A program made the translations under genes and the position numbers. The notes below the pieces were generated by a model. It searched no databases, was not told the origin of the DNA, and saw only the letters and a program-made list of their open reading frames with translations. From Cenarchaeum sp. (GTDB lineage Archaea > Thermoproteota > Nitrososphaeria > Nitrososphaerales > Nitrosopumilaceae), in the NCBI GenBank assembly GCA_965206845.1, contig OZ242221.1, forward strand, positions 1,280,001-1,344,000: 64,000 nt of DNA, read 5' to 3'. How positions within the stretch are numbered: the first letter of the stretch is position 1; the number at the start of each line of letters is the position of its first letter. This document shows, one piece after another, positions 1-64,000 of the stretch.

Positions 1-352
1 TCTTTGCCGCGTCGTATCCCTTGATGTGCAGCAGGTCCGGCATCAGCACGTCGTAGTCCCGTATGGTCTTGCTCTTGTAGTCTGCCAGCACGGGAAAGTC
101 AAACCCGTGTTTCTCCGCAAACGCCTTGTTTGCAAAGGGGCCGTCGTTGCTGATGGCAACAACCTGCGCATCCAGATCCTTGATCTCGTCCCGGGAGTCC
201 TTAAACGTGCACAGCTCCCGTTCGCAGACCGGCGAGCTTGCGGCAACAAAGAACGACAGCACTATCTTCCTCCCTCTAAACTCGTCCAGGGTTCTCATCT
301 TCATATCTGTATCTGGGAGCTCAAAGTCGGGTGCGGCATCTCCTACATTCAT
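1..352 (-). CDS. Peroxiredoxin (BCP/AhpC-TSA family), 3' end runs off the window
   Basis: Manual translation, absent from the ORF track: [53 protein letters not shown]...[14 protein letters not shown], a Prx-like active-site segment (SSPVC) with a CxxxxC pair. Confidence 0.85.
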
Positions 353-412
353 GGCATTTCTGCATTATGTGTCATATTAAGAACTTTTGTAACTGCTGGC
401 CTTTGATCGCGG

Positions 413-489
413 GTAAGCGTTCGTGCCCATTCTCAGATCAGTGCCTATGGGCATGGCCTGCATGGCAGCGGTTGGGCGCGAACGCCCAC
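413..489 (+). mobile_element. ~77-bp MITE-like element with IS66-type ends
   Basis: GTAAGCGTTCGTGCCCA ... TGGGCGCGAACGCCCAC inverted ends; interior homologous to 2033-2122 (inverted). Confidence 0.5.
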
Positions 490-563
490 ATGCAGCTAAT
501 CATGCATATGATCCCCACTAATCCCTTGCAAGAACCTATATCCGACCACAAGCATGCATATAC

Positions 564-1862
564 ATGCGCAAGAACCAGATGGTCACGCTGGCAGTGTCTA
601 TAGCTATCTTGGCTCTTTCGGTAATCGCCTCGCAGCCGACCAATCCCGCAAACCGTGCCCTGACCTCGCTGGCGGATGCAATATTGCCTGCGGGCGAAGG
701 TGACTATACCGAGCTTCTCGAGGCCCTTGATGCGTATGCCGGTGGCTCGGTTACCCCCGATGCCGATCGCTTTGTCATGAAGGTAGTTGAGGACACGATA
801 CGCGAATATGATCTTGACAGAGAGGGCACCTTGGAGCGCATAACGGCCCTTGAGGCTGACTACGAGGAGTATCCGTTTGTGCTTGATACTGAAAGCAGAA
901 CCGTCATAGCCCATGGGGCGCTGCCGGAACGGATCGGGATGCCATCTCTGCTGTTCTCTGACGATGCCGACAGGCTGGCCGGTGATGTCCTGTCCGAGCT
1001 GCTGGAAGGCGGAGAGGGCACCGGTGTGTGGGTGGAATACCTGCTATTTGACGTCAACCTCGCCAACGATCAGCTCAAGCGCTCCTGGCTGGTCTTGCAT
1101 GACGGCGTCGCCTTCGGCGCCGGACACTACTTCCCAGCCGAGCTCCGGGTCAAGCAGGAGGTAGACAAGGCCATCTTTATGTACGATTTCCAGAAGGATC
1201 TTGCGTTTGACTACATCAACAGCTTGGCAGAAGTTCCATATCCGTACTATGTGGCGGTGATAGACATCAAGTCGGCAGAGGTCAGGGCCCACGGCGCATT
1301 TCCGGAAGAGACTGTCGGAACCAAGGTCAGCCAGTCACGCGAGGGACTGACGGATCTGGAGTACGGTGACGCCTTCTGGCTGTACGTGCAGAACAAGAAC
1401 CCAATGACCGGCCTGACAGACCAGAAACGCGTCTGGGTGGTGTCTCACGACGGGCACTACTTCTCATCAGGGTACTATTACTATGCAGAGGACAAGTCCA
1501 ATTTCACTGTAGACCGAGCGGTGGATCTCTATGTGGAGCTGGGCAGGGATGAGGCATTTTCCCAAATCACCTCCTTGGAGTCCAGCGATCCGTACTATCC
1601 CTTTGTTGTAGATCCGACTACCAGAAAGGTCGTGGCGCACGGAGCATTTCCGCATCTGGTCGGGGTGGACTCTGTACTGATCGCCACGGATGAAAACATA
1701 GCCGCCCTGCAGGCAAACACGATCGCATGGACAGACTACGAGTTTGAGAACCCTCGCACCGGCGAGCTTGAGCATAAGAGGACGCACATGCGCCTTCACG
1801 ACGGGTACATCTTCGGATCCGGATTTTACTTCACTACGTTTGGCGTCTCGGCGGGAGGATGA
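564..1862 (+). CDS. Secreted/membrane-anchored protein with three tandem single-Cache-like domains
   Basis: N-terminal hydrophobic signal; three repeats of YPFV.D.....V.AHGA.P...G...W..Y...NP.TG....KR......DG..F.SG.Y. Confidence 0.75.
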   Translation: MRKNQMVTLAVSIAILALSVIASQPTNPANRALTSLADAILPAGEGDYTELLEALDAYAGGSVTPDADRFVMKVVEDTIREYDLDREGTLERITALEADYEEYPFVLDTESRTVIAHGALPERIGMPSLLFSDDADRLAGDVLSELLEGGEGTGVWVEYLLFDVNLANDQLKRSWLVLHDGVAFGAGHYFPAELRVKQEVDKAIFMYDFQKDLAFDYINSLAEVPYPYYVAVIDIKSAEVRAHGAFPEETVGTKVSQSREGLTDLEYGDAFWLYVQNKNPMTGLTDQKRVWVVSHDGHYFSSGYYYYAEDKSNFTVDRAVDLYVELGRDEAFSQITSLESSDPYYPFVVDPTTRKVVAHGAFPHLVGVDSVLIATDENIAALQANTIAWTDYEFENPRTGELEHKRTHMRLHDGYIFGSGFYFTTFGVSAGG

Positions 1863-2032
1863 TGCTCTTCCGTATGGCGCATGGCGCTCCACTGCGAAGC
1901 GAAGAATGCGTCTGGGGGCTGCCGGCTGCGCGGGACCACCTGCGCCTATAGCCTGAAGCCCAAGGCCGGTTAACACAAGAGGCACCATGCGCCTATATGT
2001 ACGCCTGGTGCGGCTCCTCAAGCAAGCGCCGT

Positions 2033-2122
2033 GTAAGCGCTCACGCCCCCTTAATCCACGCCTAACTGCCACCATGCAGGCATACCTGTGGGCACGGATC
2101 GAGAATGGACGTGAACGCATAC
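2033..2122 (-). mobile_element. ~90-bp MITE-like element with IS66-type ends (second copy)
   Basis: GTAAGCGCTCACGCCC ... GGACGTGAACGCATAC; reverse complement aligns with 413-489 (cattctc.gatc.gtgcc...gcctgcatgg..gc.gtt.ggcg). Confidence 0.5.
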
Positions 2123-2318
2123 CTGCGGGCAACCCATTGGGATACATTCTCACGTCCATGATGCACCTGGGCGTAAAAACACACGACGGTGTGCAAAACT
2201 GTGCTTAGTTTTGATCTGAACCTAAGGATGCACTACTTGAGGTAACAGGTTACGTTCAGCACGAGGTCAATTTCAGTAACCATGGTGATCTAAATCCTGC
2301 CACACCCAAATCACTCCG

Positions 2319-2615
2319 TTGTCAAACCCAGAGATCAAGATACTGCGAGACGAGCTGGCCAGGATAATAGCGGGGAACCAGAAGAGGGACCTGCTAATTG
2401 AGGAACTGATGCGTGCGCTGGAGGAGGAGAAGCGGGCAATGGCGGAGGTGATCATGGAGAATGACTCCCTCAAGAGACGCCTGAAGATCTACGAGAACCC
2501 CCACGCCCGCCGTCGCACGGCAGCGTGCCTGCACAGCAAAAGAAGGCGCGCTCTGCAAAAGGGATCAAGCCGTCCGGCCGGACCGCAGAAAAGACGGGCG
2601 GAACACATGCCCGCT
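2319..2615 (+). pseudogene. IS66-family transposase N-terminal remnant, frameshifted
   Basis: Coiled coil ...LKRRLKIYENPHA, continuing in a shifted frame as PPSHGSVPAQQKKAR; the N-terminus resembles 4697-4750. Confidence 0.55.
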
Positions 2616-2719
2616 AATGCTTTTATTGCTGCACCGGCTTGAAATTGTATGATATGCCCATTTAGTTCCGCACCCGCCCCTCAGATATGTGGACGGGACA
2701 GGCCGGAAGGGAGAAATGC

Positions 2720-3364
2720 ATGAACACGTTCGGCATGAGCAAGGACATGGTCCGAGTGCTCAACAGACTCAACTCACAGTCGATATCTGAGAGAAGGGAG
2801 GATGACGAGATACCGCCTGATGAAGCAGGGGTCGGGGACATAAAACCTCACAGTCCGCGCATGTTTGCAATAACAGAAGACAGCGCGGTATTCCTCAACA
2901 TACTGGTTCGCAGCGCTGGATTCGCCAACGTGCTTGAGGTAGGCATGTCTGTAGGATACTCGACCATATGGTTCGCCGAAGCCGCAGGGCACAACGGGGG
3001 CAGAGTAACTACGATAGAGCGTACCCCGTCAAAGATAACCAGGGCGCAAGCGAATATCGCCGAAGCAGGAGTCTCGAACGTAACCATACTTGAAGGCACG
3101 GCGCTAGACACCATGCGCGGCATGGACGAGGAATTTGATTTTGTACTTATTGATGCTGACAAGGGGAACGCACCCAAATACTTTGATCTTGCCCTAAGCA
3201 TGCTCAGGCCCGGTGGGATGATAGCGGTTGACAATATGACATATCCGGCCAGGTATCGGAGCATGATGGACGCGCTGGCGCGCCATATTCGCTCAATACC
3301 GCAAGTCCGCACCGTAACCGTTCCCATCGGGAACGGCATAGAGATATCCACAAAGTTATCTTAA
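2720..3364 (+). CDS. SAM-dependent O-methyltransferase
   Basis: VLEVGMSVGYST motif I, FDFVLIDADK, LRPGGMIAVDN; start uncertain (2687 or 2720). Confidence 0.85.
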   Translation: MNTFGMSKDMVRVLNRLNSQSISERREDDEIPPDEAGVGDIKPHSPRMFAITEDSAVFLNILVRSAGFANVLEVGMSVGYSTIWFAEAAGHNGGRVTTIERTPSKITRAQANIAEAGVSNVTILEGTALDTMRGMDEEFDFVLIDADKGNAPKYFDLALSMLRPGGMIAVDNMTYPARYRSMMDALARHIRSIPQVRTVTVPIGNGIEISTKLS

Positions 3365-3790
3365 GCGGGGCTCCCCTGCCGGTACTGCAGCATCCCGTAA
3401 GTCTGCCGCCTATCGGCGCACCGCTCCATGACATCCGCGCTTGCACCTTTCTACAGGGCATCCGGCCCTGCCAAACGCGGAGTCACGCGTACCCAACCGC
3501 AGGCACGCGCGTGAACCGTATCTGCGATCTTCACCGGGGTATCGACCCGCCATGTGGCCTGGAACGAGTCGGACACATATCCGTTCGCGACCATTCCCCA
3601 ACACCGCCTTCGTCCTTTTGCTGGAACTGGGCCGAAGTTAACTAAACTGGTCCCTCAACCCAACGTATGTGCTGCGGACTCGTCGGCCAGGTGCTACTTT
3701 TGAGGGCGGCCCAGGCAATCTGACGGGAACGGTTCGGAAGATTTGGACACCAGGTGCCTGCCTTTTGACTGCGCATGGGTCTTGGCAGGA

Positions 3791-4594
3791 TCAGAAGCAG
3801 GAGTTGCAGTGAATTACGGCAGGCCGCAGTACCGTGATGCCTATCATGAATGCCAGATAGATGAGCGTCCCCACTTGAGTTGCGATCAAAATCATCTTGA
3901 GCCTCTTTGGGTCCATGGCAGTAGAGAATCTTGAACCCACTATCCCACCGATCATTCCGGCCGATCCCATGACGCCAAGAAGTATGAAGTTCATGTTGCC
4001 CTGGGCAAGATGCGCCAAAACACCGCATACGCCAATTACGGCCGAGAACGCCAGAGTGGTTCCGATCAACATCTTCGGATCCCCCTTAACCACGTGAACC
4101 AGCGAGCCCAGTATGATGCTGGCAAATATTATGCCCATCAGACCGCTCAGTGATCCGACGACGAGGCCGGTCAGGTATTGCCTTACGTGCCGTCCCGTAC
4201 CGGTCTGCTGGATCTCCTGAGAATCCACCTTTGCGATCCCACTGCGGCCTATGCGGTAGATGCTCCATGCCATCGATATTGCTATCATTACCAGCACTAA
4301 CAGGCTGGGAAGCAGGACGGTAAAGAACGATGCTACGACACATCCTGCGACCCCTGTACTTGCCATAGTAAGGAATGCCTTACGGTGTATGTGGCCGGCT
4401 TTAATGTATGAGAGAGCAGCACTCACCGTGACCATCGCAGTAATGCCGATGGTTGTTCCCACGGCCGCCGGCACCGAAGACTCGACATGGGCAACGACCG
4501 TAAAGCGCCCCAGATTGAGGCCCGACATACTGGTGATGGCTCCCATAAAAAGGCTGACGGCGCCCACGACTGCGATATCGAGCAGCTCTACCAT
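3791..4594 (-). CDS. TauE/SafE (TSUP) family membrane transporter
   Basis: About 8 hydrophobic helices, AAVGTT and LIGTTLA motifs, G-rich GLVVGSLSGLMGI; ATG at 4594 preferred. Confidence 0.75.
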   Translation of the reverse strand: MVELLDIAVVGAVSLFMGAITSMSGLNLGRFTVVAHVESSVPAAVGTTIGITAMVTVSAALSYIKAGHIHRKAFLTMASTGVAGCVVASFFTVLLPSLLVLVMIAISMAWSIYRIGRSGIAKVDSQEIQQTGTGRHVRQYLTGLVVGSLSGLMGIIFASIILGSLVHVVKGDPKMLIGTTLAFSAVIGVCGVLAHLAQGNMNFILLGVMGSAGMIGGIVGSRFSTAMDPKRLKMILIATQVGTLIYLAFMIGITVLRPAVIHCNSCF

Positions 4595-4647
4595 AACCGA
4601 TAGAAACAGGCGTCCCTTGTTAATTTTGTGTCGGAGACGGGAATATG

Positions 4648-5070
4648 CGTTTCGGCTCAACACAAAGATCTATGGCTGCCCGGTAGGCGAGCCCGCATGC
4701 CCAATCTGAATGCCAAGCTGCTACGGGATGAGCTGGCCAAGATAATCGGTGGAACATGGCCAAGGAGAAGAAGGGGGAGCGGCGCCAACAAAACCCTGTG
4801 GGGAGACGAGGCCGCAAGAGAGGCTGTAGGGGCTACGCGATCAGCCGCAAGGCCACACAGACCATCCGGAGCGGTTCCCAAAGATGCGTATCCTGCAGCA
4901 GCCACAACCTGACGGCGGTAAGCGCTGCCGGTAATGACGTGATCGACATACCCGCCATGCACCGTATTCTTCACTGGGTGATGTCTGCCAGGGGTGCAGC
5001 TTGGTGTCCAGATTGGGCATGTGGGCTCACCGATCGTGGCGTTTATAGATCTCTGTGCCGAGCCAAGACG
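4648..5070. mobile_element. IS66-derived remnant bounded by ~73-bp imperfect inverted repeats
   Basis: 4648-4721 is an inverted repeat of 4996-5070; each arm encodes MPNL(N/D).KL; interior encodes GRKRGCRG...CVSC...VIDIP (IS66 zinc-finger-like). Confidence 0.55.
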
Positions 5071-5124
5071 TGTTAGATTTTTCTGCATACGTTTTTATAT
5101 TATTCTCAGAGCTTCAAAGCTACC

Positions 5125-5499
5125 TTGGTGGGCGAAGTCGCAGGTAGTTATAGTACAATCCTGATGATGTTTGGCTTTGCCGTTGTCGCCACGGCGCCCG
5201 CGCTGCTGATATCGAGGATAGTGGCTCCGCGCAGGAGGCACAATCCGGTCAAGTTCCTTCCCATGGAGTGCGGCCAGGTTCCCAGTGGCGAGGGAAGAAC
5301 CCATTTTATGATGCAGTACTATGCGTATATTCTCATGTTTGTCATCTTTGATGTCATGGCCATATTCCTATACGCCTGGGGCAGCACGCTGCTGAGCCTT
5401 CCCAACACGGCCACGCTGCCAATCATAGCATTCCTGGGGATAATGTTTGCCGCTATGGCCTTTGCACTGTCCCATTCAAGGAGGCGCAACATTTGGTAA
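5125..5499 (+). CDS. nuoA: NADH-quinone oxidoreductase subunit A
   Basis: KFLPMECG, YYAYILMFVIFDV; first gene of the complex I operon. Confidence 0.93.
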   Translation: MVGEVAGSYSTILMMFGFAVVATAPALLISRIVAPRRRHNPVKFLPMECGQVPSGEGRTHFMMQYYAYILMFVIFDVMAIFLYAWGSTLLSLPNTATLPIIAFLGIMFAAMAFALSHSRRRNIW

Positions 5500-5524
5500 C
5501 TAACACGCACGCGAGGGGTTCAAA

Positions 5525-6049
5525 CTGCTAAAGGATCTCATAACCCCGCAGAACGCCAACGTATTTGTCGGCAAGCTGGGAGACATGCTGGAGAAGGCAA
5601 TCGACAAGCCGTTGGGGTACGCCATCAGCTGGGGCCGCATATGGTCGCTGTGGCCGGTGCACATCGAGACAGCATGCTGCAGCGTCGAGTTCGGCGCCGC
5701 GTCGGGCCCGCGGTACGACGTCGAGAGGTTCGGCATCATCGAGGCCTTTGGCTCGCTGCGGCAGTGTGATCTTATCGTGGTTCAGGGGACCATAACAAGA
5801 AAGATGGCCCCGCGCCTCAGGCTGGTCTACGATCAGATGCCGGAGCCCAAGTACGTGATCGCCATGGGGGCATGCGCCATCACCGGCGGCCTGTACTTTG
5901 ATTCATACAATGTCCTTCCGGGCATCGACAACGTGATTCCGGTAGACGTGTACGTGCCCGGCTGCCCGCCACGGCCCGAGACGCTGATACAGGGCTGCAT
6001 GCTGCTACAGGAGAAGATCAAGAGAATGAAGGTCAGGAAGGCGGTATGA
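5525..6049 (+). CDS. nuoB: NADH-quinone oxidoreductase subunit B
   Basis: TACCSVE, GACAITGG, VPGCPPRPE; frame open back to CTG at 5525 (ORF track starts at ATG 5585). Confidence 0.93.
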   Translation: MLKDLITPQNANVFVGKLGDMLEKAIDKPLGYAISWGRIWSLWPVHIETACCSVEFGAASGPRYDVERFGIIEAFGSLRQCDLIVVQGTITRKMAPRLRLVYDQMPEPKYVIAMGACAITGGLYFDSYNVLPGIDNVIPVDVYVPGCPPRPETLIQGCMLLQEKIKRMKVRKAV

Positions 6050-6579
6050 GCGAACAGCTGGTGCCTGCGGAGCAGGAAGGCAGCCTTGCCGGCCCAGAGA
6101 TGAACATGGCAGAGATGATACGCGCCAAGTTCGGCGACGGCGCCAGGATAGACGTGATCAAGCCGGGCCGCATCGGCGTTACCGCGACGAAGGAGGATGT
6201 CGTTGATGTTGCCAGATTTATCCGTGACGATCTGGGCTTTGATCACGCCGAGTCAGTCAGCGGGGTCGATTATCCGGCAGACGGCGAGATCGAGGTGGTG
6301 TATCACTTGGGATCATACACCGATGACTCCCTGGCGGGCCACGTACTCACGCTTGCCACAAGGGTGCCCCGGGAGGAGAAGCCGGATCCGGGAAACGACT
6401 CGACGCGGCTGCCCAGCCTCCGCGATGTCTTCTACAGCGTTGAGTTCCACGAGAGGGAGTGCTTTGAGATGCTGGGGGTATACTTTGAAGGACATCCGGA
6501 CAACAGGCGGCTGCTTCTGCCCGAGGACTGGGCAGATCTGCCACCTATGAGAAAAGACTTTAAGATAAAGGGAAGATAG
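6046..6579 (+). CDS. nuoC: NADH-quinone oxidoreductase subunit C
   Basis: ERECFEMLGVYFEGHPDNRRLLLPEDW...PMRKDF. Confidence 0.93.
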   Translation: MSEQLVPAEQEGSLAGPEMNMAEMIRAKFGDGARIDVIKPGRIGVTATKEDVVDVARFIRDDLGFDHAESVSGVDYPADGEIEVVYHLGSYTDDSLAGHVLTLATRVPREEKPDPGNDSTRLPSLRDVFYSVEFHERECFEMLGVYFEGHPDNRRLLLPEDWADLPPMRKDFKIKGR

Positions 6580-6583
6580 AGTC

Positions 6584-7717
6584 ATGGACCGACAGCTACC
6601 GCCGGGACTACAGATCGAGCCCGTAGATGATCGAATAATGACCCTTAACGTGGGCCCGCAGCACCCGGGCTCTGGGCATATGAGGCTGATCATCAAGGTG
6701 GACGGCGACTATATCGTCTCGTGCGATCCAGACCCCGGGTACGTCCACAGGGGGGAAGAGAAGATGGCCGAGTACCGGAACTACATAACCAACATCCCGC
6801 ACCTTGAGAGGCCGGTAATACATGACTCGTGCAACATCTTATACCCGTACTGCCTGGGGGTCGAGGATCTGTTGGGCATCGAGGTTCCCGAGCGCGCCAA
6901 ATACGTCCGGGTGATCGCCTCGGAGCTGAACCGCTGCATATACACCCAGTACTGGCTTGCAATATACGGAATCTTCTTGGGCCACTCTACCATGTTCATG
7001 TGGCCCACCGGCGACCGTGAGCTCATCATAGACCTGATGGAGAAGATGACCGGCGCCCGCGTGACCCATGCATACTTTGTGCCCGGCGGTACCAGAAACG
7101 ACCTCCCGGCAAACTTTGAGGACGTCTGCCTAAGGCAGGTGAACTATTTTGAGAAGCGGCTCAGGGAGTACGGCGATATCTTCTACGACAACCCGGTTCT
7201 CATATCCAGAACCCGAGACACCGGCATACTCTCACGGGACGATGCCATACGGCTGGGCACCACTGGCTCTGTTCTGCGCGCCAGCGGCGTCGACTACGAC
7301 CTGCGCAAAAAGGAACCGTACGACGCCTACGAGGAGCTTGACATCCACACCAACGTGATGAAGGAGGGCGACTCGTACGCCCGCTCCAAGGTGCCCTGGC
7401 TTGACATGCTGGAGAGCTGCAACATAATACGCCAGGCGCTTGAGAAGATGCCAAAGTCGGGCTCGGTGCGAGTAAAGCTAAAGCCCAACCCCAAGGGCGG
7501 TGACGAGTCAGTCTACAGGCGCGTCGAGTCCGGTCGCGGTTCCCTAGGGTGTTACATAGTATCAAACAAGCGGCCCGAGCCCTACCGGGTCAAGCTGAGC
7601 GTGGGCTCGTTCCGAAACCTGATCTGCATGCCATACCTGCTGAAAGGGGAGAAGCTGGGAAACATGCCCTCGGTATACTGGAGCCTGAACTACTGGCCCG
7701 TGGAGGCTGACCGATAG
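6584..7717 (+). CDS. nuoD: NADH-quinone oxidoreductase subunit D
   Basis: NVGPQHPGSGHMRL, GYVHRGEEK, C-terminal EADR. Confidence 0.95.
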   Translation: MDRQLPPGLQIEPVDDRIMTLNVGPQHPGSGHMRLIIKVDGDYIVSCDPDPGYVHRGEEKMAEYRNYITNIPHLERPVIHDSCNILYPYCLGVEDLLGIEVPERAKYVRVIASELNRCIYTQYWLAIYGIFLGHSTMFMWPTGDRELIIDLMEKMTGARVTHAYFVPGGTRNDLPANFEDVCLRQVNYFEKRLREYGDIFYDNPVLISRTRDTGILSRDDAIRLGTTGSVLRASGVDYDLRKKEPYDAYEELDIHTNVMKEGDSYARSKVPWLDMLESCNIIRQALEKMPKSGSVRVKLKPNPKGGDESVYRRVESGRGSLGCYIVSNKRPEPYRVKLSVGSFRNLICMPYLLKGEKLGNMPSVYWSLNYWPVEADR

Positions 7718-9015
7718 TGTCGGTTATAGCACCCAAGTTCAGGCTGAGCTTGTTTCTTGCCTCCCTCACTGACAACATATTCTGGATCATCGTACTGCTG
7801 ACGCTGGCAGGCATACCGCTCATCCAGATAATTCTCTTCTTTACGGATCTGCCTGTTATTGACGGTGAGCTGGTAAACCCGTTCCTGGCGCTCACCTGGC
7901 TGGCTGACCCCTCGCGTACCCTGCCCCTGATCAAGGCGCTTATGCTTACAGACATCTTCCGCATAGCGGTGTTCCCGGGCTTTGGATTTGCGGCACTGCT
8001 GGCAGCCGGAACTATCTTTGTCGAGCGTAAGATGCTGGCCAAGATGCAGCTTCGGGTGGGCCCATTCTACTGCGGCAAGGTAGAGGGAATACTGCAGCTC
8101 ATGGGCGACGGCCTCAAGCTCATCTCAAAGGAGATCATAATTCCCGCCAAGGCCGACAAGCCCATCTTCATTGTGGCGCCCCTGCTCTTTGTGGGCACGG
8201 CAGCCGCCTTTGTGGCGCTGATACCCGTGGCTCCCGGCTGGGTGGTCGCCGACGTTGACGTCGGCCTGATTGCAGTCTTTGCCGTGATCGGCTTCTTTCC
8301 GATTATTACCATACTGTCCGCCTGGTCTGCCAACAGCAAGTACCCTTTCATAGGCGGCATCAGGGCGCTTTACCAGATGGTCTCCTTTGAGATCCCGCTT
8401 ATCCTCTCATGTCTTGGGGTGGTCATGCTCACCGGGACCCTGAACCTCACCGAGATCGTCGAGTCCCAGCCGTTCTTCCCCTGGATCATATTCCTGCCCA
8501 TCGGGGCAATCGTCTTCTTTGTGTGCGCCCTTGCAGAGCTGGAGCGTATTCCATTTGACCTGCCCGAGGCTGAGAGCGAGATCGTTGCAGGCTGGCTCAC
8601 CGAGCTCTCCGGAATGATGTATGGCCTGGTGCAGCTGGGCTCCTACGTCAAGCTGTACGCCTTTGCGGCGCTCTTTGTGGTGCTGTTTCTGGGCGGCTGG
8701 AGCGGGCCCATGCTGTGGCCCCCGTTCCCCGAGGAGATCATAACCGAGGGCATCGCTGCAGGGCCTATCACCATACAGATACCGGGCCTGCCTGTATTCT
8801 CCCAAGAGATGCTCAACGGCGTCCTGTGGTTTGTGCTCAAGACGGCCGCCGTGATCTTCTTCATACTGCTGCCGCGGGGCGTCTTTCCGCGCATCAGGAT
8901 CGACATGCTCCTTGAGATCGGCTGGTTCAAGCTCATCGGCCTTGCCTTCATTAACATCTTTATAGCACTGGGCTTGCTGTACGCCGGAGTATTGGGACCG
9001 GGAGGGATATTGTAA
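7717..9015 (+). CDS. nuoH: NADH-quinone oxidoreductase subunit H
   Basis: ERKMLAKMQLRVGP, RIPFDLPEAESEIVAG. Confidence 0.95.
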   Translation: MSVIAPKFRLSLFLASLTDNIFWIIVLLTLAGIPLIQIILFFTDLPVIDGELVNPFLALTWLADPSRTLPLIKALMLTDIFRIAVFPGFGFAALLAAGTIFVERKMLAKMQLRVGPFYCGKVEGILQLMGDGLKLISKEIIIPAKADKPIFIVAPLLFVGTAAAFVALIPVAPGWVVADVDVGLIAVFAVIGFFPIITILSAWSANSKYPFIGGIRALYQMVSFEIPLILSCLGVVMLTGTLNLTEIVESQPFFPWIIFLPIGAIVFFVCALAELERIPFDLPEAESEIVAGWLTELSGMMYGLVQLGSYVKLYAFAALFVVLFLGGWSGPMLWPPFPEEIITEGIAAGPITIQIPGLPVFSQEMLNGVLWFVLKTAAVIFFILLPRGVFPRIRIDMLLEIGWFKLIGLAFINIFIALGLLYAGVLGPGGIL

Positions 9016-9512
9016 TGGGCACGGCTACTGGAATCATCAAGGCACTAAACTCGGGGATAAAGCACCTGGCAATAAAGCGATTCACCCTGAGATACCCCGA
9101 GCAGAAGCTCAAGTTTGTGGGCGACGGCTACCAGTACGATCCGGTGAGCGGCGTGGGCATAGCCGGCCTCAAGGGCCGCCACATGCTCTTTCACGACCAC
9201 TGCACCGGCTGCCAGCTCTGTGCCATCGCATGCGAGGGCGTGGCAGAGGCCATAGGCATGGTCAAGGTTCCCGAGGACTGGAAGCACAACAAAAAATCCA
9301 TAATGCCGCAGATCGACTACGGCAAGTGCGTCTTCTGCGGCCTGTGCGTGGATGCCTGTCCCTTCTACGCCCTGTACATGACAAACGATTATGAGCTGTC
9401 GTCCTTCTCCAAGGAGGGCCTGATATACACGCCCGAGCAGCTGGCAGTCAAGCCCGACGTGGCGCAGGATGCCGAGATCATAATCACCGACAGGGGTGCG
9501 ACCCATGGCTGA
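9015..9512 (+). CDS. nuoI: NADH-quinone oxidoreductase subunit I
   Basis: Two CxxCxxCxxxC 4Fe-4S motifs. Confidence 0.95.
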   Translation: MGTATGIIKALNSGIKHLAIKRFTLRYPEQKLKFVGDGYQYDPVSGVGIAGLKGRHMLFHDHCTGCQLCAIACEGVAEAIGMVKVPEDWKHNKKSIMPQIDYGKCVFCGLCVDACPFYALYMTNDYELSSFSKEGLIYTPEQLAVKPDVAQDAEIIITDRGATHG

Positions 9513-10017
9513 CGTGGCCCTTTTGGCACTGGCGGTGCTGACCATCGGGGGAGCCATTGCGGCTCTGGAGATGCGCTCGCTTATATACGGCTCCATTTCG
9601 CTGATGGGAATGCTGGCCGGCGTGGCTGGACTCTTCTTCCTGCTTGACTCGCCGTTTGTAGCGCTGTTCCAGATTGTCGTCTACGTGGGAGCCATTGCCG
9701 TGCTGATCCTCTTTACCGTCATGCTGGTCAGGAGGGAGCTGATCTTCAAGAAGATCGAGGATCCCAGGAGAAAGTGGGCCGGAATCGGACTGATGCTGGT
9801 CATGATGGTGGCCTTGGGCGCCATCATACTGGACTCCGGCATCCGGGAGATCACCACCGACGAGCCTGCAGTGGACTTTAGGAATATCGGTGAAGACTTT
9901 CTTACGTACTACTGGCCGGCACTGATTGCCATGGCGCTGATCCTGGCAGGCTCCGTTACCGGCGCACTCGTATTAGCTAAACGGGAGGATGTTCAAAATG
10001 AGCAACGAGCTGATTGA
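9505..10017 (+). CDS. nuoJ: NADH-quinone oxidoreductase subunit J
   Basis: QIVVYVGAIAVLILF. Confidence 0.92.
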   Translation: MADVALLALAVLTIGGAIAALEMRSLIYGSISLMGMLAGVAGLFFLLDSPFVALFQIVVYVGAIAVLILFTVMLVRRELIFKKIEDPRRKWAGIGLMLVMMVALGAIILDSGIREITTDEPAVDFRNIGEDFLTYYWPALIAMALILAGSVTGALVLAKREDVQNEQRAD

Positions 10018-10303
10018 TTTTGTCATTGTGTCCGTGGCGCTTCTCGCAATCGGGATATATGGCCTGGCGGTAAAGCGAAACGCGCTGAGGATGCTCTTTG
10101 CGATAGAGATAGTGATCAACGCCGCAAACATCAACCTGGTGGCGTTTGCCAGGTTCCTGCCCCACAGCGGGGGCCAGACGCTGGCGCTCTTCTCCATTGC
10201 GATTGCCGCTGCCGAGGTGGCGGTGGGCCTGTCGCTTATCATAGTGGCGTATAGGATGTGGAAGAATGTTGACATTACCGAGTTTAGGAGCCTGAAGGGA
10301 TAA
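9998..10303 (+). CDS. nuoK: NADH-quinone oxidoreductase subunit K
   Basis: AIEIVINAANIN, AAAEVAVGL. Confidence 0.93.
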   Translation: MSNELIDFVIVSVALLAIGIYGLAVKRNALRMLFAIEIVINAANINLVAFARFLPHSGGQTLALFSIAIAAAEVAVGLSLIIVAYRMWKNVDITEFRSLKG

Positions 10304-11853
10304 TGGTATTTGAGCTACTGCAGGCAGTATTCCTGCCCCTGTTACTGTCACCAGTAGCGTACCTTCTGGGCAGGTACCGCGGGCCGGGAGCCGCCACCTG
10401 GTTTTCATTTGGCCTGCTGCTCTACTGCACCGTAATCATAGTACTGCCATCCCTTGACGGCCACCTGGAGGAGCACTACCCATGGACGGAGATGTTCGGC
10501 GAGTTTGGCTTCAACCTGGACGGCCTGGCACTGCCTTTTGCCATAATGATATACGTGCTGAGCGCGATCCTCGTGCTGTACTCAAAGCCCTACATGGTGC
10601 ACAAGTTCCGGGAGCAGTTTACCGAGCTGCGCGTGGAGGCAGGCTTGGGGCAGACTGCCGAGGTGGTGGATCGGGTAGCCCTTGAGAGGCACGTCAACGC
10701 CCAGTCGGGCATCTACTTTGCGCTATACCTGGTCTTTGCCATGGGCATGCTGGGCACCATCCTGTCTACTAACCTGATCCAGTTCTACGTCTTCTTTGAG
10801 GTGATGCTGATACCTGCCTTCTTCCTTGTGGCGTTCTGGGGCGACGGAAACCGCCGGAAGATCGCCCTGATGTTCTTCTTCTGGACCCATGTGGGCGCCG
10901 TGGTCCTGCTGCTGGGCTTTCTTATGATCGGCCTGACCATTGGGAGCTTTGACTTTGCAGACATCAACGAGGATGCGATTCCCAGTGACATACTGCTGCT
11001 CTCGGCGGTGGCCATTGCCATCGGCCTGGGGGTCAAGCTTGCGGCCTTTATGTTCCATATATGGCTGCCCTGGGTCCACGGTGCAGCGCCTACCCCAATC
11101 AGCGCCCTGCTTTCGCCTGTGATGATTGGCATAGGGGCGTACGGCATATTCCGCCTGATAATCGAGTTTCTGCCTTCTGCGTACGCAGACATGGCCATAT
11201 GGTTCCACGTCTGGGGCCTGGTCACGATGATCTACGGCGGGGCCATGGCCCTGATGCAAGACGACCTCAAGCGACTCTTTGCGTACTCGAGCATCAGCCA
11301 GATGGGGTACCTGCTCTTTGGAATCGGAACCTACTCCACACTGGGGCTGGCAGGCGCCGAGATGATGTACATAACGCACGCCCTGGGAAAGGGGCTCCTC
11401 TTCATGACCGCAGGCGTAATCATAGTGAAGGTGGGAACCAGGAGCATCTCAAAGCTGGGTGGCCTGGCAGGCAGGATGCCCATTACCGCCGTGTGCGCAG
11501 TCATCGGGGCGCTGACCATCATGGGCGTGCCTCCGACCAGCGGCTTTATGGGGGAGTGGATCCTGTTTTACGGCGCCCTGGAGACTGCCATCGAGGAGGG
11601 CTCGACCCTGAGGTTTGTCACCTTTGGCCTGGGGCTGGTGGCCACGGCGCTCACCATGTCATACATACTCTGGATGCTCAAACGCGTCTTCTTTGGCAAG
11701 ACGCCATCAAACCTCGCACATGTCAAGGACGGCAGCTGGTACATGCTGGCTCCTATGATGGTCCTGGCGGGATTCACCATAGTGCTTGGGATATACCCTG
11801 ACATCTTCCTTGAGGGAATCATTCCGTATATGAGCGGGGTGCTGGGGGCCTAG
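10303..11853 (+). CDS. nuoM: NADH-quinone oxidoreductase subunit M
   Basis: FYVFFEVMLIP, HIWLPWVHGAAP, AYSSISQMG. Confidence 0.92.
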   Translation: MVFELLQAVFLPLLLSPVAYLLGRYRGPGAATWFSFGLLLYCTVIIVLPSLDGHLEEHYPWTEMFGEFGFNLDGLALPFAIMIYVLSAILVLYSKPYMVHKFREQFTELRVEAGLGQTAEVVDRVALERHVNAQSGIYFALYLVFAMGMLGTILSTNLIQFYVFFEVMLIPAFFLVAFWGDGNRRKIALMFFFWTHVGAVVLLLGFLMIGLTIGSFDFADINEDAIPSDILLLSAVAIAIGLGVKLAAFMFHIWLPWVHGAAPTPISALLSPVMIGIGAYGIFRLIIEFLPSAYADMAIWFHVWGLVTMIYGGAMALMQDDLKRLFAYSSISQMGYLLFGIGTYSTLGLAGAEMMYITHALGKGLLFMTAGVIIVKVGTRSISKLGGLAGRMPITAVCAVIGALTIMGVPPTSGFMGEWILFYGALETAIEEGSTLRFVTFGLGLVATALTMSYILWMLKRVFFGKTPSNLAHVKDGSWYMLAPMMVLAGFTIVLGIYPDIFLEGIIPYMSGVLGA

Positions 11854-11856
11854 GCC

Positions 11857-13923
11857 ATGGCAGACATGATACTGGGTTTCGCGCCTGCGTCATTTGCGTG
11901 GCTGGTCTGGATACTTCCCTTCGCGGCGGCCCTGATAATACCTGCGGTCGGCAAGGCATCCAAGCACTCCACGGGGTACGTTGCCGTGGGCTTTGCACTT
12001 ATGAGCGCAATCTCGGCTGCGCTGCTCCTGCCCGTTGCGCTGGATGCAGGCGAGGTACACGATCAGATCATGTGGATCGAGGCCATTGGACTCAAGGCCG
12101 GCGTCCTGGCGGATCCACTGGCCGTCATCATGGCAAACGTTGTGGGCTGGATATCGTTCCTCATAATGGTGTACAGCACCGGATACATGAAGGGCGACCG
12201 CGACATAGTGAGGTTCTGGTTCTGGATGATGTTCTTCATAGGATCAATGCAGCTCATCGTGCTCTCTGACAACCTGCTTCAGGTCTTCTTTGGATGGGAG
12301 GGAGTGGGGCTGGCGTCGTACGCGCTGATCAGCTTTTGGTATCGCGACAAGAAGAAGGATCACGTGGGCCAGGAGGGCCGCACGACCCTGGGCCTGCTGG
12401 ACTACTACTCCCCCACCCACGCCGGCATGAAGGCGTTCATCATGACCAAGATCGGCGACGTGATGATGCTGGCAGGCATGTTCCTCATCTTCTTCTATGC
12501 GGGAACCTTTGGATTCCGCGAGCTGATGACAGACACCGCATGGGCAGTCACGATGTCTGCCGAGGGATTCCTGATACCTGCCGCCGTCCTGCTCTTTGGA
12601 GGCGCCATAGGCAAGTCGGCCCAGTTCCCGCTCAACGAGTGGCTGCTGGAGGCCATGACCGGCCCCACGGCAGTCTCTGCGCTCATCCACGCGGCAACCA
12701 TGGTCAAGGCGGGCGTCTTCCTAGTTGCCAGGTTGGGACCGCTCTTCTTTGCGCTGGGAGCCGCCGGAATCCTTGCGGATCAGTTCTTTGAGATCGTGGC
12801 TTGGGTCGGCGCCATCACGGCGTTGCTGCTAGCATCCCAGGCCTTGGTGAACCCGGAGATCAAGAAGGTCCTGGCCTACTCAACGGGCTCCCAGATCGGC
12901 TACATGATGATGGCGCTGGGAATCGCCGGGCTCTCGGACCAGTTCGTCGACGGGTACACTGCGGGCTTCTTCCACCTAATATCCCACGCAATGTTCAAGG
13001 CATCACTCTTTATGGCCGCCGGCTCGCTTCTGCATGTGGTTGGATCCAGGTTCATGACCGACATGGGGGCCCTGCGCAAGCACATGAAGAAGACGTTCAT
13101 CTTCATGTGGGCGGCCGGCCTTGGACTGATGGGCGCGCCGTTCATCACCACTGGCTTTTGGAGCAAGGATGCGGTCTTTGCCGCGGTGTACGAGTCCTCA
13201 AGCGAATGGGCCCTGCCGCTCTTTGCGATCGCGGTGATCACCGCGGTGATTACGGCATTCTACACCACCCGGATGATGGGCATGGTCTTCTTTGGACCCA
13301 AGAGCAACCACGTCAAGAAGATGGAGTCAGAGGGCCACCACATCCACGAGGCGCCGATGTCCATGTGGATACCCTACGGAATACTGGCTGTCATGACGAT
13401 AGGGGTGGGTGTCATGGGACTGGCCTTTGAGGGCGAACTGCACCACCTCTTTACCGAGTACCTGGATCACTCCTTTGGCATTCACACAGAGCATGCCATC
13501 GCAGGAGAGGAGCTGGGCGGATTCCTTGCGGGCGTCAACCCGACCGCGCTGACGGCGTCCCTGGCCGCCTTTGCCATAGGCATAATCCTGGGGTACGTGT
13601 TCTACATAGGTAGGTTCGTTGATGCCGGCAGGTTCGTAAACTCCAACATATTCTTCTACTCGATCCACAAGTTTCTGCTGAACAGGTGGTACCTCAACGC
13701 CATGGTCTACTGGTGCTTTGTCGTGGCGCCGCTCTGGGTTGCCCGCGGCGTCTTCCGCTACTTTGAGCGGACCACCATCGACTATGGCATGAACACGGGC
13801 CTGGAGAAGGCGGTGGGCTGGGGTGCCAAGGTGGTGCATGGAACGCAGACTGGCATCGTACAGTCGTATCTATTCGTATTTGGGGCGGGGCTGCTCTTCG
13901 TAGTCCTGATACTGCTGATATAG
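11857..13923 (+). CDS. nuoL: NADH-quinone oxidoreductase subunit L
   Basis: GKSAQFPL..WL.EAMTGPTAVSALIHAATMVKAG. Confidence 0.95.
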   Translation: MADMILGFAPASFAWLVWILPFAAALIIPAVGKASKHSTGYVAVGFALMSAISAALLLPVALDAGEVHDQIMWIEAIGLKAGVLADPLAVIMANVVGWISFLIMVYSTGYMKGDRDIVRFWFWMMFFIGSMQLIVLSDNLLQVFFGWEGVGLASYALISFWYRDKKKDHVGQEGRTTLGLLDYYSPTHAGMKAFIMTKIGDVMMLAGMFLIFFYAGTFGFRELMTDTAWAVTMSAEGFLIPAAVLLFGGAIGKSAQFPLNEWLLEAMTGPTAVSALIHAATMVKAGVFLVARLGPLFFALGAAGILADQFFEIVAWVGAITALLLASQALVNPEIKKVLAYSTGSQIGYMMMALGIAGLSDQFVDGYTAGFFHLISHAMFKASLFMAAGSLLHVVGSRFMTDMGALRKHMKKTFIFMWAAGLGLMGAPFITTGFWSKDAVFAAVYESSSEWALPLFAIAVITAVITAFYTTRMMGMVFFGPKSNHVKKMESEGHHIHEAPMSMWIPYGILAVMTIGVGVMGLAFEGELHHLFTEYLDHSFGIHTEHAIAGEELGGFLAGVNPTALTASLAAFAIGIILGYVFYIGRFVDAGRFVNSNIFFYSIHKFLLNRWYLNAMVYWCFVVAPLWVARGVFRYFERTTIDYGMNTGLEKAVGWGAKVVHGTQTGIVQSYLFVFGAGLLFVVLILLI

Positions 13924-13933
13924 GTGATATGGT

Positions 13934-15415
13934 ATGATGGGACTTGACTCGACTCCGATTATAATAATCGCAATGCTGGGATCCATCGGCGTGATTCTGC
14001 CTGTGATAAGCATCGTGAGAAAGGAGGGGGGATCCAACTCGTTCTACGGCGCCATCGCCTTTGGCGCGCTGCTCGCCGCCGTGGCATTTGTGCTGTACCA
14101 GTTCGTCTCTGGAGCCGCCGCCCCTGCGGTGCTCTTCTCAGAGGATGTGCTGGCAGACGACGCCTTTGGCGGATTCTTTGCCATTGCGATGCTCATAGTC
14201 GCCATAATGACGACGGTGGGCTCGTTCAACTACATGCGAAAGCAGAAGGACACCGCGGTGTACTACTCGCTGATCCTGCTCTCCGCAATCGGCATGGTGC
14301 TGGTGGCGTACTCTACCGATCTTGTGATGCTCTTTGTCGCCTGGGAGCTGATGAGCATTCCCACATACATCCTGGCGGGATACATGAAGAAGGATCCCAG
14401 CTCCAACGAGGCGGCGCTCAAGTACTTTCTGTTTGGCGCCCTGTCGTCTGCAATCATAGTGTACGGAATATCCATGGCCTACGGGCTGACAGGCTCCACC
14501 AACATCGGGGAGGTGATCCAGGGAATGGCAAACCTGGACGAGTCCATGGCGCTGCTGGGGCTGCTGACCGTGGGGCTGTTCATCACCGGGTTCGGGTTCA
14601 AGATGGGCCTTGTCCCCTTCCACATGTGGCTACCTGACACATACGAGGGTGCGCCGCCGCCGATCACCGCGCTGCTGGCAGCCGCCACCAAGAAGGCGGG
14701 ATTTGCCGCTGCGATACGCGTCGTGGTGCTGGGCACCGCCGCGCTGCACCTGGACTGGACGCTGGCCCTGGGGGTCATTGCCGTGATGACCATGACCGTT
14801 GGCAACATAGCTGCCATAATGCAGAAGAACCTCTCGAGGATGCTGGCGTACTCCAGCATCGGCCATGCGGGGTACATACTTATCGGACTTGCGGTGGCGC
14901 CATTCTCGTCTACCGGCATGTCAGGCTCGCTCTTCCACATAATGAACCACGCCGTAATGAAGGGGGCGGCGTTTATCGCCATCGCGGGAATAGTCACCAC
15001 ACTGGCAGTCACACATCTGGACAAGCTCAAGGGACTTGGAAGGAGGATGCCCATCACCTCTGTCGGCCTGGTGATATCGCTTCTGGCGCTGGCGGGCGTT
15101 CCGCCACTGAACGGATTCTGGAGCAAGCTTGTGCTGTTTGGCTCGGCGCTGGATGCAGGAACCGTGGTCTGGTGGGGCCCGTGGCTTGCCATAGCCGGAG
15201 TCCTCAACAGCGCCCTGTCACTGGCGTACTACGGCTGGATCATACGCAAGATGTACTTTGAGGGCGAGACGGAGAAGCGGGTCTCAGAACCCCGGTCCGT
15301 GATCGCCGTGATGGTATTCTCGATCATATTCATCGTGGGCTTTGGCGTGTATCCGGATCCGCTGATACAGTTTGCAGGGAGCGCGGCACCCGCACTGTCC
15401 AGCTTTGTCCCCTAG
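13934..15415 (+). CDS. nuoN: NADH-quinone oxidoreductase subunit N
   Basis: EAALKYFLFG, FKMGLVPFHMWLPDTYEGAP. Confidence 0.95.
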   Translation: MMGLDSTPIIIIAMLGSIGVILPVISIVRKEGGSNSFYGAIAFGALLAAVAFVLYQFVSGAAAPAVLFSEDVLADDAFGGFFAIAMLIVAIMTTVGSFNYMRKQKDTAVYYSLILLSAIGMVLVAYSTDLVMLFVAWELMSIPTYILAGYMKKDPSSNEAALKYFLFGALSSAIIVYGISMAYGLTGSTNIGEVIQGMANLDESMALLGLLTVGLFITGFGFKMGLVPFHMWLPDTYEGAPPPITALLAAATKKAGFAAAIRVVVLGTAALHLDWTLALGVIAVMTMTVGNIAAIMQKNLSRMLAYSSIGHAGYILIGLAVAPFSSTGMSGSLFHIMNHAVMKGAAFIAIAGIVTTLAVTHLDKLKGLGRRMPITSVGLVISLLALAGVPPLNGFWSKLVLFGSALDAGTVVWWGPWLAIAGVLNSALSLAYYGWIIRKMYFEGETEKRVSEPRSVIAVMVFSIIFIVGFGVYPDPLIQFAGSAAPALSSFVP

Positions 15416-15545
15416 GCTTGCGGCGGCATAACTCTTGCCGGGTTTGCATGATCGACGAACTCCCCCTGTGCCGTCCGGCTCCATCCCTGCGCGGTACGAC
15501 GGCGCCCACAGGTAAAACGGTAGTGCCGGACTGACGTAAAAGGGG

Positions 15546-16397
15546 CTACTCTTTAAAACTGGTGAACCGGATGAGCTGATCCAGCAGCCCCTTGGGCCTG
15601 CTGTCGGGAAGGCTTACCAGCGCGCCCCGGGCCCTTTGGGCATACCTCTTGAGCATCTCCTCCATCTTGTCAAAGACGACTCTGGGATCGTGGCTCTTCT
15701 TTATGAGCAGGTTGAAGAGCTTGTCCTCGTTCTTCCAGTCCAGGAGGTCATCCCTTATCTGGTATGCAATCCCGATGTTCCTGCCGTACTCGGTGAGCAC
15801 CTTTATCTGGGCCTCCGAGCCGCAGCCGATGACCGCCCCTATCCTTGCCGACGCCTCAAAGGCGGTGGCCGTCTTGTACTCGATCACCTTGAGATAGTCA
15901 TCAAATGTGACATCCTCTGTGACCTCCAGCCTGGACTCTATCATCTCGCCCTCGCTCATGAGCATTGCGGTGGTGGCCAGATCCTTGGTAATTCGCGGGT
16001 TGTTCAGCTTGGACGATATGTTGAGGATGAGCCCCAGGACAAAGTCGCCGGTCAGGATGCTCGTGTTGTACCCATACTTGATGTGGAACGGCTCCTTGTG
16101 CCGGCGGGAGGTCTCGTCGTCTATTATGTCATCGTGAATCACGGACTCGGTATGTAGAAACTCCACGGCGCACGAGGCGGCATACGTGTCCTCGTTGACC
16201 GTTCCCACCGTCTCGGCAGCCAGCACCAGTATGACCGGCCTGATCCTCTTTCCGCCCCGGATCGAGTACTTGAGCGGCTCGATGAACTCGGATCTGCTGT
16301 AAAGGTTCAACTCCGAATCGATGGCCTGCTCGATCTTGCCGATGTACCCGTTGTACGTCTTCAGCAGAGGGTTGCCATTGAGATTTTTTCTGTCCAC
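15546..16397 (-). CDS. Polyprenyl (geranylgeranyl) diphosphate synthase
   Basis: GGKRIRP, HDDIIDDETSRR, YQIRDDLLD; GTG 16397 chosen because the longer ORF overlaps a tRNA. Confidence 0.9.
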   Translation of the reverse strand: MDRKNLNGNPLLKTYNGYIGKIEQAIDSELNLYSRSEFIEPLKYSIRGGKRIRPVILVLAAETVGTVNEDTYAASCAVEFLHTESVIHDDIIDDETSRRHKEPFHIKYGYNTSILTGDFVLGLILNISSKLNNPRITKDLATTAMLMSEGEMIESRLEVTEDVTFDDYLKVIEYKTATAFEASARIGAVIGCGSEAQIKVLTEYGRNIGIAYQIRDDLLDWKNEDKLFNLLIKKSHDPRVVFDKMEEMLKRYAQRARGALVSLPDSRPKGLLDQLIRFTSFKE

Positions 16398-16442
16398 ACT
16401 AAACCCTCTCTCTAGGGTGCCCTGAGTTTTATAATTAAACCT

Positions 16443-16537
16443 TGGTGCTCCAGTCGGGACTTTCATCTTGTCGATTTTGAACCCGAGATCACTGCCTTGA
16501 AAGGGCAGTATGCTTGACCGGTCTACACCACTGGAGC
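16443..16537 (-). tRNA. tRNA-Glu(TTC) with 16-nt non-canonical intron at 59/60 and encoded CCA
   Basis: GCTCCAG/CTGGAGC acceptor stem, anticodon arm CTGCC-CTTTCAA-GGCAG, BHB motif in the T-loop (intron 16460-16475). Confidence 0.92.
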
Positions 16538-16823
16538 CCAGCTGGGTCACATGGCGTTTCCATAAAACCCTTTGGTAACATACTTTTGCAGCTTCGCTCC
16601 ATTGCGGTCTGGCTCGCGGTGCTCCGCGCTGCACGCAGCAGTACGCAGTCCCGAGTCATGGTATGCAGGGAACATTCTGCGGGTGGCGCTTCCTTGCTGG
16701 CGCATACTACGCGCAGTTATCCCAGGCATCGATCCGGAGATCTGTGTCTGGAATGGCGTGTCTCCGTAGCGCACACCTTTCCCTTGCACAAGATTTTTTA
16801 CCGCCCTGTCGGGCATACAACTC

Positions 16824-17450
16824 ATGAACTCCACCATAAGGAAGATAGATGAGATAATCGAGGAGAAGAGCCTGCTCAAGCACAGGTTCTACCAGATGTG
16901 GTCTGCCGGGGAGCTCACAAAGGAGTCCCTCGCTGGATACTCTAGGGAGTACTTTCAGCTGGTAAAGGCGGTTCCGTCCTTTATGACGCCCATAATCGAG
17001 CGGGCGCCGGCAGAGGAGATCGACGAGCTAGTGGCAAACCAGCTGGAGGAGCAGGAGCACATTGAGCCATGGGGCAGGTTTGCGGCATCCCTGGATGTGA
17101 CAGACCTGGATCACTACCAAGGCCTGCCAAAGACGCGACAGGCAGTCGAAGAGTTGTCTGCCCTGATGGGTGACTACGAGGGCGGCTCGTGCGCAATGTA
17201 CGCGCTGGAGAAGGAGATTCCCAAGATAAGCCATACGAAACTGGACGGACTGGCTGAATTCTATGGAATCACGGACAGCGGTGCCACAGAATACTTTGAG
17301 CTCCACGCCACGGCAGACATCAGGCATGCCGCCTCATGGCGGCAAATACTGGCCAGATCCACAGAATCCGACCACCTGATTGAGATTGCCACAAAGTCGA
17401 TGGCCGCACAGAACCTTCTGCTTGATAGCTGCTACGAGGCATACTGCTGA
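16824..17450 (+). CDS. Heme-oxygenase-like diiron protein, CADD/PqqC/TenA superfamily (CADD-like)
   Basis: LLKHRFYQMWSAGELTKE..., EEQEH, YALEKEIP.IS.TK, YFELHATADIRH. Confidence 0.8.
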   Translation: MNSTIRKIDEIIEEKSLLKHRFYQMWSAGELTKESLAGYSREYFQLVKAVPSFMTPIIERAPAEEIDELVANQLEEQEHIEPWGRFAASLDVTDLDHYQGLPKTRQAVEELSALMGDYEGGSCAMYALEKEIPKISHTKLDGLAEFYGITDSGATEYFELHATADIRHAASWRQILARSTESDHLIEIATKSMAAQNLLLDSCYEAYC

Positions 17451-17612
17451 TACTGCATCAACAGGGAAACGACCCGTTTGTTTTAATCCAAAAAATCAGT
17501 GTGGGATCCTGACAGCTGCGCCGGATCAGGCGTGACGGCTCTTTTGGATGGGCATGCCTGGGCGAATGGGGAACCGCAGCATCATGCGCATGGCGCGCCA
17601 TGCATGGTTCCG

Positions 17613-17948
17613 TCATGACTCGTTCTCGTCATGTCCTACCACATGCTCCTGGCAAAAGTACGCGTCGTTCATGCCACAATAGTACAGTGACGCATCCCCG
17701 CACATGCTGCAGCGCGGCTTTGGATCCTCTGGAGACAGCTTGGTGTGTATTATTCTGCTCCTCGGGGCCACGCCGCTCCGGTAGGTTCCTGCCATCCTTG
17801 CAACATATGCCGCCTCGTCTGGGCTGAGCTGGATCCCGCGATCCATCTTCTTTGCAAGCTTTGCCCACCTCTTGTACTCGCCCACCCGGGCAAGCTTCAT
17901 CCGTTCGATCAGATCCCGCGTGGCCTGGTGGTCTGCATGTGGCGGCAT
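17613..17948 (-). CDS. Small hypothetical protein with C-terminal B-box-like zinc finger
   Basis: CSMC....YYC...DAYFCQEH...H. Confidence 0.6.
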   Translation of the reverse strand: MPPHADHQATRDLIERMKLARVGEYKRWAKLAKKMDRGIQLSPDEAAYVARMAGTYRSGVAPRSRIIHTKLSPEDPKPRCSMCGDASLYYCGMNDAYFCQEHVVGHDENES

Positions 17949-17953
17949 CCGGG

Positions 17954-18949
17954 TCACGCCCCTACCGTGGCCTTTAGCTCGTAGGGCGGCCATGTGGCGT
18001 AGATTCCGGCAATCTCCTGCATGTCATCCTCGGGAATGTACCTGCCGTCAGACATCGCGGCAAAGCTTGCAATCTCCTCCTCGCTTACCATGGTGGGGAG
18101 AACCGATGCCATGCCCCTTTTGGATAGGATGAACTTTATTGCAAGCTCGGTGATACTTAGGCCGTTTCTGCGCGCAATGGGCCGCAGCTGCTCTACCTTG
18201 CGCAGTGATGCCCGTACCCACTGGCCCTTCCTGACCGAGCGGTGATCCTTGCTGTCGATCTTGGTGTCTGCCGTGACCTTTCCCGTGAGGATTCCAGATG
18301 CGTCAGGCACGCGCACCAGGACTCCTACGTCCCTTCTTGCGGCCTCCTCTAGAAGCTCGTTTCCCGGGGTCTGCTCCAGTATGTTGTATACCGTCTGCAC
18401 GGCGCTGACGTTTGGCCGGTTCATGGCAGCCAGGCCCTCCGCGGTCCACCCTATGGCGGGGCCCAGAGCCACCTGGAACGCCTTGGCCTTGCTCCTCTTG
18501 GCAATCCCGTCCAGGGTGTCAAATATGGAGTCGTCCGTTATGTGGTTCATCTTTGGATTGTGCAGGCCGTACACGTCGACGTACGTCGTCTGCAGCCGCT
18601 CCAGGCTTGCTTCCAGCGCCCTCTCCGTGAATCCGGCATCAAACCTCTGGGGAAGCTCGCTGTGCCCTACCTGCTGTACCCCGGAAAAGTCATAGCCGTA
18701 CTTTGTTGATATGACTATCTCGTCCCTCATGCCGGCAAAGGCCTCGCCTATCAGCCTCTCGCTCTTTCCCCTGCCGTACATGTCGCCGGTCTCAAAGAAG
18801 TTGATTCCCACGTCATAGGCCTTCTTGAGCATGCGCCGCGCCTCCGCCTCGTCTATGCTCCTGCCCCACCAGTCAAGGGCAATGGTCCACGCGCCAAAAC
18901 CGATCTCAGACACCCGGATGTCACTCTTTCCGAGCCTGTTGTACCTCAA
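17954..18949 (-). CDS. Aldo/keto reductase
   Basis: RLGKSDIRVSEIGFG, GINFFETGDMYG.GKSE, SLERLQTTYVDVY.LH; TTG start overlaps the upstream stop. Confidence 0.9.
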   Translation of the reverse strand: MRYNRLGKSDIRVSEIGFGAWTIALDWWGRSIDEAEARRMLKKAYDVGINFFETGDMYGRGKSERLIGEAFAGMRDEIVISTKYGYDFSGVQQVGHSELPQRFDAGFTERALEASLERLQTTYVDVYGLHNPKMNHITDDSIFDTLDGIAKRSKAKAFQVALGPAIGWTAEGLAAMNRPNVSAVQTVYNILEQTPGNELLEEAARRDVGVLVRVPDASGILTGKVTADTKIDSKDHRSVRKGQWVRASLRKVEQLRPIARRNGLSITELAIKFILSKRGMASVLPTMVSEEEIASFAAMSDGRYIPEDDMQEIAGIYATWPPYELKATVGA

Positions 18950-19491
18950 CCCATCACGCTCCTGAACGTGTCCAGCCTGGATGCCATCTGTGACTCGTCC
19001 AGCACGGGCGTGCCATCCACGGCTGCGGCATCCGCATCTATCCAGGATCGGCAGCCCCGGTATGCGGGAATCATGGGTATCTCGACTGCCGGTATGCGGT
19101 ATACCCTGAGGAGCAGCGCCCTGAGGGGCTTCTCTGGCATCCAGCCCCTCCGTTCCCCTATGTAGGAGTCGCTCCATATGTGGAGGCCTGACAGCCCTGA
19201 TATGTCACAGTCCCCGGCGGCATCAAGCTCTGCCACCACATCTGCATATGACGTGATCCTGTTGAAGCCCTCCCGTGGAGCGCCTGATTCTGCACCGTCC
19301 AGGTGGTGCAGGAACCGGGGTTTGATGTGCCTTTGATCCTGATGCTCCCACGTGGGAAAGAGGAGAAACCTGTCGGACTCGGTCCGAAAGCCCGATGCCG
19401 TCTCCATGATGCCGCCCTTGCGGAGTATGACACACTGGTCTCCTGATTCAAGGGCCACTACGACAGCGGCCCACTCCTTTAGGGATTTCAC
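18946..19491 (-). CDS. DUF1802 family protein
   Basis: LKEWAAVV.AL..G.Q..ILRKGGI, FLLFPTWEHQ, YRGCRSW. Confidence 0.85.
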   Translation of the reverse strand: MKSLKEWAAVVVALESGDQCVILRKGGIMETASGFRTESDRFLLFPTWEHQDQRHIKPRFLHHLDGAESGAPREGFNRITSYADVVAELDAAGDCDISGLSGLHIWSDSYIGERRGWMPEKPLRALLLRVYRIPAVEIPMIPAYRGCRSWIDADAAAVDGTPVLDESQMASRLDTFRSVMG

Positions 19492-19492
19492 G

Positions 19493-20164
19493 CTAACCCA
19501 AGCTGGCAATCAGGGGAATAATATCCTTTTTAGCTCCCACGATCATGGGCGTGTCCTGCTGGACGTATCTGGAGACCTGCGTCTGCCTCATCTCCATGAT
19601 CAGGTTCTGAAAGTCCAGTAGGTTGTCGCACTCAAAGGCCAGCATAAAGTCCTGGTCGTGAATGCCAAACGAGTACGTCGTGTTCAGAACCACCTGCGGG
19701 TACTTTTGGCTCACACCGATGTGCTCGTCCATCATCTTGCGCCTCAGGGACTCGTCCAGTAGGTACCACTCCCGGGTCTTGACAAACGGGTACACGATTA
19801 TGTATTTTTTCGTATCGGCCCCGCTCACAAACGCGGCGGTCGTGCCCTTTTTTGCGTACATCGACGGCCTGGTGCACGAGAGGTATGTCCTTGATGGAGC
19901 GATGTACTTGCCAAAGACCGTCAGGTACAGCTTTGATATGACATCCTGGATCTCCGTTACGTCATTGGAGCAGAACCAGAATAGGAACTCGGCGTCGTCC
20001 CGGATGCCCAGCGTCGAGTATGATCTGAACTTGATCCCGGAGTTGCGTATTACATTGTCCACCTCCCGGGCGGACTCCTCCTTTGCCAGGTCTGCCATCC
20101 ATCTCCACTTGGGATCTATGCGGAAGAACGCAAAGTCAAAGTAGTACGTGTCGTCCTCGGACAT
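19493..20164 (-). CDS. Chlorite dismutase/coproheme decarboxylase-like heme protein
   Basis: YPFVKTREWYLL...RRKMMDEH, TTYSFGIHDQDFMLAFE. Confidence 0.88.
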   Translation of the reverse strand: MSEDDTYYFDFAFFRIDPKWRWMADLAKEESAREVDNVIRNSGIKFRSYSTLGIRDDAEFLFWFCSNDVTEIQDVISKLYLTVFGKYIAPSRTYLSCTRPSMYAKKGTTAAFVSGADTKKYIIVYPFVKTREWYLLDESLRRKMMDEHIGVSQKYPQVVLNTTYSFGIHDQDFMLAFECDNLLDFQNLIMEMRQTQVSRYVQQDTPMIVGAKKDIIPLIASLG

Positions 20165-20305
20165 GACGCGCATTCGCCGATGCCCTATTTAAGGGAAATT
20201 ATATACTGCCATTCCCCAAGAAACTGCGAATGGGCAAAAAGACGGTGGCCCCGATCCCCGGCAAGCGGCTAGGATCGGCCTGCGAGGCGCAAGGGATCGC
20301 GCGGC

Positions 20306-21118
20306 ATGGCTGACAAGTCCGGCATAGGGTGGACGGAGGCCACTTGGAACCCCACTACCGGCTGCACCAAGATATCCTCGGGCTGCAAGAACTGCTACGC
20401 CGAGACGCTCTCCAAGAGACTGAAGGCCATGGGGCTCAAGAAGTACAGGAACAACTTCAGGCTCACCCAGCACGCGGACGAGGTGGAGCGCCCCCTGCAC
20501 TGGAAGAAGCCAAAAAAGATCTTTGTAAACAGCATGTCGGACCTGTTCCACGAGAATGTGGAGATGGAGTTTGCCGGAAGGTGCTTCTCTACAATGGTCA
20601 GGGCGGACTGGCACATCTACCAAATCCTGACGAAGCGTCCCCAGAAGATGTCCGAGTTCTCAGACCTGTTCGCCAGATATTTCAAGTTCCCGATTCCCGG
20701 CCACATCTGGATGGGGGTAAGCGTGGAGGACAACGATGCCACATGGAGGATCAGGGAGCTGGAGAAGGTGAAATGCTCCATGCGCTTTGTCAGCTTTGAG
20801 CCGCTACTGGCAGACATCAAGAAGACCGACCTGCGGAAGATCGACTGGGCCATAATCGGCGGAGAGAGCGGCCACCGGTACAGGCACGTAAGGGAGGGGT
20901 GGGTGCAGAACCTGCTAGAGCAGTGCCTCCGACAGAACGTAAGCGTGTTCTTCAAGCAATGGGGCGGACCAAGGCCCCACTCTGGCGGCCGCGTAATAAA
21001 CGGAAGGACATATGACCAGTTTCCAGACACAAAACCCGATAAGACACGTCACGCTGAAAGGGCGGAGCGACTGCGGGAGAGTTCGCCGCTACACGAGTCG
21101 ATTACGCGCATTCCCTAG
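20306..21118 (+). CDS. DUF5131 (phage Gp37/Gp68-like) three-Cys protein
   Basis: IGWTEATWNPTTGCTKISSGCKNCYA, IFVNSMSDLFH, SFEPLL, IIGGESG, FFKQWGG. Confidence 0.9.
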   Translation: MADKSGIGWTEATWNPTTGCTKISSGCKNCYAETLSKRLKAMGLKKYRNNFRLTQHADEVERPLHWKKPKKIFVNSMSDLFHENVEMEFAGRCFSTMVRADWHIYQILTKRPQKMSEFSDLFARYFKFPIPGHIWMGVSVEDNDATWRIRELEKVKCSMRFVSFEPLLADIKKTDLRKIDWAIIGGESGHRYRHVREGWVQNLLEQCLRQNVSVFFKQWGGPRPHSGGRVINGRTYDQFPDTKPDKTRHAERAERLRESSPLHESITRIP

Positions 21119-21373
21119 TCCGAACCGCAGGGATGCCACCGCCCGGCTCCGGGAAGGGCGCATGACTACATGCCATTTGGTATTTTTCCGATTCTGGCAT
21201 CCGTGGGGGGCCTAATGGGTCATGGCATGTGTGGCGCAGGCAACCCAGTGCGGCCGGTCTCTGTACCATCTCCGGTTCGCGCGGCGTGCCTGGCCGGGGA
21301 ACCAGTCACTGCGGTTCTCTGATTAGCCCATGGGGAGCAAAACAGTCGTAGCAAGGATGAAGCGCGTGGTGGT

Positions 21374-22156
21374 TTACAGCCGGCCTATGCGGGCCTCTTC
21401 TAGCACCCAGTCATAGCCCCGGGCCTCTAGCTCGTCTGCCAGGGACGCGTCACCGCTCTTGAGTACCTTGCCCTGGGCGAACACATGCACAAAGTCCAGC
21501 TTGTTGAGGAATCTCAGAATTCTTGCATAGTGGGTGATCACTATTGTGGTCGAGTCCTTGCCGGATACCTCGCTTATCGCCTTGGCCACCGACTGCACCG
21601 CGTCTATGTCCAGACCCGAGTCGGGCTCGTCCAGTATGGATATGTTCGGCCTGAGGACGGCCATCTGGAGCACCTCGGAACGCTTCTTCTCTCCGCCGGA
21701 GAACCCCTCGTTGAGGTACCTTGACAGAAACTCGTCCCTGAGTCCCACCTGGCTCAGGTTCCTCTTGAGGTACTTTTGAAACTCCCTTACCGTGATGAAG
21801 ACCTCCCTGTCCTCGCTCTGTAGTGCCCTGCTAAGCGAGTTGTAGGATGTTCTCAGAAAGTGTGAAAAGCCCACGCCGGAGACCTCGGTGGGGTACTGGA
21901 ATCCCAGAAAGATCCCCTTTCTTGCCCTCTCGTCGGCCTTCATCCCAAGAATGCTTTGGCCATCAAGCAGGACGTCGCCTGATGTGACCTCGTACTTTGG
22001 GTGTGCCAGGAGGGTGTATGCCAAGGTACTCTTGCCAGATCCGTTGGGGCCCATGATTGCGTGAACCTCGCCCGGGCCTGTCTTCAGGTTGACTCCCTTG
22101 AGGATCTCCTTTCCGTCTACCCTCACGTGAAGATCCTTTATCTCCAGCACTGCCAT
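21374..22156 (-). CDS. sufC: Fe-S cluster assembly ATPase SufC
   Basis: GPNGSGKST, LNEGFSGGEKKR.E, LDEPDSGLDIDA. Confidence 0.95.
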   Translation of the reverse strand: MAVLEIKDLHVRVDGKEILKGVNLKTGPGEVHAIMGPNGSGKSTLAYTLLAHPKYEVTSGDVLLDGQSILGMKADERARKGIFLGFQYPTEVSGVGFSHFLRTSYNSLSRALQSEDREVFITVREFQKYLKRNLSQVGLRDEFLSRYLNEGFSGGEKKRSEVLQMAVLRPNISILDEPDSGLDIDAVQSVAKAISEVSGKDSTTIVITHYARILRFLNKLDFVHVFAQGKVLKSGDASLADELEARGYDWVLEEARIGRL

Positions 22157-22231
22157 AACACCCCTGCTTTTTCTCCATAATATAACACAGCCGAATTTTA
22201 GCTATTCCTAATATGGGCGGAAAATGCGGGT

Positions 22232-23185
22232 TCAGCGTCTGGCGTGTGCGGGCTGCAGGACAACGTTGATCTTGTATCTGGTCATAATCTCCCTGCACCG
22301 GTTTCTTATGGTCACCTCGGTAACCCCGGCAATGTTGGATACGTCCCTCTGCAGTATGTTGAGTCCCAGAAGCGTTGACGCAACATACAGGTATGCTGCG
22401 GCGATGCCGTTTGGCGCCTTGCCGTCTGTCATGTTGCTGCCTTTTGTCTTCTCGGCAATCTCCAGTGCCAGGCGCTCGACCCGGACATCGGTCCTTGTAA
22501 GGTTTGCAATCTTGGAGATGTACCTGTCCATGGTGACCACGGGCATGACGCTGTCTGTCTCCATCACTATGGTCCTGTAGTACTTGGCCGCAAGCTTTGT
22601 CTTGGTTCTGACGTCACCTGCGGCACAGATTCCACGGGCTATCTCATCCATGGATCTTACCACATAGCACTGCTTACAGGCAATGTAGATGACCGCAATG
22701 GATATGCTTGTCACGGACTTGCCCTTAACGTCGATCTTGCCGTCCAGATTCCTGTACGTCATGGCGGATGTCTCGCGCACATTCTTTGGAAGCCCGAGGC
22801 TCTGGCATGCCTCGCCGATCTTTGTGAGCACGTTTGCCAGTCTTCTGTCCCGGGGATTGGATACCCGGATACGCTGCTGCCACTTGCGCATGCTGTGCAT
22901 CTGGCTTGCAACATTGGATGTGATCGTCTTGCCGCTGTAGTCCTTTTTACTGATGGATATCTCCGTTGAGATTCCAAGATCATGCTGGGAGTACGTCGTC
23001 TGTCCGGTGGCTCGTGCGACCCTCATGCGCTCCTCCATGTCGGTGCTCATCGACTCGGGGCCGCAGTCTGCCATCTGTTCTGCCACCACCATGCCGCAGC
23101 CCGAGCATATGATCTCACCGTTCGGTATGTCGTCTACCAGGGAGGATCTGCATTCCGGGCAGCACTGCGCCCCCCTAATCCTCAT
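22232..23185 (-). CDS. tfb: Transcription initiation factor IIB (TFB paralog)
   Basis: CPEC...GEIICSGCG zinc ribbon, two cyclin repeats, GVTEVTIRNR. Confidence 0.92.
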   Translation of the reverse strand: MRIRGAQCCPECRSSLVDDIPNGEIICSGCGMVVAEQMADCGPESMSTDMEERMRVARATGQTTYSQHDLGISTEISISKKDYSGKTITSNVASQMHSMRKWQQRIRVSNPRDRRLANVLTKIGEACQSLGLPKNVRETSAMTYRNLDGKIDVKGKSVTSISIAVIYIACKQCYVVRSMDEIARGICAAGDVRTKTKLAAKYYRTIVMETDSVMPVVTMDRYISKIANLTRTDVRVERLALEIAEKTKGSNMTDGKAPNGIAAAYLYVASTLLGLNILQRDVSNIAGVTEVTIRNRCREIMTRYKINVVLQPAHARR

Positions 23186-23433
23186 CTTCTTCTCCTCCTT
23201 TCGGACTCGGCCCCTAGCGCGAAGAGCTTCTTTCCGACAATGTTTCTCAAGTTGTTGGTAAGCGGTCTGGCTGATGCGTAGGGTCTGGTCAGGGGGCCTA
23301 TGAGCTCCATGACCTTTGCTATCTTTGTCCCGCTTCTGTCACAGAGTATGTGGCCCTCGTCGGCATCACCATTCAGCTGAATTATGATTCTACCACTGCC
23401 AGCCACATGAAGTACCTCGCCAACTTCATGCAT
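23182..23433 (-). CDS. gar1: H/ACA RNP subunit Gar1/Naf1-like
   Basis: VG.VLH...SG.II, KVMELIGP..RPY; adjacent to srp19 and tfb. Confidence 0.75.
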   Translation of the reverse strand: MHEVGEVLHVAGSGRIIIQLNGDADEGHILCDRSGTKIAKVMELIGPLTRPYASARPLTNNLRNIVGKKLFALGAESERRRRR

Positions 23434-23493
23434 ACAGGATTAAGCGAACTACCTATTATCATAGATTTCTATCAAACTTTTTCCATCAACAAG

Positions 23494-23814
23494 CTAGATT
23501 TGACTCTTCTTTGTCTTCTTGTGGCGCTTTGCCACCAGTCTCCGGGATATGCTGCCTAGCGCCTTGGTCTTGTGGGATGTCTTTGGCAGCACCACGTACC
23601 CGGATCTGACGTATGGTCTCCGTGGGAACCTTACTTGATCCTTGGATTCGACAACCTTTAGATCTGCCTCCACTGTGGCGTCTGTCAGCTCCTTCATGGT
23701 GGGCTCAAAGATGCATTTTTCCCGGGGCAGGCGCCTCCCCTTTGCCTTGGTCAGATTCTTGTTAAAGTAGTCCAGCCAGATTACGATGTGATCGTAATCC
23801 TTCATCGCCATCAC
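23494..23814 (-). CDS. srp19: Signal recognition particle protein SRP19
   Basis: IWLDYFN......GRRLP, FPRRPY..SGYVV. Confidence 0.88.
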   Translation of the reverse strand: MMAMKDYDHIVIWLDYFNKNLTKAKGRRLPREKCIFEPTMKELTDATVEADLKVVESKDQVRFPRRPYVRSGYVVLPKTSHKTKALGSISRRLVAKRHKKTKKSQI

Positions 23815-24191
23815 TCTATGAGTACTGCGGCGACGCTACCGTTCTGGCCTGGCCTGGAGACGATCCTGCATCTGCCTTCCTGCGTCTCTAAGATCGCACC
23901 CTTTGTAATTATTCCACGCCTCTTGTAGTCGTTGTTCGTGGGGTTGTCAAGCACCTTGAGTATCTTGGTCTTTCTTACCTTCTCGCCGGGTACGGCCAGA
24001 TTCACAAAGTCTACCGTCTTGAGCGCCGTCTTTGATCCCCTTCCTCGAACCTTTCTTGTTATGGTCTCTTGGGCCCCGATCCTCGCCTCGTTGGGATACC
24101 TGTCGATCTCGTACTTTCTTCTGATCCGCAACGGGTGCCTCCTGCCGCCGGTCAGCTTGCTGGTGGCCAGATTCTCTACGGACTTTCTCAC
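23811..24191 (-). CDS. rps8e: 30S ribosomal protein S8e
   Basis: KLTGGR, RRGIITKGAI, SRPGQNG. Confidence 0.95.
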   Translation of the reverse strand: MRKSVENLATSKLTGGRRHPLRIRRKYEIDRYPNEARIGAQETITRKVRGRGSKTALKTVDFVNLAVPGEKVRKTKILKVLDNPTNNDYKRRGIITKGAILETQEGRCRIVSRPGQNGSVAAVLIE

Positions 24192-24326
24192 AAGATGCCT
24201 CTCCGATACTCTAATTTATACAAAACGAAGCTGCACCGACGTGCCGCCATCTGCCATACCTGACCGGGCATGGAGACACGGATGTGCAAGAACCATATCC
24301 GGACTAGCGGAACCCGTACCTGCTCC

Positions 24327-24896
24327 CTACGCCGTGGGGGCAGCCTGATCGACCTTTCTTACCTTTTTGAAGAGCCTCTCCTTCACGGCGCTGGTGTCCC
24401 CCTGGATGCCAAAGTATTTCTGGAACTTTTCTGTGGTCGAATATATCTTGAACCTCCCGACGTTCTCGTGCCTGATAAAGTCCAGCTGCCTTAGCTCCTT
24501 GAAATGAGCATAGACGCCGGTGCCCCGGGCCTCTACCAGATCCTTTGATGAGACCGGCTGCATGTATGCTATGTACGACAGGGTCTTGAGGGTGGCTTTT
24601 GGCAGGATGGGCTTTGAGGCGTACCTGCGGATGTACTGGCTGTACTCTGGCTTGAGCTGAAAGACGTAAGATCCGTCGGGGAGCGTGGTTATCTCTAGTG
24701 CGGTGAATGCGGTTCTCATGTTCTTGACTATCTTCTGGAGCAGATCTGCGGTCCTGGTTCGGGACTCGGTTCCGGATGCCCGCATTATCTCCTCGATCTT
24801 GAGGGGCCTCCCTGCGGAGTAGAGCGCCGCCTCGATGCGCGCCGTTGCCTCCGCGTCTGATGCCGTTCTGGCCATGTCTGGGATTGGCGGTTCCAT
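24327..24896 (-). CDS. scpB: SMC-Scp complex subunit ScpB
   Basis: IEAALYSAGRP, TLSYIAYMQP, YSTTEKF..YFG. Confidence 0.9.
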   Translation of the reverse strand: MEPPIPDMARTASDAEATARIEAALYSAGRPLKIEEIMRASGTESRTRTADLLQKIVKNMRTAFTALEITTLPDGSYVFQLKPEYSQYIRRYASKPILPKATLKTLSYIAYMQPVSSKDLVEARGTGVYAHFKELRQLDFIRHENVGRFKIYSTTEKFQKYFGIQGDTSAVKERLFKKVRKVDQAAPTA

Positions 24897-25061
24897 TTAA
24901 AAAAGAACTTCTTGTCCAACTTTGACTGCATTGTGAATCTATGTTGCGTGCCCGTGCGGAGTCGTCCCTGCCCCTATTCCGCGTGGCCTGCGCACACGGA
25001 TCCTTGCGCCTGTCTGGCATTGTAAAAACAATTTATAATGAACGGGGGGCCTCTGGCATGG

Positions 25062-25135
25062 GGGCCCGTAACTCAGCTTGGTAGAGTAACCGACTCATAA
25101 TCGGTGAGCCAAGGGATCGAAGCCCTTCGGGCCCA
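25062..25135 (+). tRNA. tRNA with CAT anticodon, probably tRNA-Ile2 (or elongator Met)
   Basis: GGGCCCG/CGGGCCC acceptor, ACCGA-CTCATAA-TCGGT anticodon arm, TATA-like TTTATAA at ~25032. Confidence 0.9.
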
Positions 25136-25236
25136 CTCTCATCACCGCCTCTCCAACATCAGGGGCCGTGCCGCACCGCCGGTACCGTGCCCCATGCCGA
25201 TCAGTTTTAAAGACAGGCGCCCGGCACCATACCTTG

Positions 25237-25295
25237 CCGCAATGAAGAATCAGAGTTATGGCTGATGGGTGATGTGAAGGCATTTGACTGAGCGG
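25237..25295 (+). ncRNA. Box C/D guide sRNA
   Basis: CCGC/GCGG terminal stem, C ATGAAGA 25242, D' CTGA 25262, C' GTGATGT 25269, D CTGA 25288; TATA TTTTAAA at 25205, T7 tract after. Confidence 0.8.
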
Positions 25296-25444
25296 TTTTT
25301 TTGCGTCGTTTATGCCCGGCCGCAGCTGTTGCAGGCATGCCCTGCGCGATCCCCCCCACCCTGCAGGACAGGCGCGTCCCAAAGGCGAGGCATGGCCACA
25401 TTCAGAAGCGCTGGATTTATTTGAGTTTGCGGCGTGGCATACCC

Positions 25445-26527
25445 ATGCCCGAGATCTGGATTAACTACGGCATGCACGATGTGGTCTTGGACGTGAGGGC
25501 TGAGAACTTGGAACAGAACATCGGCTCCGGCGGCCAGGTGATGGATGATGCCGCAGTATCTGAGAGGCTAGCGGCTCTGGACACGTCCAAGCCCACGGAG
25601 CTCGTGATGCTACACTACTCCAAGGCAGTTCAAAAGGCGACCTTGGCGCTCTTTGCGGAGTGTGAACAAAAGTCGCACCCGATTCCACGAGTCTTGGCCG
25701 ATGCCAGAATAATGAGCCTCATCCGGTCATCCCTCCCCGAGGGAAGCTCTGTGCTGCCCTTTGAGACAGATGGCTTGGACGGCCAGAACCTGGTATTTGT
25801 CGCCGAGATGGAGCTTGACGGGCTGTTCGGCTACGATACGATTGCCACCCGGCTCCTGCGAAGGTTTGGGGTGGACGGCATGCTCGCTGCATACACAAAG
25901 CGCAAGGGAGACGCCCCGGTGCCAGGACAGGACACCGACAGCATCCGCGAGGCGGCCGCATTTGCAGACCGCTTTGAGATACAGGGGATAGAGATAGTGG
26001 CAAACTCGGATGGCATCGTGGATATGCAGGTGGACCACCCCTCAAAGACGATGGCGCTCACCGGGGCCTTTGGATCTGCGGCATCGCGGGACGCGGGAAG
26101 GCACAAGTCCGTAATCATAAGCACAGGAAAGGGCTCCAGCAACGACACGCTGTCCCGATCCCTCTCCTCGCTGTGGAGCTGCAGCTCCGCCGTAAAGAGT
26201 GGCGGACTGGCAATCCTGATGGCCGAGTGCGGCGGCGGAGTCGGCTCCACAGCCATCCGGCAGCAGATCGAGGACCGGCTCAGGACAAACTCGCTGCGGA
26301 ACCCCGCAAGGTACATAGACGGAATGGAGAACCTGCTGTTCCTCTCCGAGGTGGGCCGGAACCTCAGGATCGGCATTGTGTCAACGCTTCCAGAGTTTTA
26401 CGTAAAGCGGCTGGGCATGATACCCCTCGGCAGCGCAAAGCATGCGCTGCAGTATATCCTCAAGAACCAGGGCCCGCGCCAGAAGGTTCTGGTTGCCTCT
26501 GACGGGGCACGCACGCTGCTACGGTAG
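25445..26527 (+). CDS. LarA/DUF2088-like (lactate racemase fold) protein, divergent
   Basis: WINYG start, IISTG, VKSGG.AILMAEC.GG.G, C-terminal KVLV..DG. Confidence 0.6.
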   Translation: MPEIWINYGMHDVVLDVRAENLEQNIGSGGQVMDDAAVSERLAALDTSKPTELVMLHYSKAVQKATLALFAECEQKSHPIPRVLADARIMSLIRSSLPEGSSVLPFETDGLDGQNLVFVAEMELDGLFGYDTIATRLLRRFGVDGMLAAYTKRKGDAPVPGQDTDSIREAAAFADRFEIQGIEIVANSDGIVDMQVDHPSKTMALTGAFGSAASRDAGRHKSVIISTGKGSSNDTLSRSLSSLWSCSSAVKSGGLAILMAECGGGVGSTAIRQQIEDRLRTNSLRNPARYIDGMENLLFLSEVGRNLRIGIVSTLPEFYVKRLGMIPLGSAKHALQYILKNQGPRQKVLVASDGARTLLR

Positions 26528-27619
26528 GAGAGAGGCCGGTAGCGGCGCGCAGAGTACGGCCAGCACGACTATTGCCGCATATGCGTACTTGCGGCTGCGC
26601 GGCAGGGGCGAGACATCGTCCATTATGGGCGCGCTGGTATTTCTGGAGCTCAAAACCAGGATCATAAACCCCATGATCCAAAAGTTCAGCGGCCAGATCA
26701 GGATGCCTATGCTGCCATACGTGGTGATCCTGTGCCATTTCAGGCCCAGGAGGGTTCTTGCCATGTGGCCGCCGTCAAGCTGCCAGGCGGGCAGCATGTT
26801 CAGGAATGTGATGAGGAAGCCAAACCACGCCGCAAAGAGCAGCGGCGTCATCAGCACCTCGGATCCGGGGCCGCCCTTGCCAAATATGTTGAATGCCGCG
26901 GTCATCAGCAGTGGCTCACCAAGATCCCAGGAAACCAGGCTCCTGTCTCCGTACAGCCGGTCTGCCATCTCCATGGGGATCACGGGCGCGGTGTACGCGC
27001 CGTACATGGTGACGATAACTGTGATGACCAGCCCCGCCACCGGGCCGGCAATTGCCACGTCAAAGAGGATCTCCCGGTTTATGGTAATCCCTCTGACCTG
27101 AAATATGACCGCTCCAAACGTGGGAATGCCGCCTATGGGGATTCCGGGAATAAAGTACGGCCATGTTGCCTTGAGCCTGTGATACTTGGCTACCGCCATG
27201 TGGCCCAGCTCGTGCACGCCTAGGATGCCCAGCAGCGCCAAGGTAAAGATGCCTGCCATCTCGAGTGGTTCGCCGATATAGATGACGCTGTTTGCCTCAA
27301 GTGTCCTGTAGTAGCCGTTTATCATCACAAACGCCACCACTATCCCAAACAGCGCCCTGGGAATCCATGAGGAGGACAGTATCCTTCTGTTCTTTCTGGG
27401 CGGCAGGCGGCTGACGATTATGTAGATGCCGTCGTGCCCGTTTACCATCCTGGCAACAAGATCCATGGCGTACATCTCATGCGCCAGGGCGACAAACTTC
27501 TCCTTGTGGTCTCCATCTTCCACCTGGATCCTGACTCTCTCGAGGGTTCTCTCCACGCCGGTTACCTCAAACCGCGCCGATACCATGGATATGATCCTCT
27601 CTGAAGTGGGCTCGCTCAA
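26519..27619 (-). CDS. Site-2 protease (peptidase M50)
   Basis: HELGH, AIAGPVAG, NMLPAWQLDGGH. Confidence 0.92.
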   Translation of the reverse strand: MSEPTSERIISMVSARFEVTGVERTLERVRIQVEDGDHKEKFVALAHEMYAMDLVARMVNGHDGIYIIVSRLPPRKNRRILSSSWIPRALFGIVVAFVMINGYYRTLEANSVIYIGEPLEMAGIFTLALLGILGVHELGHMAVAKYHRLKATWPYFIPGIPIGGIPTFGAVIFQVRGITINREILFDVAIAGPVAGLVITVIVTMYGAYTAPVIPMEMADRLYGDRSLVSWDLGEPLLMTAAFNIFGKGGPGSEVLMTPLLFAAWFGFLITFLNMLPAWQLDGGHMARTLLGLKWHRITTYGSIGILIWPLNFWIMGFMILVLSSRNTSAPIMDDVSPLPRSRKYAYAAIVVLAVLCAPLPASLLP

Positions 27620-27824
27620 TGTGTCTTCAGTACTCCTACATGCTCAGTACATTAGAGTTTATGCGCAGTGGGCCGCCTGGGAGGGACCGAGCAGGTGGGG
27701 ACTGCCCCAGTCTGCTCCACAGGCAAGGCACAAGAAACAGGTGCTGGTGGGATCGCAGGAGCGCCAGAAAGAGGCATTGGCCGTATTGACTAATGTATAT
27801 AATTCCCAAGTTCTTACCCAAGTC

Positions 27825-28325
27825 ATGCAAGTGGTCTTGCGTCGGCTGATGGACGGCATCGTGAGGAGGGCGGAGCTGGGCGATCTCATTCCAATAATGG
27901 AGATCAACCTCAAGACCTTGCCTGAGCACTACTCGGACTACTTTTACGAGAGCCTCCTAGCAGAGCTTCCAGAGGCGTTCCTGGTAGCCGAGGTGGATTG
28001 CATGCATGCCGGCTACATAATGTGCAAGACCGAGTACGGGTTCTCCAACTTTAAGAAGCTGGGATTTGTAAAGAAGGGTCACGTGGTCTCCGTTGCGGTG
28101 CTACCGGTGTTCCGCAAGAAGGGACTGGGCAAGGCGCTGGTAGAGGAGGCCATGAACGGTGTCATGCTCAGAAAGTGCGACGAGCTGTACCTGGAGGTGC
28201 GGTGCAGCAACACTGCCGCCGTGCGCCTGTACGAGGGTCTGGGGTTCATAATAAGGCACAGGCTCAGGTCGTACTACCGGGACGGCGAGGATGCCTACCT
28301 TATGGCAGTGGAATTTACGCGTTAA
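27825..28325 (+). CDS. N-terminal acetyltransferase (Ard1/RimI-like GNAT)
   Basis: LPEHY, GHVVSVAV...RKKGLG, LEVRCSN, YYRDGEDAY. Confidence 0.9.
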   Translation: MQVVLRRLMDGIVRRAELGDLIPIMEINLKTLPEHYSDYFYESLLAELPEAFLVAEVDCMHAGYIMCKTEYGFSNFKKLGFVKKGHVVSVAVLPVFRKKGLGKALVEEAMNGVMLRKCDELYLEVRCSNTAAVRLYEGLGFIIRHRLRSYYRDGEDAYLMAVEFTR

Positions 28326-28358
28326 CTAATAAATAACAATCAGACATCCTCACATCTG

Positions 28359-28577
28359 TTGACTCGGCGGAAGGTAGCAGGCATCCTGATCTTCATCGGC
28401 TGTCTCGGCGGGTTCTTTCTGTACGCGTACCTGCTGATGCTCTCCGAGTGGAGTCCCATCGTCCTGCAGCTTACCGTGCTCATGGCAGTCGGCGGCGTGC
28501 TGGGAATCATCTCTTGGATAGGGTACACCATGGCAACCACCAAGCCCGCGCCGTCATCCGTAACCGATGACGTCTAG
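28359..28577 (+). CDS. Small two-TM membrane protein
   Basis: Two hydrophobic helices, WIGYTMATT.P motif. Confidence 0.65.
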   Translation: MTRRKVAGILIFIGCLGGFFLYAYLLMLSEWSPIVLQLTVLMAVGGVLGIISWIGYTMATTKPAPSSVTDDV

Positions 28578-29413
28578 TCTTTTGTGATTCTTGCGTCCAC
28601 CACGGTCTGGTAGTACCTCGGACCCACCGCCCGGACTATTCTTGATCCCAGGATCTCGGATCTGACGGGGGCGACCTTCAGGTAGTGCCGCTCTGAGAGG
28701 CCTGGGGCGTCGGACTTGAGATCGGCGTGGATGTGGGAGTAGTAGTGGATCGTGCCGCCGCTCCTCGTTGCAGATACCGCCGAGTCCAGAAACTCGTCTG
28801 ACCTCTCGGGAAGCAGCATCAGGGTTCGGTCCGATGCCCCTTCAAGGCCCCCGGCAATCACCTGCCTTGCGTCGCCGCAGATCGGAACCACTTCGCCTGT
28901 CATCCTGTTCCACTCGACGTTCTGCTGGCACAGCTGCGCGGCCAGCGGGTTTATGTCTATGCTGTATACGGTGCATTTTTGCCTCTTGGCGGCTATTATC
29001 GAGAACATGCCGACGCCGGCAAACATGTTGATCACGGTCTCGCCGCGGCGCACCAGTCCGGCGATGCGCTCCCTCTCTGATGACAGGCGCGGCGACACGA
29101 ACGCCCCCTGTACGTCCACCATGAACCTGCAGCCGCTCTCCCGGTACTCGGTCCGTGTCGAGTCCTCGCCTGCTATGATCTCAAGATCCCGGATCCTGTA
29201 GTCGCCCTGCACGTCAGAGGACTGGCAGTAGACGGACCGGGCCGGCTTGACCTGCTCCAGCAGGGCCCTGCCGATGATCCCCCTCTTTGGCAGCAGCGCG
29301 TCCGGAATGCGCACCACGATGATGCCGCCGATCTGATCAAATGCCGAGAAGAGCTGGCTGCATTCCTGCGGGCTCAGAACCCCTTCCAGGGCCCTGCGAA
29401 GCATCCGGGTCAA
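28574..29413 (-). CDS. Trm5/Taw2 (Met-10-like) tRNA methyltransferase
   Basis: SPRLSSERERI, NMFAGVG.F, IDINP, IHYY. Confidence 0.85.
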   Translation of the reverse strand: MTRMLRRALEGVLSPQECSQLFSAFDQIGGIIVVRIPDALLPKRGIIGRALLEQVKPARSVYCQSSDVQGDYRIRDLEIIAGEDSTRTEYRESGCRFMVDVQGAFVSPRLSSERERIAGLVRRGETVINMFAGVGMFSIIAAKRQKCTVYSIDINPLAAQLCQQNVEWNRMTGEVVPICGDARQVIAGGLEGASDRTLMLLPERSDEFLDSAVSATRSGGTIHYYSHIHADLKSDAPGLSERHYLKVAPVRSEILGSRIVRAVGPRYYQTVVDARITKD

Positions 29414-31194
29414 CTCCTGCAGTAAAAGTTCCCTGATGTCTTCTGCCGCTTGTCCAGCCGGCTCCCGGACTTGTTGATCCGCGGCCGCATGGACTTTTCA
29501 TCCCGCCGGAACGTCACGTCCAGATACCTGAGGAAGCTGTTCATTGCGTCCGCCTTGCCTGCCGGCGACGTCGCGTGTCCACTGATCCCGGACTCTCCGT
29601 CAAAGATCACTATCCTGTCGGAGATCAGATCCATCAGCTGCATGTCGTGGTCGATCACCATTGCGGCCCTGCCAAAGGAGCGGGCAAACTTTTGCACAAA
29701 CTTTGCTATTGCAATCCTGTCCTCCACGTCAAGAAATGCCGACGGCTCGTCCAGGGCGTACAGGTCGGCCTTCTGCAGCAGGCACGATGCCACCGCAACC
29801 TTCTGCAGCTCCCCACCGGACAGGTTCCTTATGGATTTGGTGTACAGCTTTTTTATCTTCAGGGGATCAACGATCTGCTCCTCCTCCTGACTCCCCTCGA
29901 TTGGCGAGCCGTTTGCCGTGTCAAGAACCGACACAACCTCTGCATCGGACTCGCCCTGAAGGTACTGGGGCTTGTATGCGATCTTTATTCCTGCATCGAT
30001 CCGGCCGGCATCTGGCTTCTCGACTCCTGCGATCATCTTCATCATCGTGGTCTTGCCCAGCGCGTTTGCTCCCATGACGCCCAGGATCTCCCCCTTGTGG
30101 ATGGTGCCCGGCTCTATTGCCACCGAGAATGTCGGGTAGCTCTTGCTTAGGGCGGGGTATGAGATTACCGTGGAACCCCCTTGGAACTCACCTGCAGTTG
30201 AGGATGCGTCAAATGTGAACTTTCTGTCCCTGAACCTTACGTTCTCGTTGGGCAGGTAGCCGTCAAGAAAGGTGTTGATTCCCACCTTGGTGGACAGAAT
30301 GCCGGACACGATTCCGTATGCGGCGGACTCCCCGTACAGGACCTCGATGTAGTCGCTGAGAAAGTCTAGCAGCGTCAGGTCGTGCTCAACAACCATGACG
30401 CTTCTTCCCAGCTTGGCCAAGCCGTGTATGACCTTGGCCACCCCGGTTCTCTGAAATACGTCGTTGTATGAAGACGGCTCGTCAAAGAAGTAGAACTCGG
30501 CGTCCTTGGATGCGGCCACGGCCACTGCTAACCTCTGAAGTTCCCCACCGCTGAGCTCCCGCACGTTCTGCTCCATGGCGTTCTTCAGATCCAAATCCCT
30601 TACGAGCTGCCCTGCGACCCCACGGCTGTCGTATCTCTCCAGAATCTCCCTGGCAGTCTCGTCAAACGCCCGGGCGACGGTGTGAACCTGCTGTGGCTTG
30701 ATCGATGCCCTGATCCTCCCGTCCCGTATCTTCTCAAAGTGTGACCGGAGCTCCGTGCCGCTGTAGTACTTGAGGATCTCGTCCCACTCCGGCGGCCCGT
30801 CGTACCTTCCCAGGTTGGGCTTGATGGCGCCTGCCAGGATGTTCACCACCGTGCTCTTTCCCATGCCGTTTCTTCCCAAGAGTCCCACGACCTCGCCCTT
30901 CTTGGGTGTGGGCAGCTTGTACAGCCGGAACGAGTTCGGCCCGTACTGGTGAACCTTGTCTGATGCCATCTCAGAGGCTAGGTTGACTATCGTTATGGCA
31001 TCAAAGGGGCACACCTTGACGCAGATTCCGCACCCGTTGCAGATGTTCTCATCTATCCTGGCCTTCTTTATCTCCTCGTCCAGGACTATGCAGTCGGCCC
31101 CCGACTTGTTTACTGGGCAGTACTTGATGCACTCAAGGCCGCACTTTCTCGGCTGGCAGAGATCCGCATCCAAGACGGCCACGCGGTGTGTCAT
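29410..31194 (-). CDS. rli1: Ribosome recycling ATPase ABCE1/RLI
   Basis: N-terminal Fe-S Cys motifs and two ABC domains (LSGGELQ twice). Confidence 0.95.
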   Translation of the reverse strand: MTHRVAVLDADLCQPRKCGLECIKYCPVNKSGADCIVLDEEIKKARIDENICNGCGICVKVCPFDAITIVNLASEMASDKVHQYGPNSFRLYKLPTPKKGEVVGLLGRNGMGKSTVVNILAGAIKPNLGRYDGPPEWDEILKYYSGTELRSHFEKIRDGRIRASIKPQQVHTVARAFDETAREILERYDSRGVAGQLVRDLDLKNAMEQNVRELSGGELQRLAVAVAASKDAEFYFFDEPSSYNDVFQRTGVAKVIHGLAKLGRSVMVVEHDLTLLDFLSDYIEVLYGESAAYGIVSGILSTKVGINTFLDGYLPNENVRFRDRKFTFDASSTAGEFQGGSTVISYPALSKSYPTFSVAIEPGTIHKGEILGVMGANALGKTTMMKMIAGVEKPDAGRIDAGIKIAYKPQYLQGESDAEVVSVLDTANGSPIEGSQEEEQIVDPLKIKKLYTKSIRNLSGGELQKVAVASCLLQKADLYALDEPSAFLDVEDRIAIAKFVQKFARSFGRAAMVIDHDMQLMDLISDRIVIFDGESGISGHATSPAGKADAMNSFLRYLDVTFRRDEKSMRPRINKSGSRLDKRQKTSGNFYCRS

Positions 31195-31236
31195 ACAGGT
31201 GGTGCGACGGTTTTGCCTTATACTTCTTTAGTTCTT

Positions 31237-31800
31237 ATGGCCCGTCTGTGTTATCGACAACTGCCTGTTTTCCTTGCCGGACTGCCCGATGTTAGGCAAG
31301 TTCTTACGGGTGTGGGATACACGGATGGCGAAATCAACGACGCCATATCTGGACATGTGCCTACACAGTCCCCTTCGGAACGCGACGGTGCACCCAGGAC
31401 CCGGGGCTGTCTACGCTGACTCCAAAAAAGTCGTGGCCTTGCCCAAAAAGGAGAAATTAGGCTTCAGCTTTGACGGTTCTGGGGGTCAGCCTGCCGCGTA
31501 TACCACATTGGCGGATGTTGTCATGCTTCCGTCTGGGACGGTGTCAGAAACAAAGGGTACAATCTCTGCTGACTTTGGGCGGCAAGGGCCGTCATGACGA
31601 TTACCGTTTGTGGCGCACATCGCAGGACTGCGCATGACTCTCCGGATCCTCGTGTTTTAGCGCACCCGTATCCCGGACGGCAGATATCTTTTCGACTCTG
31701 TCCTTGCGGCTAGGCCCATCAACACACCGCATGCGTGGCGTAAAGGCGGCAGTCCGGCAAAAATGGACTTGCACATGGTTTTTCCTCGTGACCGGCATCA
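31237..31800 (+). pseudogene. Possible decayed IS5/IS4-type DDE transposase
   Basis: Fragments in shifting frames: LCYRQL, FSFDGSG, RTAHDSP, GGSPAKW; multiple stops. Confidence 0.3.
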
Positions 31801-32067
31801 CGCGAATCTTAGGCCACCTGTTCAGCCTCTTTCAGACTGGTCTATTGCACATGAGCCCCTCTGTAGTGCCGGCGGCATTCTGGCAGCCCGGCTCCGGCGC
31901 GGGTCGGATCATGCGGCGCGGCGCGTCAGATCGAGCCCTGGGGCATGAGCGGCACCGCATGCTGGCACGATCAGGGACGGCTGCAGCGTGGTTCTGCAGG
32001 CTTGCGGGGAACCCTGCCGGGCCAAAAAGTTAGATTAATTAGATGGCACAATGCCGATACAGAACAA

Positions 32068-32182
32068 GCCGGCCATAGTATCAGGGTGCGACCCAATCCC
32101 GTTCCGAACTTGGAAGTCAAACCTGGTGTCGCTATTGTGTTACTAAGATGCGAGAGCCCTTGGGAAGCAATAGTGCTGGCAT
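32068..32182 (+). rRNA. rrf: 5S rRNA (stand-alone)
   Basis: GCCGGCCATAG...CCCAATCCCGTTCCGAACTTGGAAGTCAAAC...GCTGGC; ends pair; AT-rich promoter at ~32030-32040. Confidence 0.9.
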
Positions 32183-32499
32183 CTTTATACAGCCTTTGGG
32201 CGTCCGCCTGGATCCATGTGCAAACCGGGGCATAGCTGATCCGGGATTCTGCCCTCTTCGCGGTTCCCGGCGGCCGGTCCGTGCCGCCGGTCGGCCCGGC
32301 GAGTTCCGGGGCCGCAGGGCCTGACTGCCGCAAGGCCCACGCGGCTCCATCTTTGGCGGGCCGGGCCGGTACGGGCACGGATCCGTCATCTGTTTGGGTG
32401 CAGATCCGTGCATCCGGGCAAACCCCCGCGCACGGCCAGGCAGGCAGCCCTGCCTTGGGCGTCTCAAGCTTCTTAAACGGCCCCTGCGCAGGTGTCCTC

Positions 32500-32628
32500 A
32501 TGCCGGTGTGTTCTGTCTGCGCTGCAGTGCTTGATGATGACATACGGTTCCTGAACCATATGATGGAGAAGCACGGGTTTCGAAACGACAAGGTGGGCAG
32601 GCCAGACAGGAACAGCCGGGGCTACTGA
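32500..32628 (+). CDS. 42-aa C2H2 zinc-finger microprotein
   Basis: MPVCSVC(X12)HMMEKH; TATA-like TTCTTAAA ~23 nt upstream of the ATG. Confidence 0.55.
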   Translation: MPVCSVCAAVLDDDIRFLNHMMEKHGFRNDKVGRPDRNSRGY

Positions 32629-34136
32629 TCCAGGTAGTCCAGAATCAGCCTGACGCCAAAGCCGGTTGCGCCCTTTGGATTGTACGATCTCCTCTTTGTC
32701 GCAGACTGCGTCCATGCGACGCCGGCAATGTCAAAGTGGACCCACGGCGTCTCCTTGATCGCGTTCCTCAGGAATGCCGCGGCAGTGATCGTTCCTGCGG
32801 CCCTTGCGGTTCCCAGGTTCTTCATGTCGGCCACGTCTGACTTGATCAGGTCCATGTAGTCGCCGTTTAGCGGGAGCCGCCACACCTCCTCTGATGTCCG
32901 GGCCGATGACTGGAGCATCCCCTCTGCAAGCCCGTCATCGCTGCTGATCATTCCGGCCACATTGTTTCCCAGTGCTACAATGCATGCGCCCGTGAGGGTC
33001 GCAAAGTCGATTATGGCCTTGGGTGCGTACCTTGCCTCGCCGTATGCCAGGGCATCGGCAAGTATCAGTCTTCCCTCCGCGTCTGTATTGATGATCTCTG
33101 CGGTCTTTTTGCTGTACAGCCTGATGATGTCACCGGGCCTGTACGACTCGCTGCCGGGCATGTTCTCCACCGAGGGAATGATTCCCACAAGGTTTACCGG
33201 CAGCTTGAGATCTGATGCCGCCTGCATGATTCCCAGCACTGTGCATCCGCCACACTTGTCAAACTTCATCTCGTCCATCTTGGCGCCCGGCTTGATCGAG
33301 ATGCCGCCGGTGTCAAAGGTGACTGCCTTTCCGACGATTACCGTGGGTTTCTGGTCGCCCGCCCCGTGGTACTCGAGTATGATGAGGCGGGGCTCGTTTT
33401 TGCTGCCCTGTCCGACGGCTGATATTCCGCCAAATCCCTCCTCTTTTAGCCTGGACTTTGTAAACACCTCAAACTTCATCCCGCCCTTTGCGGCTATGGC
33501 GCTTCCCAGGTCTGCCAGGGTGGCAGGGGCGCACTCGTTTGGTGGCATGTTGGCTATGTCCCTGGTGAGTATGACGCCGTCGGCGACGGCCTCAGACGCC
33601 CGCAGCGCAGCCACGTTCTCTGGCGATTCGGCCGCAAGGATGCTCAGATCCGGATGCGCCGGCTGCTTTTTGGACTTGAACCTGTCAAACTCGTACAGGG
33701 ACAGCTTTGCGCCCTCGACTATCTGCTGTATGGCGTCCGGAACCCCCTCGGGGACCACCACCGCAAAGTCCGGCAGGCTCAGATCAAGCGCCTTCCGGGC
33801 GGCCCGTCCTGCCATGATCCTGACAGAGTCTCCTGACTCCATGTCCAGGCCGGCCAGGAGTATCCTGTCTGCCGGCATTATGCCCAGCGTGTTGATGACG
33901 GATATCTTTCTCGCCTCCGGCTCTGATCTTATGGCCTTCTTGAGCGCCTCGCCGTATCTTCCCAGGCCGCTGGCTGGCTGCTGGCTGTCGGGAAATATCG
34001 CCGCCCCGGACATGCTCTCCATGCTAGAGTCGATCAGATCCTGCGTCTTGTGCTGCAGGCCCTCTGCGGTAAAGATGCACAGCATGCCAGTCTTCTTGTG
34101 TGCGGATCTGCTGCCGTCGATTGTAACCTTCAACAC
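32622..34136 (-). CDS. pepA: Leucyl aminopeptidase (M17)
   Basis: VGKAVTFDTGG, MKFDKCG, NTDAEGRL. Confidence 0.95.
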   Translation of the reverse strand: MLKVTIDGSRSAHKKTGMLCIFTAEGLQHKTQDLIDSSMESMSGAAIFPDSQQPASGLGRYGEALKKAIRSEPEARKISVINTLGIMPADRILLAGLDMESGDSVRIMAGRAARKALDLSLPDFAVVVPEGVPDAIQQIVEGAKLSLYEFDRFKSKKQPAHPDLSILAAESPENVAALRASEAVADGVILTRDIANMPPNECAPATLADLGSAIAAKGGMKFEVFTKSRLKEEGFGGISAVGQGSKNEPRLIILEYHGAGDQKPTVIVGKAVTFDTGGISIKPGAKMDEMKFDKCGGCTVLGIMQAASDLKLPVNLVGIIPSVENMPGSESYRPGDIIRLYSKKTAEIINTDAEGRLILADALAYGEARYAPKAIIDFATLTGACIVALGNNVAGMISSDDGLAEGMLQSSARTSEEVWRLPLNGDYMDLIKSDVADMKNLGTARAAGTITAAAFLRNAIKETPWVHFDIAGVAWTQSATKRRSYNPKGATGFGVRLILDYLDQ

Positions 34137-34179
34137 CGTGGTGTGCCTGCGTGATAATTTTATAGGTTACCCTGCAGAG

Positions 34180-34560
34180 TCACGTTTCCAGCCGGATCTT
34201 TCTGCTGTTTGAGAACAGGCTTGCAGAGCGAATGAAGACCGCCTTGGCGGTCTTGCAGCCCGCGTCGCATGGCTCTGATGTGCGCTGATCGACCTCCCTT
34301 GGCTCAGAGGACAGCAGCGCCCGGAGGAGCGGACCTAGCGCCGCGCGCCCCCCGTAGGCCATGCCGCCGTCGATGAACCAGAACATGTCCAGCGCATCAG
34401 ACTCGAGGTGCTCCGCTCTCACCTGCTCACCCAGCGGAGAGTAGTGGCCAACAAGGGATATCCTGTTCCTCCCAAGCCTGCCCACAGCCTCTGCAAACTT
34501 GATGCAGAGGTGGCACCGGTCATCATACAGCACCACGGGGGCTATTCCCTTCAGATCCAC
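34180..34560 (-). CDS. DCC1/DUF393-like thiol-disulfide oxidoreductase
   Basis: VLYDDRCHLC (DxxCxxC). Confidence 0.75.
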   Translation of the reverse strand: MDLKGIAPVVLYDDRCHLCIKFAEAVGRLGRNRISLVGHYSPLGEQVRAEHLESDALDMFWFIDGGMAYGGRAALGPLLRALLSSEPREVDQRTSEPCDAGCKTAKAVFIRSASLFSNSRKIRLET

Positions 34561-34733
34561 ATGTGTGATACGGCCCGCTGGGATTAAAGATTTTGGTGCC
34601 CGCCAGCCACCTGCCGCATCCGGCAGAACGCGAAGACCTGCCATGACATGCAAGCCTGTGCCTATGCAAGTAGAAATCCTGCCCCATCGTATGTGTTTTG
34701 AAGTTTAAAATACGGGAGATGAAAAGAGTGGCC

Positions 34734-35048
34734 ATGAAGAAGGATTTTGTGGTGCGTAGCATCGATGCGTCCCCCACCGGAGCGCCGTACGTGCTTGTCT
34801 CCCTGTCATCTACCAAGGATCTCAACGAGGACAGCTCCCCCCAATCACCCTTCAACCCGAAGGTCATGGGATTTACCAACATGAACGACATGATGAAGGA
34901 TCTGAACAAGATGTTCTCTGGGACGGGTGGTGCACCCGGCGCGGTCACCACGATCAAGCTCGAGATGCACGAATACAAGCAGATGGGCCTGTCTGTGGGC
35001 GACAAGGTATACCTGGAGATAACAAAGGAAGAGACTTTTGGGGTATAG
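34734..35048 (+). CDS. Hypothetical protein
   Basis: Coding-like codon usage, TATA TTTAAAA at ~34704, EY..MGL.VGDKV motif. Confidence 0.7.
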   Translation: MKKDFVVRSIDASPTGAPYVLVSLSSTKDLNEDSSPQSPFNPKVMGFTNMNDMMKDLNKMFSGTGGAPGAVTTIKLEMHEYKQMGLSVGDKVYLEITKEETFGV

Positions 35049-35049
35049 G

Positions 35050-35715
35050 CTAAATGCCGGTTCCAGGGTTACGGTTCTTGATCTTCTCCCAGTCGGCAAG
35101 AAAGCTCTTCAGGCCTGTGTCGGTTAGCGGATGCTTGAGCATCTTCTCCAGCACCGCCGGCGGCAGCGTGACTACGTGCGCTCCTGCCTTTGCTGCATCC
35201 ACCACGTGAACCGGATGCCTTACGCTGGCCACCAGGACTTGCGTCGCAAAGGCATAGTTTGAAAAGATCTCCAGGATGTCTCTGACAAGGTGCATCCCGT
35301 CCTGGCCGATATCGTCAAGACGGCCAATAAACGGGCTGACGTACTTTGCTCCTGCCTTTGCCGCCAGCAGGGCTTGGTTGGGCGAGAAGACCAGCGTTAC
35401 ATTCACCGGAATCCCCGAGCCGGACAGCGACCTGCACGCCCGGAGCCCGTCGGGTGTCATTGGCACCTTGACCACCACATTCTCCCCATATCCGCGCAGG
35501 CTCATTCCCTCGGCCATCATGCCATCGTAATCGGTGGCGACGACCTCGAGGCTGACATCCCCGGAGATTATGCTGGTTATCTCGTGCATGGTCTTGGCGG
35601 GATCCCCGCTCTCCCTTGAGAGAAGCGTCGGATTTGTCGTGATTCCGTCAAGCAGCCCCATGTTGTTGTACCTCCTGATGGCATCCAGACTTGCAGTATC
35701 AAGGAATATCTTCAT
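35050..35715 (-). CDS. tal: Transaldolase / fructose-6-phosphate aldolase
   Basis: MKIFLDTA, GITTNPTL, VVKVP, YVSPFIGRLDD. Confidence 0.93.
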   Translation of the reverse strand: MKIFLDTASLDAIRRYNNMGLLDGITTNPTLLSRESGDPAKTMHEITSIISGDVSLEVVATDYDGMMAEGMSLRGYGENVVVKVPMTPDGLRACRSLSGSGIPVNVTLVFSPNQALLAAKAGAKYVSPFIGRLDDIGQDGMHLVRDILEIFSNYAFATQVLVASVRHPVHVVDAAKAGAHVVTLPPAVLEKMLKHPLTDTGLKSFLADWEKIKNRNPGTGI

Positions 35716-36683
35716 CTTTGTGTACCCCTGACACTCCTGACAGCCTCGGCTATATTAACAGCTGATATCTTGTGCTTGGCAAGCAGCCGTGGGATCTCCT
35801 GATCCCGGCAGGACTCCCCAAACCTGTCGCGCACGCCGATTCTCCTTATGGGGACCGGGTACCTCTCCGATACGGCTTCTGCCACCGCCGAGCCCATTCC
35901 GGCCATTATGTTGTGCTCCTCGCAGGTGACGATGCCGCCTGTCTCCCTCGCGGCCCTCTCAAGCGCGTCGGCGTCTATGGGCTTGACTGAGAACATGTCT
36001 AGGACCCTGCACGACACACCCTCCTTGTGCAGCCTCTCCGCTGCGTCTAGCGCCAGTGTGACCGTAATCCCGCAGGCCGCTATGGTGCAGTCGGATCCCT
36101 CCCTTGCCGTGATCGCCTGCCCGATCTTGAACTTTTGGAGCTCGGTGTGCACCACGGGTGTCTTTGAGCGCGCCATCCTCATGTAGAACGGACCATATGT
36201 GTCTGCTATCACCCTAGTCAGGCCCCTCACGGATACGCCGTCGGCAGGAATCAGAACCCGCATGTGTGGGATTACCCGTGTGATGGCAATGTCCTCTATC
36301 TGCTGATGCGATCCCCCGTCGGCGCCCACAGACAGTCCCCCATGTGATACCACCAGCTTTACGTTGAGGCCCTTTTTGCGGCCCGGGCTGGGGTAGCAGA
36401 TGGCGTTGCGGATCTGATCCACTGCCCTTCCGGGAACAAAGATGGCATAGGTGCTGGCAAAGGCTGTCTTGCCGGACATGGCAAGGCCGGCGGCCACAGA
36501 TACCAGGTTGGCCTCTGCGATTCCCACGTTAAAGAATCGGTCAGGGAACGCTCTCCCAAACCCCGCCGTCTTGAGCGAGTCGGTCGTGTCGGCTCCCAGG
36601 ACCACGACGCGTGGATCCTGCCTGCCGATCTCAATGATGGTTTTCCCGTACTCGGAGCGCATGTCCGTCTGGTTTTGGCTCAG
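35712..36683 (-). CDS. Transketolase C-terminal (pyrimidine-binding) subunit
   Basis: RFFNVGIAEAN, GADGGSHQ, EEHN; start CTG 36683 or ATG 36662. Confidence 0.9.
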   Translation of the reverse strand: MSQNQTDMRSEYGKTIIEIGRQDPRVVVLGADTTDSLKTAGFGRAFPDRFFNVGIAEANLVSVAAGLAMSGKTAFASTYAIFVPGRAVDQIRNAICYPSPGRKKGLNVKLVVSHGGLSVGADGGSHQQIEDIAITRVIPHMRVLIPADGVSVRGLTRVIADTYGPFYMRMARSKTPVVHTELQKFKIGQAITAREGSDCTIAACGITVTLALDAAERLHKEGVSCRVLDMFSVKPIDADALERAARETGGIVTCEEHNIMAGMGSAVAEAVSERYPVPIRRIGVRDRFGESCRDQEIPRLLAKHKISAVNIAEAVRSVRGTQR

Positions 36684-38347
36684 AGGTACTTCATCTCCAA
36701 TGCAATCTTCTCCAGTGTTTCCTTCTTGGCAGGCACCTCGTGCAGGCCTATCCACCGGCGGACCAGCTCGGCTCCGCCAAGCGCGTGAGCCCGTTCCAGC
36801 AACAGCCTTCTTCTCTGGTGCAGTATCCTGCCACGGATCTCCCTGATGGCACCGCGCACGTCCTCCGTGCCAACTATGGCGCCGCCGCCGACAAAGGCGC
36901 GCGCCCCGTCTGCAAAGCATGCCCCGGCATTCTCCATGTTCACTCCCCCGTCAGCCTCCACACAGCCGTCAAACCCGTTCTCCCCCAGGGTCTTCATTAC
37001 TGTGGCCATCTTCTGGTGGGTTGACTCGATGTACTTTTGGCCGGACTTGCCCGGAACCACAGACATCACTATGACCTGGTCGATGGTGGGGATGAACCGG
37101 TGCGCCCACTGGGGAATGTCCGTCTCGGAGTTGATTGCCAGGCCCACGCCCACTTGGTTCTGCCTCAGGTAGTCGTGTATCTCGCCAAAGATCGCCTCGT
37201 CGGTTACCTCTGCGTGTACCGTCACTATGTCACTTCCGGCTTCCACGTAGCTCCTGACATGCCTTCCGGGATCTTTGATCATGAGGTGCGTGTCAAAGGG
37301 AATCTCTGTGAGGTACCGGAGCTCCCGTATCTTGGAGTGGCCAAAGGTCTTGTTGGGCACAAACCTGCCGTCCATCACGTCCATGTGGATGTAGTCGGCC
37401 CTGCCCTCGGCGCACCGCTTCACCTCGTTCTCCAGGTTGCCCATGTTGCCGGCGATGATGGATGGGGCGATCATAAACTGGCAGTCCAGCTCGGTCTCAA
37501 TCACCGGGGCGATCTCTGGGTGCGGGGCCCTGCCGTGCCACTTTGGGTTGTCCTCCATGTGCTCCACGCCCTTGCCCTTGACTGTCCGGGCTATGATGAT
37601 CGACGGTACCCCCCTGACTGATGCCGCCTTTTTTACGGCGCCGTCAATCTGCTCTATCCGGTGGCCGTCGATCTCTATCACGTTCCACCCGAAGGATCTC
37701 CACTTGTCGCCGGTCCTCCACCGGGACGCGTCCCTCCACATCTCTGTGGGGTCGTCGCCTGTCAGCTCCTCGTCCAGCGGCATTATTTTCTCGGTGTACG
37801 AGTCCTGCTGGATGAAGTTCCGATCCATGATTGCCGTGAGGTTGTCCACCCTGTACTTTGAGCCTGTCATCGCCGCCTCCCAGACCTGGCCCTCGTTGGA
37901 CTCGCCGTCCCCAATTACCGTAAATATCCGCTGCTTTCTGCCGTCGATCCTGGCCGCAAGCGCGGATCCGATGGAGAAGGAGAGGCCGATTCCTAGGGAT
38001 CCACCGCAGAACTCCACTCCTGGACATTTGAGATCCGGATGCCCCTGCAGGCGGCTGCCCAGCTTGCGCAGCGTCTCGATCTCCGACTCGTCAAAGTATC
38101 CCGCCACCGCCAGATTGGAGAAGAGTCCAGGGGCGGCATGCCCCTTTGAGAGAACCAGCTTGTCCCTCTCCTCCCAGAGCGGGTTCTGTGGGTCGTACCT
38201 AAGGTGCTTGAAGAAGAGCACGCCCATGATCTCTGCCATGGAGAACGAGCCGCCGGGGTGGCCCGAGCCTGCCGCCGTGGTTGCCCTGATCGTTAGTTTG
38301 CGGGCCCGCCTGATGTTTCGTTGGATCTGACAGTAGTTGAGCCCCAT
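36680..38347 (-). CDS. Fusion: transketolase N-terminal domain + ribulose-phosphate 3-epimerase
   Basis: SGHPGGS, LSKGHA, GDGESNEG (TPP motif), then IAPSI, HMDVMDGRFVPN, DTHLMI, DGGVN. Confidence 0.92.
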   Translation of the reverse strand: MGLNYCQIQRNIRRARKLTIRATTAAGSGHPGGSFSMAEIMGVLFFKHLRYDPQNPLWEERDKLVLSKGHAAPGLFSNLAVAGYFDESEIETLRKLGSRLQGHPDLKCPGVEFCGGSLGIGLSFSIGSALAARIDGRKQRIFTVIGDGESNEGQVWEAAMTGSKYRVDNLTAIMDRNFIQQDSYTEKIMPLDEELTGDDPTEMWRDASRWRTGDKWRSFGWNVIEIDGHRIEQIDGAVKKAASVRGVPSIIIARTVKGKGVEHMEDNPKWHGRAPHPEIAPVIETELDCQFMIAPSIIAGNMGNLENEVKRCAEGRADYIHMDVMDGRFVPNKTFGHSKIRELRYLTEIPFDTHLMIKDPGRHVRSYVEAGSDIVTVHAEVTDEAIFGEIHDYLRQNQVGVGLAINSETDIPQWAHRFIPTIDQVIVMSVVPGKSGQKYIESTHQKMATVMKTLGENGFDGCVEADGGVNMENAGACFADGARAFVGGGAIVGTEDVRGAIREIRGRILHQRRRLLLERAHALGGAELVRRWIGLHEVPAKKETLEKIALEMKYL

Positions 38348-38497
38348 TATCGGTGAGACTGGTCGCTGAAGCGAATAAAAATCTATTCTGAAATGCGACT
38401 TTTATGCTACCTGCTCGGCGCGACAGGCGAGCCGGCAAAATCTGGACTTAGAAATATTAAACAACAAGCTGTTACAAGTATCTGGTGGGTAAGAGAC

Positions 38498-39310
38498 TTG
38501 GCAAATTCGATACTTGATGATGTGAAGGTTCTGCTCATGAAGCAGGCCGGCGATCCCAAAATTCTGGAGCAAGTCAAGCGCGCAGCAGAGAATGATGAGG
38601 TCATCTCGATATATGAGCGCGAGTACGTAGCTCATCTGGCAAAACAATATCTGGATCCTATGCGCGGTGACCAGTCCGTGCAGCCACCAAGACAGGAGAG
38701 ACCAGCAGATCCGCCAAAGGAGGTATACCGGCAGCCGGAAGACAGATACGATCCCAAAAACAGGTACGATCCCCAGAACAGATACGATCCCAAAAACAGG
38801 TACGATCCCCAAGGTAGATACCGACAGGAGCCTGCCGTCACCGAGGCATCCGGCGGTTCGCAGCAGAAGATGTCAGCTCCCAGACCGGCGCGCAACACAA
38901 AGACCATGATAATTCTAGGGGCTGCGGTGGCGGCCGTAGTTCTGGGAGCCGTACTTGTGGTGGGACTGGGTTTGATCGGTACCGCACCCGGGCCCGACAT
39001 TACGCCTCCTGTCGTTGAACCTCCCACCACGCCCGAGTACGCTGTAGGCACTTCCCAGCTGTCCTACAATCTGGGAGACATTGTGGATGTATCGGGAACG
39101 GCCGATCCGTCTCTGGGCGGTGTGGATCTCCTCATTGCAGATCCAAGCGGGAACACGATCTGGAAGGAGACCGCTACGGTCATGGGTGACGGATCGTTCT
39201 CCATGTTGCTGTTCGCCGGCGGTTCCGGGTGGGACGCCACAGGAGAGTACGACCTGCTCATGCAGCAGGGCGATACGGAGATCAGTTCTACGTTTATCTT
39301 TGTACTATAG
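38498..39310 (+). CDS. Single-pass membrane protein with RYDP repeats and an Ig-like extracellular domain
   Basis: TM segment MIILGAAVAAVVLGAVLVVGLGLI; Y..GD.V.VSG...F...G.Y module; TTG start at 38498 preferred. Confidence 0.7.
   Translation: MANSILDDVKVLLMKQAGDPKILEQVKRAAENDEVISIYEREYVAHLAKQYLDPMRGDQSVQPPRQERPADPPKEVYRQPEDRYDPKNRYDPQNRYDPKNRYDPQGRYRQEPAVTEASGGSQQKMSAPRPARNTKTMIILGAAVAAVVLGAVLVVGLGLIGTAPGPDITPPVVEPPTTPEYAVGTSQLSYNLGDIVDVSGTADPSLGGVDLLIADPSGNTIWKETATVMGDGSFSMLLFAGGSGWDATGEYDLLMQQGDTEISSTFIFVL
38742..38821 (+). repeat. In-frame 18-bp tandem repeat (two 36-bp units)
   Basis: acagatacgatcccaaaa/acaggtacgatccccaga twice; encodes RYDPKN-RYDPQN-RYDPKN-RYDPQG. Confidence 0.9.
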
Positions 39311-39366
39311 TCTCTTCTGATCTGCTAGGTTCAGAGTATGTGGTATAGCCAGGACAATGCTGTCTC

Positions 39367-39726
39367 CTAGGAGTACTTGGACATGCTCTTTAGCTTGAGC
39401 GCCACCCTGTTGAGTACCTCATTGGGGCTCACATCCACTAGGTTGATGGTGACGTTATCCCGGACGATCTGGTTCTCGAACTTCTCCTTGATGGCAAAGG
39501 AAACGGAGGACCAGTGTAGCACCCCGTTCATCTCCTCCTGCACGACTGACTCGGTGTTGGGAAGTGGTATGGGCGCCATGGCTATCCCCTCGGTCCACTG
39601 CACAGTGGGAATTCCGCCGCCAGACGTTCTGCTGTTGAAGGCTATCCGTTCCACCCAGTCCTCAAGTCGGTACTCGATGATCTCGTGGATGATCAACTTC
39701 TTCCACGGCTCGATGACCACATCCAT
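39367..39726 (-). CDS. Conserved archaeal hypothetical protein
   Basis: 119-aa ORF, PWKKLIIHE, W.EG motifs, coding-like composition. Confidence 0.7.
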   Translation of the reverse strand: MDVVIEPWKKLIIHEIIEYRLEDWVERIAFNSRTSGGGIPTVQWTEGIAMAPIPLPNTESVVQEEMNGVLHWSSVSFAIKEKFENQIVRDNVTINLVDVSPNEVLNRVALKLKSMSKYS

Positions 39727-39759
39727 GTAAGGCGCATCCCCTCTGCAAGCAATATAATT

Positions 39760-40326
39760 CTAGGCTTGCTCGTCTGCCATTAGGTATTTTTCGTCAAGCA
39801 TGGCGTGCAGGTTGTGCACCGATCTGTACACGTCGGCCTCTTTTTTGGCCCCGGTGCAGACCATCTTGCCTGTTGCAAAGAGAAGAAAGACCGTCTTGGG
39901 TTCAAGCACCCTGTGGATCAGCCCGGGAAACTGCTCCGGCTCGTACATGCTCCTGGGCAGGATCCTGGCGGCGCGCTCAAGGTGTATTCTCCTGAACAGG
40001 TTGATCGCCGCGACTATGTTCTGCACGTCCACCACTGCATCCGACTTGATGCTGATCCCGCTCCGTCGGAGCTTCTGCACCACCATTCTGACCGCCTGCA
40101 CCGCCATCTCCTCTGACTTGGCACCCGTGCAGACCATCTTGCCTGTCCGGAAGATCAGGGTGGCGGTGCGCGGCTCTGTCAGCCGGAAGACCAGTCCGGG
40201 AAACTGCTCCGGGTTGTACTCCGTCTCGGGAAACTTCTCCGTGATGTCGATTAGGTTGATGCTCTGATTTACGGACGCAGATGCCACCACGTTCTCGATC
40301 TTGATCTTGGGCTTTGGCAGGTTCAT
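39760..40326 (-). CDS. tbp: TATA-box-binding protein
   Basis: IENVVAS, Y.PEQFPGL twice, GKMVCTGAK twice. Confidence 0.95.
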   Translation of the reverse strand: MNLPKPKIKIENVVASASVNQSINLIDITEKFPETEYNPEQFPGLVFRLTEPRTATLIFRTGKMVCTGAKSEEMAVQAVRMVVQKLRRSGISIKSDAVVDVQNIVAAINLFRRIHLERAARILPRSMYEPEQFPGLIHRVLEPKTVFLLFATGKMVCTGAKKEADVYRSVHNLHAMLDEKYLMADEQA

Positions 40327-40421
40327 TATGTCGCTTATAAATACCGGTATATATACAAGGCTTTAAAAGTGCGGATGGGATCGACTGCCAGTCACGTGCG
40401 GCCGGTGATCCCCAAATGCGC

Positions 40422-40874
40422 TTAGTGGCGGCCTATCCACCTGTACCTGTGCTCTTCGTCAATGATATCTGCCTCAAGATCACTCCTGCCGATCCGTGGC
40501 ACCGGCAGATCTACTTCAAAGAATCCCAAGCTCCCCTTGCACGGAACGGGAATTCGGAGCCGTCGGGCGTTCCTCAGGATAAAGCCGTACCTGTACTTGC
40601 CGGGGGCGCTTGCCATGTGCCTGTCCGAGTCGGCCATCATCTCCTGCTCAGTCTCGTACCTCCGGACATCGTACACCTCTGCTCTTCCCACGATCACCCC
40701 GACAGGCAAGTCGGTGCCAATTTCAAGCCTCCGACAGTCTGTGTCTCTTACCTTTATCGGGGCGTGAACTAGGAACTCACCGCGGAACTTTGTGTTCCAA
40801 GGTCGCAGCTCGACGGTCTTCCTGCCTGAGACTATCAGCTCAGCAAATGGCTGGCACACGCTGAGGCACTTCAT
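40422..40874 (-). CDS. ASCH domain protein
   Basis: LSVCQPFAELIVSGRKTVELR, PCKGSLGFF. Confidence 0.88.
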   Translation of the reverse strand: MKCLSVCQPFAELIVSGRKTVELRPWNTKFRGEFLVHAPIKVRDTDCRRLEIGTDLPVGVIVGRAEVYDVRRYETEQEMMADSDRHMASAPGKYRYGFILRNARRLRIPVPCKGSLGFFEVDLPVPRIGRSDLEADIIDEEHRYRWIGRH

Positions 40875-42271
40875 TATGCTCTGACGCTGCAGCGGTTGGG
40901 CCCCATCTCGAGGTCGGGAATCTGCCCCGACGACACCGGAATGGAGCCGCGGTTTATCCTGATTATCATCGAGTAGTTTGCCGGTCTTGGCTCTGCGGTG
41001 CCGGCAACCCTTTTGACAAAGTCTGCCCTCTCTAGGCCCATCAGGGTCATCCTGCTTGCCATCTCTGGCGTTGTGTGGTACGTGTCGTCATCTGCCAGCT
41101 CTGTTCCTGCACCCCTGTGGGCAGGGAAGATTTTTGTGTCCGGGGGCAGCTTGAGCATCTCTGTGTGCAGTGTGTTGTAGAGTCTTTCGGCAAACTCGTC
41201 TGCCCGGTCTCTCAGGTCCGGGCGGCCTACCCCGTCTGCAGACAGGATGTCGCCGCAGAATGCATAGCTGCCTGCAAGGTACGTCATGCTTCCTGCGGTG
41301 TGTCCGGGTGTGTGTACCGTCAAAAGCCGCTCCTCTCCAAATGGTATGGAACCACCCCCGGAGATCCGGACGGCGTCAATCCTGTAGTCCTCGTCTGCGC
41401 TGAGGTACAGCCGGGATCCCGTCATCTGTGCCAACTGTGCTGCGGCAGACACGTGATCCGCATGCTGGTGTGTGTCGGCAACGGCGACGATCGCAAGTCC
41501 CTCCTCTGCTGCAATCTCTGTGTATCTGGAGGCAGGATGCGCCGGATCGATCACCACCGCCTTGCCGCCGGATCCCAAGATGTATGAGAGGCATCCCTTT
41601 CCGACCTTCTCCACCTGTATGAGCGTGAGGCCTGCGTCCCTTATGGTTGCCGTGGGACTGAGAACCTGGTTCCATCTGGCCATCCCGCCCTCAAGGGACG
41701 ACGCCTCAATTCCCATCTGGGCCAGGGCAAAGGTGGCAACCATGGATCGGTTTCCGTGGGAGCATATGGTGATCACCTTTCTGCCTTCGGGAACCGACTG
41801 CCGACTGCCTGGCGCAAACAGCTGCGACAGCGGAACGTTTACAGCTCCGGGAATTCTGAAATCGGCAAACTCGTGAGGCTCTCGGACGTCAAGCAGGAAC
41901 AGATCCTCCTTTTCGCTGATCGACCTCCAGAGATCCTCACCTGAGAGCACAGACCTCTGGCCGCTCTTCACGGTGCTGCCAGTCCATCCGGCCATTCCGC
42001 CCTCAAGAAAGTGCGCGTCAAATCCGAACCTTGCCATCAGTCCCGCGCTCTGCTGCGCCTCGGATCCGTCATGGTCAATCAGCACCACCTTGAATGTCCG
42101 CGGGGTCTTTGCTATGACCACCTGCTTTTGCTGCATGGTGCCAAATCCCGCATTGGCGGCGCCTGCGATGTGGCCCCGCACAAACTCGCCCTCGTTCCTA
42201 GTGTCCAGAATCAGCAGTGGGATCTTGTCCTGGATCATGCCTGCCAGCTCCTCTGGTGTGATGCCCGTCAT
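40874..42271 (-). CDS. Two rhodanese domains fused to an MBL-fold (persulfide dioxygenase-like) hydrolase
   Basis: GHIAGA, CSHGNRS, DTHQHADH, HTPGHT, GRPDL. Confidence 0.88.
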   Translation of the reverse strand: MTGITPEELAGMIQDKIPLLILDTRNEGEFVRGHIAGAANAGFGTMQQKQVVIAKTPRTFKVVLIDHDGSEAQQSAGLMARFGFDAHFLEGGMAGWTGSTVKSGQRSVLSGEDLWRSISEKEDLFLLDVREPHEFADFRIPGAVNVPLSQLFAPGSRQSVPEGRKVITICSHGNRSMVATFALAQMGIEASSLEGGMARWNQVLSPTATIRDAGLTLIQVEKVGKGCLSYILGSGGKAVVIDPAHPASRYTEIAAEEGLAIVAVADTHQHADHVSAAAQLAQMTGSRLYLSADEDYRIDAVRISGGGSIPFGEERLLTVHTPGHTAGSMTYLAGSYAFCGDILSADGVGRPDLRDRADEFAERLYNTLHTEMLKLPPDTKIFPAHRGAGTELADDDTYHTTPEMASRMTLMGLERADFVKRVAGTAEPRPANYSMIIRINRGSIPVSSGQIPDLEMGPNRCSVRA

Positions 42272-42476
42272 GACACACCTGCGGCGCCCCCTGATTTAGG
42301 ATTTTCTAACTGTATGCGTGCGGTGCCGTCTGCCGTGTCGGACAGTGAGTGGATACCTGCCTGGATGCGCAGGCCCGCGCCCAGATGGGGACTGGCTTGG
42401 CTTCGTTCCCATGTGGGATTTGATCCGCATCCCGCAGGTCCGCTGCGTCGAGCGGATTCGTGTCCTAGGACACCTG

Positions 42477-44033
42477 CTAGTCGCCCCCCAGCACGCCGAT
42501 GACCTTGTTTGGGATGTCCTCGAGCCTGCTGACTGCCAGCGTTCTCTCGTAGCCCAGCCGCTTTAGGTTGTTGGCTATGGCAGTGGATCTTACGATGTCA
42601 GGACCCAGGCCGATGGCCACCATCCTTACGTCCAGAGAACGGATGGTTCTGATCATGGAGTGCACCGCACCGGGGTCTGCCGGCTCACCGTCGGTGAGCG
42701 TCAGAAAAACACGCGGCCGCTTTGACTGCAGCGTCTCGTACATCTTGTCGTAGACCTCGGCCAGGGGGGTGGAGCCGTTGGCGGCAATCTGGGTCAGCCG
42801 CTTTGCGCATATGTTATTCCACCTCTGGGTGTCGGGCTTTACCATCCAACACACCACCGCCCGATCCACGGTGCTAAACGCGTACACGGAGAACTTTACC
42901 TTCAGGTACGCCAGCACCTCGCACAGGGCCAGGGTGGCCTTCTTGTACCGGAGCTGCTCGGGCGATATGCTTGAGGAGTGGTCCAGCATGATCATGATCT
43001 CGGTCCTGATGGACTTTTTGACGTCGGTGAAGAACGGCCGGTGCCCCTCGATGTACGACTCGTCGTCAAACTCGTCTCCGGCGTCGAGGTGTTCCTCCTT
43101 CCACCCAAACCGCCAGTTCCGAAACTTTATCCTGAGGCGGCTGATCAGATCCATATCGTATATCGCGGTCTCGTCCACGCCTGTCTCCGGAGGTACCCGG
43201 ACGCCTATGGACTCGTCCCCCAGCCCGCGGTTCTCACTCCTCCTGCTCTCATCCACCAGCGACTTGTATTCGTCCATGACGTTTCCGCCCCTAATTACGG
43301 CGGCGGGATCCACCTTCCCAAAGTCGCCGTCCCTGTTGCGGGCCACCCTGGCCATGGCCTTTAGCAGCTCCTCCTGGGAGAGGGCCATGCCCGGCCTCAT
43401 CCACGGCAGGGCGACAGGAATCGTAATCAGCGAGTCTATGTCCAGAATCCTGATGATCTTCGGAACCTTCTTCTCGAGCCATGCGGTGTTGTGGCTCTTT
43501 TGTGCCGCCTCCCGGAGAGACTCCCTGGCAAAGGCCACGGCCCTTTTGACCCTCTCAAAGAGGGAGGCTGGAATCTCTCCCTTGATGTCTCCAAAGAGCA
43601 GGTGCTGGTAGAACGCCTCGACTATCCTGGCCCTTCCGTACACGCTGCTCAGCAGTGGTCTGTAATTCCACTGAAAGGAGTAGTGCAGTATCATCTCCGA
43701 GTCCATGCCCCGCCAGATCCTCCTTCCCAGCAGCTCCACCCTTCTAGTCTCCAGCGCGTTGAGGATAAAACCGTAGGCGTGATCGCTGCTAAGAATCTTC
43801 GGGCACAGCCTCAGTCGCATGGACTCGTACCACAGCGATGCCCGGAACTGCCTGTACCTCTGGAAGCTGTCCCCTGCCAGCTTCTCTGCGGGAACAAGGA
43901 CGATCCTCCGATCCCTTATCCTGGTTCTGTTCTCGCCGTTACCGGCAAACTCCAGAGTTACGTCGTCCATGCCGGACCAGCGCCTTGCAAGGAAGGTTCC
44001 TATCTCGATCAGCACGTCGCTGTTGAACTGCAT
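42477..44033 (-). CDS. VWA-domain protein (partner of MoxR-type ATPase)
   Basis: MIDAS motif DHSSS, GSTP, LTDGEP. Confidence 0.85.
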   Translation of the reverse strand: MQFNSDVLIEIGTFLARRWSGMDDVTLEFAGNGENRTRIRDRRIVLVPAEKLAGDSFQRYRQFRASLWYESMRLRLCPKILSSDHAYGFILNALETRRVELLGRRIWRGMDSEMILHYSFQWNYRPLLSSVYGRARIVEAFYQHLLFGDIKGEIPASLFERVKRAVAFARESLREAAQKSHNTAWLEKKVPKIIRILDIDSLITIPVALPWMRPGMALSQEELLKAMARVARNRDGDFGKVDPAAVIRGGNVMDEYKSLVDESRRSENRGLGDESIGVRVPPETGVDETAIYDMDLISRLRIKFRNWRFGWKEEHLDAGDEFDDESYIEGHRPFFTDVKKSIRTEIMIMLDHSSSISPEQLRYKKATLALCEVLAYLKVKFSVYAFSTVDRAVVCWMVKPDTQRWNNICAKRLTQIAANGSTPLAEVYDKMYETLQSKRPRVFLTLTDGEPADPGAVHSMIRTIRSLDVRMVAIGLGPDIVRSTAIANNLKRLGYERTLAVSRLEDIPNKVIGVLGGD

Positions 44034-44831
44034 CTACGCACCAAACATCGATGTGATGATGTCGCCTACCTTCTGGTACTCCACGCTTCCCCACTGCGAG
44101 TATACGTTTCCAAATACGATGCCTGCCGCCTCCAGGGGGCCCATCCCCGAGTCCAGCATCCTTCCGTAGGCGATGGTCTCGCGTATGCTGGGGGAGTAGT
44201 CCAGCTCCTCCACTGCCGCTGCCTGCCGTAGCACATTTGCCAGCTTGACTCCGTGTCTCAGCTGCCCGCCGTGATCCCCCGAGACATACTTTGCGATGAT
44301 CTGCATCTCGACATCCTCAGGTGGGTACTCTAGCCTGATCCTGATGGGAAACCTGCTTAGCAGCTGTGGCGGAAGCTCCTTGGTGCCGACATGTGTCAGC
44401 GGATTGATGGTGGCCACCACGAACCAGTCTTGTGCCGCCCTGATCGTATCTCCTGCAGACTCCTTGAGCACGATCTGCCTCCGGTCGTCCAGCGCCTCGT
44501 CCAGCCTCAGCAGCACATCGGCCTCGGCCGCGTTAAGCTCGTCTAGGTACAGCATGCCCCCGCTCCTCATGGATCTTATCAGGATGCCCTCATCAAAGCT
44601 CACAGTGCCATCGTTCAGGGTCTTGGTGCCCACCAGGTGGCTCTCCCTGGTTCTGAGGCTAAAGTTTACCGACTCGAGGTTCCGGGATTTGCCTGCCGCA
44701 AACTCCCTTACCAGCGATGTCTTGCCAGTTCCCTTGGGGCCTATGATCAGGACAAAGATGCTAGCCTCGTAGGCCCGGTTGAGTATATCTATGGAGTTGT
44801 TCCAGTCCAGGTACGAGGTTCCCTGCAGCAA
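44034..44831 (-). CDS. MoxR/CbbQ/NorQ-type AAA+ ATPase
   Basis: GPKGTGKT, LYLDELN, ATINP, LLSRF. Confidence 0.9.
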   Translation of the reverse strand: MLQGTSYLDWNNSIDILNRAYEASIFVLIIGPKGTGKTSLVREFAAGKSRNLESVNFSLRTRESHLVGTKTLNDGTVSFDEGILIRSMRSGGMLYLDELNAAEADVLLRLDEALDDRRQIVLKESAGDTIRAAQDWFVVATINPLTHVGTKELPPQLLSRFPIRIRLEYPPEDVEMQIIAKYVSGDHGGQLRHGVKLANVLRQAAAVEELDYSPSIRETIAYGRMLDSGMGPLEAAGIVFGNVYSQWGSVEYQKVGDIITSMFGA

Positions 44832-44864
44832 TATGTCTCATGATTGCGTGTTTGCAAATAAATC

Positions 44865-46319
44865 TTAGTTTTGGTATTGGGCCAGCTTTGTGTTTGACTC
44901 GTCTAGGATCTTGTGTAGTGTGTCCCTCCAGACCTCAAATCCCTGGGGGGAGTCGGGGTAGTTGTAGTAGTGCTCAGTCAGCCTCCTGTTCTGGCTAGTG
45001 GTGAACCGAAGGCCGCCGGCAAGTCGCTTGTTTAGCGCTCCGCGGATTATCATTCCCAGCCTTCCCAGTGAGCTGAAGTCGGGGTGCTCGCCCTTTGAGA
45101 TCGCCTCCACGCTCAGGTTTCCAAGAAAGTGCTTCATGCCGTAGCTTAACTGCTCGTTGGAGAGCGTCTGTATGAGCCTGCGGAATATCTCAAGGCCTGC
45201 CGTCTTGTAACCGTACTCGTTGATGAACCGCTTGTTGTACCTCCACAGGCCGCTCTCTGTCACGTTGTTCTCCTGTATGGCCTCCACGACGCACTCGCCC
45301 ACTATGGTTCCCGCCACCAGCGCAGGGCCGATTCCCCCGGCGTCCAGCGGCTTTGGCATCCATGCCGAGTCACCCACCAGGATAAACCCGCCTGCGACCA
45401 TACAATCATTCTGCCTCCGGACCGAGACCTGAAAGTTTCCCACTGCGTTGTTGCTGTCCTCCGGATCCTCAGACACCCTGGGCCTCTTTATCGCGCGGTT
45501 CCTGTTTATGTACTCCTCGATGAGCGTGGATACGTTGTCCTTCCTTCCCAGCCTGGCGTTTCGCCTCTCTAGGAGCGTCTTCTCGACGCCGAGGCCGATG
45601 TTTACCTTGTCCTTTCCCTTGGGAAAGACCCAGCCATACCCTCCTGGGGCTATGTCCTGATCCAGGTGGATTATGCAGTAGTCGGGATCAAACTCGGAGA
45701 GATCGGCTTCCCCCTGCTCAAAGTACATGATCTTTCTGCCGGTGGACTCGACATCTTGGCGGTCCACCTTCCTCTCCATTCTGGTGGTGTTGGATATCTG
45801 GTTTCGCAGCATCGAGGTTACGCCGGTGGCGTCGATCACCACCTTTGCGGTTCTCTTGTATGGCTGTTTCTTGCTGTCTATGCCCCGGACTCCCACCACC
45901 TGGGAGTCGTCGTACAGCAGTCCGGTCAGGTTCACCTCATAATCAAAGTCGACTCCCATATTCAGCGTTCTCTCGTTCTGCTTCTCGGGAAGAAGCTGCC
46001 TGTTGAGCATGTATCCGTCGCCGTCAAATGGGATCGATGTCTTCCTGTCCGGAGAGAATGCCATGACGCCCTTGACCTTGTGCTCGATCTCCGGCTCGCT
46101 CCAGGACACGCCGATCCTGTCACTCATGTAGTCCACGGCCTCCTTGCTTACCGCGTCGCCGCAGATCCACCCGCTGATGCTCTTCCTTCCAGGCACGATG
46201 GCTGAGTTCCTGTCGATCACAAGAATCTTCAGTCCCTGCTTGGAGTATCTTGATACCGACTGGGCCGCCACGGTTCCGGCCAGCCCACCCCCTGCCACGA
46301 TGACGTCATAATCTGACAA
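44865..46319 (-). CDS. Geranylgeranyl reductase-like FAD oxidoreductase
   Basis: YDVIVAGGGLAG, ICGDAV, PGGYGWVFPKG, VGDSA...GGGI-like segment. Confidence 0.85.
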   Translation of the reverse strand: MSDYDVIVAGGGLAGTVAAQSVSRYSKQGLKILVIDRNSAIVPGRKSISGWICGDAVSKEAVDYMSDRIGVSWSEPEIEHKVKGVMAFSPDRKTSIPFDGDGYMLNRQLLPEKQNERTLNMGVDFDYEVNLTGLLYDDSQVVGVRGIDSKKQPYKRTAKVVIDATGVTSMLRNQISNTTRMERKVDRQDVESTGRKIMYFEQGEADLSEFDPDYCIIHLDQDIAPGGYGWVFPKGKDKVNIGLGVEKTLLERRNARLGRKDNVSTLIEEYINRNRAIKRPRVSEDPEDSNNAVGNFQVSVRRQNDCMVAGGFILVGDSAWMPKPLDAGGIGPALVAGTIVGECVVEAIQENNVTESGLWRYNKRFINEYGYKTAGLEIFRRLIQTLSNEQLSYGMKHFLGNLSVEAISKGEHPDFSSLGRLGMIIRGALNKRLAGGLRFTTSQNRRLTEHYYNYPDSPQGFEVWRDTLHKILDESNTKLAQYQN

Positions 46320-46954
46320 CAAGATACTCCGCAGCTCATAGATATTTAAAATAATGCAGTCGCGAACTTTGTTTCCCAATTTCGATAAACGCATCTGAGT
46401 TGCCACAAAGAGCACGATTCTCGTGTGACTTGACGCTGTTTACGGACTAAATTAATCGTAAAAGTGCGAAATGTTTGGATTGGGAAACAAAGTTCAGTCG
46501 CGGCGTGAGTGGGATCGCCGGGCCGGACGTGGGGACTTGTCCGGGCGTATGGGCCCGTGCCGGATTGAAGACGGATACGGCCCCGTGTATTTCTAGCGAG
46601 CTGGTTCCGGCGCTGCTGTTGTCTGCGGGCCGATCCGCGCCAGCGGCTCGTATTTTAAACTGGGTCGGATCGTCGCGGGGTCTTCAACGCTTGCGCTCAG
46701 ACTGGAACGGCTGTTATTTCCTCATTCCCGGTTATGCTTGGGGGTTCGTTCTATTTATTGCTGTGTTTGCGGCTGCGTCCTACAGGCATAACCACCTATG
46801 TTAAAACATCCGGTCATAGTCAAGCGTTGATTCCGTCTGACTTCTGATCCACGCCTAGGTTACGCGCGTACAACTTTAAAGCTATCGCTAGGAATTGGAT
46901 TGCAGAAAATGTACTGGTGCGGGCCAGCCTAGCTGGCCAGTCCGCCCCGTGCAC

Positions 46955-48034
46955 CTACTGCAGAATCTTCTTCATCCGTTTCAGCTTTCTGGCATATCTG
47001 CTTGCGTCATGGGGCTCGTATGGTTCCTTGGCAGTCAGCATCTTCCAGATGATCCTCACCATCTTGTTTGCCACGTGTGTTATGGCAATCGGGTGGTTGC
47101 CACCGTGCCTTGTCTTGGCATTTTGATAGAACCACTTTAGTCTGTCATCATGGCGCACCGCCACGTTGGCTGCTTGGATCATTATCCAGTTTACCCTTCG
47201 GTTTGACGCCTTTTTCATGCGGCCGTGGTGCGTCACGTTGCCGGACTGGCAGACTCGCGGACACATCCCGGTCCATGAGACCAGTCTGTCTGCGGTCTTG
47301 AACCTGGTGATGTCGCCAACCTCAGATACCAGCAGCATCGCGGCAAACGCCTCTATGCCAGTCATGCTCATCAGCAGTTTCGCATCCTCGTTGACTGCGG
47401 CCTGCCTGTCTATCTCTGCCTCGATGCCAGATATCTCCTCTGTGGCATGTGCAATCCTTTTGACGCAGTTTTGCAGGATCATGTTGTCATTTGGTTTCTT
47501 AAGGCGTATCTGCGAAAGCAGCCTGATGGCCTTTTTGCTGTGCATCCTTGAGACATCTGGCATCACGTCGTACTTGTCAAGCAAGCCGTGCGTGTAGTTG
47601 ATCAGGGCAGTCCTTGCCTGAACCATGCTTATCCTGTACCTGAGCAGTTCCCTGACATCGCGCAAATCCGATGGTGCCACGTAGCATTCTGGGATAATCC
47701 CCACGCGCAGCGCGTTTGCAATCTTTTGCGCGTCGATGGGATCCGTCTTGACATCGGTGTCCGATATTATCTTCATCTTGTACGTGTTGGCAAGCTTTAC
47801 CGGTATCCCGCACCCCTCGAAGGCCTCAAACGTCTTGAGCCACATGTTTCCAGTCGACTCGCACGCGGCCCTGCACCGTCCCTTCCCGCTGTATTCTTTT
47901 TTCATCCTGCGTGCAAACTCTTTTGCGTCTTCCAGCGTGTTCACGTATGATGTCCTCTCCAGCACGTTTCCCTTGCCGTCCACTACGCATACCATGCATT
48001 TTCCCTTACCAATGTCTATTCCTATGTTTCTCAT
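46955..48034 (-). CDS. IS110-family DEDD recombinase/transposase, apparently intact
   Basis: GIDIGK, CESTG, KTDPIDA (DEDD), C-terminal P...QSG serine; SD GGAGGTGA upstream of ATG 48034. Confidence 0.95.
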   Translation of the reverse strand: MRNIGIDIGKGKCMVCVVDGKGNVLERTSYVNTLEDAKEFARRMKKEYSGKGRCRAACESTGNMWLKTFEAFEGCGIPVKLANTYKMKIISDTDVKTDPIDAQKIANALRVGIIPECYVAPSDLRDVRELLRYRISMVQARTALINYTHGLLDKYDVMPDVSRMHSKKAIRLLSQIRLKKPNDNMILQNCVKRIAHATEEISGIEAEIDRQAAVNEDAKLLMSMTGIEAFAAMLLVSEVGDITRFKTADRLVSWTGMCPRVCQSGNVTHHGRMKKASNRRVNWIMIQAANVAVRHDDRLKWFYQNAKTRHGGNHPIAITHVANKMVRIIWKMLTAKEPYEPHDASRYARKLKRMKKILQ

Positions 48035-48067
48035 CCTTTCTCTCACCTCCTTGCGGATTGTTTTTGA

Positions 48068-48181
48068 TGGATCGGAAGCTGCAATCACCTATCAGTGCGC
48101 GAAGCACAGGAACACAGCAGCTCGGATTGCCCCATTCAAATGAAAGTGCGCGGAGCACATGGTTATCAAGGGGTCGATCCA
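48068..48181 (-). ncRNA. Putative bridge RNA (target-binding and donor-binding loops)
   Basis: Outer stem GGATCG/CGATCC; two stem-internal loop-hairpin modules capped by GTGC-T(C/T)CGC-GCAC; loop strands match the junction sequences. Confidence 0.8.
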
Positions 48182-48404
48182 CTGCCACGACTACGACGAG
48201 GATGTTTTTCCAAATGAATCAAATCTACAGAACCGATTCCAGTTCATATGTGCTTGTAGGACACAGTTTGTGTTTGCAGGGCGCGCATGCGGCAGGCTTC
48301 TGCTCCATTCGGGCGCAGGTCTGCGCACCCGGTCACGCCTTCGCGCTTGGCGCTACGGCAGACGATTCCTGCGTTGCTTACGTGCCCGGACTGAAGGTTC
48401 GGGC

Positions 48405-51400
48405 CTACACGGCTTTTGCGTCGCATATGCTCCGATAGTCGCACCAGTTGCAGACGCCGTAGCTGGGAGTGGGCTCAAAGTTCTCACTGAGAATCTGTGC
48501 GATCATCTCCTCGATGGACTCCATGGACGCATCGACCGACCCTTTGGTGACCGCATACTCGACAACCTTGCCTCTCTCAAGATAGAACAGCGACGCCTTT
48601 GCTGGCAGCTCGCCCTTGAGCTTCTCGACTGCCTTTGCGTAGATGTTCAGCTGCGGATCCGCCGCCGCCTTTGGCCTGCTCAATACGCTCTTTCCGGATT
48701 TAAAGTCCACCACCTCGTATCTGCCGCCGGGGTTTCTCTCCAACCTGTCAATCCTTCCGTTGAACCTGACGTCGCCAATCAGTATGCTGAAGGGAATCTC
48801 GGTGTCCACCAGCTCGTTTTCCGAGCGTTCCTCCCACTCCAGATATGCCCGTATCATGGCGTCTGCCCGATCCGTGATCCTCTTCTCACCGGCCCTGCTC
48901 TGAATGCCCGGGCTCCACATCTTTGTGAACTTCTTCATGCTGTCCTCTGGTGTGACGCCTCGGCCCTGCGATCTCGCCTTTGCGGCCTCCTCGACCACTG
49001 CATGGATCACCCTGCCAAGATTGGCAGGGATGCTTGGCGGGCGGGGGACCCGGTCGATCTTCTCGAACTTGAATTGTAGCGGACACTTCTCATACGCCTT
49101 GATGCCGCTGGCAGACAGGGTCAGCTCATCGTGGTTGAACAGCGGCCGGCTCATGTCTGCCACCTCCGCAGACAGGTCCACGTCACCCATGTCGACATCT
49201 AGTATGCTCCGGGGGTCAAAGCCGTCAAGGTTGCCGAACCGCTCGTAGTGCTGGATGCGCGACAGCTCGACGATCTTGTGGATCGCAGTCTTGAGACTCG
49301 ATTGGCCAATCGCTGTATATGCCTGCTTCTGCTTGTCTGACTTTGTGCGCTCTACCCGGCTTACGGGCTGTGCATCAAAGTCCTCCGACTCGTCAAAGTC
49401 AGTTACCTCGATCAGCGGGTTTCTCCTGTAGTCCAGCTCGACTAGGAACCGGGACGGGTCCGTGTCCCTGACGTTCTCGCCGTACCGTATTGGCTGGATC
49501 ATGTACAGTCTCTTCATGGCCCTGGTTATGGCCACGTAGAACAGCCTGCGCTCTTCCGCGTCGTGCATCTCTTTTGTGTCCTCCCTCCTGTTGTCTCCCT
49601 GCAGCAGCCCCAGGGGAATGCGGAACGGTTTCTCCCGATACCTGAGGGGAAACCGGTTCTTGGCCATGTCAGTGACAAAGACGACGGGAAACTCCTTTCC
49701 CTTGCTCTTGTGCATGGTCAGGACGTTGACGGCATCAGCAGGCGCGGCATCCTCCAGCTCGACACTCCACCCGTCCAGTGCCGAGACGGACTCGAGAAAG
49801 CCGCCAAGCGAGCGATCAGCAAAGATCTCATCGTACTCTTCTGCGATCCTGTGGATCTTGCTCAGCAGCAGGGCGCTTGTCTTGTCCTGGTGGCCTGACT
49901 GCAGCGCCCGCTTGTACAGCCCTGACTGCTTCATCATTACATGGTACACGAGATCGCTTACGGAAGAGCCAGCCGCCAGCCTGATTATGTCCTCAAGGAG
50001 GGCCACAAGCTCTGAGATCTCCTGCTTTTGTGTGATCGCGAGCTTGTCACAATCCCTTACCGTCTCCCAGACAAGGTCTCGGGACCCGTCTCCTGCACCC
50101 CTCGCCTCCTTGTGCGCCTGGCTCATCAGCACCATGATGTTCCTCTCTGTGATACCACGTTTCCTTAGCAGATCAAATATCATCATTCCGGCAGTCCCCT
50201 GGGAATGCGCAATTTTGAGGTAAGCCACGAGCTCGGCGACGGCCGGGTTGCGGCGAATGTCCGGCTCCATCTCGACGGAGGCAGGTATCCCAAAGGACTC
50301 CAGAGCCTGGGCGAACCTGCGACCCTCTTCCTTGCGCCTTGACAGGATTGCTATGTCCCGATAGCGCATGCCATCCTTGATCATCTGGCGTATGGTCTGG
50401 ACGACAAACTCCGTCTGCCCGTTCCCGGTCGGCGTGCATACCACGGCTATCTTGTCCCCATCCGGGTTCGGGTGCTGACACCCCTCTGTGTCCCGCCCGA
50501 GAACTTGGTTTGCGATGCGTATGATGTTTCCGGTGCTGCGGTAGTTTTTTACGAGTCTCACCTCCTTCAGTTCGGGATACGTCTTCTTGTACTCCTGGAA
50601 TATCCCGGAGTGCGATCCCTGAAACCCCATGATGGACTGGTCCTCGTCTCCCACCACGCCGATGTTCCTGTGGCTGGCAAGGAGCTTGGCCAGCTCCAGC
50701 TGCGCATAGTTGTTGTCCTGGAACTCGTCGATCATGACATACCGGTATCTCTCCTGGTACTTGGCCAGCAGGGCCGCATTCCCTCTGAGTACCTCGACTG
50801 TCTTGGACACCATGTCGCCAAAGTCGACTAGGTTCCTCTCGGTTCTGTACTCCTCGTAGGCCCGGTACATCTTGCCAAGCTCGCCGAGCTTGTGGATGAG
50901 CTCCGGGTTCTGCGGCTCTGGGGAGCCCAGCTGCTCGTCGACGTACCCCTGCAGTCTCTGCGGCGAGATCATCTCATCCTTGAGGCTTCTCACTGCCTCG
51001 AGCATTCCGGCGTAGATCTCCCTCGTGCTCCCTCCGATGTCTACGTACTCTGGGTTAAAGCCAAACCTGTCAGTGTTCCTGAGGCACCAGATCAGCTGCG
51101 CCCACTTCTCGAAGATTCTGGTCTCCCGGCCCACCCCGGACTCGGCAAGGTTCTCCAGCAGAATCTCCCTTGCAAACGCATGAAACGTGCTGACCTTTAC
51201 ATCGAGCTTGCCGCGCTCCTCCAGCCTCTCCTGCATCTCGCCTGTGGCCTTGTTGGTAAATGTGAGGCAGAGAATGGACGACTGCGCAACGCCAGCCTCT
51301 ATCAGGCTGAGTGCCCTGCTGACGATCACGCGGGTCTTGCCGCTTCCGGGGCCTGCGATGATCATCAGCGGCCCCTGTCTGTGGTCTGCTGCCTGCTGCT

Positions 51401-51425
51401 GCTCTGGGTTCAGGCCGTCACTCAA
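48405..51425 (-). CDS. UvrD/PcrA-like helicase fused to a C-terminal PD-(D/E)xK nuclease with four Cys
   Basis: AGPGSGKT, DEFQD, GDEDQSI, NYRS, TMHKSKGKEF, RRLFYVAITRA; CPLQF...GRIDRL...VVDFKSG...QLNIY...CNWCDYRSIC. Confidence 0.9.
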   Translation of the reverse strand: MSDGLNPEQQQAADHRQGPLMIIAGPGSGKTRVIVSRALSLIEAGVAQSSILCLTFTNKATGEMQERLEERGKLDVKVSTFHAFAREILLENLAESGVGRETRIFEKWAQLIWCLRNTDRFGFNPEYVDIGGSTREIYAGMLEAVRSLKDEMISPQRLQGYVDEQLGSPEPQNPELIHKLGELGKMYRAYEEYRTERNLVDFGDMVSKTVEVLRGNAALLAKYQERYRYVMIDEFQDNNYAQLELAKLLASHRNIGVVGDEDQSIMGFQGSHSGIFQEYKKTYPELKEVRLVKNYRSTGNIIRIANQVLGRDTEGCQHPNPDGDKIAVVCTPTGNGQTEFVVQTIRQMIKDGMRYRDIAILSRRKEEGRRFAQALESFGIPASVEMEPDIRRNPAVAELVAYLKIAHSQGTAGMMIFDLLRKRGITERNIMVLMSQAHKEARGAGDGSRDLVWETVRDCDKLAITQKQEISELVALLEDIIRLAAGSSVSDLVYHVMMKQSGLYKRALQSGHQDKTSALLLSKIHRIAEEYDEIFADRSLGGFLESVSALDGWSVELEDAAPADAVNVLTMHKSKGKEFPVVFVTDMAKNRFPLRYREKPFRIPLGLLQGDNRREDTKEMHDAEERRLFYVAITRAMKRLYMIQPIRYGENVRDTDPSRFLVELDYRRNPLIEVTDFDESEDFDAQPVSRVERTKSDKQKQAYTAIGQSSLKTAIHKIVELSRIQHYERFGNLDGFDPRSILDVDMGDVDLSAEVADMSRPLFNHDELTLSASGIKAYEKCPLQFKFEKIDRVPRPPSIPANLGRVIHAVVEEAAKARSQGRGVTPEDSMKKFTKMWSPGIQSRAGEKRITDRADAMIRAYLEWEERSENELVDTEIPFSILIGDVRFNGRIDRLERNPGGRYEVVDFKSGKSVLSRPKAAADPQLNIYAKAVEKLKGELPAKASLFYLERGKVVEYAVTKGSVDASMESIEEMIAQILSENFEPTPSYGVCNWCDYRSICDAKAV

Positions 51426-51549
51426 CGCATGCCGCCTCCGCATCCCTGCATGTGCTGGTACCTGCGCCCGAGACACGATTCCATGCCGTGGTGCCGCATG
51501 CACGGTGCACGCCTGCCGCCCATTTGAGTCCTCCCACATCCACACCGCA

Positions 51550-51984
51550 TCATCCGTCCCGGCGGAGCGACTCGAGCAGCTCCCTGTAGGTGCTCTGCAG
51601 ATCTACCTTGCGGTACACCGGCGTGAATATCTTGATCCTGACGGGACTCTGCTGGAGCAGCTTCAGTCTGCCCTGGACAAACTCCTGCCTGTCAAAGCGC
51701 AGGTATATTCCGGAACCCGAGACAAAGAGATCCATGTCCTCCAGTATCTCCTGAAACTGCCCATTCTTCATGCGCCGCACCATCCTGCCGACAAACCTGC
51801 TGGCCTGCCTTCTGGCAATCTTGGCGCTCAGAACCGTGATGGGGTTCTCAAAGTGCCCGGTCTGGTGCGACACGGCAAAGTCGTCCTTGTGCAGGTCGTA
51901 TATCTCAAAGGCATCAAAGAATTTTGTGGAATCCTCTGTGGCGTGAAGTATGACATCAATGCTAACTTCCAGCCTGTTTGCCAT
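51550..51984 (-). CDS. DUF54-type RNA-binding protein
   Basis: ILHATED, GHFENPI, YLRFDRQ; normally downstream of rps3ae. Confidence 0.75.
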   Translation of the reverse strand: MANRLEVSIDVILHATEDSTKFFDAFEIYDLHKDDFAVSHQTGHFENPITVLSAKIARRQASRFVGRMVRRMKNGQFQEILEDMDLFVSGSGIYLRFDRQEFVQGRLKLLQQSPVRIKIFTPVYRKVDLQSTYRELLESLRRDG

Positions 51985-52001
51985 CTTGTGACTAGGCTAT
52001 G

Positions 52002-53850
52002 GGGAGTTATATACAAAAGTTACCAGAACCCTTGCCTTTTTTTGGCGCTCTGGCGATCCCTCCCATGCTTGCCTCTCGCATGTTGTTCGCGGAGCGCGCG
52101 AGAGCAATCCCGCGCTGGAATCTCGCGCCTTGGGACGACGTTCCCCGCCGCTCTGCCGTCGCCTTGACGGCAATGTTGTACGCGACATTGATGTCCGCGT
52201 TGATGTCGTTCTTACACCTGTGGTTCGTGCAGTGAAACTCCCCCTGCGATATCCGGGAGTCCTTGTCCCTGCGGCTGCAGACGTGGCATGTTGTGCTGGT
52301 GCCTCTGGGGTCGACCGTTATGATCATCACGCCGGCGTTCGCGCATGCGCCCTCAATCCGCATTTGGAACGTCCTGGGACGCGAGTACGCCATCTCTCGG
52401 TTGAGGCCGGTCTTGGCCGAGCTGCCTTTGCCTTTGGCAGTCATGTTCTTGACTTTCAGATCCTCGATGACCACCGTGCCGGCGCCCTCCGCCACCTTCT
52501 TTGACGCGTGCCTCTCCCAGTTGGTCTGCCTGTTGGCGACCTTTTCCCTCTTCTTCTGGATTCTTCTTTGGAGCTCCTTGTAGCCTCTTGACTTTGGCTT
52601 CCTTGGCCTGTCGCGCCTGGCATTCCTGTTGATGCTGCTAGCATTGTCCTGCTTGCCGTTCGCGTTGCCATCGTGGCCGCCGCCCTTGCCGTTCTGCCTG
52701 ATGCGCCTGTTTCCGCTCCCGCCGCGCTTCCGCGAGAGCTCCGAGTACATCTTCGATATCTCATCACCCTTCGTCCTCCTGCAGCCGTCCGGAATGTCGT
52801 GGAACGTATGATGACCTGTATCCAAGTCGACCGTCGTTGCGCCGTGGACTATGCCCATGTCGACTCCCCTGATGACCGCATATTCTGATGGCTTGGGCGC
52901 CTTTATCCCGACCTGGATGTGGAGGCGGTACGTCCTGTGGCGGTCCTTTGTGAGTCTGGTTGTCTTCTTGGTCGTCTCCACCAGCTGGAATGAACGCATG
53001 TCAAGCCCATCCACGTCACCATGCACCTTCACGGTGCTTATGCCGGGAAGATGCAGCAGGCCGCCGCCCTTGGACACGGGACTCTGAAAACACAGAGAGC
53101 TTGCCTTCCGTCCTTCCTCCTGAGCAGGTCGCCCTTGTGGCTCCACCTATTCCTCTTGTTGCTCCACTTGTTAGGCGGCAGGTTTGCCGCAGTGCCGATG
53201 TCTGGAATTCCCTCCTTTTCCCTGTCGTGCCTGGCTAGGTTTTTCCACATTATTTTGTTGTAGCGCTTGGTGGCGTTTGACTCCATGAACCTTTTCACGG
53301 CGTCCAGCCCCTGCCGGAGGCCGGTCCTCTGCACCCTGCTGTCACAGGCCTGCCGGAGTCCGACCGCCTGAGCGTCGTCATCACGGACAAGCCATGTGTT
53401 CGCGTTCCTCCATTTGGTGAGCATGCCGTCAAGGTCAAATTTGGTTATTCTCGGGTCGCCCAGAACCTTCCGGACGGGCATGTTGTACGCCCACCTCTGC
53501 TGGTCCATGTGGCGCGATATCAGCTTTGACAGATCCCCGGACTGGTCAAAGTCCACTTTTATCGTGCGGACCATGATGCCCTTCCTTGCGCGCCTTGGCC
53601 CCTTTTTTGGCGCCGGCGCGGTTACGGTTGCCATGATGGGTTTCATTACCGCATGCAAATGTCAAATGTGTATAAAAACACCGCGACTATACCATGCAGA
53701 CCGTCCGCACCGGCATGGGCATCAATGCCATTATGCCTGCCCATGCGGTTCCCGCCGTCCAGATTGCCGCGCCGGTATCGCGCAAAGGCAGCGCGTGAAA
53801 AGGAGCGCCAAAAAAGGCAGGGGTTTTGGTTACTTTTGTATGTAATTCCC
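52002..53850 (-). mobile_element. TIR-bounded non-autonomous element carrying tnpB
   Basis: TIRs 52002-52050 and 53803-53850 (43/49 identical); flanks AGGCTATG / GGGTTATG (6/8, degenerate TSD). Confidence 0.8.
52007..53646 (-). pseudogene. tnpB: TnpB (RNA-guided RuvC nuclease) split by one frameshift near 53085-53092
   Basis: N-part 53038-53646 (MDQQRWAYN); C-part GVDMGI, VVIEDL, VDPRGTSTTCHVC...CTNHRC...NADINVAYNI. Confidence 0.85.
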
Positions 53851-53853
53851 GGG

Positions 53854-54465
53854 TTATGCCTCAAGGAGTGTGATCTGCTGTTGCGCCGTCTGCACCAGCT
53901 TTACCTTCTCCAGCCCAACATGCCTCAGCCGGACCAGCTTCTTGCCTGCCGCCATTATGTCCGAGTTGATCTTGCCGTAGCATGTGGCCTGCACGAACTG
54001 CGCGATGGTCATCTCCGGCACGGACTTCTCTATGACCTCCTTGGCGATCAGCCTGAGGGCGCGCATTCTTGACGTGTTGAGCTGGCGGTGCGTCAGTACG
54101 AGCACCTTGATTCTAAAGGTATACTCGTCCTTTGTCCTGACGTCCATGATTAAGTTGATCCGGGACGAGCCGCGCCGCACTAGGCTGCGCAGGTACTCCT
54201 TGGCGTACTCGTATCGCTTGAAGATGCTTGTGGCCCGATCCCCGTCAATGTCGTCGATCTGAAAGTAAATCTTGTACTGGTTTTGGGAGGGATCCCCCTT
54301 TAGGATATCGTGCAGGGTTACCTCGATTACTCTGCCTTTGGCACCCTCCTCGCTGGTAACGGGAATGTATGCCACAAAGACGTTTCTGAACGAGTCGGGA
54401 GCGTATACGGTAATCCATTTCTTCTCCCGCCACTTGTCCTTCACTCGTGTCTTTCGGCGCGCCAA
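53854..54465 (-). CDS. rps3ae: 30S ribosomal protein S3Ae (eS1)
   Basis: KDKWREKKW..V.AP, YLRSLVRRGSS. Confidence 0.95.
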   Translation of the reverse strand: MARRKTRVKDKWREKKWITVYAPDSFRNVFVAYIPVTSEEGAKGRVIEVTLHDILKGDPSQNQYKIYFQIDDIDGDRATSIFKRYEYAKEYLRSLVRRGSSRINLIMDVRTKDEYTFRIKVLVLTHRQLNTSRMRALRLIAKEVIEKSVPEMTIAQFVQATCYGKINSDIMAAGKKLVRLRHVGLEKVKLVQTAQQQITLLEA

Positions 54466-54521
54466 TTACTCAAGACCTTCGAGCCCAAAATATAAGGGTA
54501 TGTTACAGGTGTGTGGGTCAG

Positions 54522-55784
54522 TCATATCTCGTCCTTTGGGATGTACCCCCGAAGCACCTTGGGAACCGATATGTGCCCGTCTGCTGTCTGCATGTTCTCC
54601 ATTATGGATACCATGACCCGGGATGTTGCGATCAGGGTGCCGTTGAGGGTGTGCAGGTATGACGTGTCCTCGTTGGTCTTGTCCCGGAACCTTATCTTGA
54701 GTCTTCTTGCCTGGAACTCGAGGCAGTTGGAGCACGAGACGATCTCCCGGAAGGCGCCCTGGCCTGCCATCCATGCCTCTATGTCATACGTCTTTGCCGA
54801 GACCTTGCCCATGTCACCGCTGGAGAGCAGCACCACCCTGTGGGGTATCCCAAGACTCTGGTAGAACTCCTCGGATGCGGCGATCATCCTCTCGTGCTCT
54901 TTCTCTGACTCCTCCGGTTTGGAGAAGACAAACTGCTCTATCTTCTCAAACTGGTGCACCCGGAAGATTCCCTTCTGATCCCTGCCGTGGGCGCCAGCCT
55001 CCTTCCTGAAACAGGGGCTGACTCCCGCGTACCTCAGGGGAAGGCTCCCGCCGTCTATGATCTCGTCTGAGTGCATGGCGGCCAGGGCGTGCTCTGATGT
55101 GCCTATGAGGTACAGGTCGTCATCTGCTATCTTGTATATCACGCCCTCAAAGTCCTCTGCAATGACGGCGCCCTCCATGGCATCCCTGTTTATCATGTAG
55201 GGCGGCTGCACCAGCACATAACCTCTTGCCGCAGCAAAGTCCAGCGCGTAGGATATCAGCGCCTGGTTCAGCCTTACCAGATCATTCTTCAGGTAGTAGA
55301 ACCTAGCGCCAGAAACCTTGGCTGCGCGCTCGAGATCCAGCAGATCCCGTTGCAGCGCAATATCTATGTGATCCCTGACATCGAACCCAAAGGTGGGGGC
55401 ATCTCCCCACCTCCGCATCTCCTTGTTTGCCGATCCATCGGGACCGCGGGGTACCGACGGGTCGATCACATTTGGAATTGCGCAGGCAAGCTCGGCGTAC
55501 CTCCGCTCTGTCTTGCGTTGTTTATCCTCAAACGCAGCGAGATCAGCAGAGATGGCTTTCATGTCCTCCAGCAGCGGGGCGGCATCTTGGCCTGCCCTCT
55601 TCATGCCGGCTATCGCCTTTCCGGTCTGGTTCCTCCTCTGGCGCAGCTCGTCTGTTTTTGCAATGAGGTGCCTCCGCTTCGCATCGGCCTCCCTCAGTCC
55701 GTCCAGATCAAAGCTTACGGCCCGATCCTGCAGCATCTTCCGTATCGTGTCGGGCCTCTCCCTGATTATCCTGGGATCCAGCAT
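54522..55784 (-). CDS. serS: Serine--tRNA ligase
   Basis: GTSE, CFRKEAG, FRVHQFEKIEQF, EIVSCSNC, HTLNGT. Confidence 0.97.
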   Translation of the reverse strand: MLDPRIIRERPDTIRKMLQDRAVSFDLDGLREADAKRRHLIAKTDELRQRRNQTGKAIAGMKRAGQDAAPLLEDMKAISADLAAFEDKQRKTERRYAELACAIPNVIDPSVPRGPDGSANKEMRRWGDAPTFGFDVRDHIDIALQRDLLDLERAAKVSGARFYYLKNDLVRLNQALISYALDFAAARGYVLVQPPYMINRDAMEGAVIAEDFEGVIYKIADDDLYLIGTSEHALAAMHSDEIIDGGSLPLRYAGVSPCFRKEAGAHGRDQKGIFRVHQFEKIEQFVFSKPEESEKEHERMIAASEEFYQSLGIPHRVVLLSSGDMGKVSAKTYDIEAWMAGQGAFREIVSCSNCLEFQARRLKIRFRDKTNEDTSYLHTLNGTLIATSRVMVSIMENMQTADGHISVPKVLRGYIPKDEI

Positions 55785-56026
55785 TACGTCATCACCCTCA
55801 GGGATATGGTGATGTGCTCTAGCACCTCGTCTATGCTGGATATCAGCGCCCCCATGTTGCCCCGCGCCTCAAAGTCTACCACAAGCCTGTTATCGGTACT
55901 CTTGATGCTCAGAGTCAGGCCCGGCGGAAAATCCACATTGTCGGGAGCCAGCGCCATCCTGATGGTGTCGGCCTTTGCGTCCGATATCTCATTTATCACT
56001 ATCTGAACCCTGCAGTTTATCGATAC
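55784..56026 (-). CDS. pcc1: KEOPS subunit Pcc1-like protein
   Basis: ALAPDNVDFP; located between the DHH gene and serS; frame open to GTA at 56026 (ORF track start 55999). Confidence 0.7.
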   Translation of the reverse strand, partial: VSINCRVQIVINEISDAKADTIRMALAPDNVDFPPGLTLSIKSTDNRLVVDFEARGNMGALISSIDEVLEHITISLRVMT

Positions 56027-57413
56027 TCCCCTCCAGAAAATCCAGAAACTTGTCCACGTTGTCCTTGCTTATGGTGGCGCCGGCCGCCGCATCGTGGCCT
56101 CCTCCGATCCCTGAAAACTTTGCCGCACCGGTGCGCATCAGCATGCTGAGGTTTACATCGGATCTGCAGCCAAAGGACTTGCGCGATGAGAACTTGATGC
56201 CACCGTCATCCCCATCAGCCCTGAGTATTACGATCTTGGTTGCGTACTTTGGCGAGCCTGCAAGAAGGGAACAGATGGTGCCGGTCATGGTCTCGGGGAC
56301 TATGCCCTCTGCATTTACCATCACGTACGCGCTGCCCTCTGCTATGCGCCACCTCTCGCCTGTCAGCACGTTCATGCAGTTTCTGATCTTTTTTCTGTAC
56401 TCGGCTAGTATGTTCTCTCCTTCCAGCGGCATCGTATTTCTGTCGCCCATGCAGATCGCCACCCCGACGCCGGATCTGCCGATGCGGCCACAGGAGTTCA
56501 GCATGGTAGCAAACTCCCGGCCGTCCCGGAGAAAGCTCCTCTGATCCTCCCTGGGAAACGTGTAGGTGTATCCTATGAGCTCATCCATTATATCCGTGGC
56601 ATTGCTGCCGGTGGTAAACTTTGCTATGGCCTCCGTGACGCCGATCTTCTCCTCTTTGGAGAGCTCCGCGGGAACCCGCCATCGGCTTCCTTCCTTGAGC
56701 CGCACCCCGGCAGTCTTTAGCAGCTTGATGCACATGTCCCGGTTCCACGTGAGGCCGTCGATGAAGGGCTGTGATGTAAACGCCAGAGCATCGGCCACCG
56801 GCTTTGTCTCCCGGCCCGCCAGAAGAAGGTCAAGATCAATCTCCACAAGCCCGCGATCCCGTGCCGTGCCGGCGATCTCGTGGTTCTTGCCCGTGAATGA
56901 CTTCTTCTCCCCCCGATCCTGCCGGTCGCCCAGCGCGGAGACCACTGCCATCGCGGAGAGATCCTCGTTTTTGTCATCCAGGTGCCTTGCAGCAAGATAC
57001 GCCATGCCTCCGGAGCAGATCTGGGTTCCACCGTCCATGCCGTACTTCCACGCGTTGATTACCCTGGGGTTGTCGTGCTCGTCCTCGGGAATCTGGTGGT
57101 GATCCAGAACAAACCAGTTCTCCCCCAGTATGCGATCGAGATCCTTGGCAAACCCCCCGCCTAGATCGGTTATGATGTGCATGTCCCTGTGGCTGCCTTG
57201 CATCTTGATGATCTGGCTTGGACTCATGTCCTTTGCGGTGCTGACGGTGCATTTTGCGTTGGATCTTATGAGCGCCTTTGCCATGATGGCGCCCGACGTC
57301 AATCCGTCGCAGTCGATGTGGGTAGTTACCAAGATGGACTTGTTTGACTTAATGCAGTCCAGTAGGGTATCGCGAAACAGGGACAGGGAGCCGTCAATGT
57401 TTTGACTCATCAC
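55989..57413 (-). CDS. DHH/RecJ-like phosphoesterase
   Basis: HIDCDG, TDLG, LDHH, GGGHDAAAG. Confidence 0.92.
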   Translation of the reverse strand: MMSQNIDGSLSLFRDTLLDCIKSNKSILVTTHIDCDGLTSGAIMAKALIRSNAKCTVSTAKDMSPSQIIKMQGSHRDMHIITDLGGGFAKDLDRILGENWFVLDHHQIPEDEHDNPRVINAWKYGMDGGTQICSGGMAYLAARHLDDKNEDLSAMAVVSALGDRQDRGEKKSFTGKNHEIAGTARDRGLVEIDLDLLLAGRETKPVADALAFTSQPFIDGLTWNRDMCIKLLKTAGVRLKEGSRWRVPAELSKEEKIGVTEAIAKFTTGSNATDIMDELIGYTYTFPREDQRSFLRDGREFATMLNSCGRIGRSGVGVAICMGDRNTMPLEGENILAEYRKKIRNCMNVLTGERWRIAEGSAYVMVNAEGIVPETMTGTICSLLAGSPKYATKIVILRADGDDGGIKFSSRKSFGCRSDVNLSMLMRTGAAKFSGIGGGHDAAAGATISKDNVDKFLDFLEGSIDKLQGSDSDK

Positions 57414-57859
57414 TCGAGTTGCGCCACTACTGACTTATATTTCCAATTTTGAGGTATGCGCTCGATTCTCTTATAGTACACGGTCAGTCTGTGCACTTTG
57501 GCCTCCACCAGCTCCAGAGAGCGTACGTTTCTTCTGTCTCCCTTGTTTGCCCGAAGGTGCCTCTGCAGGCCCACTGCCTTCCTGACCATGCTCTCAAGAT
57601 CCTCCGGAAGATCTGGCGTCATGTCGTTCTCCTGTAGAATCTGTGAGATCTTCTTCTTTGTGACGGACTTGGCCAGGGGTATGGCGTGCTGGTCGCGGAG
57701 CTTTATTCCGATCTGGCTAGGCGTGAGGCCATCCTTTGCATACTTGACCACTAGTCCCTCTATCTGCTCTGTGCTGAGAGTTACCCATGACGGAACCGTG
57801 AGGGTAACAGGTCTTATGGAGTGCGATCTGCCATGCCTGTGACTGTGTAGCCTTCCCAT
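57410..57859 (-). CDS. rps15: 30S ribosomal protein S15 (uS15)
   Basis: MGRLHS...G.S.S, PSQIGIKLRD, LPEDL; ATG at 57859. Confidence 0.95.
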   Translation of the reverse strand: MGRLHSHRHGRSHSIRPVTLTVPSWVTLSTEQIEGLVVKYAKDGLTPSQIGIKLRDQHAIPLAKSVTKKKISQILQENDMTPDLPEDLESMVRKAVGLQRHLRANKGDRRNVRSLELVEAKVHRLTVYYKRIERIPQNWKYKSVVAQLE

Positions 57860-58127
57860 GCGGTATGTCAAATCTGAAACGAAATTAAACGTTGCTTTAT
57901 GATCCCCGGGTGTCGGTTTGCGGTTCCCGGTAACTACTTGAACGGCTCTCCTGTACTGCCAGAGCTCCCCACACGCCGCTGTGCCATGCCACGGATTCGG
58001 GCGCATCTGCAGAACCTAGGTGTAGTGCCGCTCCCTACGCCTGATCCGGCGCGGCGGGCAAATTCATGTCGACTGAAAAAATAAAGATTAAATACCTATG
58101 AGAAGATAGGGGTTTTAGGTAGATATA

Positions 58128-58457
58128 ATGACCAGTAAAATATTACTAGCAGGCATGTTGGCTGTCGTAGCCATGGGAAGCCTTGGTTTTATCGGCGTTG
58201 CCTACGCACAGTATCTGGGCAATGTGGGCGATGCGGGTGAAACAGGACAGCAGACACTGGAAGAGACTCTGGAGCTGGCACGCAGAAAGGTCGCCGCGGC
58301 AGAAGCTAATCCGGCAGCCGGTTCGGGAACCCCAATTCTTGACGCCAGTAGCATACTCGGTGCGTCAATCATATCAGGTGCAGTCTTTGGCGGCGTCGCA
58401 GGGGCCCTCTTCTTCAAATCAAAGTCCGGCAAATACGCTGCACAGGGCAGAGGCTAA
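58128..58457 (+). CDS. amoZ: Probable archaeal AMO subunit AmoZ (signal peptide plus one TM)
   Basis: AYAQY signal cleavage, NPAAGSGTP, C-terminal GKYAAQGRG; position between rps15 and amoB. Confidence 0.65.
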   Translation: MTSKILLAGMLAVVAMGSLGFIGVAYAQYLGNVGDAGETGQQTLEETLELARRKVAAAEANPAAGSGTPILDASSILGASIISGAVFGGVAGALFFKSKSGKYAAQGRG

Positions 58458-58582
58458 AAAACCTCTTCTTTTCTATTTTATTTTATACCGTGACAATGTG
58501 TTGCGCGGCATGTTTTGACGTCACGCGGTTCCGAGTCATGCTGATCCCGGCACGGCTATCTGTTGTGATCCGTACCCCGAAC

Positions 58583-59596
58583 CTACCGTCCCGGCGGCAG
58601 GTCTGATGCTTGTGCATCTGCGCTTGTCCAGCGATCGAGGTTTGTGTCTTGGGGCCGGCTTGACTTTCTTGCGTTTCCGGACAGCCCGTCAATCTCCCTT
58701 ATCGTCGAGTAGGATGTCTTGATGAACCACGGCCAAGGCTGCCCGGATCCCTTCCAGGCGAGGAGCCACTTTGTTGTTCTCTCATCTGCCGGGCTTCCAG
58801 AGCCTATGGACAGACCGTTGATCTGAAACTCTGCGTTGATTCCTGCCATGATTCTGCCCCGTTCCGCCTTTGCGAGTGCCGCCGCCAGCTTGGCCTCAAG
58901 GAACCTGTCGTCGGCCCTGTTTGTGACTATGACTTCTGTTCCTGCCTCCTCCAAGCCGCGAAGGTAGCTCCTCAGGCCGTCTCCTATGTTATAGTCGTCA
59001 AGAACGATGCTTGTCCTGCCCGGGGAACCCTCGTGCGTCAGATGCGATATGATCCCTTTGTATGCTTCATCCATGAGCCTGTTTATGTTGTATTTGTCTA
59101 CGTCCTGCGGGGAAATCCTCTCTATGTAAAAGTCAAGTCCCCTGGATGCCAGCTGGCCGATCCGGGAGGATAGTGCATCCCAGTACTTTGACGTGTGGCG
59201 GGACTTTGTGTCTGTTGCCCCGACCATCTTTGCGATCTCTCTGTAGAGTTCCGACGGAAAGCACACCCCACACAGCACCTCATCGCCGGCAACCTCGCCC
59301 TTTCCGGTCTCATCGAGGCCTATCATGATCTCCCTGCCCGTCCTCTCAAACCCGGGTGTGCACAGTGCGGAGATCCTCTCCCTCAGCTCCAGCATCTGTC
59401 CGCCTGCCATCTGGTCGCTGTACAGGGTTCCGGTTTTGTACAGTGTGAAGATCGATCTGTCTATGCGCAGGCGCCAGATCTCGGCATCTGGCTTTAAGGT
59501 GCCGTCCTCGATCGCTCCGTATGATCTGATCAGATCCTTGATCTCGTCAGCGCGCCCGTCCAGTATGGTCCACTTCTGTCCACTCTGCGGCAACAT
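58583..59596 (-). CDS. RNase HII/HIII-like protein with N-terminal extension
   Basis: IGLDETGKGE, DTK, VLDDY, RADDRFLE..LAAALAK; N-terminal FTLYKTGTL as in RNase HIII. Confidence 0.75.
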   Translation of the reverse strand: MLPQSGQKWTILDGRADEIKDLIRSYGAIEDGTLKPDAEIWRLRIDRSIFTLYKTGTLYSDQMAGGQMLELRERISALCTPGFERTGREIMIGLDETGKGEVAGDEVLCGVCFPSELYREIAKMVGATDTKSRHTSKYWDALSSRIGQLASRGLDFYIERISPQDVDKYNINRLMDEAYKGIISHLTHEGSPGRTSIVLDDYNIGDGLRSYLRGLEEAGTEVIVTNRADDRFLEAKLAAALAKAERGRIMAGINAEFQINGLSIGSGSPADERTTKWLLAWKGSGQPWPWFIKTSYSTIREIDGLSGNARKSSRPQDTNLDRWTSADAQASDLPPGR

Positions 59597-59843
59597 GCTC
59601 TGGCAGAGCCAGCTCTATTTAAGCCGGGACTGCGGATGCCGGTACGGGGTTGCCTACCGCACGGGCAGGGATAAGACTCGGCCGAGCGTGCAGGCCGGCG
59701 CCTACCTGGTCCCGCCTGTGGGATCCTCCGGATGCCTCACGCCTGCCTGCATGTCCCTGTTGCATATCGGATGGCCTCGCGCATCCTGGACGAGGAGGGT
59801 TTACACTGGAGGATTTTTAAAAATAATGAAAAAGTAAAGGGTT

Positions 59844-60113
59844 TTACCAGTACTTGCCGTTGTCGGGAATTAGACCAATCCCCTCGCGCTCGAAGTGTCT
59901 GTCAAGCTCGTCAACCCATCTCTCGCGGTTGTCCTTGTAAGACCATCCGTGGACACGCAACCAGAATGCAATGATCCCCAAGAGGAACACTGTAAACATT
60001 ATGGTCCCGAAGATGTAGATCATGACGTCGAAGAACAGCGGATCGTAGTTTGGGCCCAGCTGCCCTGATATGACTGACAGGATGTTTAGGAGTATTTCCG
60101 ATATAGGAGCCAT
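59844..60113 (-). CDS. amoY: Probable archaeal AMO subunit AmoY (small membrane protein)
   Basis: 89 aa, one TM, convergent with the amoZ candidate in the amo neighbourhood. Confidence 0.6.
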   Translation of the reverse strand: MAPISEILLNILSVISGQLGPNYDPLFFDVMIYIFGTIMFTVFLLGIIAFWLRVHGWSYKDNRERWVDELDRHFEREGIGLIPDNGKYW

Positions 60114-60149
60114 AGTTATCAAAAAAGGGTATGTATGTTATATACATTT

Positions 60150-60340
60150 CCTTGATCCGGGCCGCACGGCGCCATACTTACTCCTTGCTCAGGCACGAAA
60201 ACATGCACTCGGAAATTCGCACTTCTGGCACGTGCAGCAGGTGACCTTGTACATTCTGGTGAATTCCTCTGTCTGGAAGCCGTACCACACGCACGGATCG
60301 CTGGTCTTCGTACGTAGCGGTTGCCACCGTTCGGGCATGC
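60150..60340 (-). pseudogene. Possible IS5-type transposase C-terminal remnant
   Basis: EEFTRMY and ISECMFSCLSKE*YGAVR fragments in shifting frames. Confidence 0.25.
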
Positions 60341-60499
60341 GCGTCTCAGATGTTCCCTGCTCCCGGTCTGGTGGGTAGCGGGCTGGCCGTGGGGCTCACG
60401 CGGCAGTCCCTGCCAGCCGGCCTGGGCGATCCAGGCAGGGCTGTGAGGCCAGCCGCCCCAACAGAAAGGGCTTTAAGGAATTTGGTGGCACACTAGAGT

Positions 60500-61024
60500 A
60501 TGTTCTGGCCCGGAATGGGGGATCCCACAAAACGAAGAAAGACCTTAAAGTTTCTGCTGATGACTGCCGTAATCGCAATATCCGTGGGGGCTGCCAGCAG
60601 CCTGATCCAGGGCCAGATCTTCAAGGACGATCCCCTCAAGGTGTGCATTAACGACAGGGATACGCCGTACAAGATCTCTGCGGTTCTGGAGCTCTACGTT
60701 GATGGTCAGCGGGCGGTCATTCCTGCAAATGTTGGAGCCGGAGAGAACGAGTGCCAGCGTTCCTTGTATACCACGACAGATGACGGGACCATATATGCCG
60801 AGTGGGAGAACCGGTACCCGTTTGAGATAGGTCACTTTCTCTGGATGTGGGAGTTTCCGCTAAGGGACATGGACGAGACCAAGTCTAGAGTTCTGCTGAA
60901 CGGGGAGGAGTCGCCCCAGTTCATCAACACGCCACTGATCGATGGGGCAACGTACCGGGCCGAGTTCACTACAAAGGCACACGACGAGACAAAGGACACG
61001 GACTTTCTGCCTCCAGAATCCTGA
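60500..61024 (+). CDS. Membrane-anchored hypothetical protein of the amo neighbourhood
   Basis: N-terminal TM, IPANVG...C...LYT..DDGTIY.EW. Confidence 0.75.
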   Translation: MFWPGMGDPTKRRKTLKFLLMTAVIAISVGAASSLIQGQIFKDDPLKVCINDRDTPYKISAVLELYVDGQRAVIPANVGAGENECQRSLYTTTDDGTIYAEWENRYPFEIGHFLWMWEFPLRDMDETKSRVLLNGEESPQFINTPLIDGATYRAEFTTKAHDETKDTDFLPPES

Positions 61025-61113
61025 TCCCGGCATGTCCTACAGGCACCTCCATCACCGTGATCAGAATACCTGCGTGTGCCTACATCCGGAGGCTACCTGA
61101 AAAAACCACCGGC

Positions 61114-61428
61114 TCAGTCGTCCATGATCTCAATGGTGTCGAACTGATCCTGCCTGTCTGCCAGAAAGTACGTGATCTCATCCGAATCTATCTCTACCCA
61201 CTCAGACTCGCCGCGGTACGGCAGGAGATCCTCCACGAATATGTCTCCGGGGCCTGTCAGCCTGACTATTGCCCTCGGCCTTGCGAGGATCATGCCAGGG
61301 GGCAGCTTGAGCACCTTGCCTCTTCTCTGGTTCTGGATGTTGATCGAGTACACCTCGTCTCCCAGCTGGATCTTTCCAAAGAAGTAGCTCTGGAAGATAT
61401 CGATCCTGTTTATCTTGAAACTGATCAT
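61114..61428 (-). CDS. Conserved hypothetical protein downstream of amoB
   Basis: 104-aa ORF with coding-like composition. Confidence 0.7.
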   Translation of the reverse strand: MISFKINRIDIFQSYFFGKIQLGDEVYSINIQNQRRGKVLKLPPGMILARPRAIVRLTGPGDIFVEDLLPYRGESEWVEIDSDEITYFLADRQDQFDTIEIMDD

Positions 61429-61515
61429 GCCTGTACTGTGTCGTACTGAGAAAAAACATTGATGGGTATGGTGTCCAATGGACGACTTTAAGATAAAAGG
61501 AAAAGGTTTGGGAGG

Positions 61516-62085
61516 TTAGATTACTTGCCAGGGTCGTGTTGCGAACGTGATAACGTAGCCCACACCAATCAGAATTGACTGATACATGATGTTGGTATAC
61601 GGAATCTCCTTGAGGATGTATTCGCCTGTTACGACTACTGTCTGTCCTGGACCAAGTCCTGGACCTACTGTCGCGACGTTAAGCTGTGTGTGCACGTGGT
61701 ATACTCCTGGCTCTAAGGCCATTGCGCAAACTCTGTATGGTACGATGCTGTTTCCGTCGATGTCAAATACGTTTCCTGGCGGATCTCTCTCCTGAATCTC
61801 CCATCTGTTACCTGCGTTGGTTGACTCTGAGAATATGGATGTCCATCCTCTCAGATCCCTCTCTACTAGGCTGTTCAGATTGCCAGTTATGCAGAGCGTT
61901 TCACCGGTCTGCATAGATCCGCTGTTGAATGACTCATCTTCGATTCTGATGAAGCGACTCTGGAGTTGTGCCTGGACACCGTGCGCCTCTGCCGATGGTA
62001 AGATGGTTTCAACCCAGTTGAAGCCAACTGTACCTAGGGTCAGTATTACGCCCAGTCCCAATACGATTAGTTTTTTATTGATCAT
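61516..62085 (-). CDS. amoB: Archaeal ammonia monooxygenase subunit B
   Basis: AEAHGVQAQLQSRF, YHVHTQLN, FATRPWQVI. Confidence 0.96.
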   Translation of the reverse strand: MINKKLIVLGLGVILTLGTVGFNWVETILPSAEAHGVQAQLQSRFIRIEDESFNSGSMQTGETLCITGNLNSLVERDLRGWTSIFSESTNAGNRWEIQERDPPGNVFDIDGNSIVPYRVCAMALEPGVYHVHTQLNVATVGPGLGPGQTVVVTGEYILKEIPYTNIMYQSILIGVGYVITFATRPWQVI

Positions 62086-62159
62086 AGTTCCCACTTCTTA
62101 ACAAACTGTGTGGATATAGAACGTTATATGTTTTACCTTGATATCGGTAGATTTTGTAG

Positions 62160-62660
62160 TATGGGACGGATACTGGCGGGTACATCCTTCCCCACGCCGC
62201 ATGATGCCCCTCCATTGTCTGCAGATCTGCAGCAGCTCCGCCACTTGGGCCGTACCTTGGACACAAGCGCCTGGCAGGCACCCGCACACCCTCCCGGTAT
62301 GGCGACATGCGCGCTCCCGCAGTTGTACCGCCACGTGAGCAGATCTGCGAGATCGCTTCTGCGCATCAGCACCGTCTCGGACCCTAGCAGTACACACTGA
62401 ATCCTTCTGTGTGGCCTCTGTTCTGCTGCTGGCTTGGGAATGTCTCGCGCATGCCGGAGTCCGGTGAACTCTCGACTCGATCGGCCACCCCTCAAGTTCT
62501 AATGCCTGCTCTTCCTTGCTTCTGACGTGCTGGTGCAGATCTGTGAACCGTGGTTGGTCGTCACTGAAGCCAGCCTCTTGTGGTTCTTATGGACTCTTCA
62601 GGATCCGATGTCTGTTTGTTGTCGATGTTTAACAGCGGACAGAACGAAGTTTGTGTTGTA
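62160..62660 (-). pseudogene. Decayed IS481-family copy between amoB and amoC
   Basis: 62192-62368 aligns at DNA level with 63823-64000; relics TNHGSQI (cf. TDHGSQF) and PQASSRTE (cf. PQTNGK.E). Confidence 0.75.
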
Positions 62661-62760
62661 ATTCCTTTGCCAATATACGGGTATTTTTGTAAATTGTGGC
62701 ATGTGTTATTGCGCATCTTGTAATAACATGGCACCAGATCTCATCCGTGGCTGACACCTG

Positions 62761-62768
62761 CTTTATAT
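62761..62768 (+). promoter_or_regulatory. TATA box of amoC (leaderless transcript likely)
   Basis: CTTTATAT ~24 nt upstream of ATG 62792. Confidence 0.6.
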
Positions 62769-62791
62769 TCGAACCGCGGCGTACATATCAC

Positions 62792-63355
62792 ATGGCACAA
62801 ATGCCCGCTCTAATCCCAAAAGAGGTCGAGATCCAGAGACTCAAGAAGATCTGGCTCATCGTCATCGCAATGGGATCAACTGCAGCGTCGGTCGAGGTAG
62901 ACAACTTTGTCGACGGTTCCCTGCACCAGACATCCATAAGAGACAGCGCGTTTACTCCTGCACACTGGTGGCTATACTCCCACTTTGTAGCACTGCCACT
63001 GGGCTGGGGCTCGGTCGCAATCTACGATAGAAGGGTGCCAGTACTCAGAGGCCCGAACAACTCGATGAACACGGGACTGAAGATGACCATCCTTGGTTAT
63101 CTTGCGACCATGTTCACCATAGGCATCAATGAGATGTGGCACTTTTGGTTCGTGGAAGAGATCTTCGCGGTACCAAACCACTGGATGTTCAACATGGGTG
63201 TAGTCGTGGCCTTTATGGGCGCACTCGCGTACGTCGTAAGGGTGTATGCGAGACTGGTCGAACTTGGCGCAGAGACACCCGGTGAGAACCCGTACGTTGC
63301 AGAGATGTACAAGATGGCCCTTGAAGGCAAGCTGTACAGCCGCGCAATACCCTAA
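62792..63355 (+). CDS. amoC: Archaeal ammonia monooxygenase subunit C
   Basis: MAQMPALIPKE, DGSLHQTSIRDSAFTPAH, NEMWHFWFVEEIFAVPNHW. Confidence 0.97.
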   Translation: MAQMPALIPKEVEIQRLKKIWLIVIAMGSTAASVEVDNFVDGSLHQTSIRDSAFTPAHWWLYSHFVALPLGWGSVAIYDRRVPVLRGPNNSMNTGLKMTILGYLATMFTIGINEMWHFWFVEEIFAVPNHWMFNMGVVVAFMGALAYVVRVYARLVELGAETPGENPYVAEMYKMALEGKLYSRAIP

Positions 63356-63366
63356 ATGCGTAAGCA

Positions 63367-63382
63367 TTTTCTTTTATTTTTT
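63367..63382 (+). terminator. T-rich archaeal terminator after amoC
   Basis: TTTTCTTTTATTTTTT immediately after the stop. Confidence 0.55.
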
Positions 63383-63794
63383 CATGCAATGCCACGCGTA
63401 CTGCGGCACGATCTCAGATCTTCTCCTGCCTAGATGCGGGTTTGCTTCGAGAGGCATAGGCTCAGGAGTGGATCACTTGCATCCTCCGGCAGTAGCGTGG
63501 TGGCAGTAACCGAACCCCAAATTCGCTCTGCTAGGCAGTGACTGGCATGCCAGGACTGGAAAAAGCAGTCGGCGCGTAGTGGATAGAACGCAGGGATCGA
63601 ATCCAGATGGCCTTACTGGGGCAGCAGTGGCCGGGAGCACGACCTGCTGTCCCGGAACCGGCAGGCACAGGAACCAGACTGCGTGGCCATGTCAGTATGG
63701 GATCAAATCCTACTCCATTCAGACACAAAAGCACATCTCGGAAGAATCTTTACGCCTGGCCAGTGCAACACGAGGTCTCGTGCCCATACGACTA

Positions 63795-64000
63795 TGTGGG
63801 ATCCAGAAAGTAGTTCCCCCCTCACGCCGCATGATACTCCTCCCCCGTCTGCTCGTCAATAACGGCCTCTCCCTTTGGAGGCATCTTGCGCACAAACGCC
63901 TGGGCTGGCGTCTCCCGCTCGTCCCTGTTCAGTGACATGTGCGGCCTGTCATGATTGTACCACTGCATGAACAGATCTATGGGATCGCTCTTGCGCATCA
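63795..64000 (-). mobile_element. IS481-family element, right end and transposase C-terminus (runs off window)
   Basis: ...FMQWYNHDRPHMSLN...TPAQAF...* (stop 63822); element end TGTGGGATCCAGAAAGTAGTTCC at 63795 (TGT terminus). Confidence 0.85.

Follow-up and report, generated by a model that had tools for sequence, protein, structure and literature searches.

The question raised by this locus is whether a short RNA that can be folded upstream of an IS110-family recombinase gene is a bridge RNA, that is, whether its loops can be read onto the target and the donor of the very element that encodes it. We consider, with a probability of about 0.88, that positions 46793-48212 of the minus strand in the window (the whole stretch of 64,000 nucleotides that was analysed) are a Nitrosopumilaceae IS110-family element consisting of a DEDD/Ser recombinase and an upstream 114-nt two-loop bridge RNA. 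Direct observations cover the sequence and the fold of this RNA, its conservation, and the way in which each of the four guide strands covaries with its DNA partner. The RNA would presumably be made and bound by the recombinase, and the chemistry would presumably be that of IS621.

In the mechanism that we propose, module 1 of the RNA would be the target-binding loop, whose 3′ strand (UUCAUU-UG), having the sense of the left flank and core, would pair with the bottom strand. Module 2 would be the donor-binding loop, reading the joined ends of the excised element: the right end would be matched by AUAGG-UG in its 3′ strand, and the canonical left end, AACACA, by UGUGUU in its 5′ strand. Recombination would take place at a TG dinucleotide shared by target and donor, and the natural target of the copy in the window (copy A) would be one site inside an ~80-bp MITE-like repeat. 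The strings and coordinates on which the original prediction was built are all present in the DNA, and are collected with the other features in Table 1.

Table 1. Features of copy A and its surroundings in the window, with the roles of the RNA and its loop strands as proposed here.
Feature	Position	Strand	Remarks
IS110-family element, copy A	46793..48212	-	span with both copies of the TG core; the element with one core is 1418 bp
Right end	46793..46811	-	subterminal inverted repeat GGATGTTTTAAC (46800-46811), then ATAGG, core TG (46793-46794)
Recombinase gene, 359 aa	46955..48034	-	ATG at 48034, stop 46957-46955
GGAGGTGA motif	48043-48050		before the recombinase start codon
Putative bridge RNA core, 114 nt	48068..48181	-	outer stem 48175-48181 with 48068-48074; encloses the target-binding and donor-binding modules
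Loop 2, 3′ strand UGAUAGGUGAUU	48083..48094	-	putative left-donor guide; AUAGGUG equals the last 7 right-end bases including the core
Loop 2, 5′ strand UGUGUUCCU	48108..48116	-	putative right-donor guide; fits the canonical left end AACACA
Loop 1, 3′ strand UUUCAUUUGAAU	48134..48145	-	putative left-target guide; TTCATTTG has the same sense as left flank plus core
Loop 1, 5′ strand UUGAUAACCAU	48159..48169	-	putative right-target guide; complement TGGTTAT equals core plus right flank
Left end, copy A	48200..48212	-	core TG (48211-48212), inverted repeat GAAAAACATCC directly after
Left arm of the target repeat	48213..48268	-	left target ...GATTCATT at 48213-48220
Right arm of the target repeat	46771..46792	-	right target GTTATG at 46787-46792
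9-bp direct repeat GCAAACACA			around the whole target repeat of copy A
Target of copy A, joined			...GATTCATT-TG-GTTATGCC...
Donor junction, copy-A type			...CATAGG-TG-GAAAAAC...
Donor junction, copy-C type			...CATAGG-TG-AACACATGG...
ATAACCA	48160-48166	-	
TTCATTTG	48137-48144	-	
ATAGGTG	48086-48092	-	
ATAACCA	46788-46794	+	
CAAATGAA	48211-48218	+	
CACCTAT	46793-46799	+	
TTCC	48208-48211	+	

The archaeal origin that had been predicted for the DNA holds for the host: archaeal SSU and LSU rRNA models score best in its genome (G000, one contig of 1.65 Mb), and its nearest named relatives are Nitrosopumilus MAGs. This genome carries copies A, B, C and D of the element together with two remnants of more distant relatives, one interrupted by another IS (E443) and one reduced to the RNA (F678). 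The borders of copy A were obtained from copies B (98% identical) and C (92%), from the deletion derivative D, which lacks the RNA and the first 54 codons, and from an empty target repeat. In every related locus with enough sequence the element starts with TG followed, some 38 nt ahead of the RNA, by a conserved box (AAYRCATG or a variant of it), and loci with enough sequence at the other side end in ...TTAAC-ATAG(G/A)-TG.

The protein has the domains of an IS110-family recombinase, with PF01548 (DEDD_Tnp_IS110) at E = 4.5e-24 and 85.4 bits and PF02371 (Transposase_20) at E = 1.4e-23 and 83.5 bits. It aligns weakly in phmmer with IS621 (8wt6, E = 3.7e-6) and ISCro4 (9t56, E = 1.3e-6), and in these alignments GIDIG, CESTG, KTDPIDA and QSGN of the query stand opposite the IS621 catalytic motifs. 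The catalytic residues given for IS621 by Hiraizumi et al. 2024 (PMC11208158), D11, E60, D102, D105 and S241-G242, have their counterparts in D7, E59, D98, D101 and S264-G265, which bears out the proposal of an intact recombinase of the DEDD plus Ser type. Matches to the protein at E <= 1e-40 were found in 49 of 401 genomes sampled from the class, a tally that includes the unpublished genome G282; all other results are given without that genome. Plasmid matches of the recombinase mostly bear just the product name 'IS110 family transposase', which makes no separation between the IS110 and IS1111 groups.

The 114 nt fold as had been described, into an outer stem that encloses two modules, each of a stem, an internal loop and a hairpin. 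The minimum free energy of -37.2 kcal/mol (z = -1.86) was reached by 11 of 200 shuffled sequences, and a longer stretch of 191 nt gave z = +1.03. The 7- and 8-mers of the guides occur 9, 3 and 6 times in the 64-kb window, with about 8, 2 and 8 occurrences expected. Since the fold is marginal against shuffles and the k-mers are not rare, the single sequence is suggestive and not conclusive.

At this level the RNA could also be read as a mere 5′ leader of the recombinase mRNA, acting in the control of translation or stability, with matches to the flanks that are coincidental or that reflect a site preference set by the protein. Its position, 34 nt upstream of the start codon on the same strand and just before the GGAGGTGA motif, suits such a leader, as does a fold that is not strongly better than its shuffles. 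The behaviour of the unpaired loop strands in related loci, described below, speaks against it.

Conservation of the RNA was followed with a covariance model built from five RNAs of the host genome. The model found the RNA upstream of the gene and on the gene strand in 25 of 29 loci of relatives; a broader model, R2, added a 26th locus, and of the three still without a match, two lie on contigs that break off within the gene. Among the matches listed for the two models, none lay downstream of the gene. In the 25-row alignment, which was fitted to the model and so somewhat favours the structure, the paired fraction of cells is 95.9% and both partners have changed in 20 of 26 pairs; 0 of 500 shuffles reached this level, and controls with slid partners gave 27.6-50.5% paired. 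A conserved G-U pair (17 of 25 rows) fits the gene strand only. A search of positions 46000-49000 with Rfam release 15 at E up to 10 returned no family, only two chance matches to mir-2518 and to ssnA (a 13-nt hairpin).

Outside the close relatives, model R2 gave matches from clear to weak that we take as leads only. In the right place and on the right strand they comprise a relative on an Agrobacterium Ti plasmid (E = 1.1e-5), a distant Nitrosopumilus relative (E = 0.0026) and, in haloarchaea, Halanaeroarchaeum (E = 0.0094), Halorubrum (0.27) and Halobellus (0.91); two further haloarchaeal relatives had no match to R2, and in haloarchaeal relatives the matches to model R1 were all weak. Because of the match in the Agrobacterium plasmid relative, the architecture does not appear to be restricted to archaea, and the idea of an archaeal system holds for the host but not for the architecture.

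The guides were compared with the DNA of their own locus and with that of the other loci in 20,000 permutations, the loci coming from related genomes of one class and being treated as independent. Placement of the junctions made no use of loop 1: the left one was set by the left-end box and the right one by the strand of loop 2. The six bases before UG in the 3′ strand of loop 1 agree with their own left flank at an average of 4.67 of 6 positions, as compared with 1.68 for the flanks of other loci (27 loci; 0 of 20,000 permutations as high), and the complement of the 5′ strand agrees with its own right flank at 4.32 of 6 as compared with 1.64 (25 loci; 0 of 20,000). For loop 2, the complement of the 5′ strand agrees with the first six bases of its own left end at 4.67 versus 3.27 (27 loci; 0 of 20,000), and the 3′ strand is the exact right-end 7-mer in 25 of 28 loci, the rest being a cut contig and two truncated elements. 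This last strand varies together with the right end, as seen in ATGGATG, ACAGATG and ATGAGTG. The assignment of loop 1 to the target and loop 2 to the donor, as first proposed from one sequence, is supported by this covariation of own over other DNA across 25-27 loci.

Two bases outside these guides also covary. The AA that follows UG in the 3′ strand of loop 1 matches bases 1-2 of the left end in 44 of 48 cells (10 of 20,000 permutations as high), and by analogy resembles a handshake guide. For the two bases after UG of the loop-2 3′ strand, compared with the right flank, no handshake-like covariation was found (13 of 48, 10.7 expected; 4699 of 20,000).

Loops and sites have changed together even within single genomes. 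In the host genome there are four loop-1 3′ strands (that of copies A and B, that of copy C and those of E443 and F678), each of which matches its own left flank over 8-9 bases, and the four copies in a Nitrosopumilus MAG have two loop-1 variants, each matching its own left flanks. We regard these sister copies, as judged from their sequences, as natural reprogramming. The leader reading is hard to reconcile with such loci: not just the stems but the unpaired loop strands covary base for base with their own flanks and ends, and copies of one genome with different loop strands occupy correspondingly different sites. Given that the RNA loops change with the site, a preference set by the protein would not account for the matches, and we hold a mere leader to be very improbable.

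The agreement with the original prediction is incomplete on one side. Loop 1 of copy C fits on the left only, its right flank CGCCTACC sharing 0-1 of 6 positions with the expected GTTTAC. The right-flank match also fails in one copy of the Nitrosopumilus MAG (L047), and in total 3 of 25 loci score 0-1 of 6 at the right flank; by eye, two further loci fit when shifted, one by a single base and the other by three. According to a preprint, insertion by IS621 is possible when no more than half of the RNA is matched.

The same permutations were used for the arrangement found in IS621, in which the 5′ strand serves the left flank in loop 1 and the right end in loop 2, leaving the right flank and the left end to the 3′ strands. 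This geometry might be expected for an element of the same family with its RNA upstream of the gene, as in IS621. The direct tests were null: the 5′ strand of loop 1 agrees with the left flank at 3.04 for its own locus versus 2.92 for others (5328 of 20,000 permutations as high); for the right flank and the 3′ strand, taken as its complement, the values are 3.20 and 3.10 (5652 of 20,000). We give the IS621 geometry next to no weight. The order that holds in the present family, with the complement of the top strand first (5′), is opposite to that of IS621, in keeping with the reversed polarity that the single sequence had suggested.

The target of copy A was examined through the repeat in which it lies. 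Copies A, B and D are inserted at the identical position of an ~80-bp MITE-like repeat. This repeat, a miniature version of a 1.23-kb IS, carries terminal inverted repeats (GGCTGTGTCCTAC...), is flanked by 9-bp duplications and is present in the genome in five empty copies. An empty repeat at 262120-262199 of the genome reads ...GACTCATT-TG-GTTATGTC... (CTCATT-TG-GTTATG around the core), and the filled ones read ...GATTCATT-TG-[element]...CATAGG-TG-GTTATG.... The best guide matches among the repeats are exactly the three filled ones. Among elements of the IS1111 type, IS4321/IS5075 are reported to have as their target the terminal repeat region of another mobile element, as is the case here. 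Insertion at one position of multi-copy short repeats (REP or intergenic) is described for ISPpu9 and ISPpu10 of the IS110 family; the repeat differs in being, here, a MITE from a 1.23-kb IS of an archaeon.

Comparison of empty and filled repeats, together with copy C, shows that target and donor share TG in the orientation of the element (CA on the plus strand), and that insertion makes no target duplication beyond this core. The third base of the core is ambiguous in copy A by coincidence. At the right junction of copy C, TG is followed by C, which fixes the shared core as TG, and the CA core first read from the plus strand is confirmed by both the repeats and this junction. TG is present in both 3′ loop strands of 25 of 25 aligned RNAs; its count at the left junction is not an independent figure, as the motif that placed this junction itself required TG.

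One part of the original prediction that did not stand is the donor match on the left side. It had been noted that the other strand of loop 2 shares TTCC with the end of the element. Copies A, B and D are without the first 8 bases of the left end, AACACATG, which are present in copy C and have counterparts in the other 25 of 27 loci. In copy C and in 26 of 27 loci the loop-2 5′ strand, UGUGUU, has its pairing partner in AACACA, the six bases that open the canonical left end; in copy A this strand can pair only by UUCC with GGAA. The TTCC match is a by-product, the strand being built for the AACACA that copies A, B and D have lost. With these bases missing, the donor of copy A itself would offer no more than about 4 bp for recognition on one side.

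This raises the question of whether the truncated copies are still mobile. It may be that the RNA family is real and that copy A, with B and D, is a crippled relic no longer recognised as a donor, which was spread by MITE transposition, mobilised by the 1.23-kb parent IS, or by gene conversion between repeats. The loss of a left end that copy C and the other 25 of 27 loci keep is in line with such a relic; so are the 9-bp duplication of its own that flanks each filled repeat, as MITE transposition predicts, the parent IS being there in at least 10 copies, and the arms of A and D, which differ by eye at 2 positions only. The arms of A and B tell otherwise: they differ at 8 of 70 bases and the elements at 26 of 1420 (Fisher p = 1e-4), so that the arms are six times more divergent than the elements, which fits separate insertions and points to an independent entry of the shortened element into repeats that had diverged beforehand. 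The ORF and the RNA, moreover, are intact in copies A and B. Weighing these points, we think it unlikely, though not negligibly so, that the truncated copies are relics, and favour the reading that copies A, B and D, judging from the divergence of their surroundings, probably still moved after the 8-bp loss. Being truncated and apparently still mobile, they amount to a natural test of how much pairing the donor requires.

Contigs from two metagenome runs contain the joint 46791->48210, with a shorter side of 21-22 letters only. As these joints may stem from other empty copies of the repeat, they were not counted as excision. For copy C an empty site was sought in the sole other genome of the genus (G203), from which its flanks are absent, two short RNA-like pieces having matched; the reading frames across the joined flanks of copy C are just 70-159 codons long, which says nothing either way about a disrupted gene.

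The family shares features with both described types of IS110 elements. With IS621 (Durrant et al. 2024, PMC11208160; Hiraizumi et al. 2024, PMC11208158) it has in common a DEDD RuvC-like domain and a Tnp domain with a catalytic Ser. IS621 is also matched in the left-end RNA upstream of the gene, in a loop 1 for the target and a loop 2 for the donor, in the reading of both DNA strands by each loop around a shared 2-nt core, in one longer guide (8-9 nt) and one shorter (3-7 nt), and in two bases beside the target guide that match the donor, as handshake guides do. It differs from IS621 in a protein of weak similarity (phmmer E = 3.7e-6) and in a core of TG/CA where IS621 has CT. Elements of the IS621/IS110 group are described as having no subterminal inverted repeats or repeats of 2-3 bp, unlike the long ones found here, and RNAs of the IS110 family are given as 150-250 nt, as compared with the 114 nt closed by the outer stem in copy A.

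In other respects the family is like the IS1111 type as portrayed by Siddiquee et al. 2024 (PMC11187229), with which it shares the guide order and subterminal inverted repeats of at least 11 bp; its ends also extend asymmetrically beyond the repeats. The seekRNAs of that type carry the complement of the top strand 5′ of the match to the bottom strand, so that, within that account, the reversed polarity has a precedent (PMC11187229). The inverted repeats of IS1111-type elements are reported to be 11-13 bp long with extensions of 7 bp and 3 bp (PMC11187229). In our loci the best 11-nt window has 9-11 of 11 matches in 20 of 24, and in 9 of 24 the repeat is set 5 nt in from the left end and 3 nt in from the right, the left distance exceeding the right by 2 nt in 14 of 24; to arrive at the 7/3 extensions of IS1111 the TG core has to be assigned to the left end, and copy A with its shortened left end does not fit. 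The position of the RNA sets the family apart, being upstream here and usually downstream in the IS1111 type, where the long non-coding region and the RNA are reported downstream in almost all elements, with exceptions such as ISMtsp17 (PMC11187229). In the diverged ISHvo10 and ISAcp5 both non-coding ends are long (PMC11187229), as they are in copy A (about 180 and 160 bp).

Taken from these sequence features, the family would combine ends and guide order of the IS1111 type with an upstream RNA of the IS110 type. Seen from the opposite DNA strand, RNA and DNA would take up the IS621 geometry with a CA core, and what differs would be how the gene and the RNA are oriented with respect to it. Such a mix of IS1111-type order and ends with IS110-type RNA position links both subtypes, and bears on how the RNA moved between the ends of elements in evolution.

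A further idea goes beyond this: that the family is a distinct lineage, archaeal and bacterial, lying between the IS110 and IS1111 types, with the ends and guide order of the latter but a compact 114-nt RNA, closed by its outer stem, upstream of the gene; and that, as the spread of the 8-bp-truncated copies would imply, recombination can largely do without pairing between donor loop and left end. We offer it tentatively, and think it rather less likely than not. Were the lineage distinct, it would have a recombination module inverted relative to transcription in comparison with IS621. Were donor-loop pairing dispensable, the subterminal repeat or a one-sided match would suffice, giving a natural small system with relaxed donor requirements.

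The bridge RNA of copy A leaves the known mechanism unchanged. What it adds is a well-supported natural bridge-RNA system from ammonia-oxidising archaea, which is small (a 359-aa protein and a 114-nt RNA core) and in which natural reprogramming is visible in the host genome and in a second, related genome. Bridge RNAs have been mined at scale, a 2026 preprint giving 32,190 RNAs and 86 covariance models, and 662 archaeal IS110 recombinases are stated to be known (preprint); with bridge RNAs already mined by the tens of thousands, a specialist would find the present system useful and not surprising. Among the papers listed by our literature search none treats bridge RNAs of Nitrososphaeria; the family may already be catalogued, for instance in the supplementary tables of Durrant et al. 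or of the 2026 preprint.

As to expression, among sequencing runs recorded as RNA none contains the RNA stretch. Two runs guessed to be RNA, available as contigs that give neither ends nor strand, have contigs over 47963-48116 (depth 103) and 47975-48192 (depth 5.8), as compared with a depth of 2.4 for a contig internal to the ORF; we take the depth over the RNA region as a weak hint of expression. At a distance of 22-29 nt ahead of the outer stem of the RNA is the A-rich left repeat GAAAAACA, presumably, from the promoter geometry that we assume, at the place of an archaeal TATA box.

The IS110-family element in the window (copy A) interrupts a MITE-like repeat, roughly 80 bp long, whose terminal inverted repeats read GGCTGTGTCCTAC... 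and which is flanked by duplications of 9 bp; together the two occupy the gap between a pair of genes on the minus strand. To judge by eye from their translations, the gene at window 44865-46415 resembles a geranylgeranyl-reductase-type flavoprotein, and the one at 48405-51545 (1046 aa) looks like a UvrD/AddAB-type helicase-nuclease. The repeat shares its ends with a 1.23-kb IS carrying a 333-codon frame, of which the host genome holds at least 10 copies (e.g., 301689-302920 and 486867-488096).

The same genome contains degraded forms of the element and of its relatives. In copy D the left junction is intact, and the following ~354 bp, comprising the bridge RNA together with codons 1-54, are gone; this deletion joint (window 47846->48207) was also found in one contig of the metagenome run X6. 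Two remnants of related elements have bridge RNAs of their own and still match their left flanks; in that at L005 a different element has inserted and cuts the gene off behind codon 188, and of that at L007 the RNA alone is left. A distant second IS110-family gene, 30% identical, was also observed, lying ~4 kb from copy C, the 92% copy of the element.

Coordinates of the element derivatives, related sequences and target repeat
Feature	Sequence	Positions	Locus
Copy D, deletion derivative	host genome	1266743-1267885	L004/L006
Remnant with own bridge RNA	host genome	443330-444080	L005
Remnant with own bridge RNA	host genome	678700-678860	L007
Second IS110-family gene	host genome	96585-97646	
MITE-like repeat arms around copy A	window	46771-46792; 48213-48268	
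Further MITE-like repeats	host genome	262120-262199; 863970-864048; 1096125-1096203; 1505534-1505612; 1497510-1497583	

Many metagenome contigs from runs X6 and X8 part from the window exactly inside the target-binding module of the bridge RNA (window 48109-48192), which suggests either that target-loop variants exist in the population or that assemblies break at the two near-identical hairpin caps.

A bacterial relative is found on the Agrobacterium genomosp. 6 plasmid pTi_CFBP1873 (NZ_KY000026.1; locus L057), where an IS110-family gene, 28% identical, is directly preceded by the same two-module RNA enclosed in an outer stem (927-1039; broader covariance model R2, 29 bits, E = 1.1e-5). The insertion sites of two further relatives were also noted: that at locus L031 (~1270-1320) is inserted into a microsatellite, (TGC)n(TGT)n, with a repeat unit identical to the element's target guide (TTGTTGTTG), and beside that at locus L019 (~1290-1320) the 15-bp left target is duplicated in tandem.

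What the first reader, a model, noticed from the sequence alone, without database searches (positions are those of the whole stretch)
52002..53850. tnpB carried by a terminal-inverted-repeat element instead of an IS200/IS605 or IS607 chassis
Seen: ~48-bp imperfect TIRs (GGGAGTTATATACAAAAGTTACCAGAACCCTTGCC...GGCGCTC versus GGGAATTACATACAAAAGTAACCAAAACCCCTGCC...GGCGCTC) and flanks AGGCTATG/GGGTTATG. The right flank copy includes the rps3ae stop codon, so the element sits between rps3ae and the DUF54 gene. The only cargo is tnpB, whose ORF ends inside the left TIR. Established knowledge: IS200/IS605 and IS607 elements lack TIRs and TSDs. Inference: a DDE-type non-autonomous cassette has captured an RNA-guided nuclease. 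GGnnATTAT-like ends with an 8-bp duplication recall IS1595 (ISNwi1-like) elements, from memory. If so, the omega-RNA scaffold must overlap the TIR.
Basis: partly seen in the sequence, partly recalled or inferred. Interest (0 to 1): 0.78.

Follow-up and report, generated by a model that had tools for sequence, protein, structure and literature searches.

The report
TnpB nuclease riding an IS1595-type transposon
A small cut-and-paste style transposon of the IS1595 family has swapped its transposase gene for an RNA-guided nuclease (TnpB) and its guide-RNA scaffold, which runs into the transposon's inverted-repeat end; this copy sits between two ribosome-related genes and is broken by a frameshift.

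Summary
Window 52002-53850 is a 1849-bp element with 41-49-nt terminal inverted repeats (TIRs), an imperfect 8-bp target duplication (6/8) and tnpB as its only gene. tnpB here is split by a 1-nt deletion. The genome holds 15 diverged copies. Across three genomes, 29 of 37 such elements have TSDs matching at 7-8 of 8.

Transposase-encoding IS1595-family elements with 8-bp TSDs share the terminal 13 nt (a related archaeon) or 20-25 nt (bacterial MAGs). The genome has one intact IS1595 transposase gene with a related left end. It has no Y1 or serine TnpA.

A structured RNA at the tnpB 3' end, supported by covariation, extends into the TIR. The tnpB stop codon lies 5 nt from the element's end.

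Two findings are new. The base just upstream of the TSD on the tnpB 5' side is G in 26 of 29 insertions, against 6 of 29 for the mirror position, so it is a candidate TAM. RNA-library contigs from a near relative show the exact empty site.

DDE-associated TnpBs and solo copies moved in trans are published (PMC10691335). I found no paper naming IS1595. This scan noted the same kind in two other genomes.

The parts
51982..52001 (-). Candidate guide-encoding flank: the first 20 nt beyond the TIR on the tnpB 3' side. It contains the 8-bp TSD copy (51994-52001, AGGCTATG on +) and reaches the DUF54 start codon (51982-51984).
   Evidence: Position is by analogy with TnpB omega-RNAs, whose guide lies just outside the element end (inference).
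52002..52050 (.). TIR at the tnpB 3' end (GGGAGTTATATACAAAAGT...GGCGCTC).
   Evidence: All 15 genome copies start at this exact position.
52002..52153 (-). Omega-RNA-like structured scaffold, helices H3-H8. H8 (52035-52027 with 52021-52013) and the 3' arm of H4 (52048-52044) lie inside the TIR. Two further helices reach 52199.
   Evidence: RNAalifold on 15 copies. 97.3% of cells are paired against 35-49% in slid controls, and 44 cells changed on both sides against 1-4 in slid controls; invariant G-U pairs. Coordinates. Model R1 finds it in other genomes.
52007..53146 (-). tnpB, C-terminal frame (379 aa ORF): RuvC motifs, zinc finger, TNB domain. The stop codon 52007-52009 is inside the TIR.
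53085..53086 (-). Site of a 1-nt deletion (frameshift) that splits tnpB in this copy.
   Evidence: Alignment with 7 other copies.
53038..53658 (-). tnpB, N-terminal frame (206 aa ORF).
   Evidence: It aligns with the N-terminal part of intact copies.
53803..53850 (.). TIR at the tnpB 5' end (reverse complement GGGAATTACATACAAAAGTAACCAAAACCCC...).
   Evidence: 24 of its first 25 nt equal the TIR of a transposase-encoding IS1595 element in a bacterial MAG (L125; hand count).
53851..53858 (.). Second TSD copy (GGGTTATG). It contains the rps3ae stop codon (53854-53856).
53859..53859 (-). Candidate TAM position: G on the tnpB-sense strand, immediately 5' of the TSD in the empty site.
   Evidence: G in 26 of 29 insertions with TSD >=7/8. 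The TAM role is inference.
51550..51984 (-). Flanking DUF54 / RNA_binding (PF01877) gene.
53854..54465 (-). Flanking ribosomal protein S3Ae gene.

Best explanation
The element is a non-autonomous derivative of an IS1595-family (DDE) insertion sequence. The transposase gene is replaced by tnpB together with its omega-RNA scaffold.

Shown:
- It has IS1595-type ends (GGGAATTATATAC...) and makes 8-bp target duplications.
- It inserted between rps3ae and the DUF54 gene.
- Its family is multi-copy and its TnpB is under purifying selection.
- A conserved RNA structure at the tnpB 3' end runs into the TIR.

Inferred:
- An IS1595 transposase supplied in trans binds the TIRs and moves the element. Candidates are the genome's single intact one-ended IS1595 gene at about 27.5-28.5 kb, or transposases that visit by transfer.
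- The omega-RNA is transcribed through the TIR into the flank, so its guide is the TSD plus downstream DNA.
- TnpB then cuts element-free alleles that carry the same sequence preceded by a TAM ending in G. Occupied alleles read ...TTCCC at that place and are spared. Recombinational repair copies the element back.

The window copy itself is probably dead as a nuclease gene because of the frameshift and the decayed TSD.
For: Chassis:
- 15 copies in the genome at 71-78% identity.
- All share GGGAATTATATA... ends. Of 37 elements in G000, G207 and G116, 25 have 8/8 TSDs and 4 have 7/8.
- TnpB relatives at about 30% identity in other genera sit in the same TIR/TSD frame.

Partner:
- G207 holds elements with an IS1595 transposase plus a methylase-HNH passenger, the same terminal 13 nt and 8/8 TSDs (L085, L086).
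- The 20-nt TIR was found in 45 stretches of genome contigs, 14 of them in bacterial MAGs. 7 of those 14 hold an IS1595 transposase and 0 of 14 hold TnpB. Five complete bacterial elements have 8/8 TSDs.
- All five transposases tested pass NF033547. The genome's own one is 59-60% identical to the archaeal ones and 50-52% to the bacterial ones.
- Its left end GGGGCTTATATCGCTGAGTACACA matches TnpB-element TIRs at 19-20 of 24 (hand count).

Not IS605/IS607:
- No Y1_Tnp or Resolvase hit in a 99.99% complete genome.
- All 16 TNB-domain hits belong to this family.

Insertion:
- Empty site in 11 of 11 relatives.
- Contigs of two RNA-library runs join 51997 to 53855, skipping 1857 nt, which is the element plus one TSD copy.

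TnpB:
- NF040570 passed. The fold matches TnpB/Cas12f; 8h1j TM 0.73.
- D-E-D and CxxC..CxxxxC are conserved.
- Core dN/dS is 0.22 over 55 pairs. The last 50 codons have dS 0.21 against 0.79 and dN/dS 1.1, so the constraint there is on nucleotides.

RNA.

Target asymmetry:
- G at -1 in 26/29 against the mirror C at +1 in 6/29, Fisher p 1.6e-7.
- Transposase-encoding elements show G at 6 of 18 ends, p 9.5e-5 (hand count).
Against: - No transposase-encoding element with the full TIR was found in this genome. The one IS1595 gene has only a left end; no right end was found within 8 kb.
- 3 of 10 TnpB-TIR genomes tested have no PF12762 hit (G280, G128, G226).
- Within archaea the identity of ends between TnpB elements and transposase elements is 13 nt only. 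The 20-25-nt identity is to bacterial elements.
- No TnpB plus transposase pair inside one TIR pair was seen.
- G at -1 is not universal. Five further elements from five other genomes show it in 2 of 5.
- A one-base TAM would be unusually short.
- Expression is not shown. All runs laid were contigs and DNA may be in them.
- The single-sequence fold of the window RNA is not better than shuffles (z -1.3).
- No Rfam family matches.
Confidence: 0.8

Rival explanations
1. An ordinary IS200/IS605- or IS607-type tnpB element that merely sits nested inside an unrelated MITE. On this view the TIRs and TSD belong to the MITE, not to the tnpB unit.
For: A hairpin (helix 8) lies inside the TIR at the tnpB 3' end, where IS605 right ends also carry a hairpin.
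Against: All copies begin exactly at the TIR tip. The tnpB stop codon is nt 6-8 of the TIR in all 22 elements of G207 and G116 that measured (stop 5 nt from the end), and in the window copy, so no room is left for an inner end. No tnpB of this family occurs without the TIR frame. The genome has no Y1 or serine recombinase. Invariant G-U pairs point to an RNA structure on the sense strand, not a DNA hairpin.
Confidence: 0.02
2. The element is autonomous. The TnpB RuvC (RNase H-fold) nuclease itself, alone or with its RNA, carries out TIR-dependent transposition with 8-bp duplications.
For: TnpB is the only gene and is kept under purifying selection. Three genomes with such elements show no IS1595 transposase. 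This genome has only a one-ended transposase gene.
Against: The ends and the TSD length are those of transposase-encoding IS1595 elements. That explains the architecture without a new activity. [quoted passage not shown] Non-autonomous elements commonly outlive their partners.
Confidence: 0.04
3. The chassis reading is right, but TnpB and its RNA do nothing for the element: passive cargo, or a host-recruited function. On this view the G at -1 is a target preference of the transposase.
For: The TAM role is only inferred. G at -1 is weaker in other subfamilies (2 of 5). The review PMC13565253 (passages) argues that DDE cut-and-paste elements gain little from an OMEGA nuclease.
Against: The catalytic triad and zinc finger are conserved and core dN/dS is 0.22 across copies that diverged within the element family. 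The RNA structure is kept by compensatory changes across genera. The G preference is tied to tnpB orientation, whereas the termini are symmetric. It is not seen at the ends of transposase-encoding elements (6 of 18).
Confidence: 0.2

Closest known systems
DDE-transposase-associated TnpB branches (DDE-1 to DDE-6) and solo TnpBs mobilised in trans (Altae-Tran et al. 2023, PMC10691335; section 9 read in full, passages elsewhere, part 3 of the supplement PDF)
   Same: TnpB inside a transposon with inverted terminal repeats. The tnpB 3' end lies close to the transposon end. Solo TnpBs are framed by the ends of transposase-bearing elements.
   Different: The text I could read names only IS630. A 2026 review (PMC13565253, passages) lists ISL2, IS630 and IS1031. 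IS1595 appears only in a list of profiles in the supplement. Here the transposase is absent from every TnpB copy, and the hosts are ammonia-oxidising archaea. Figure 4 and the Additional Files were not visible, so one of the six branches could still be this one.
IS1595 family insertion sequences (features as stated in PMC8101967, introduction passages: usually 8-bp TSDs, a single transposase with Zn_Tnp_IS1595 and DDE_Tnp_IS1595 domains)
   Same: TIRs starting GG, 8-bp TSDs, and the same terminal 13-25 nt as elements that encode an IS1595 transposase. The ends GGGAATTAT fit the ISNwi1-group consensus ggnnatTAT as I recall it.
   Different: It encodes no transposase. The only gene is tnpB plus a structured RNA, so it is a non-autonomous derivative and not an IS1595 member proper.
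IS1341-group (tnpB-only) elements of the IS200/IS605 family
   Same: A single tnpB gene, many diverged copies per genome, and an omega-RNA region overlapping the 3' end of the gene.
   Different: IS200/IS605 elements have no TIRs and make no TSDs (PMC13565253 and PMC3119063, passages). This family has both, and the genome has no Y1 TnpA.
Fanzor nucleases in eukaryotic TIR/DDE transposons
   Same: A TnpB-type nuclease carried by TSD-generating DDE transposons (PMC13565253, passages).
   Different: This one is prokaryotic. It has the canonical catalytic arrangement, with the RuvC-II glutamate about 60 residues before the zinc finger (hand count), not the Fanzor rearrangement described in that review.

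Membership tests
IS1595 family (as a non-autonomous derivative) | Terminal inverted repeats starting GG | tested here: met
IS1595 family (as a non-autonomous derivative) | 8-bp target site duplication | tested here: met
   25 of 37 elements have 8/8 and 4 have 7/8. The window copy has 6/8.
IS1595 family (as a non-autonomous derivative) | Encodes a transposase with the DDE_Tnp_IS1595 domain | tested here: not met
   The only ORF family in the 15 copies is TnpB. The single PF12762 hit in the genome lies elsewhere.
IS1595 family (as a non-autonomous derivative) | Ends shared with transposase-encoding members | tested here: met
   13 nt shared with L085/L086 (archaeal) and 20-25 nt with L125, L137, L143, L156, L163 (bacterial). 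Their transposases pass NF033547.
IS1595 family (as a non-autonomous derivative) | ISNwi1-subgroup end consensus ggnnatTAT | not testable with these tools
   The consensus is recalled from ISfinder. GGGAATTAT fits it. A search for 'ISNwi1' gave 2 papers, both, by title and abstract start, about other bacteria and not about transposon ends.
IS1595 family (as a non-autonomous derivative) | Mobilised by an IS1595 transposase | not testable with these tools
   Needs a transposition assay.
TnpB (RNA-guided nuclease, OMEGA) | RuvC D-E-D triad, zinc finger, TnpB profile and fold | tested here: met
   PF07282 and PF01385. NF040570 scores 122 bits against a cut-off of 100. Motifs. Foldseek to 8h1j and 8dzj.
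TnpB (RNA-guided nuclease, OMEGA) | Intact gene in the window copy | tested here: not met
   1-nt deletion at 53085/53086. 12 of the 15 genome copies have one long ORF.
TnpB (RNA-guided nuclease, OMEGA) | Conserved structured RNA overlapping the 3' end of the gene and reaching the element end | tested here: met
TnpB (RNA-guided nuclease, OMEGA) | The RNA is expressed and carries a flank-derived guide; TAM-dependent cleavage | tested here: inconclusive
   Only contigs could be laid. Some from an RNA library cover 52005-52206. Ends, strand and cleavage were not testable.
IS200/IS605 or IS607 | Y1 (HUH) or serine-recombinase TnpA available | tested here: not met
   0 hits for PF01797 and PF00239 in the own genome. 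The named control genomes gave hits in 6 and 12 of 14.
IS200/IS605 or IS607 | No TIRs and no TSDs | tested here: not met
   Both are present.
DDE-associated TnpB (Altae-Tran 2023) | Placement in one of the named branches DDE-1 to DDE-6 | not tested
Only the main text and part of the supplement PDF were read.

The most novel reading that the evidence does not exclude
The orientation-specific G (with a T at TSD position 1) next to the duplication is the footprint of TnpB's TAM. On this reading, a DDE transposon that makes TSDs keeps only, or mainly, those insertions whose empty allele its own RNA-guided nuclease can recognise. The guide starts inside the target duplication. One 48-nt stretch would then serve three purposes at once: transposase-binding TIR, the last stem of the omega-RNA, and the tail of the tnpB reading frame. 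The same chassis circulates between bacteria and archaea of one kind of habitat.
Probability: 0.35. Interest if true: 0.75.

Novelty: new variant of a known kind. Interest (0 to 1): 0.58.

Why it matters
TnpB is thought to pay its way by re-cutting the sealed empty site that IS605 and IS607 excision leaves. Why it should help a DDE transposon that makes duplications is an open point; the 2026 review PMC13565253 discusses it.

This family offers a clean natural system for that question:
- dozens of independent insertions with exact boundaries;
- a transposase family with the same ends;
- an RNA scaffold that must coexist with the transposase-binding site;
- a candidate TAM that can be tested directly.

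It also shows that the many tnpB genes of sponge-associated and other ammonia-oxidising archaea are not IS605 relics, which matters for annotation.

Tried and rejected
- Fuzzy regex over the whole genome timed out. It was replaced by BLAST.
- My first motif scan near the genome's transposase gene found nothing because its end reads GGGGC, not GGGAA. It was found later.
I scanned with the 20-nt TIR instead.
- Rfam gave no match at E up to 1 over 51800-54000.
- The single-sequence fold of the window RNA has z -1.3, no better than shuffles.
- RNAalifold on a mixed set of 20 elements from G207 and G116 gave a poor consensus (-7.5 kcal/mol), because three subfamilies were mixed. The covariance model handled them instead. 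The model missed 7 TnpB loci of other subgroups (L036, L039, L047, L050, L051, L053, L055).
- Laying runs gave contigs only. Uncovered parts say nothing, and depth over 52005-52206 and 53419-53519 cannot be read as expression.
- No right end was found for the genome's IS1595 gene within 8 kb.
- Literature searches: 'TnpB'+'IS1595' gave 9 papers, none on this by title. 'TnpB'+'Nitrosopumilus' gave 0. 'ISNwi1' gave 2, both irrelevant.
- Considered and dropped: a 9-bp TSD or shifted element boundary as the cause of the G at -1. The flanks do not fit it (reasoned).

Full report
**What is in the window.**
Window 52002-53850 is bounded by inverted repeats. A 41-nt ungapped arm pair (52002-52042 / 53810-53850) is 88% complementary. 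A further exact 13-nt block extends the arms to about 48-49 nt with one indel. A 30-nt TIR pattern had no chance match in 100 shuffles. The flanks AGGCTATG and GGGTTATG agree at 6 of 8.

On the minus strand lie the S3Ae ribosomal protein gene (53854-54465) and a PF01877/DUF54 gene (51550-51984). The S3Ae stop codon falls inside the right flank copy. The only gene inside the element is tnpB (PF07282, PF01385). It is in two frames, 53658..53038 and 53146..52007. The break is a 1-nt deletion between 53085 and 53086 relative to 7 other copies. The stop codon TAA is nt 6-8 of the TIR.

**It is a transposon family with exact ends and 8-bp duplications.**
The window lies in a 1.65-Mb single-contig genome with 57% G+C. 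The element matches 44 places there, which resolve into 15 large copies at 71-78% identity. All start at the same terminal base on the tnpB 3' side. Twelve of the 15 carry one long ORF of 543-685 aa. One is N-terminally short, one is interrupted by another IS (PF01609), and the window copy is frameshifted.

I examined 37 elements in tnpB-sense orientation: 15 from this genome, 17 from G207 and 5 from G116. Of these, 25 have perfect 8-bp duplications and 4 have 7/8. Eight have fewer, including the window copy at 6/8.

A protein search over 401 genomes of the class found relatives in 17, this genome included. They are concentrated in two genera, 7 of 84 and 8 of 9 genomes. These relatives are only about 30% identical in protein. 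They still sit in 1.42-1.57-kb elements with GGGAATTATATA... ends and 8-bp duplications. A second subgroup has different TIRs (L036, L038, L039, L053, L055) and was not followed.

**It is an insertion.**
rps3ae and the DUF54 gene are adjacent in 11 of 11 relatives examined, 0-37 nt apart, and 1 nt apart in the same-genus genome. Contigs of two RNA-library runs from one study (714 and 664 nt) join 51997 to 53855. They skip 1857 nt, which is the 1849-nt element plus one 8-bp copy. They differ from the window at 11-12 positions on the DUF54 side and 5-6 on the S3Ae side. They therefore come from a near relative that has the empty site.

**The chassis is IS1595.**
The genome has no Y1 (PF01797) and no serine recombinase (PF00239) hit, and the named control genomes did give hits. 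All 16 TNB-domain hits belong to this family. One IS1595 transposase gene is present: 309 aa, PF12762 and NF033547. Upstream of it lies GGGGCTTATATCGCTGAGTACACA, which matches TnpB-element TIRs at 19-20 of 24 (hand count). No right end was found within 8 kb.

In G207, elements of 2690 and 2837 bp carry an IS1595 transposase plus an N6/N4-methylase-HNH passenger. They end in GGGAATTATATAC/G with perfect 8-bp duplications. They share the genome with about 17 TnpB-only elements that have the same terminal 13 nt.

A scan of one genome per species with the 20-nt TIR GGGAATTATATACAAAAGTA gave 45 stretches. About one is expected by chance, by my own arithmetic from the collection's size. Fourteen are in bacterial MAGs whose record titles name Dehalococcoidia, Gammaproteobacteria, Caldilineaceae, Chloroflexota, Cloacimonadota, Rhodothermales and Latescibacterota, plus one titled only 'bacterium'. 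Seven of those 14 hold an IS1595 transposase, 48-54% identical to this genome's. None holds TnpB. Five are complete elements with 8/8 duplications. The TIR of one of them (L125) equals the window's 5' TIR at 24 of its first 25 nt (hand count).

IS1595 members are described as usually having 8-bp TSDs and a transposase with these two domains (PMC8101967, passages). The ISNwi1 subgroup label is recalled, not tested.

Against a simple trans model, 3 of 10 TnpB-TIR genomes tested show no PF12762 hit. No element with both genes was seen.

**TnpB and its RNA.**
P0001, an intact copy, passes NCBIfam guided_TnpB. Its AlphaFold model has mean pLDDT 69.9. Three stretches are disordered: residues 1-36, a low-complexity insert at 312-347, and the tail at 503-550. 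The model matches Cas12f and TnpB structures over its length, with 8h1j at target TM 0.73. The D, E, D residues and the CxxC...CxxxxC finger are conserved in the 12 ORFs aligned.

Across 55 pairs of 11 intact copies the core (442 codons) has dN/dS 0.22 with dS 0.79. The last 50 codons have dS 0.21 and dN/dS 1.1. The tail is therefore constrained as nucleotides, not as protein.

RNAalifold on the last 240 nt of 15 copies gives 8 helices. 97.3% of cells pair, against 35-49% when partners are slid. 44 cells have changes on both sides, against 1-4 in slid controls. Several pairs are invariant G-U, which fits RNA on the sense strand. Helix 8 and the 3' arm of helix 4 lie within the TIR.

A covariance model built from this genome's copies finds full-length matches at the tnpB 3' end in 19 of 33 sources. 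It finds none in 7 transposase-encoding elements, and it misses 7 TnpB loci of other subgroups. On that alignment, which is fitted to the model, 27 of 37 pairs show compensatory change. The window RNA alone does not fold better than shuffles, and Rfam has no match.

**An unexpected asymmetry.**
Among the 29 insertions with TSD >=7/8, the base just before the duplication on the tnpB 5' side is G in 26, and TSD position 1 is T in 23. The mirror positions show C in 6 and A in 13-14 (Fisher p 1.6e-7). The ends of nine transposase-encoding elements show G at 6 of 18 (hand count; p 9.5e-5). Five further TnpB elements from five other genomes show G in 2 of 5.

If the guide starts at the element's end, this G sits where a TAM would lie in the empty site. 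The occupied site has C there. I read it as a candidate TAM footprint. This is inference.

**Comparison with the literature and novelty.**
Altae-Tran et al. 2023 report six DDE-associated TnpB branches with inverted terminal repeats, and solo TnpBs with the same ends that are probably moved in trans. Only IS630 is named in the text I read (PMC10691335, section 9). A 2026 review lists ISL2, IS630 and IS1031 (PMC13565253, passages). I found no paper linking TnpB with IS1595 or with Nitrosopumilus. Figure 4 and the Additional Files of the PNAS paper were not visible.

Earlier notes of this scan describe the same kind in two other genomes. I rate it a new variant of a known kind.

Noticed in passing
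L085:248-2937 and L086:279-3115 (G207); L125 and L143 (bacterial MAGs): Transposase-encoding IS1595 elements with these ends carry a passenger gene for an N6/N4 DNA methylase fused to an HNH nuclease. The chassis therefore carries nuclease-type cargo in both versions.
   Followed up: partly
L125-L163: The exact 20-nt TIR occurs in MAGs of at least seven bacterial groups as well as in Nitrosopumilaceae. This suggests transfer of the IS1595 chassis between bacteria and archaea. TnpB was in 0 of the 14 bacterial loci.
   Followed up: partly
G000:C1:870769-871797 (L015:343-1371): One genome copy of the TnpB element is interrupted by another IS that encodes a 342-aa DDE_Tnp_1 (PF01609) transposase.
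   Followed up: partly
L036, L038, L039, L053, L055 (genus g3 genomes): A second subgroup of related TnpB genes is framed by a different inverted repeat (..TATAGTGAAAAGCGAAAGTTCGTGCAA..). No duplication was recognised for it.
   Followed up: no
L130:3201-3459; G207:C1:658457-658571; G116:C1:1710543-1710860: Short pairs of the same TIR, 115-318 bp apart, look like MITE derivatives. The 259-bp one in L130 has an 8/8 duplication, ATAAAATA.
   Followed up: no
G000:C1:27524-28506 (L031:1399-2381): The genome's only IS1595 transposase gene is intact (309 aa) but has a recognisable TIR at one end only. Next to it lie repeats of another type (GGCTCTGTTCAAATCAGGTGATCT).
   Followed up: partly
P0001 residues about 312-347 (window about 52600-52730): A hypervariable low-complexity insert rich in G, N, S and K differs in length among copies by up to about 40 residues. 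It is predicted disordered.
   Followed up: no
window 53669-53683: An A/T-rich TATA-like box lies about 30-40 nt upstream of the first ATG of tnpB on the minus strand. This was seen by eye only.
   Followed up: no
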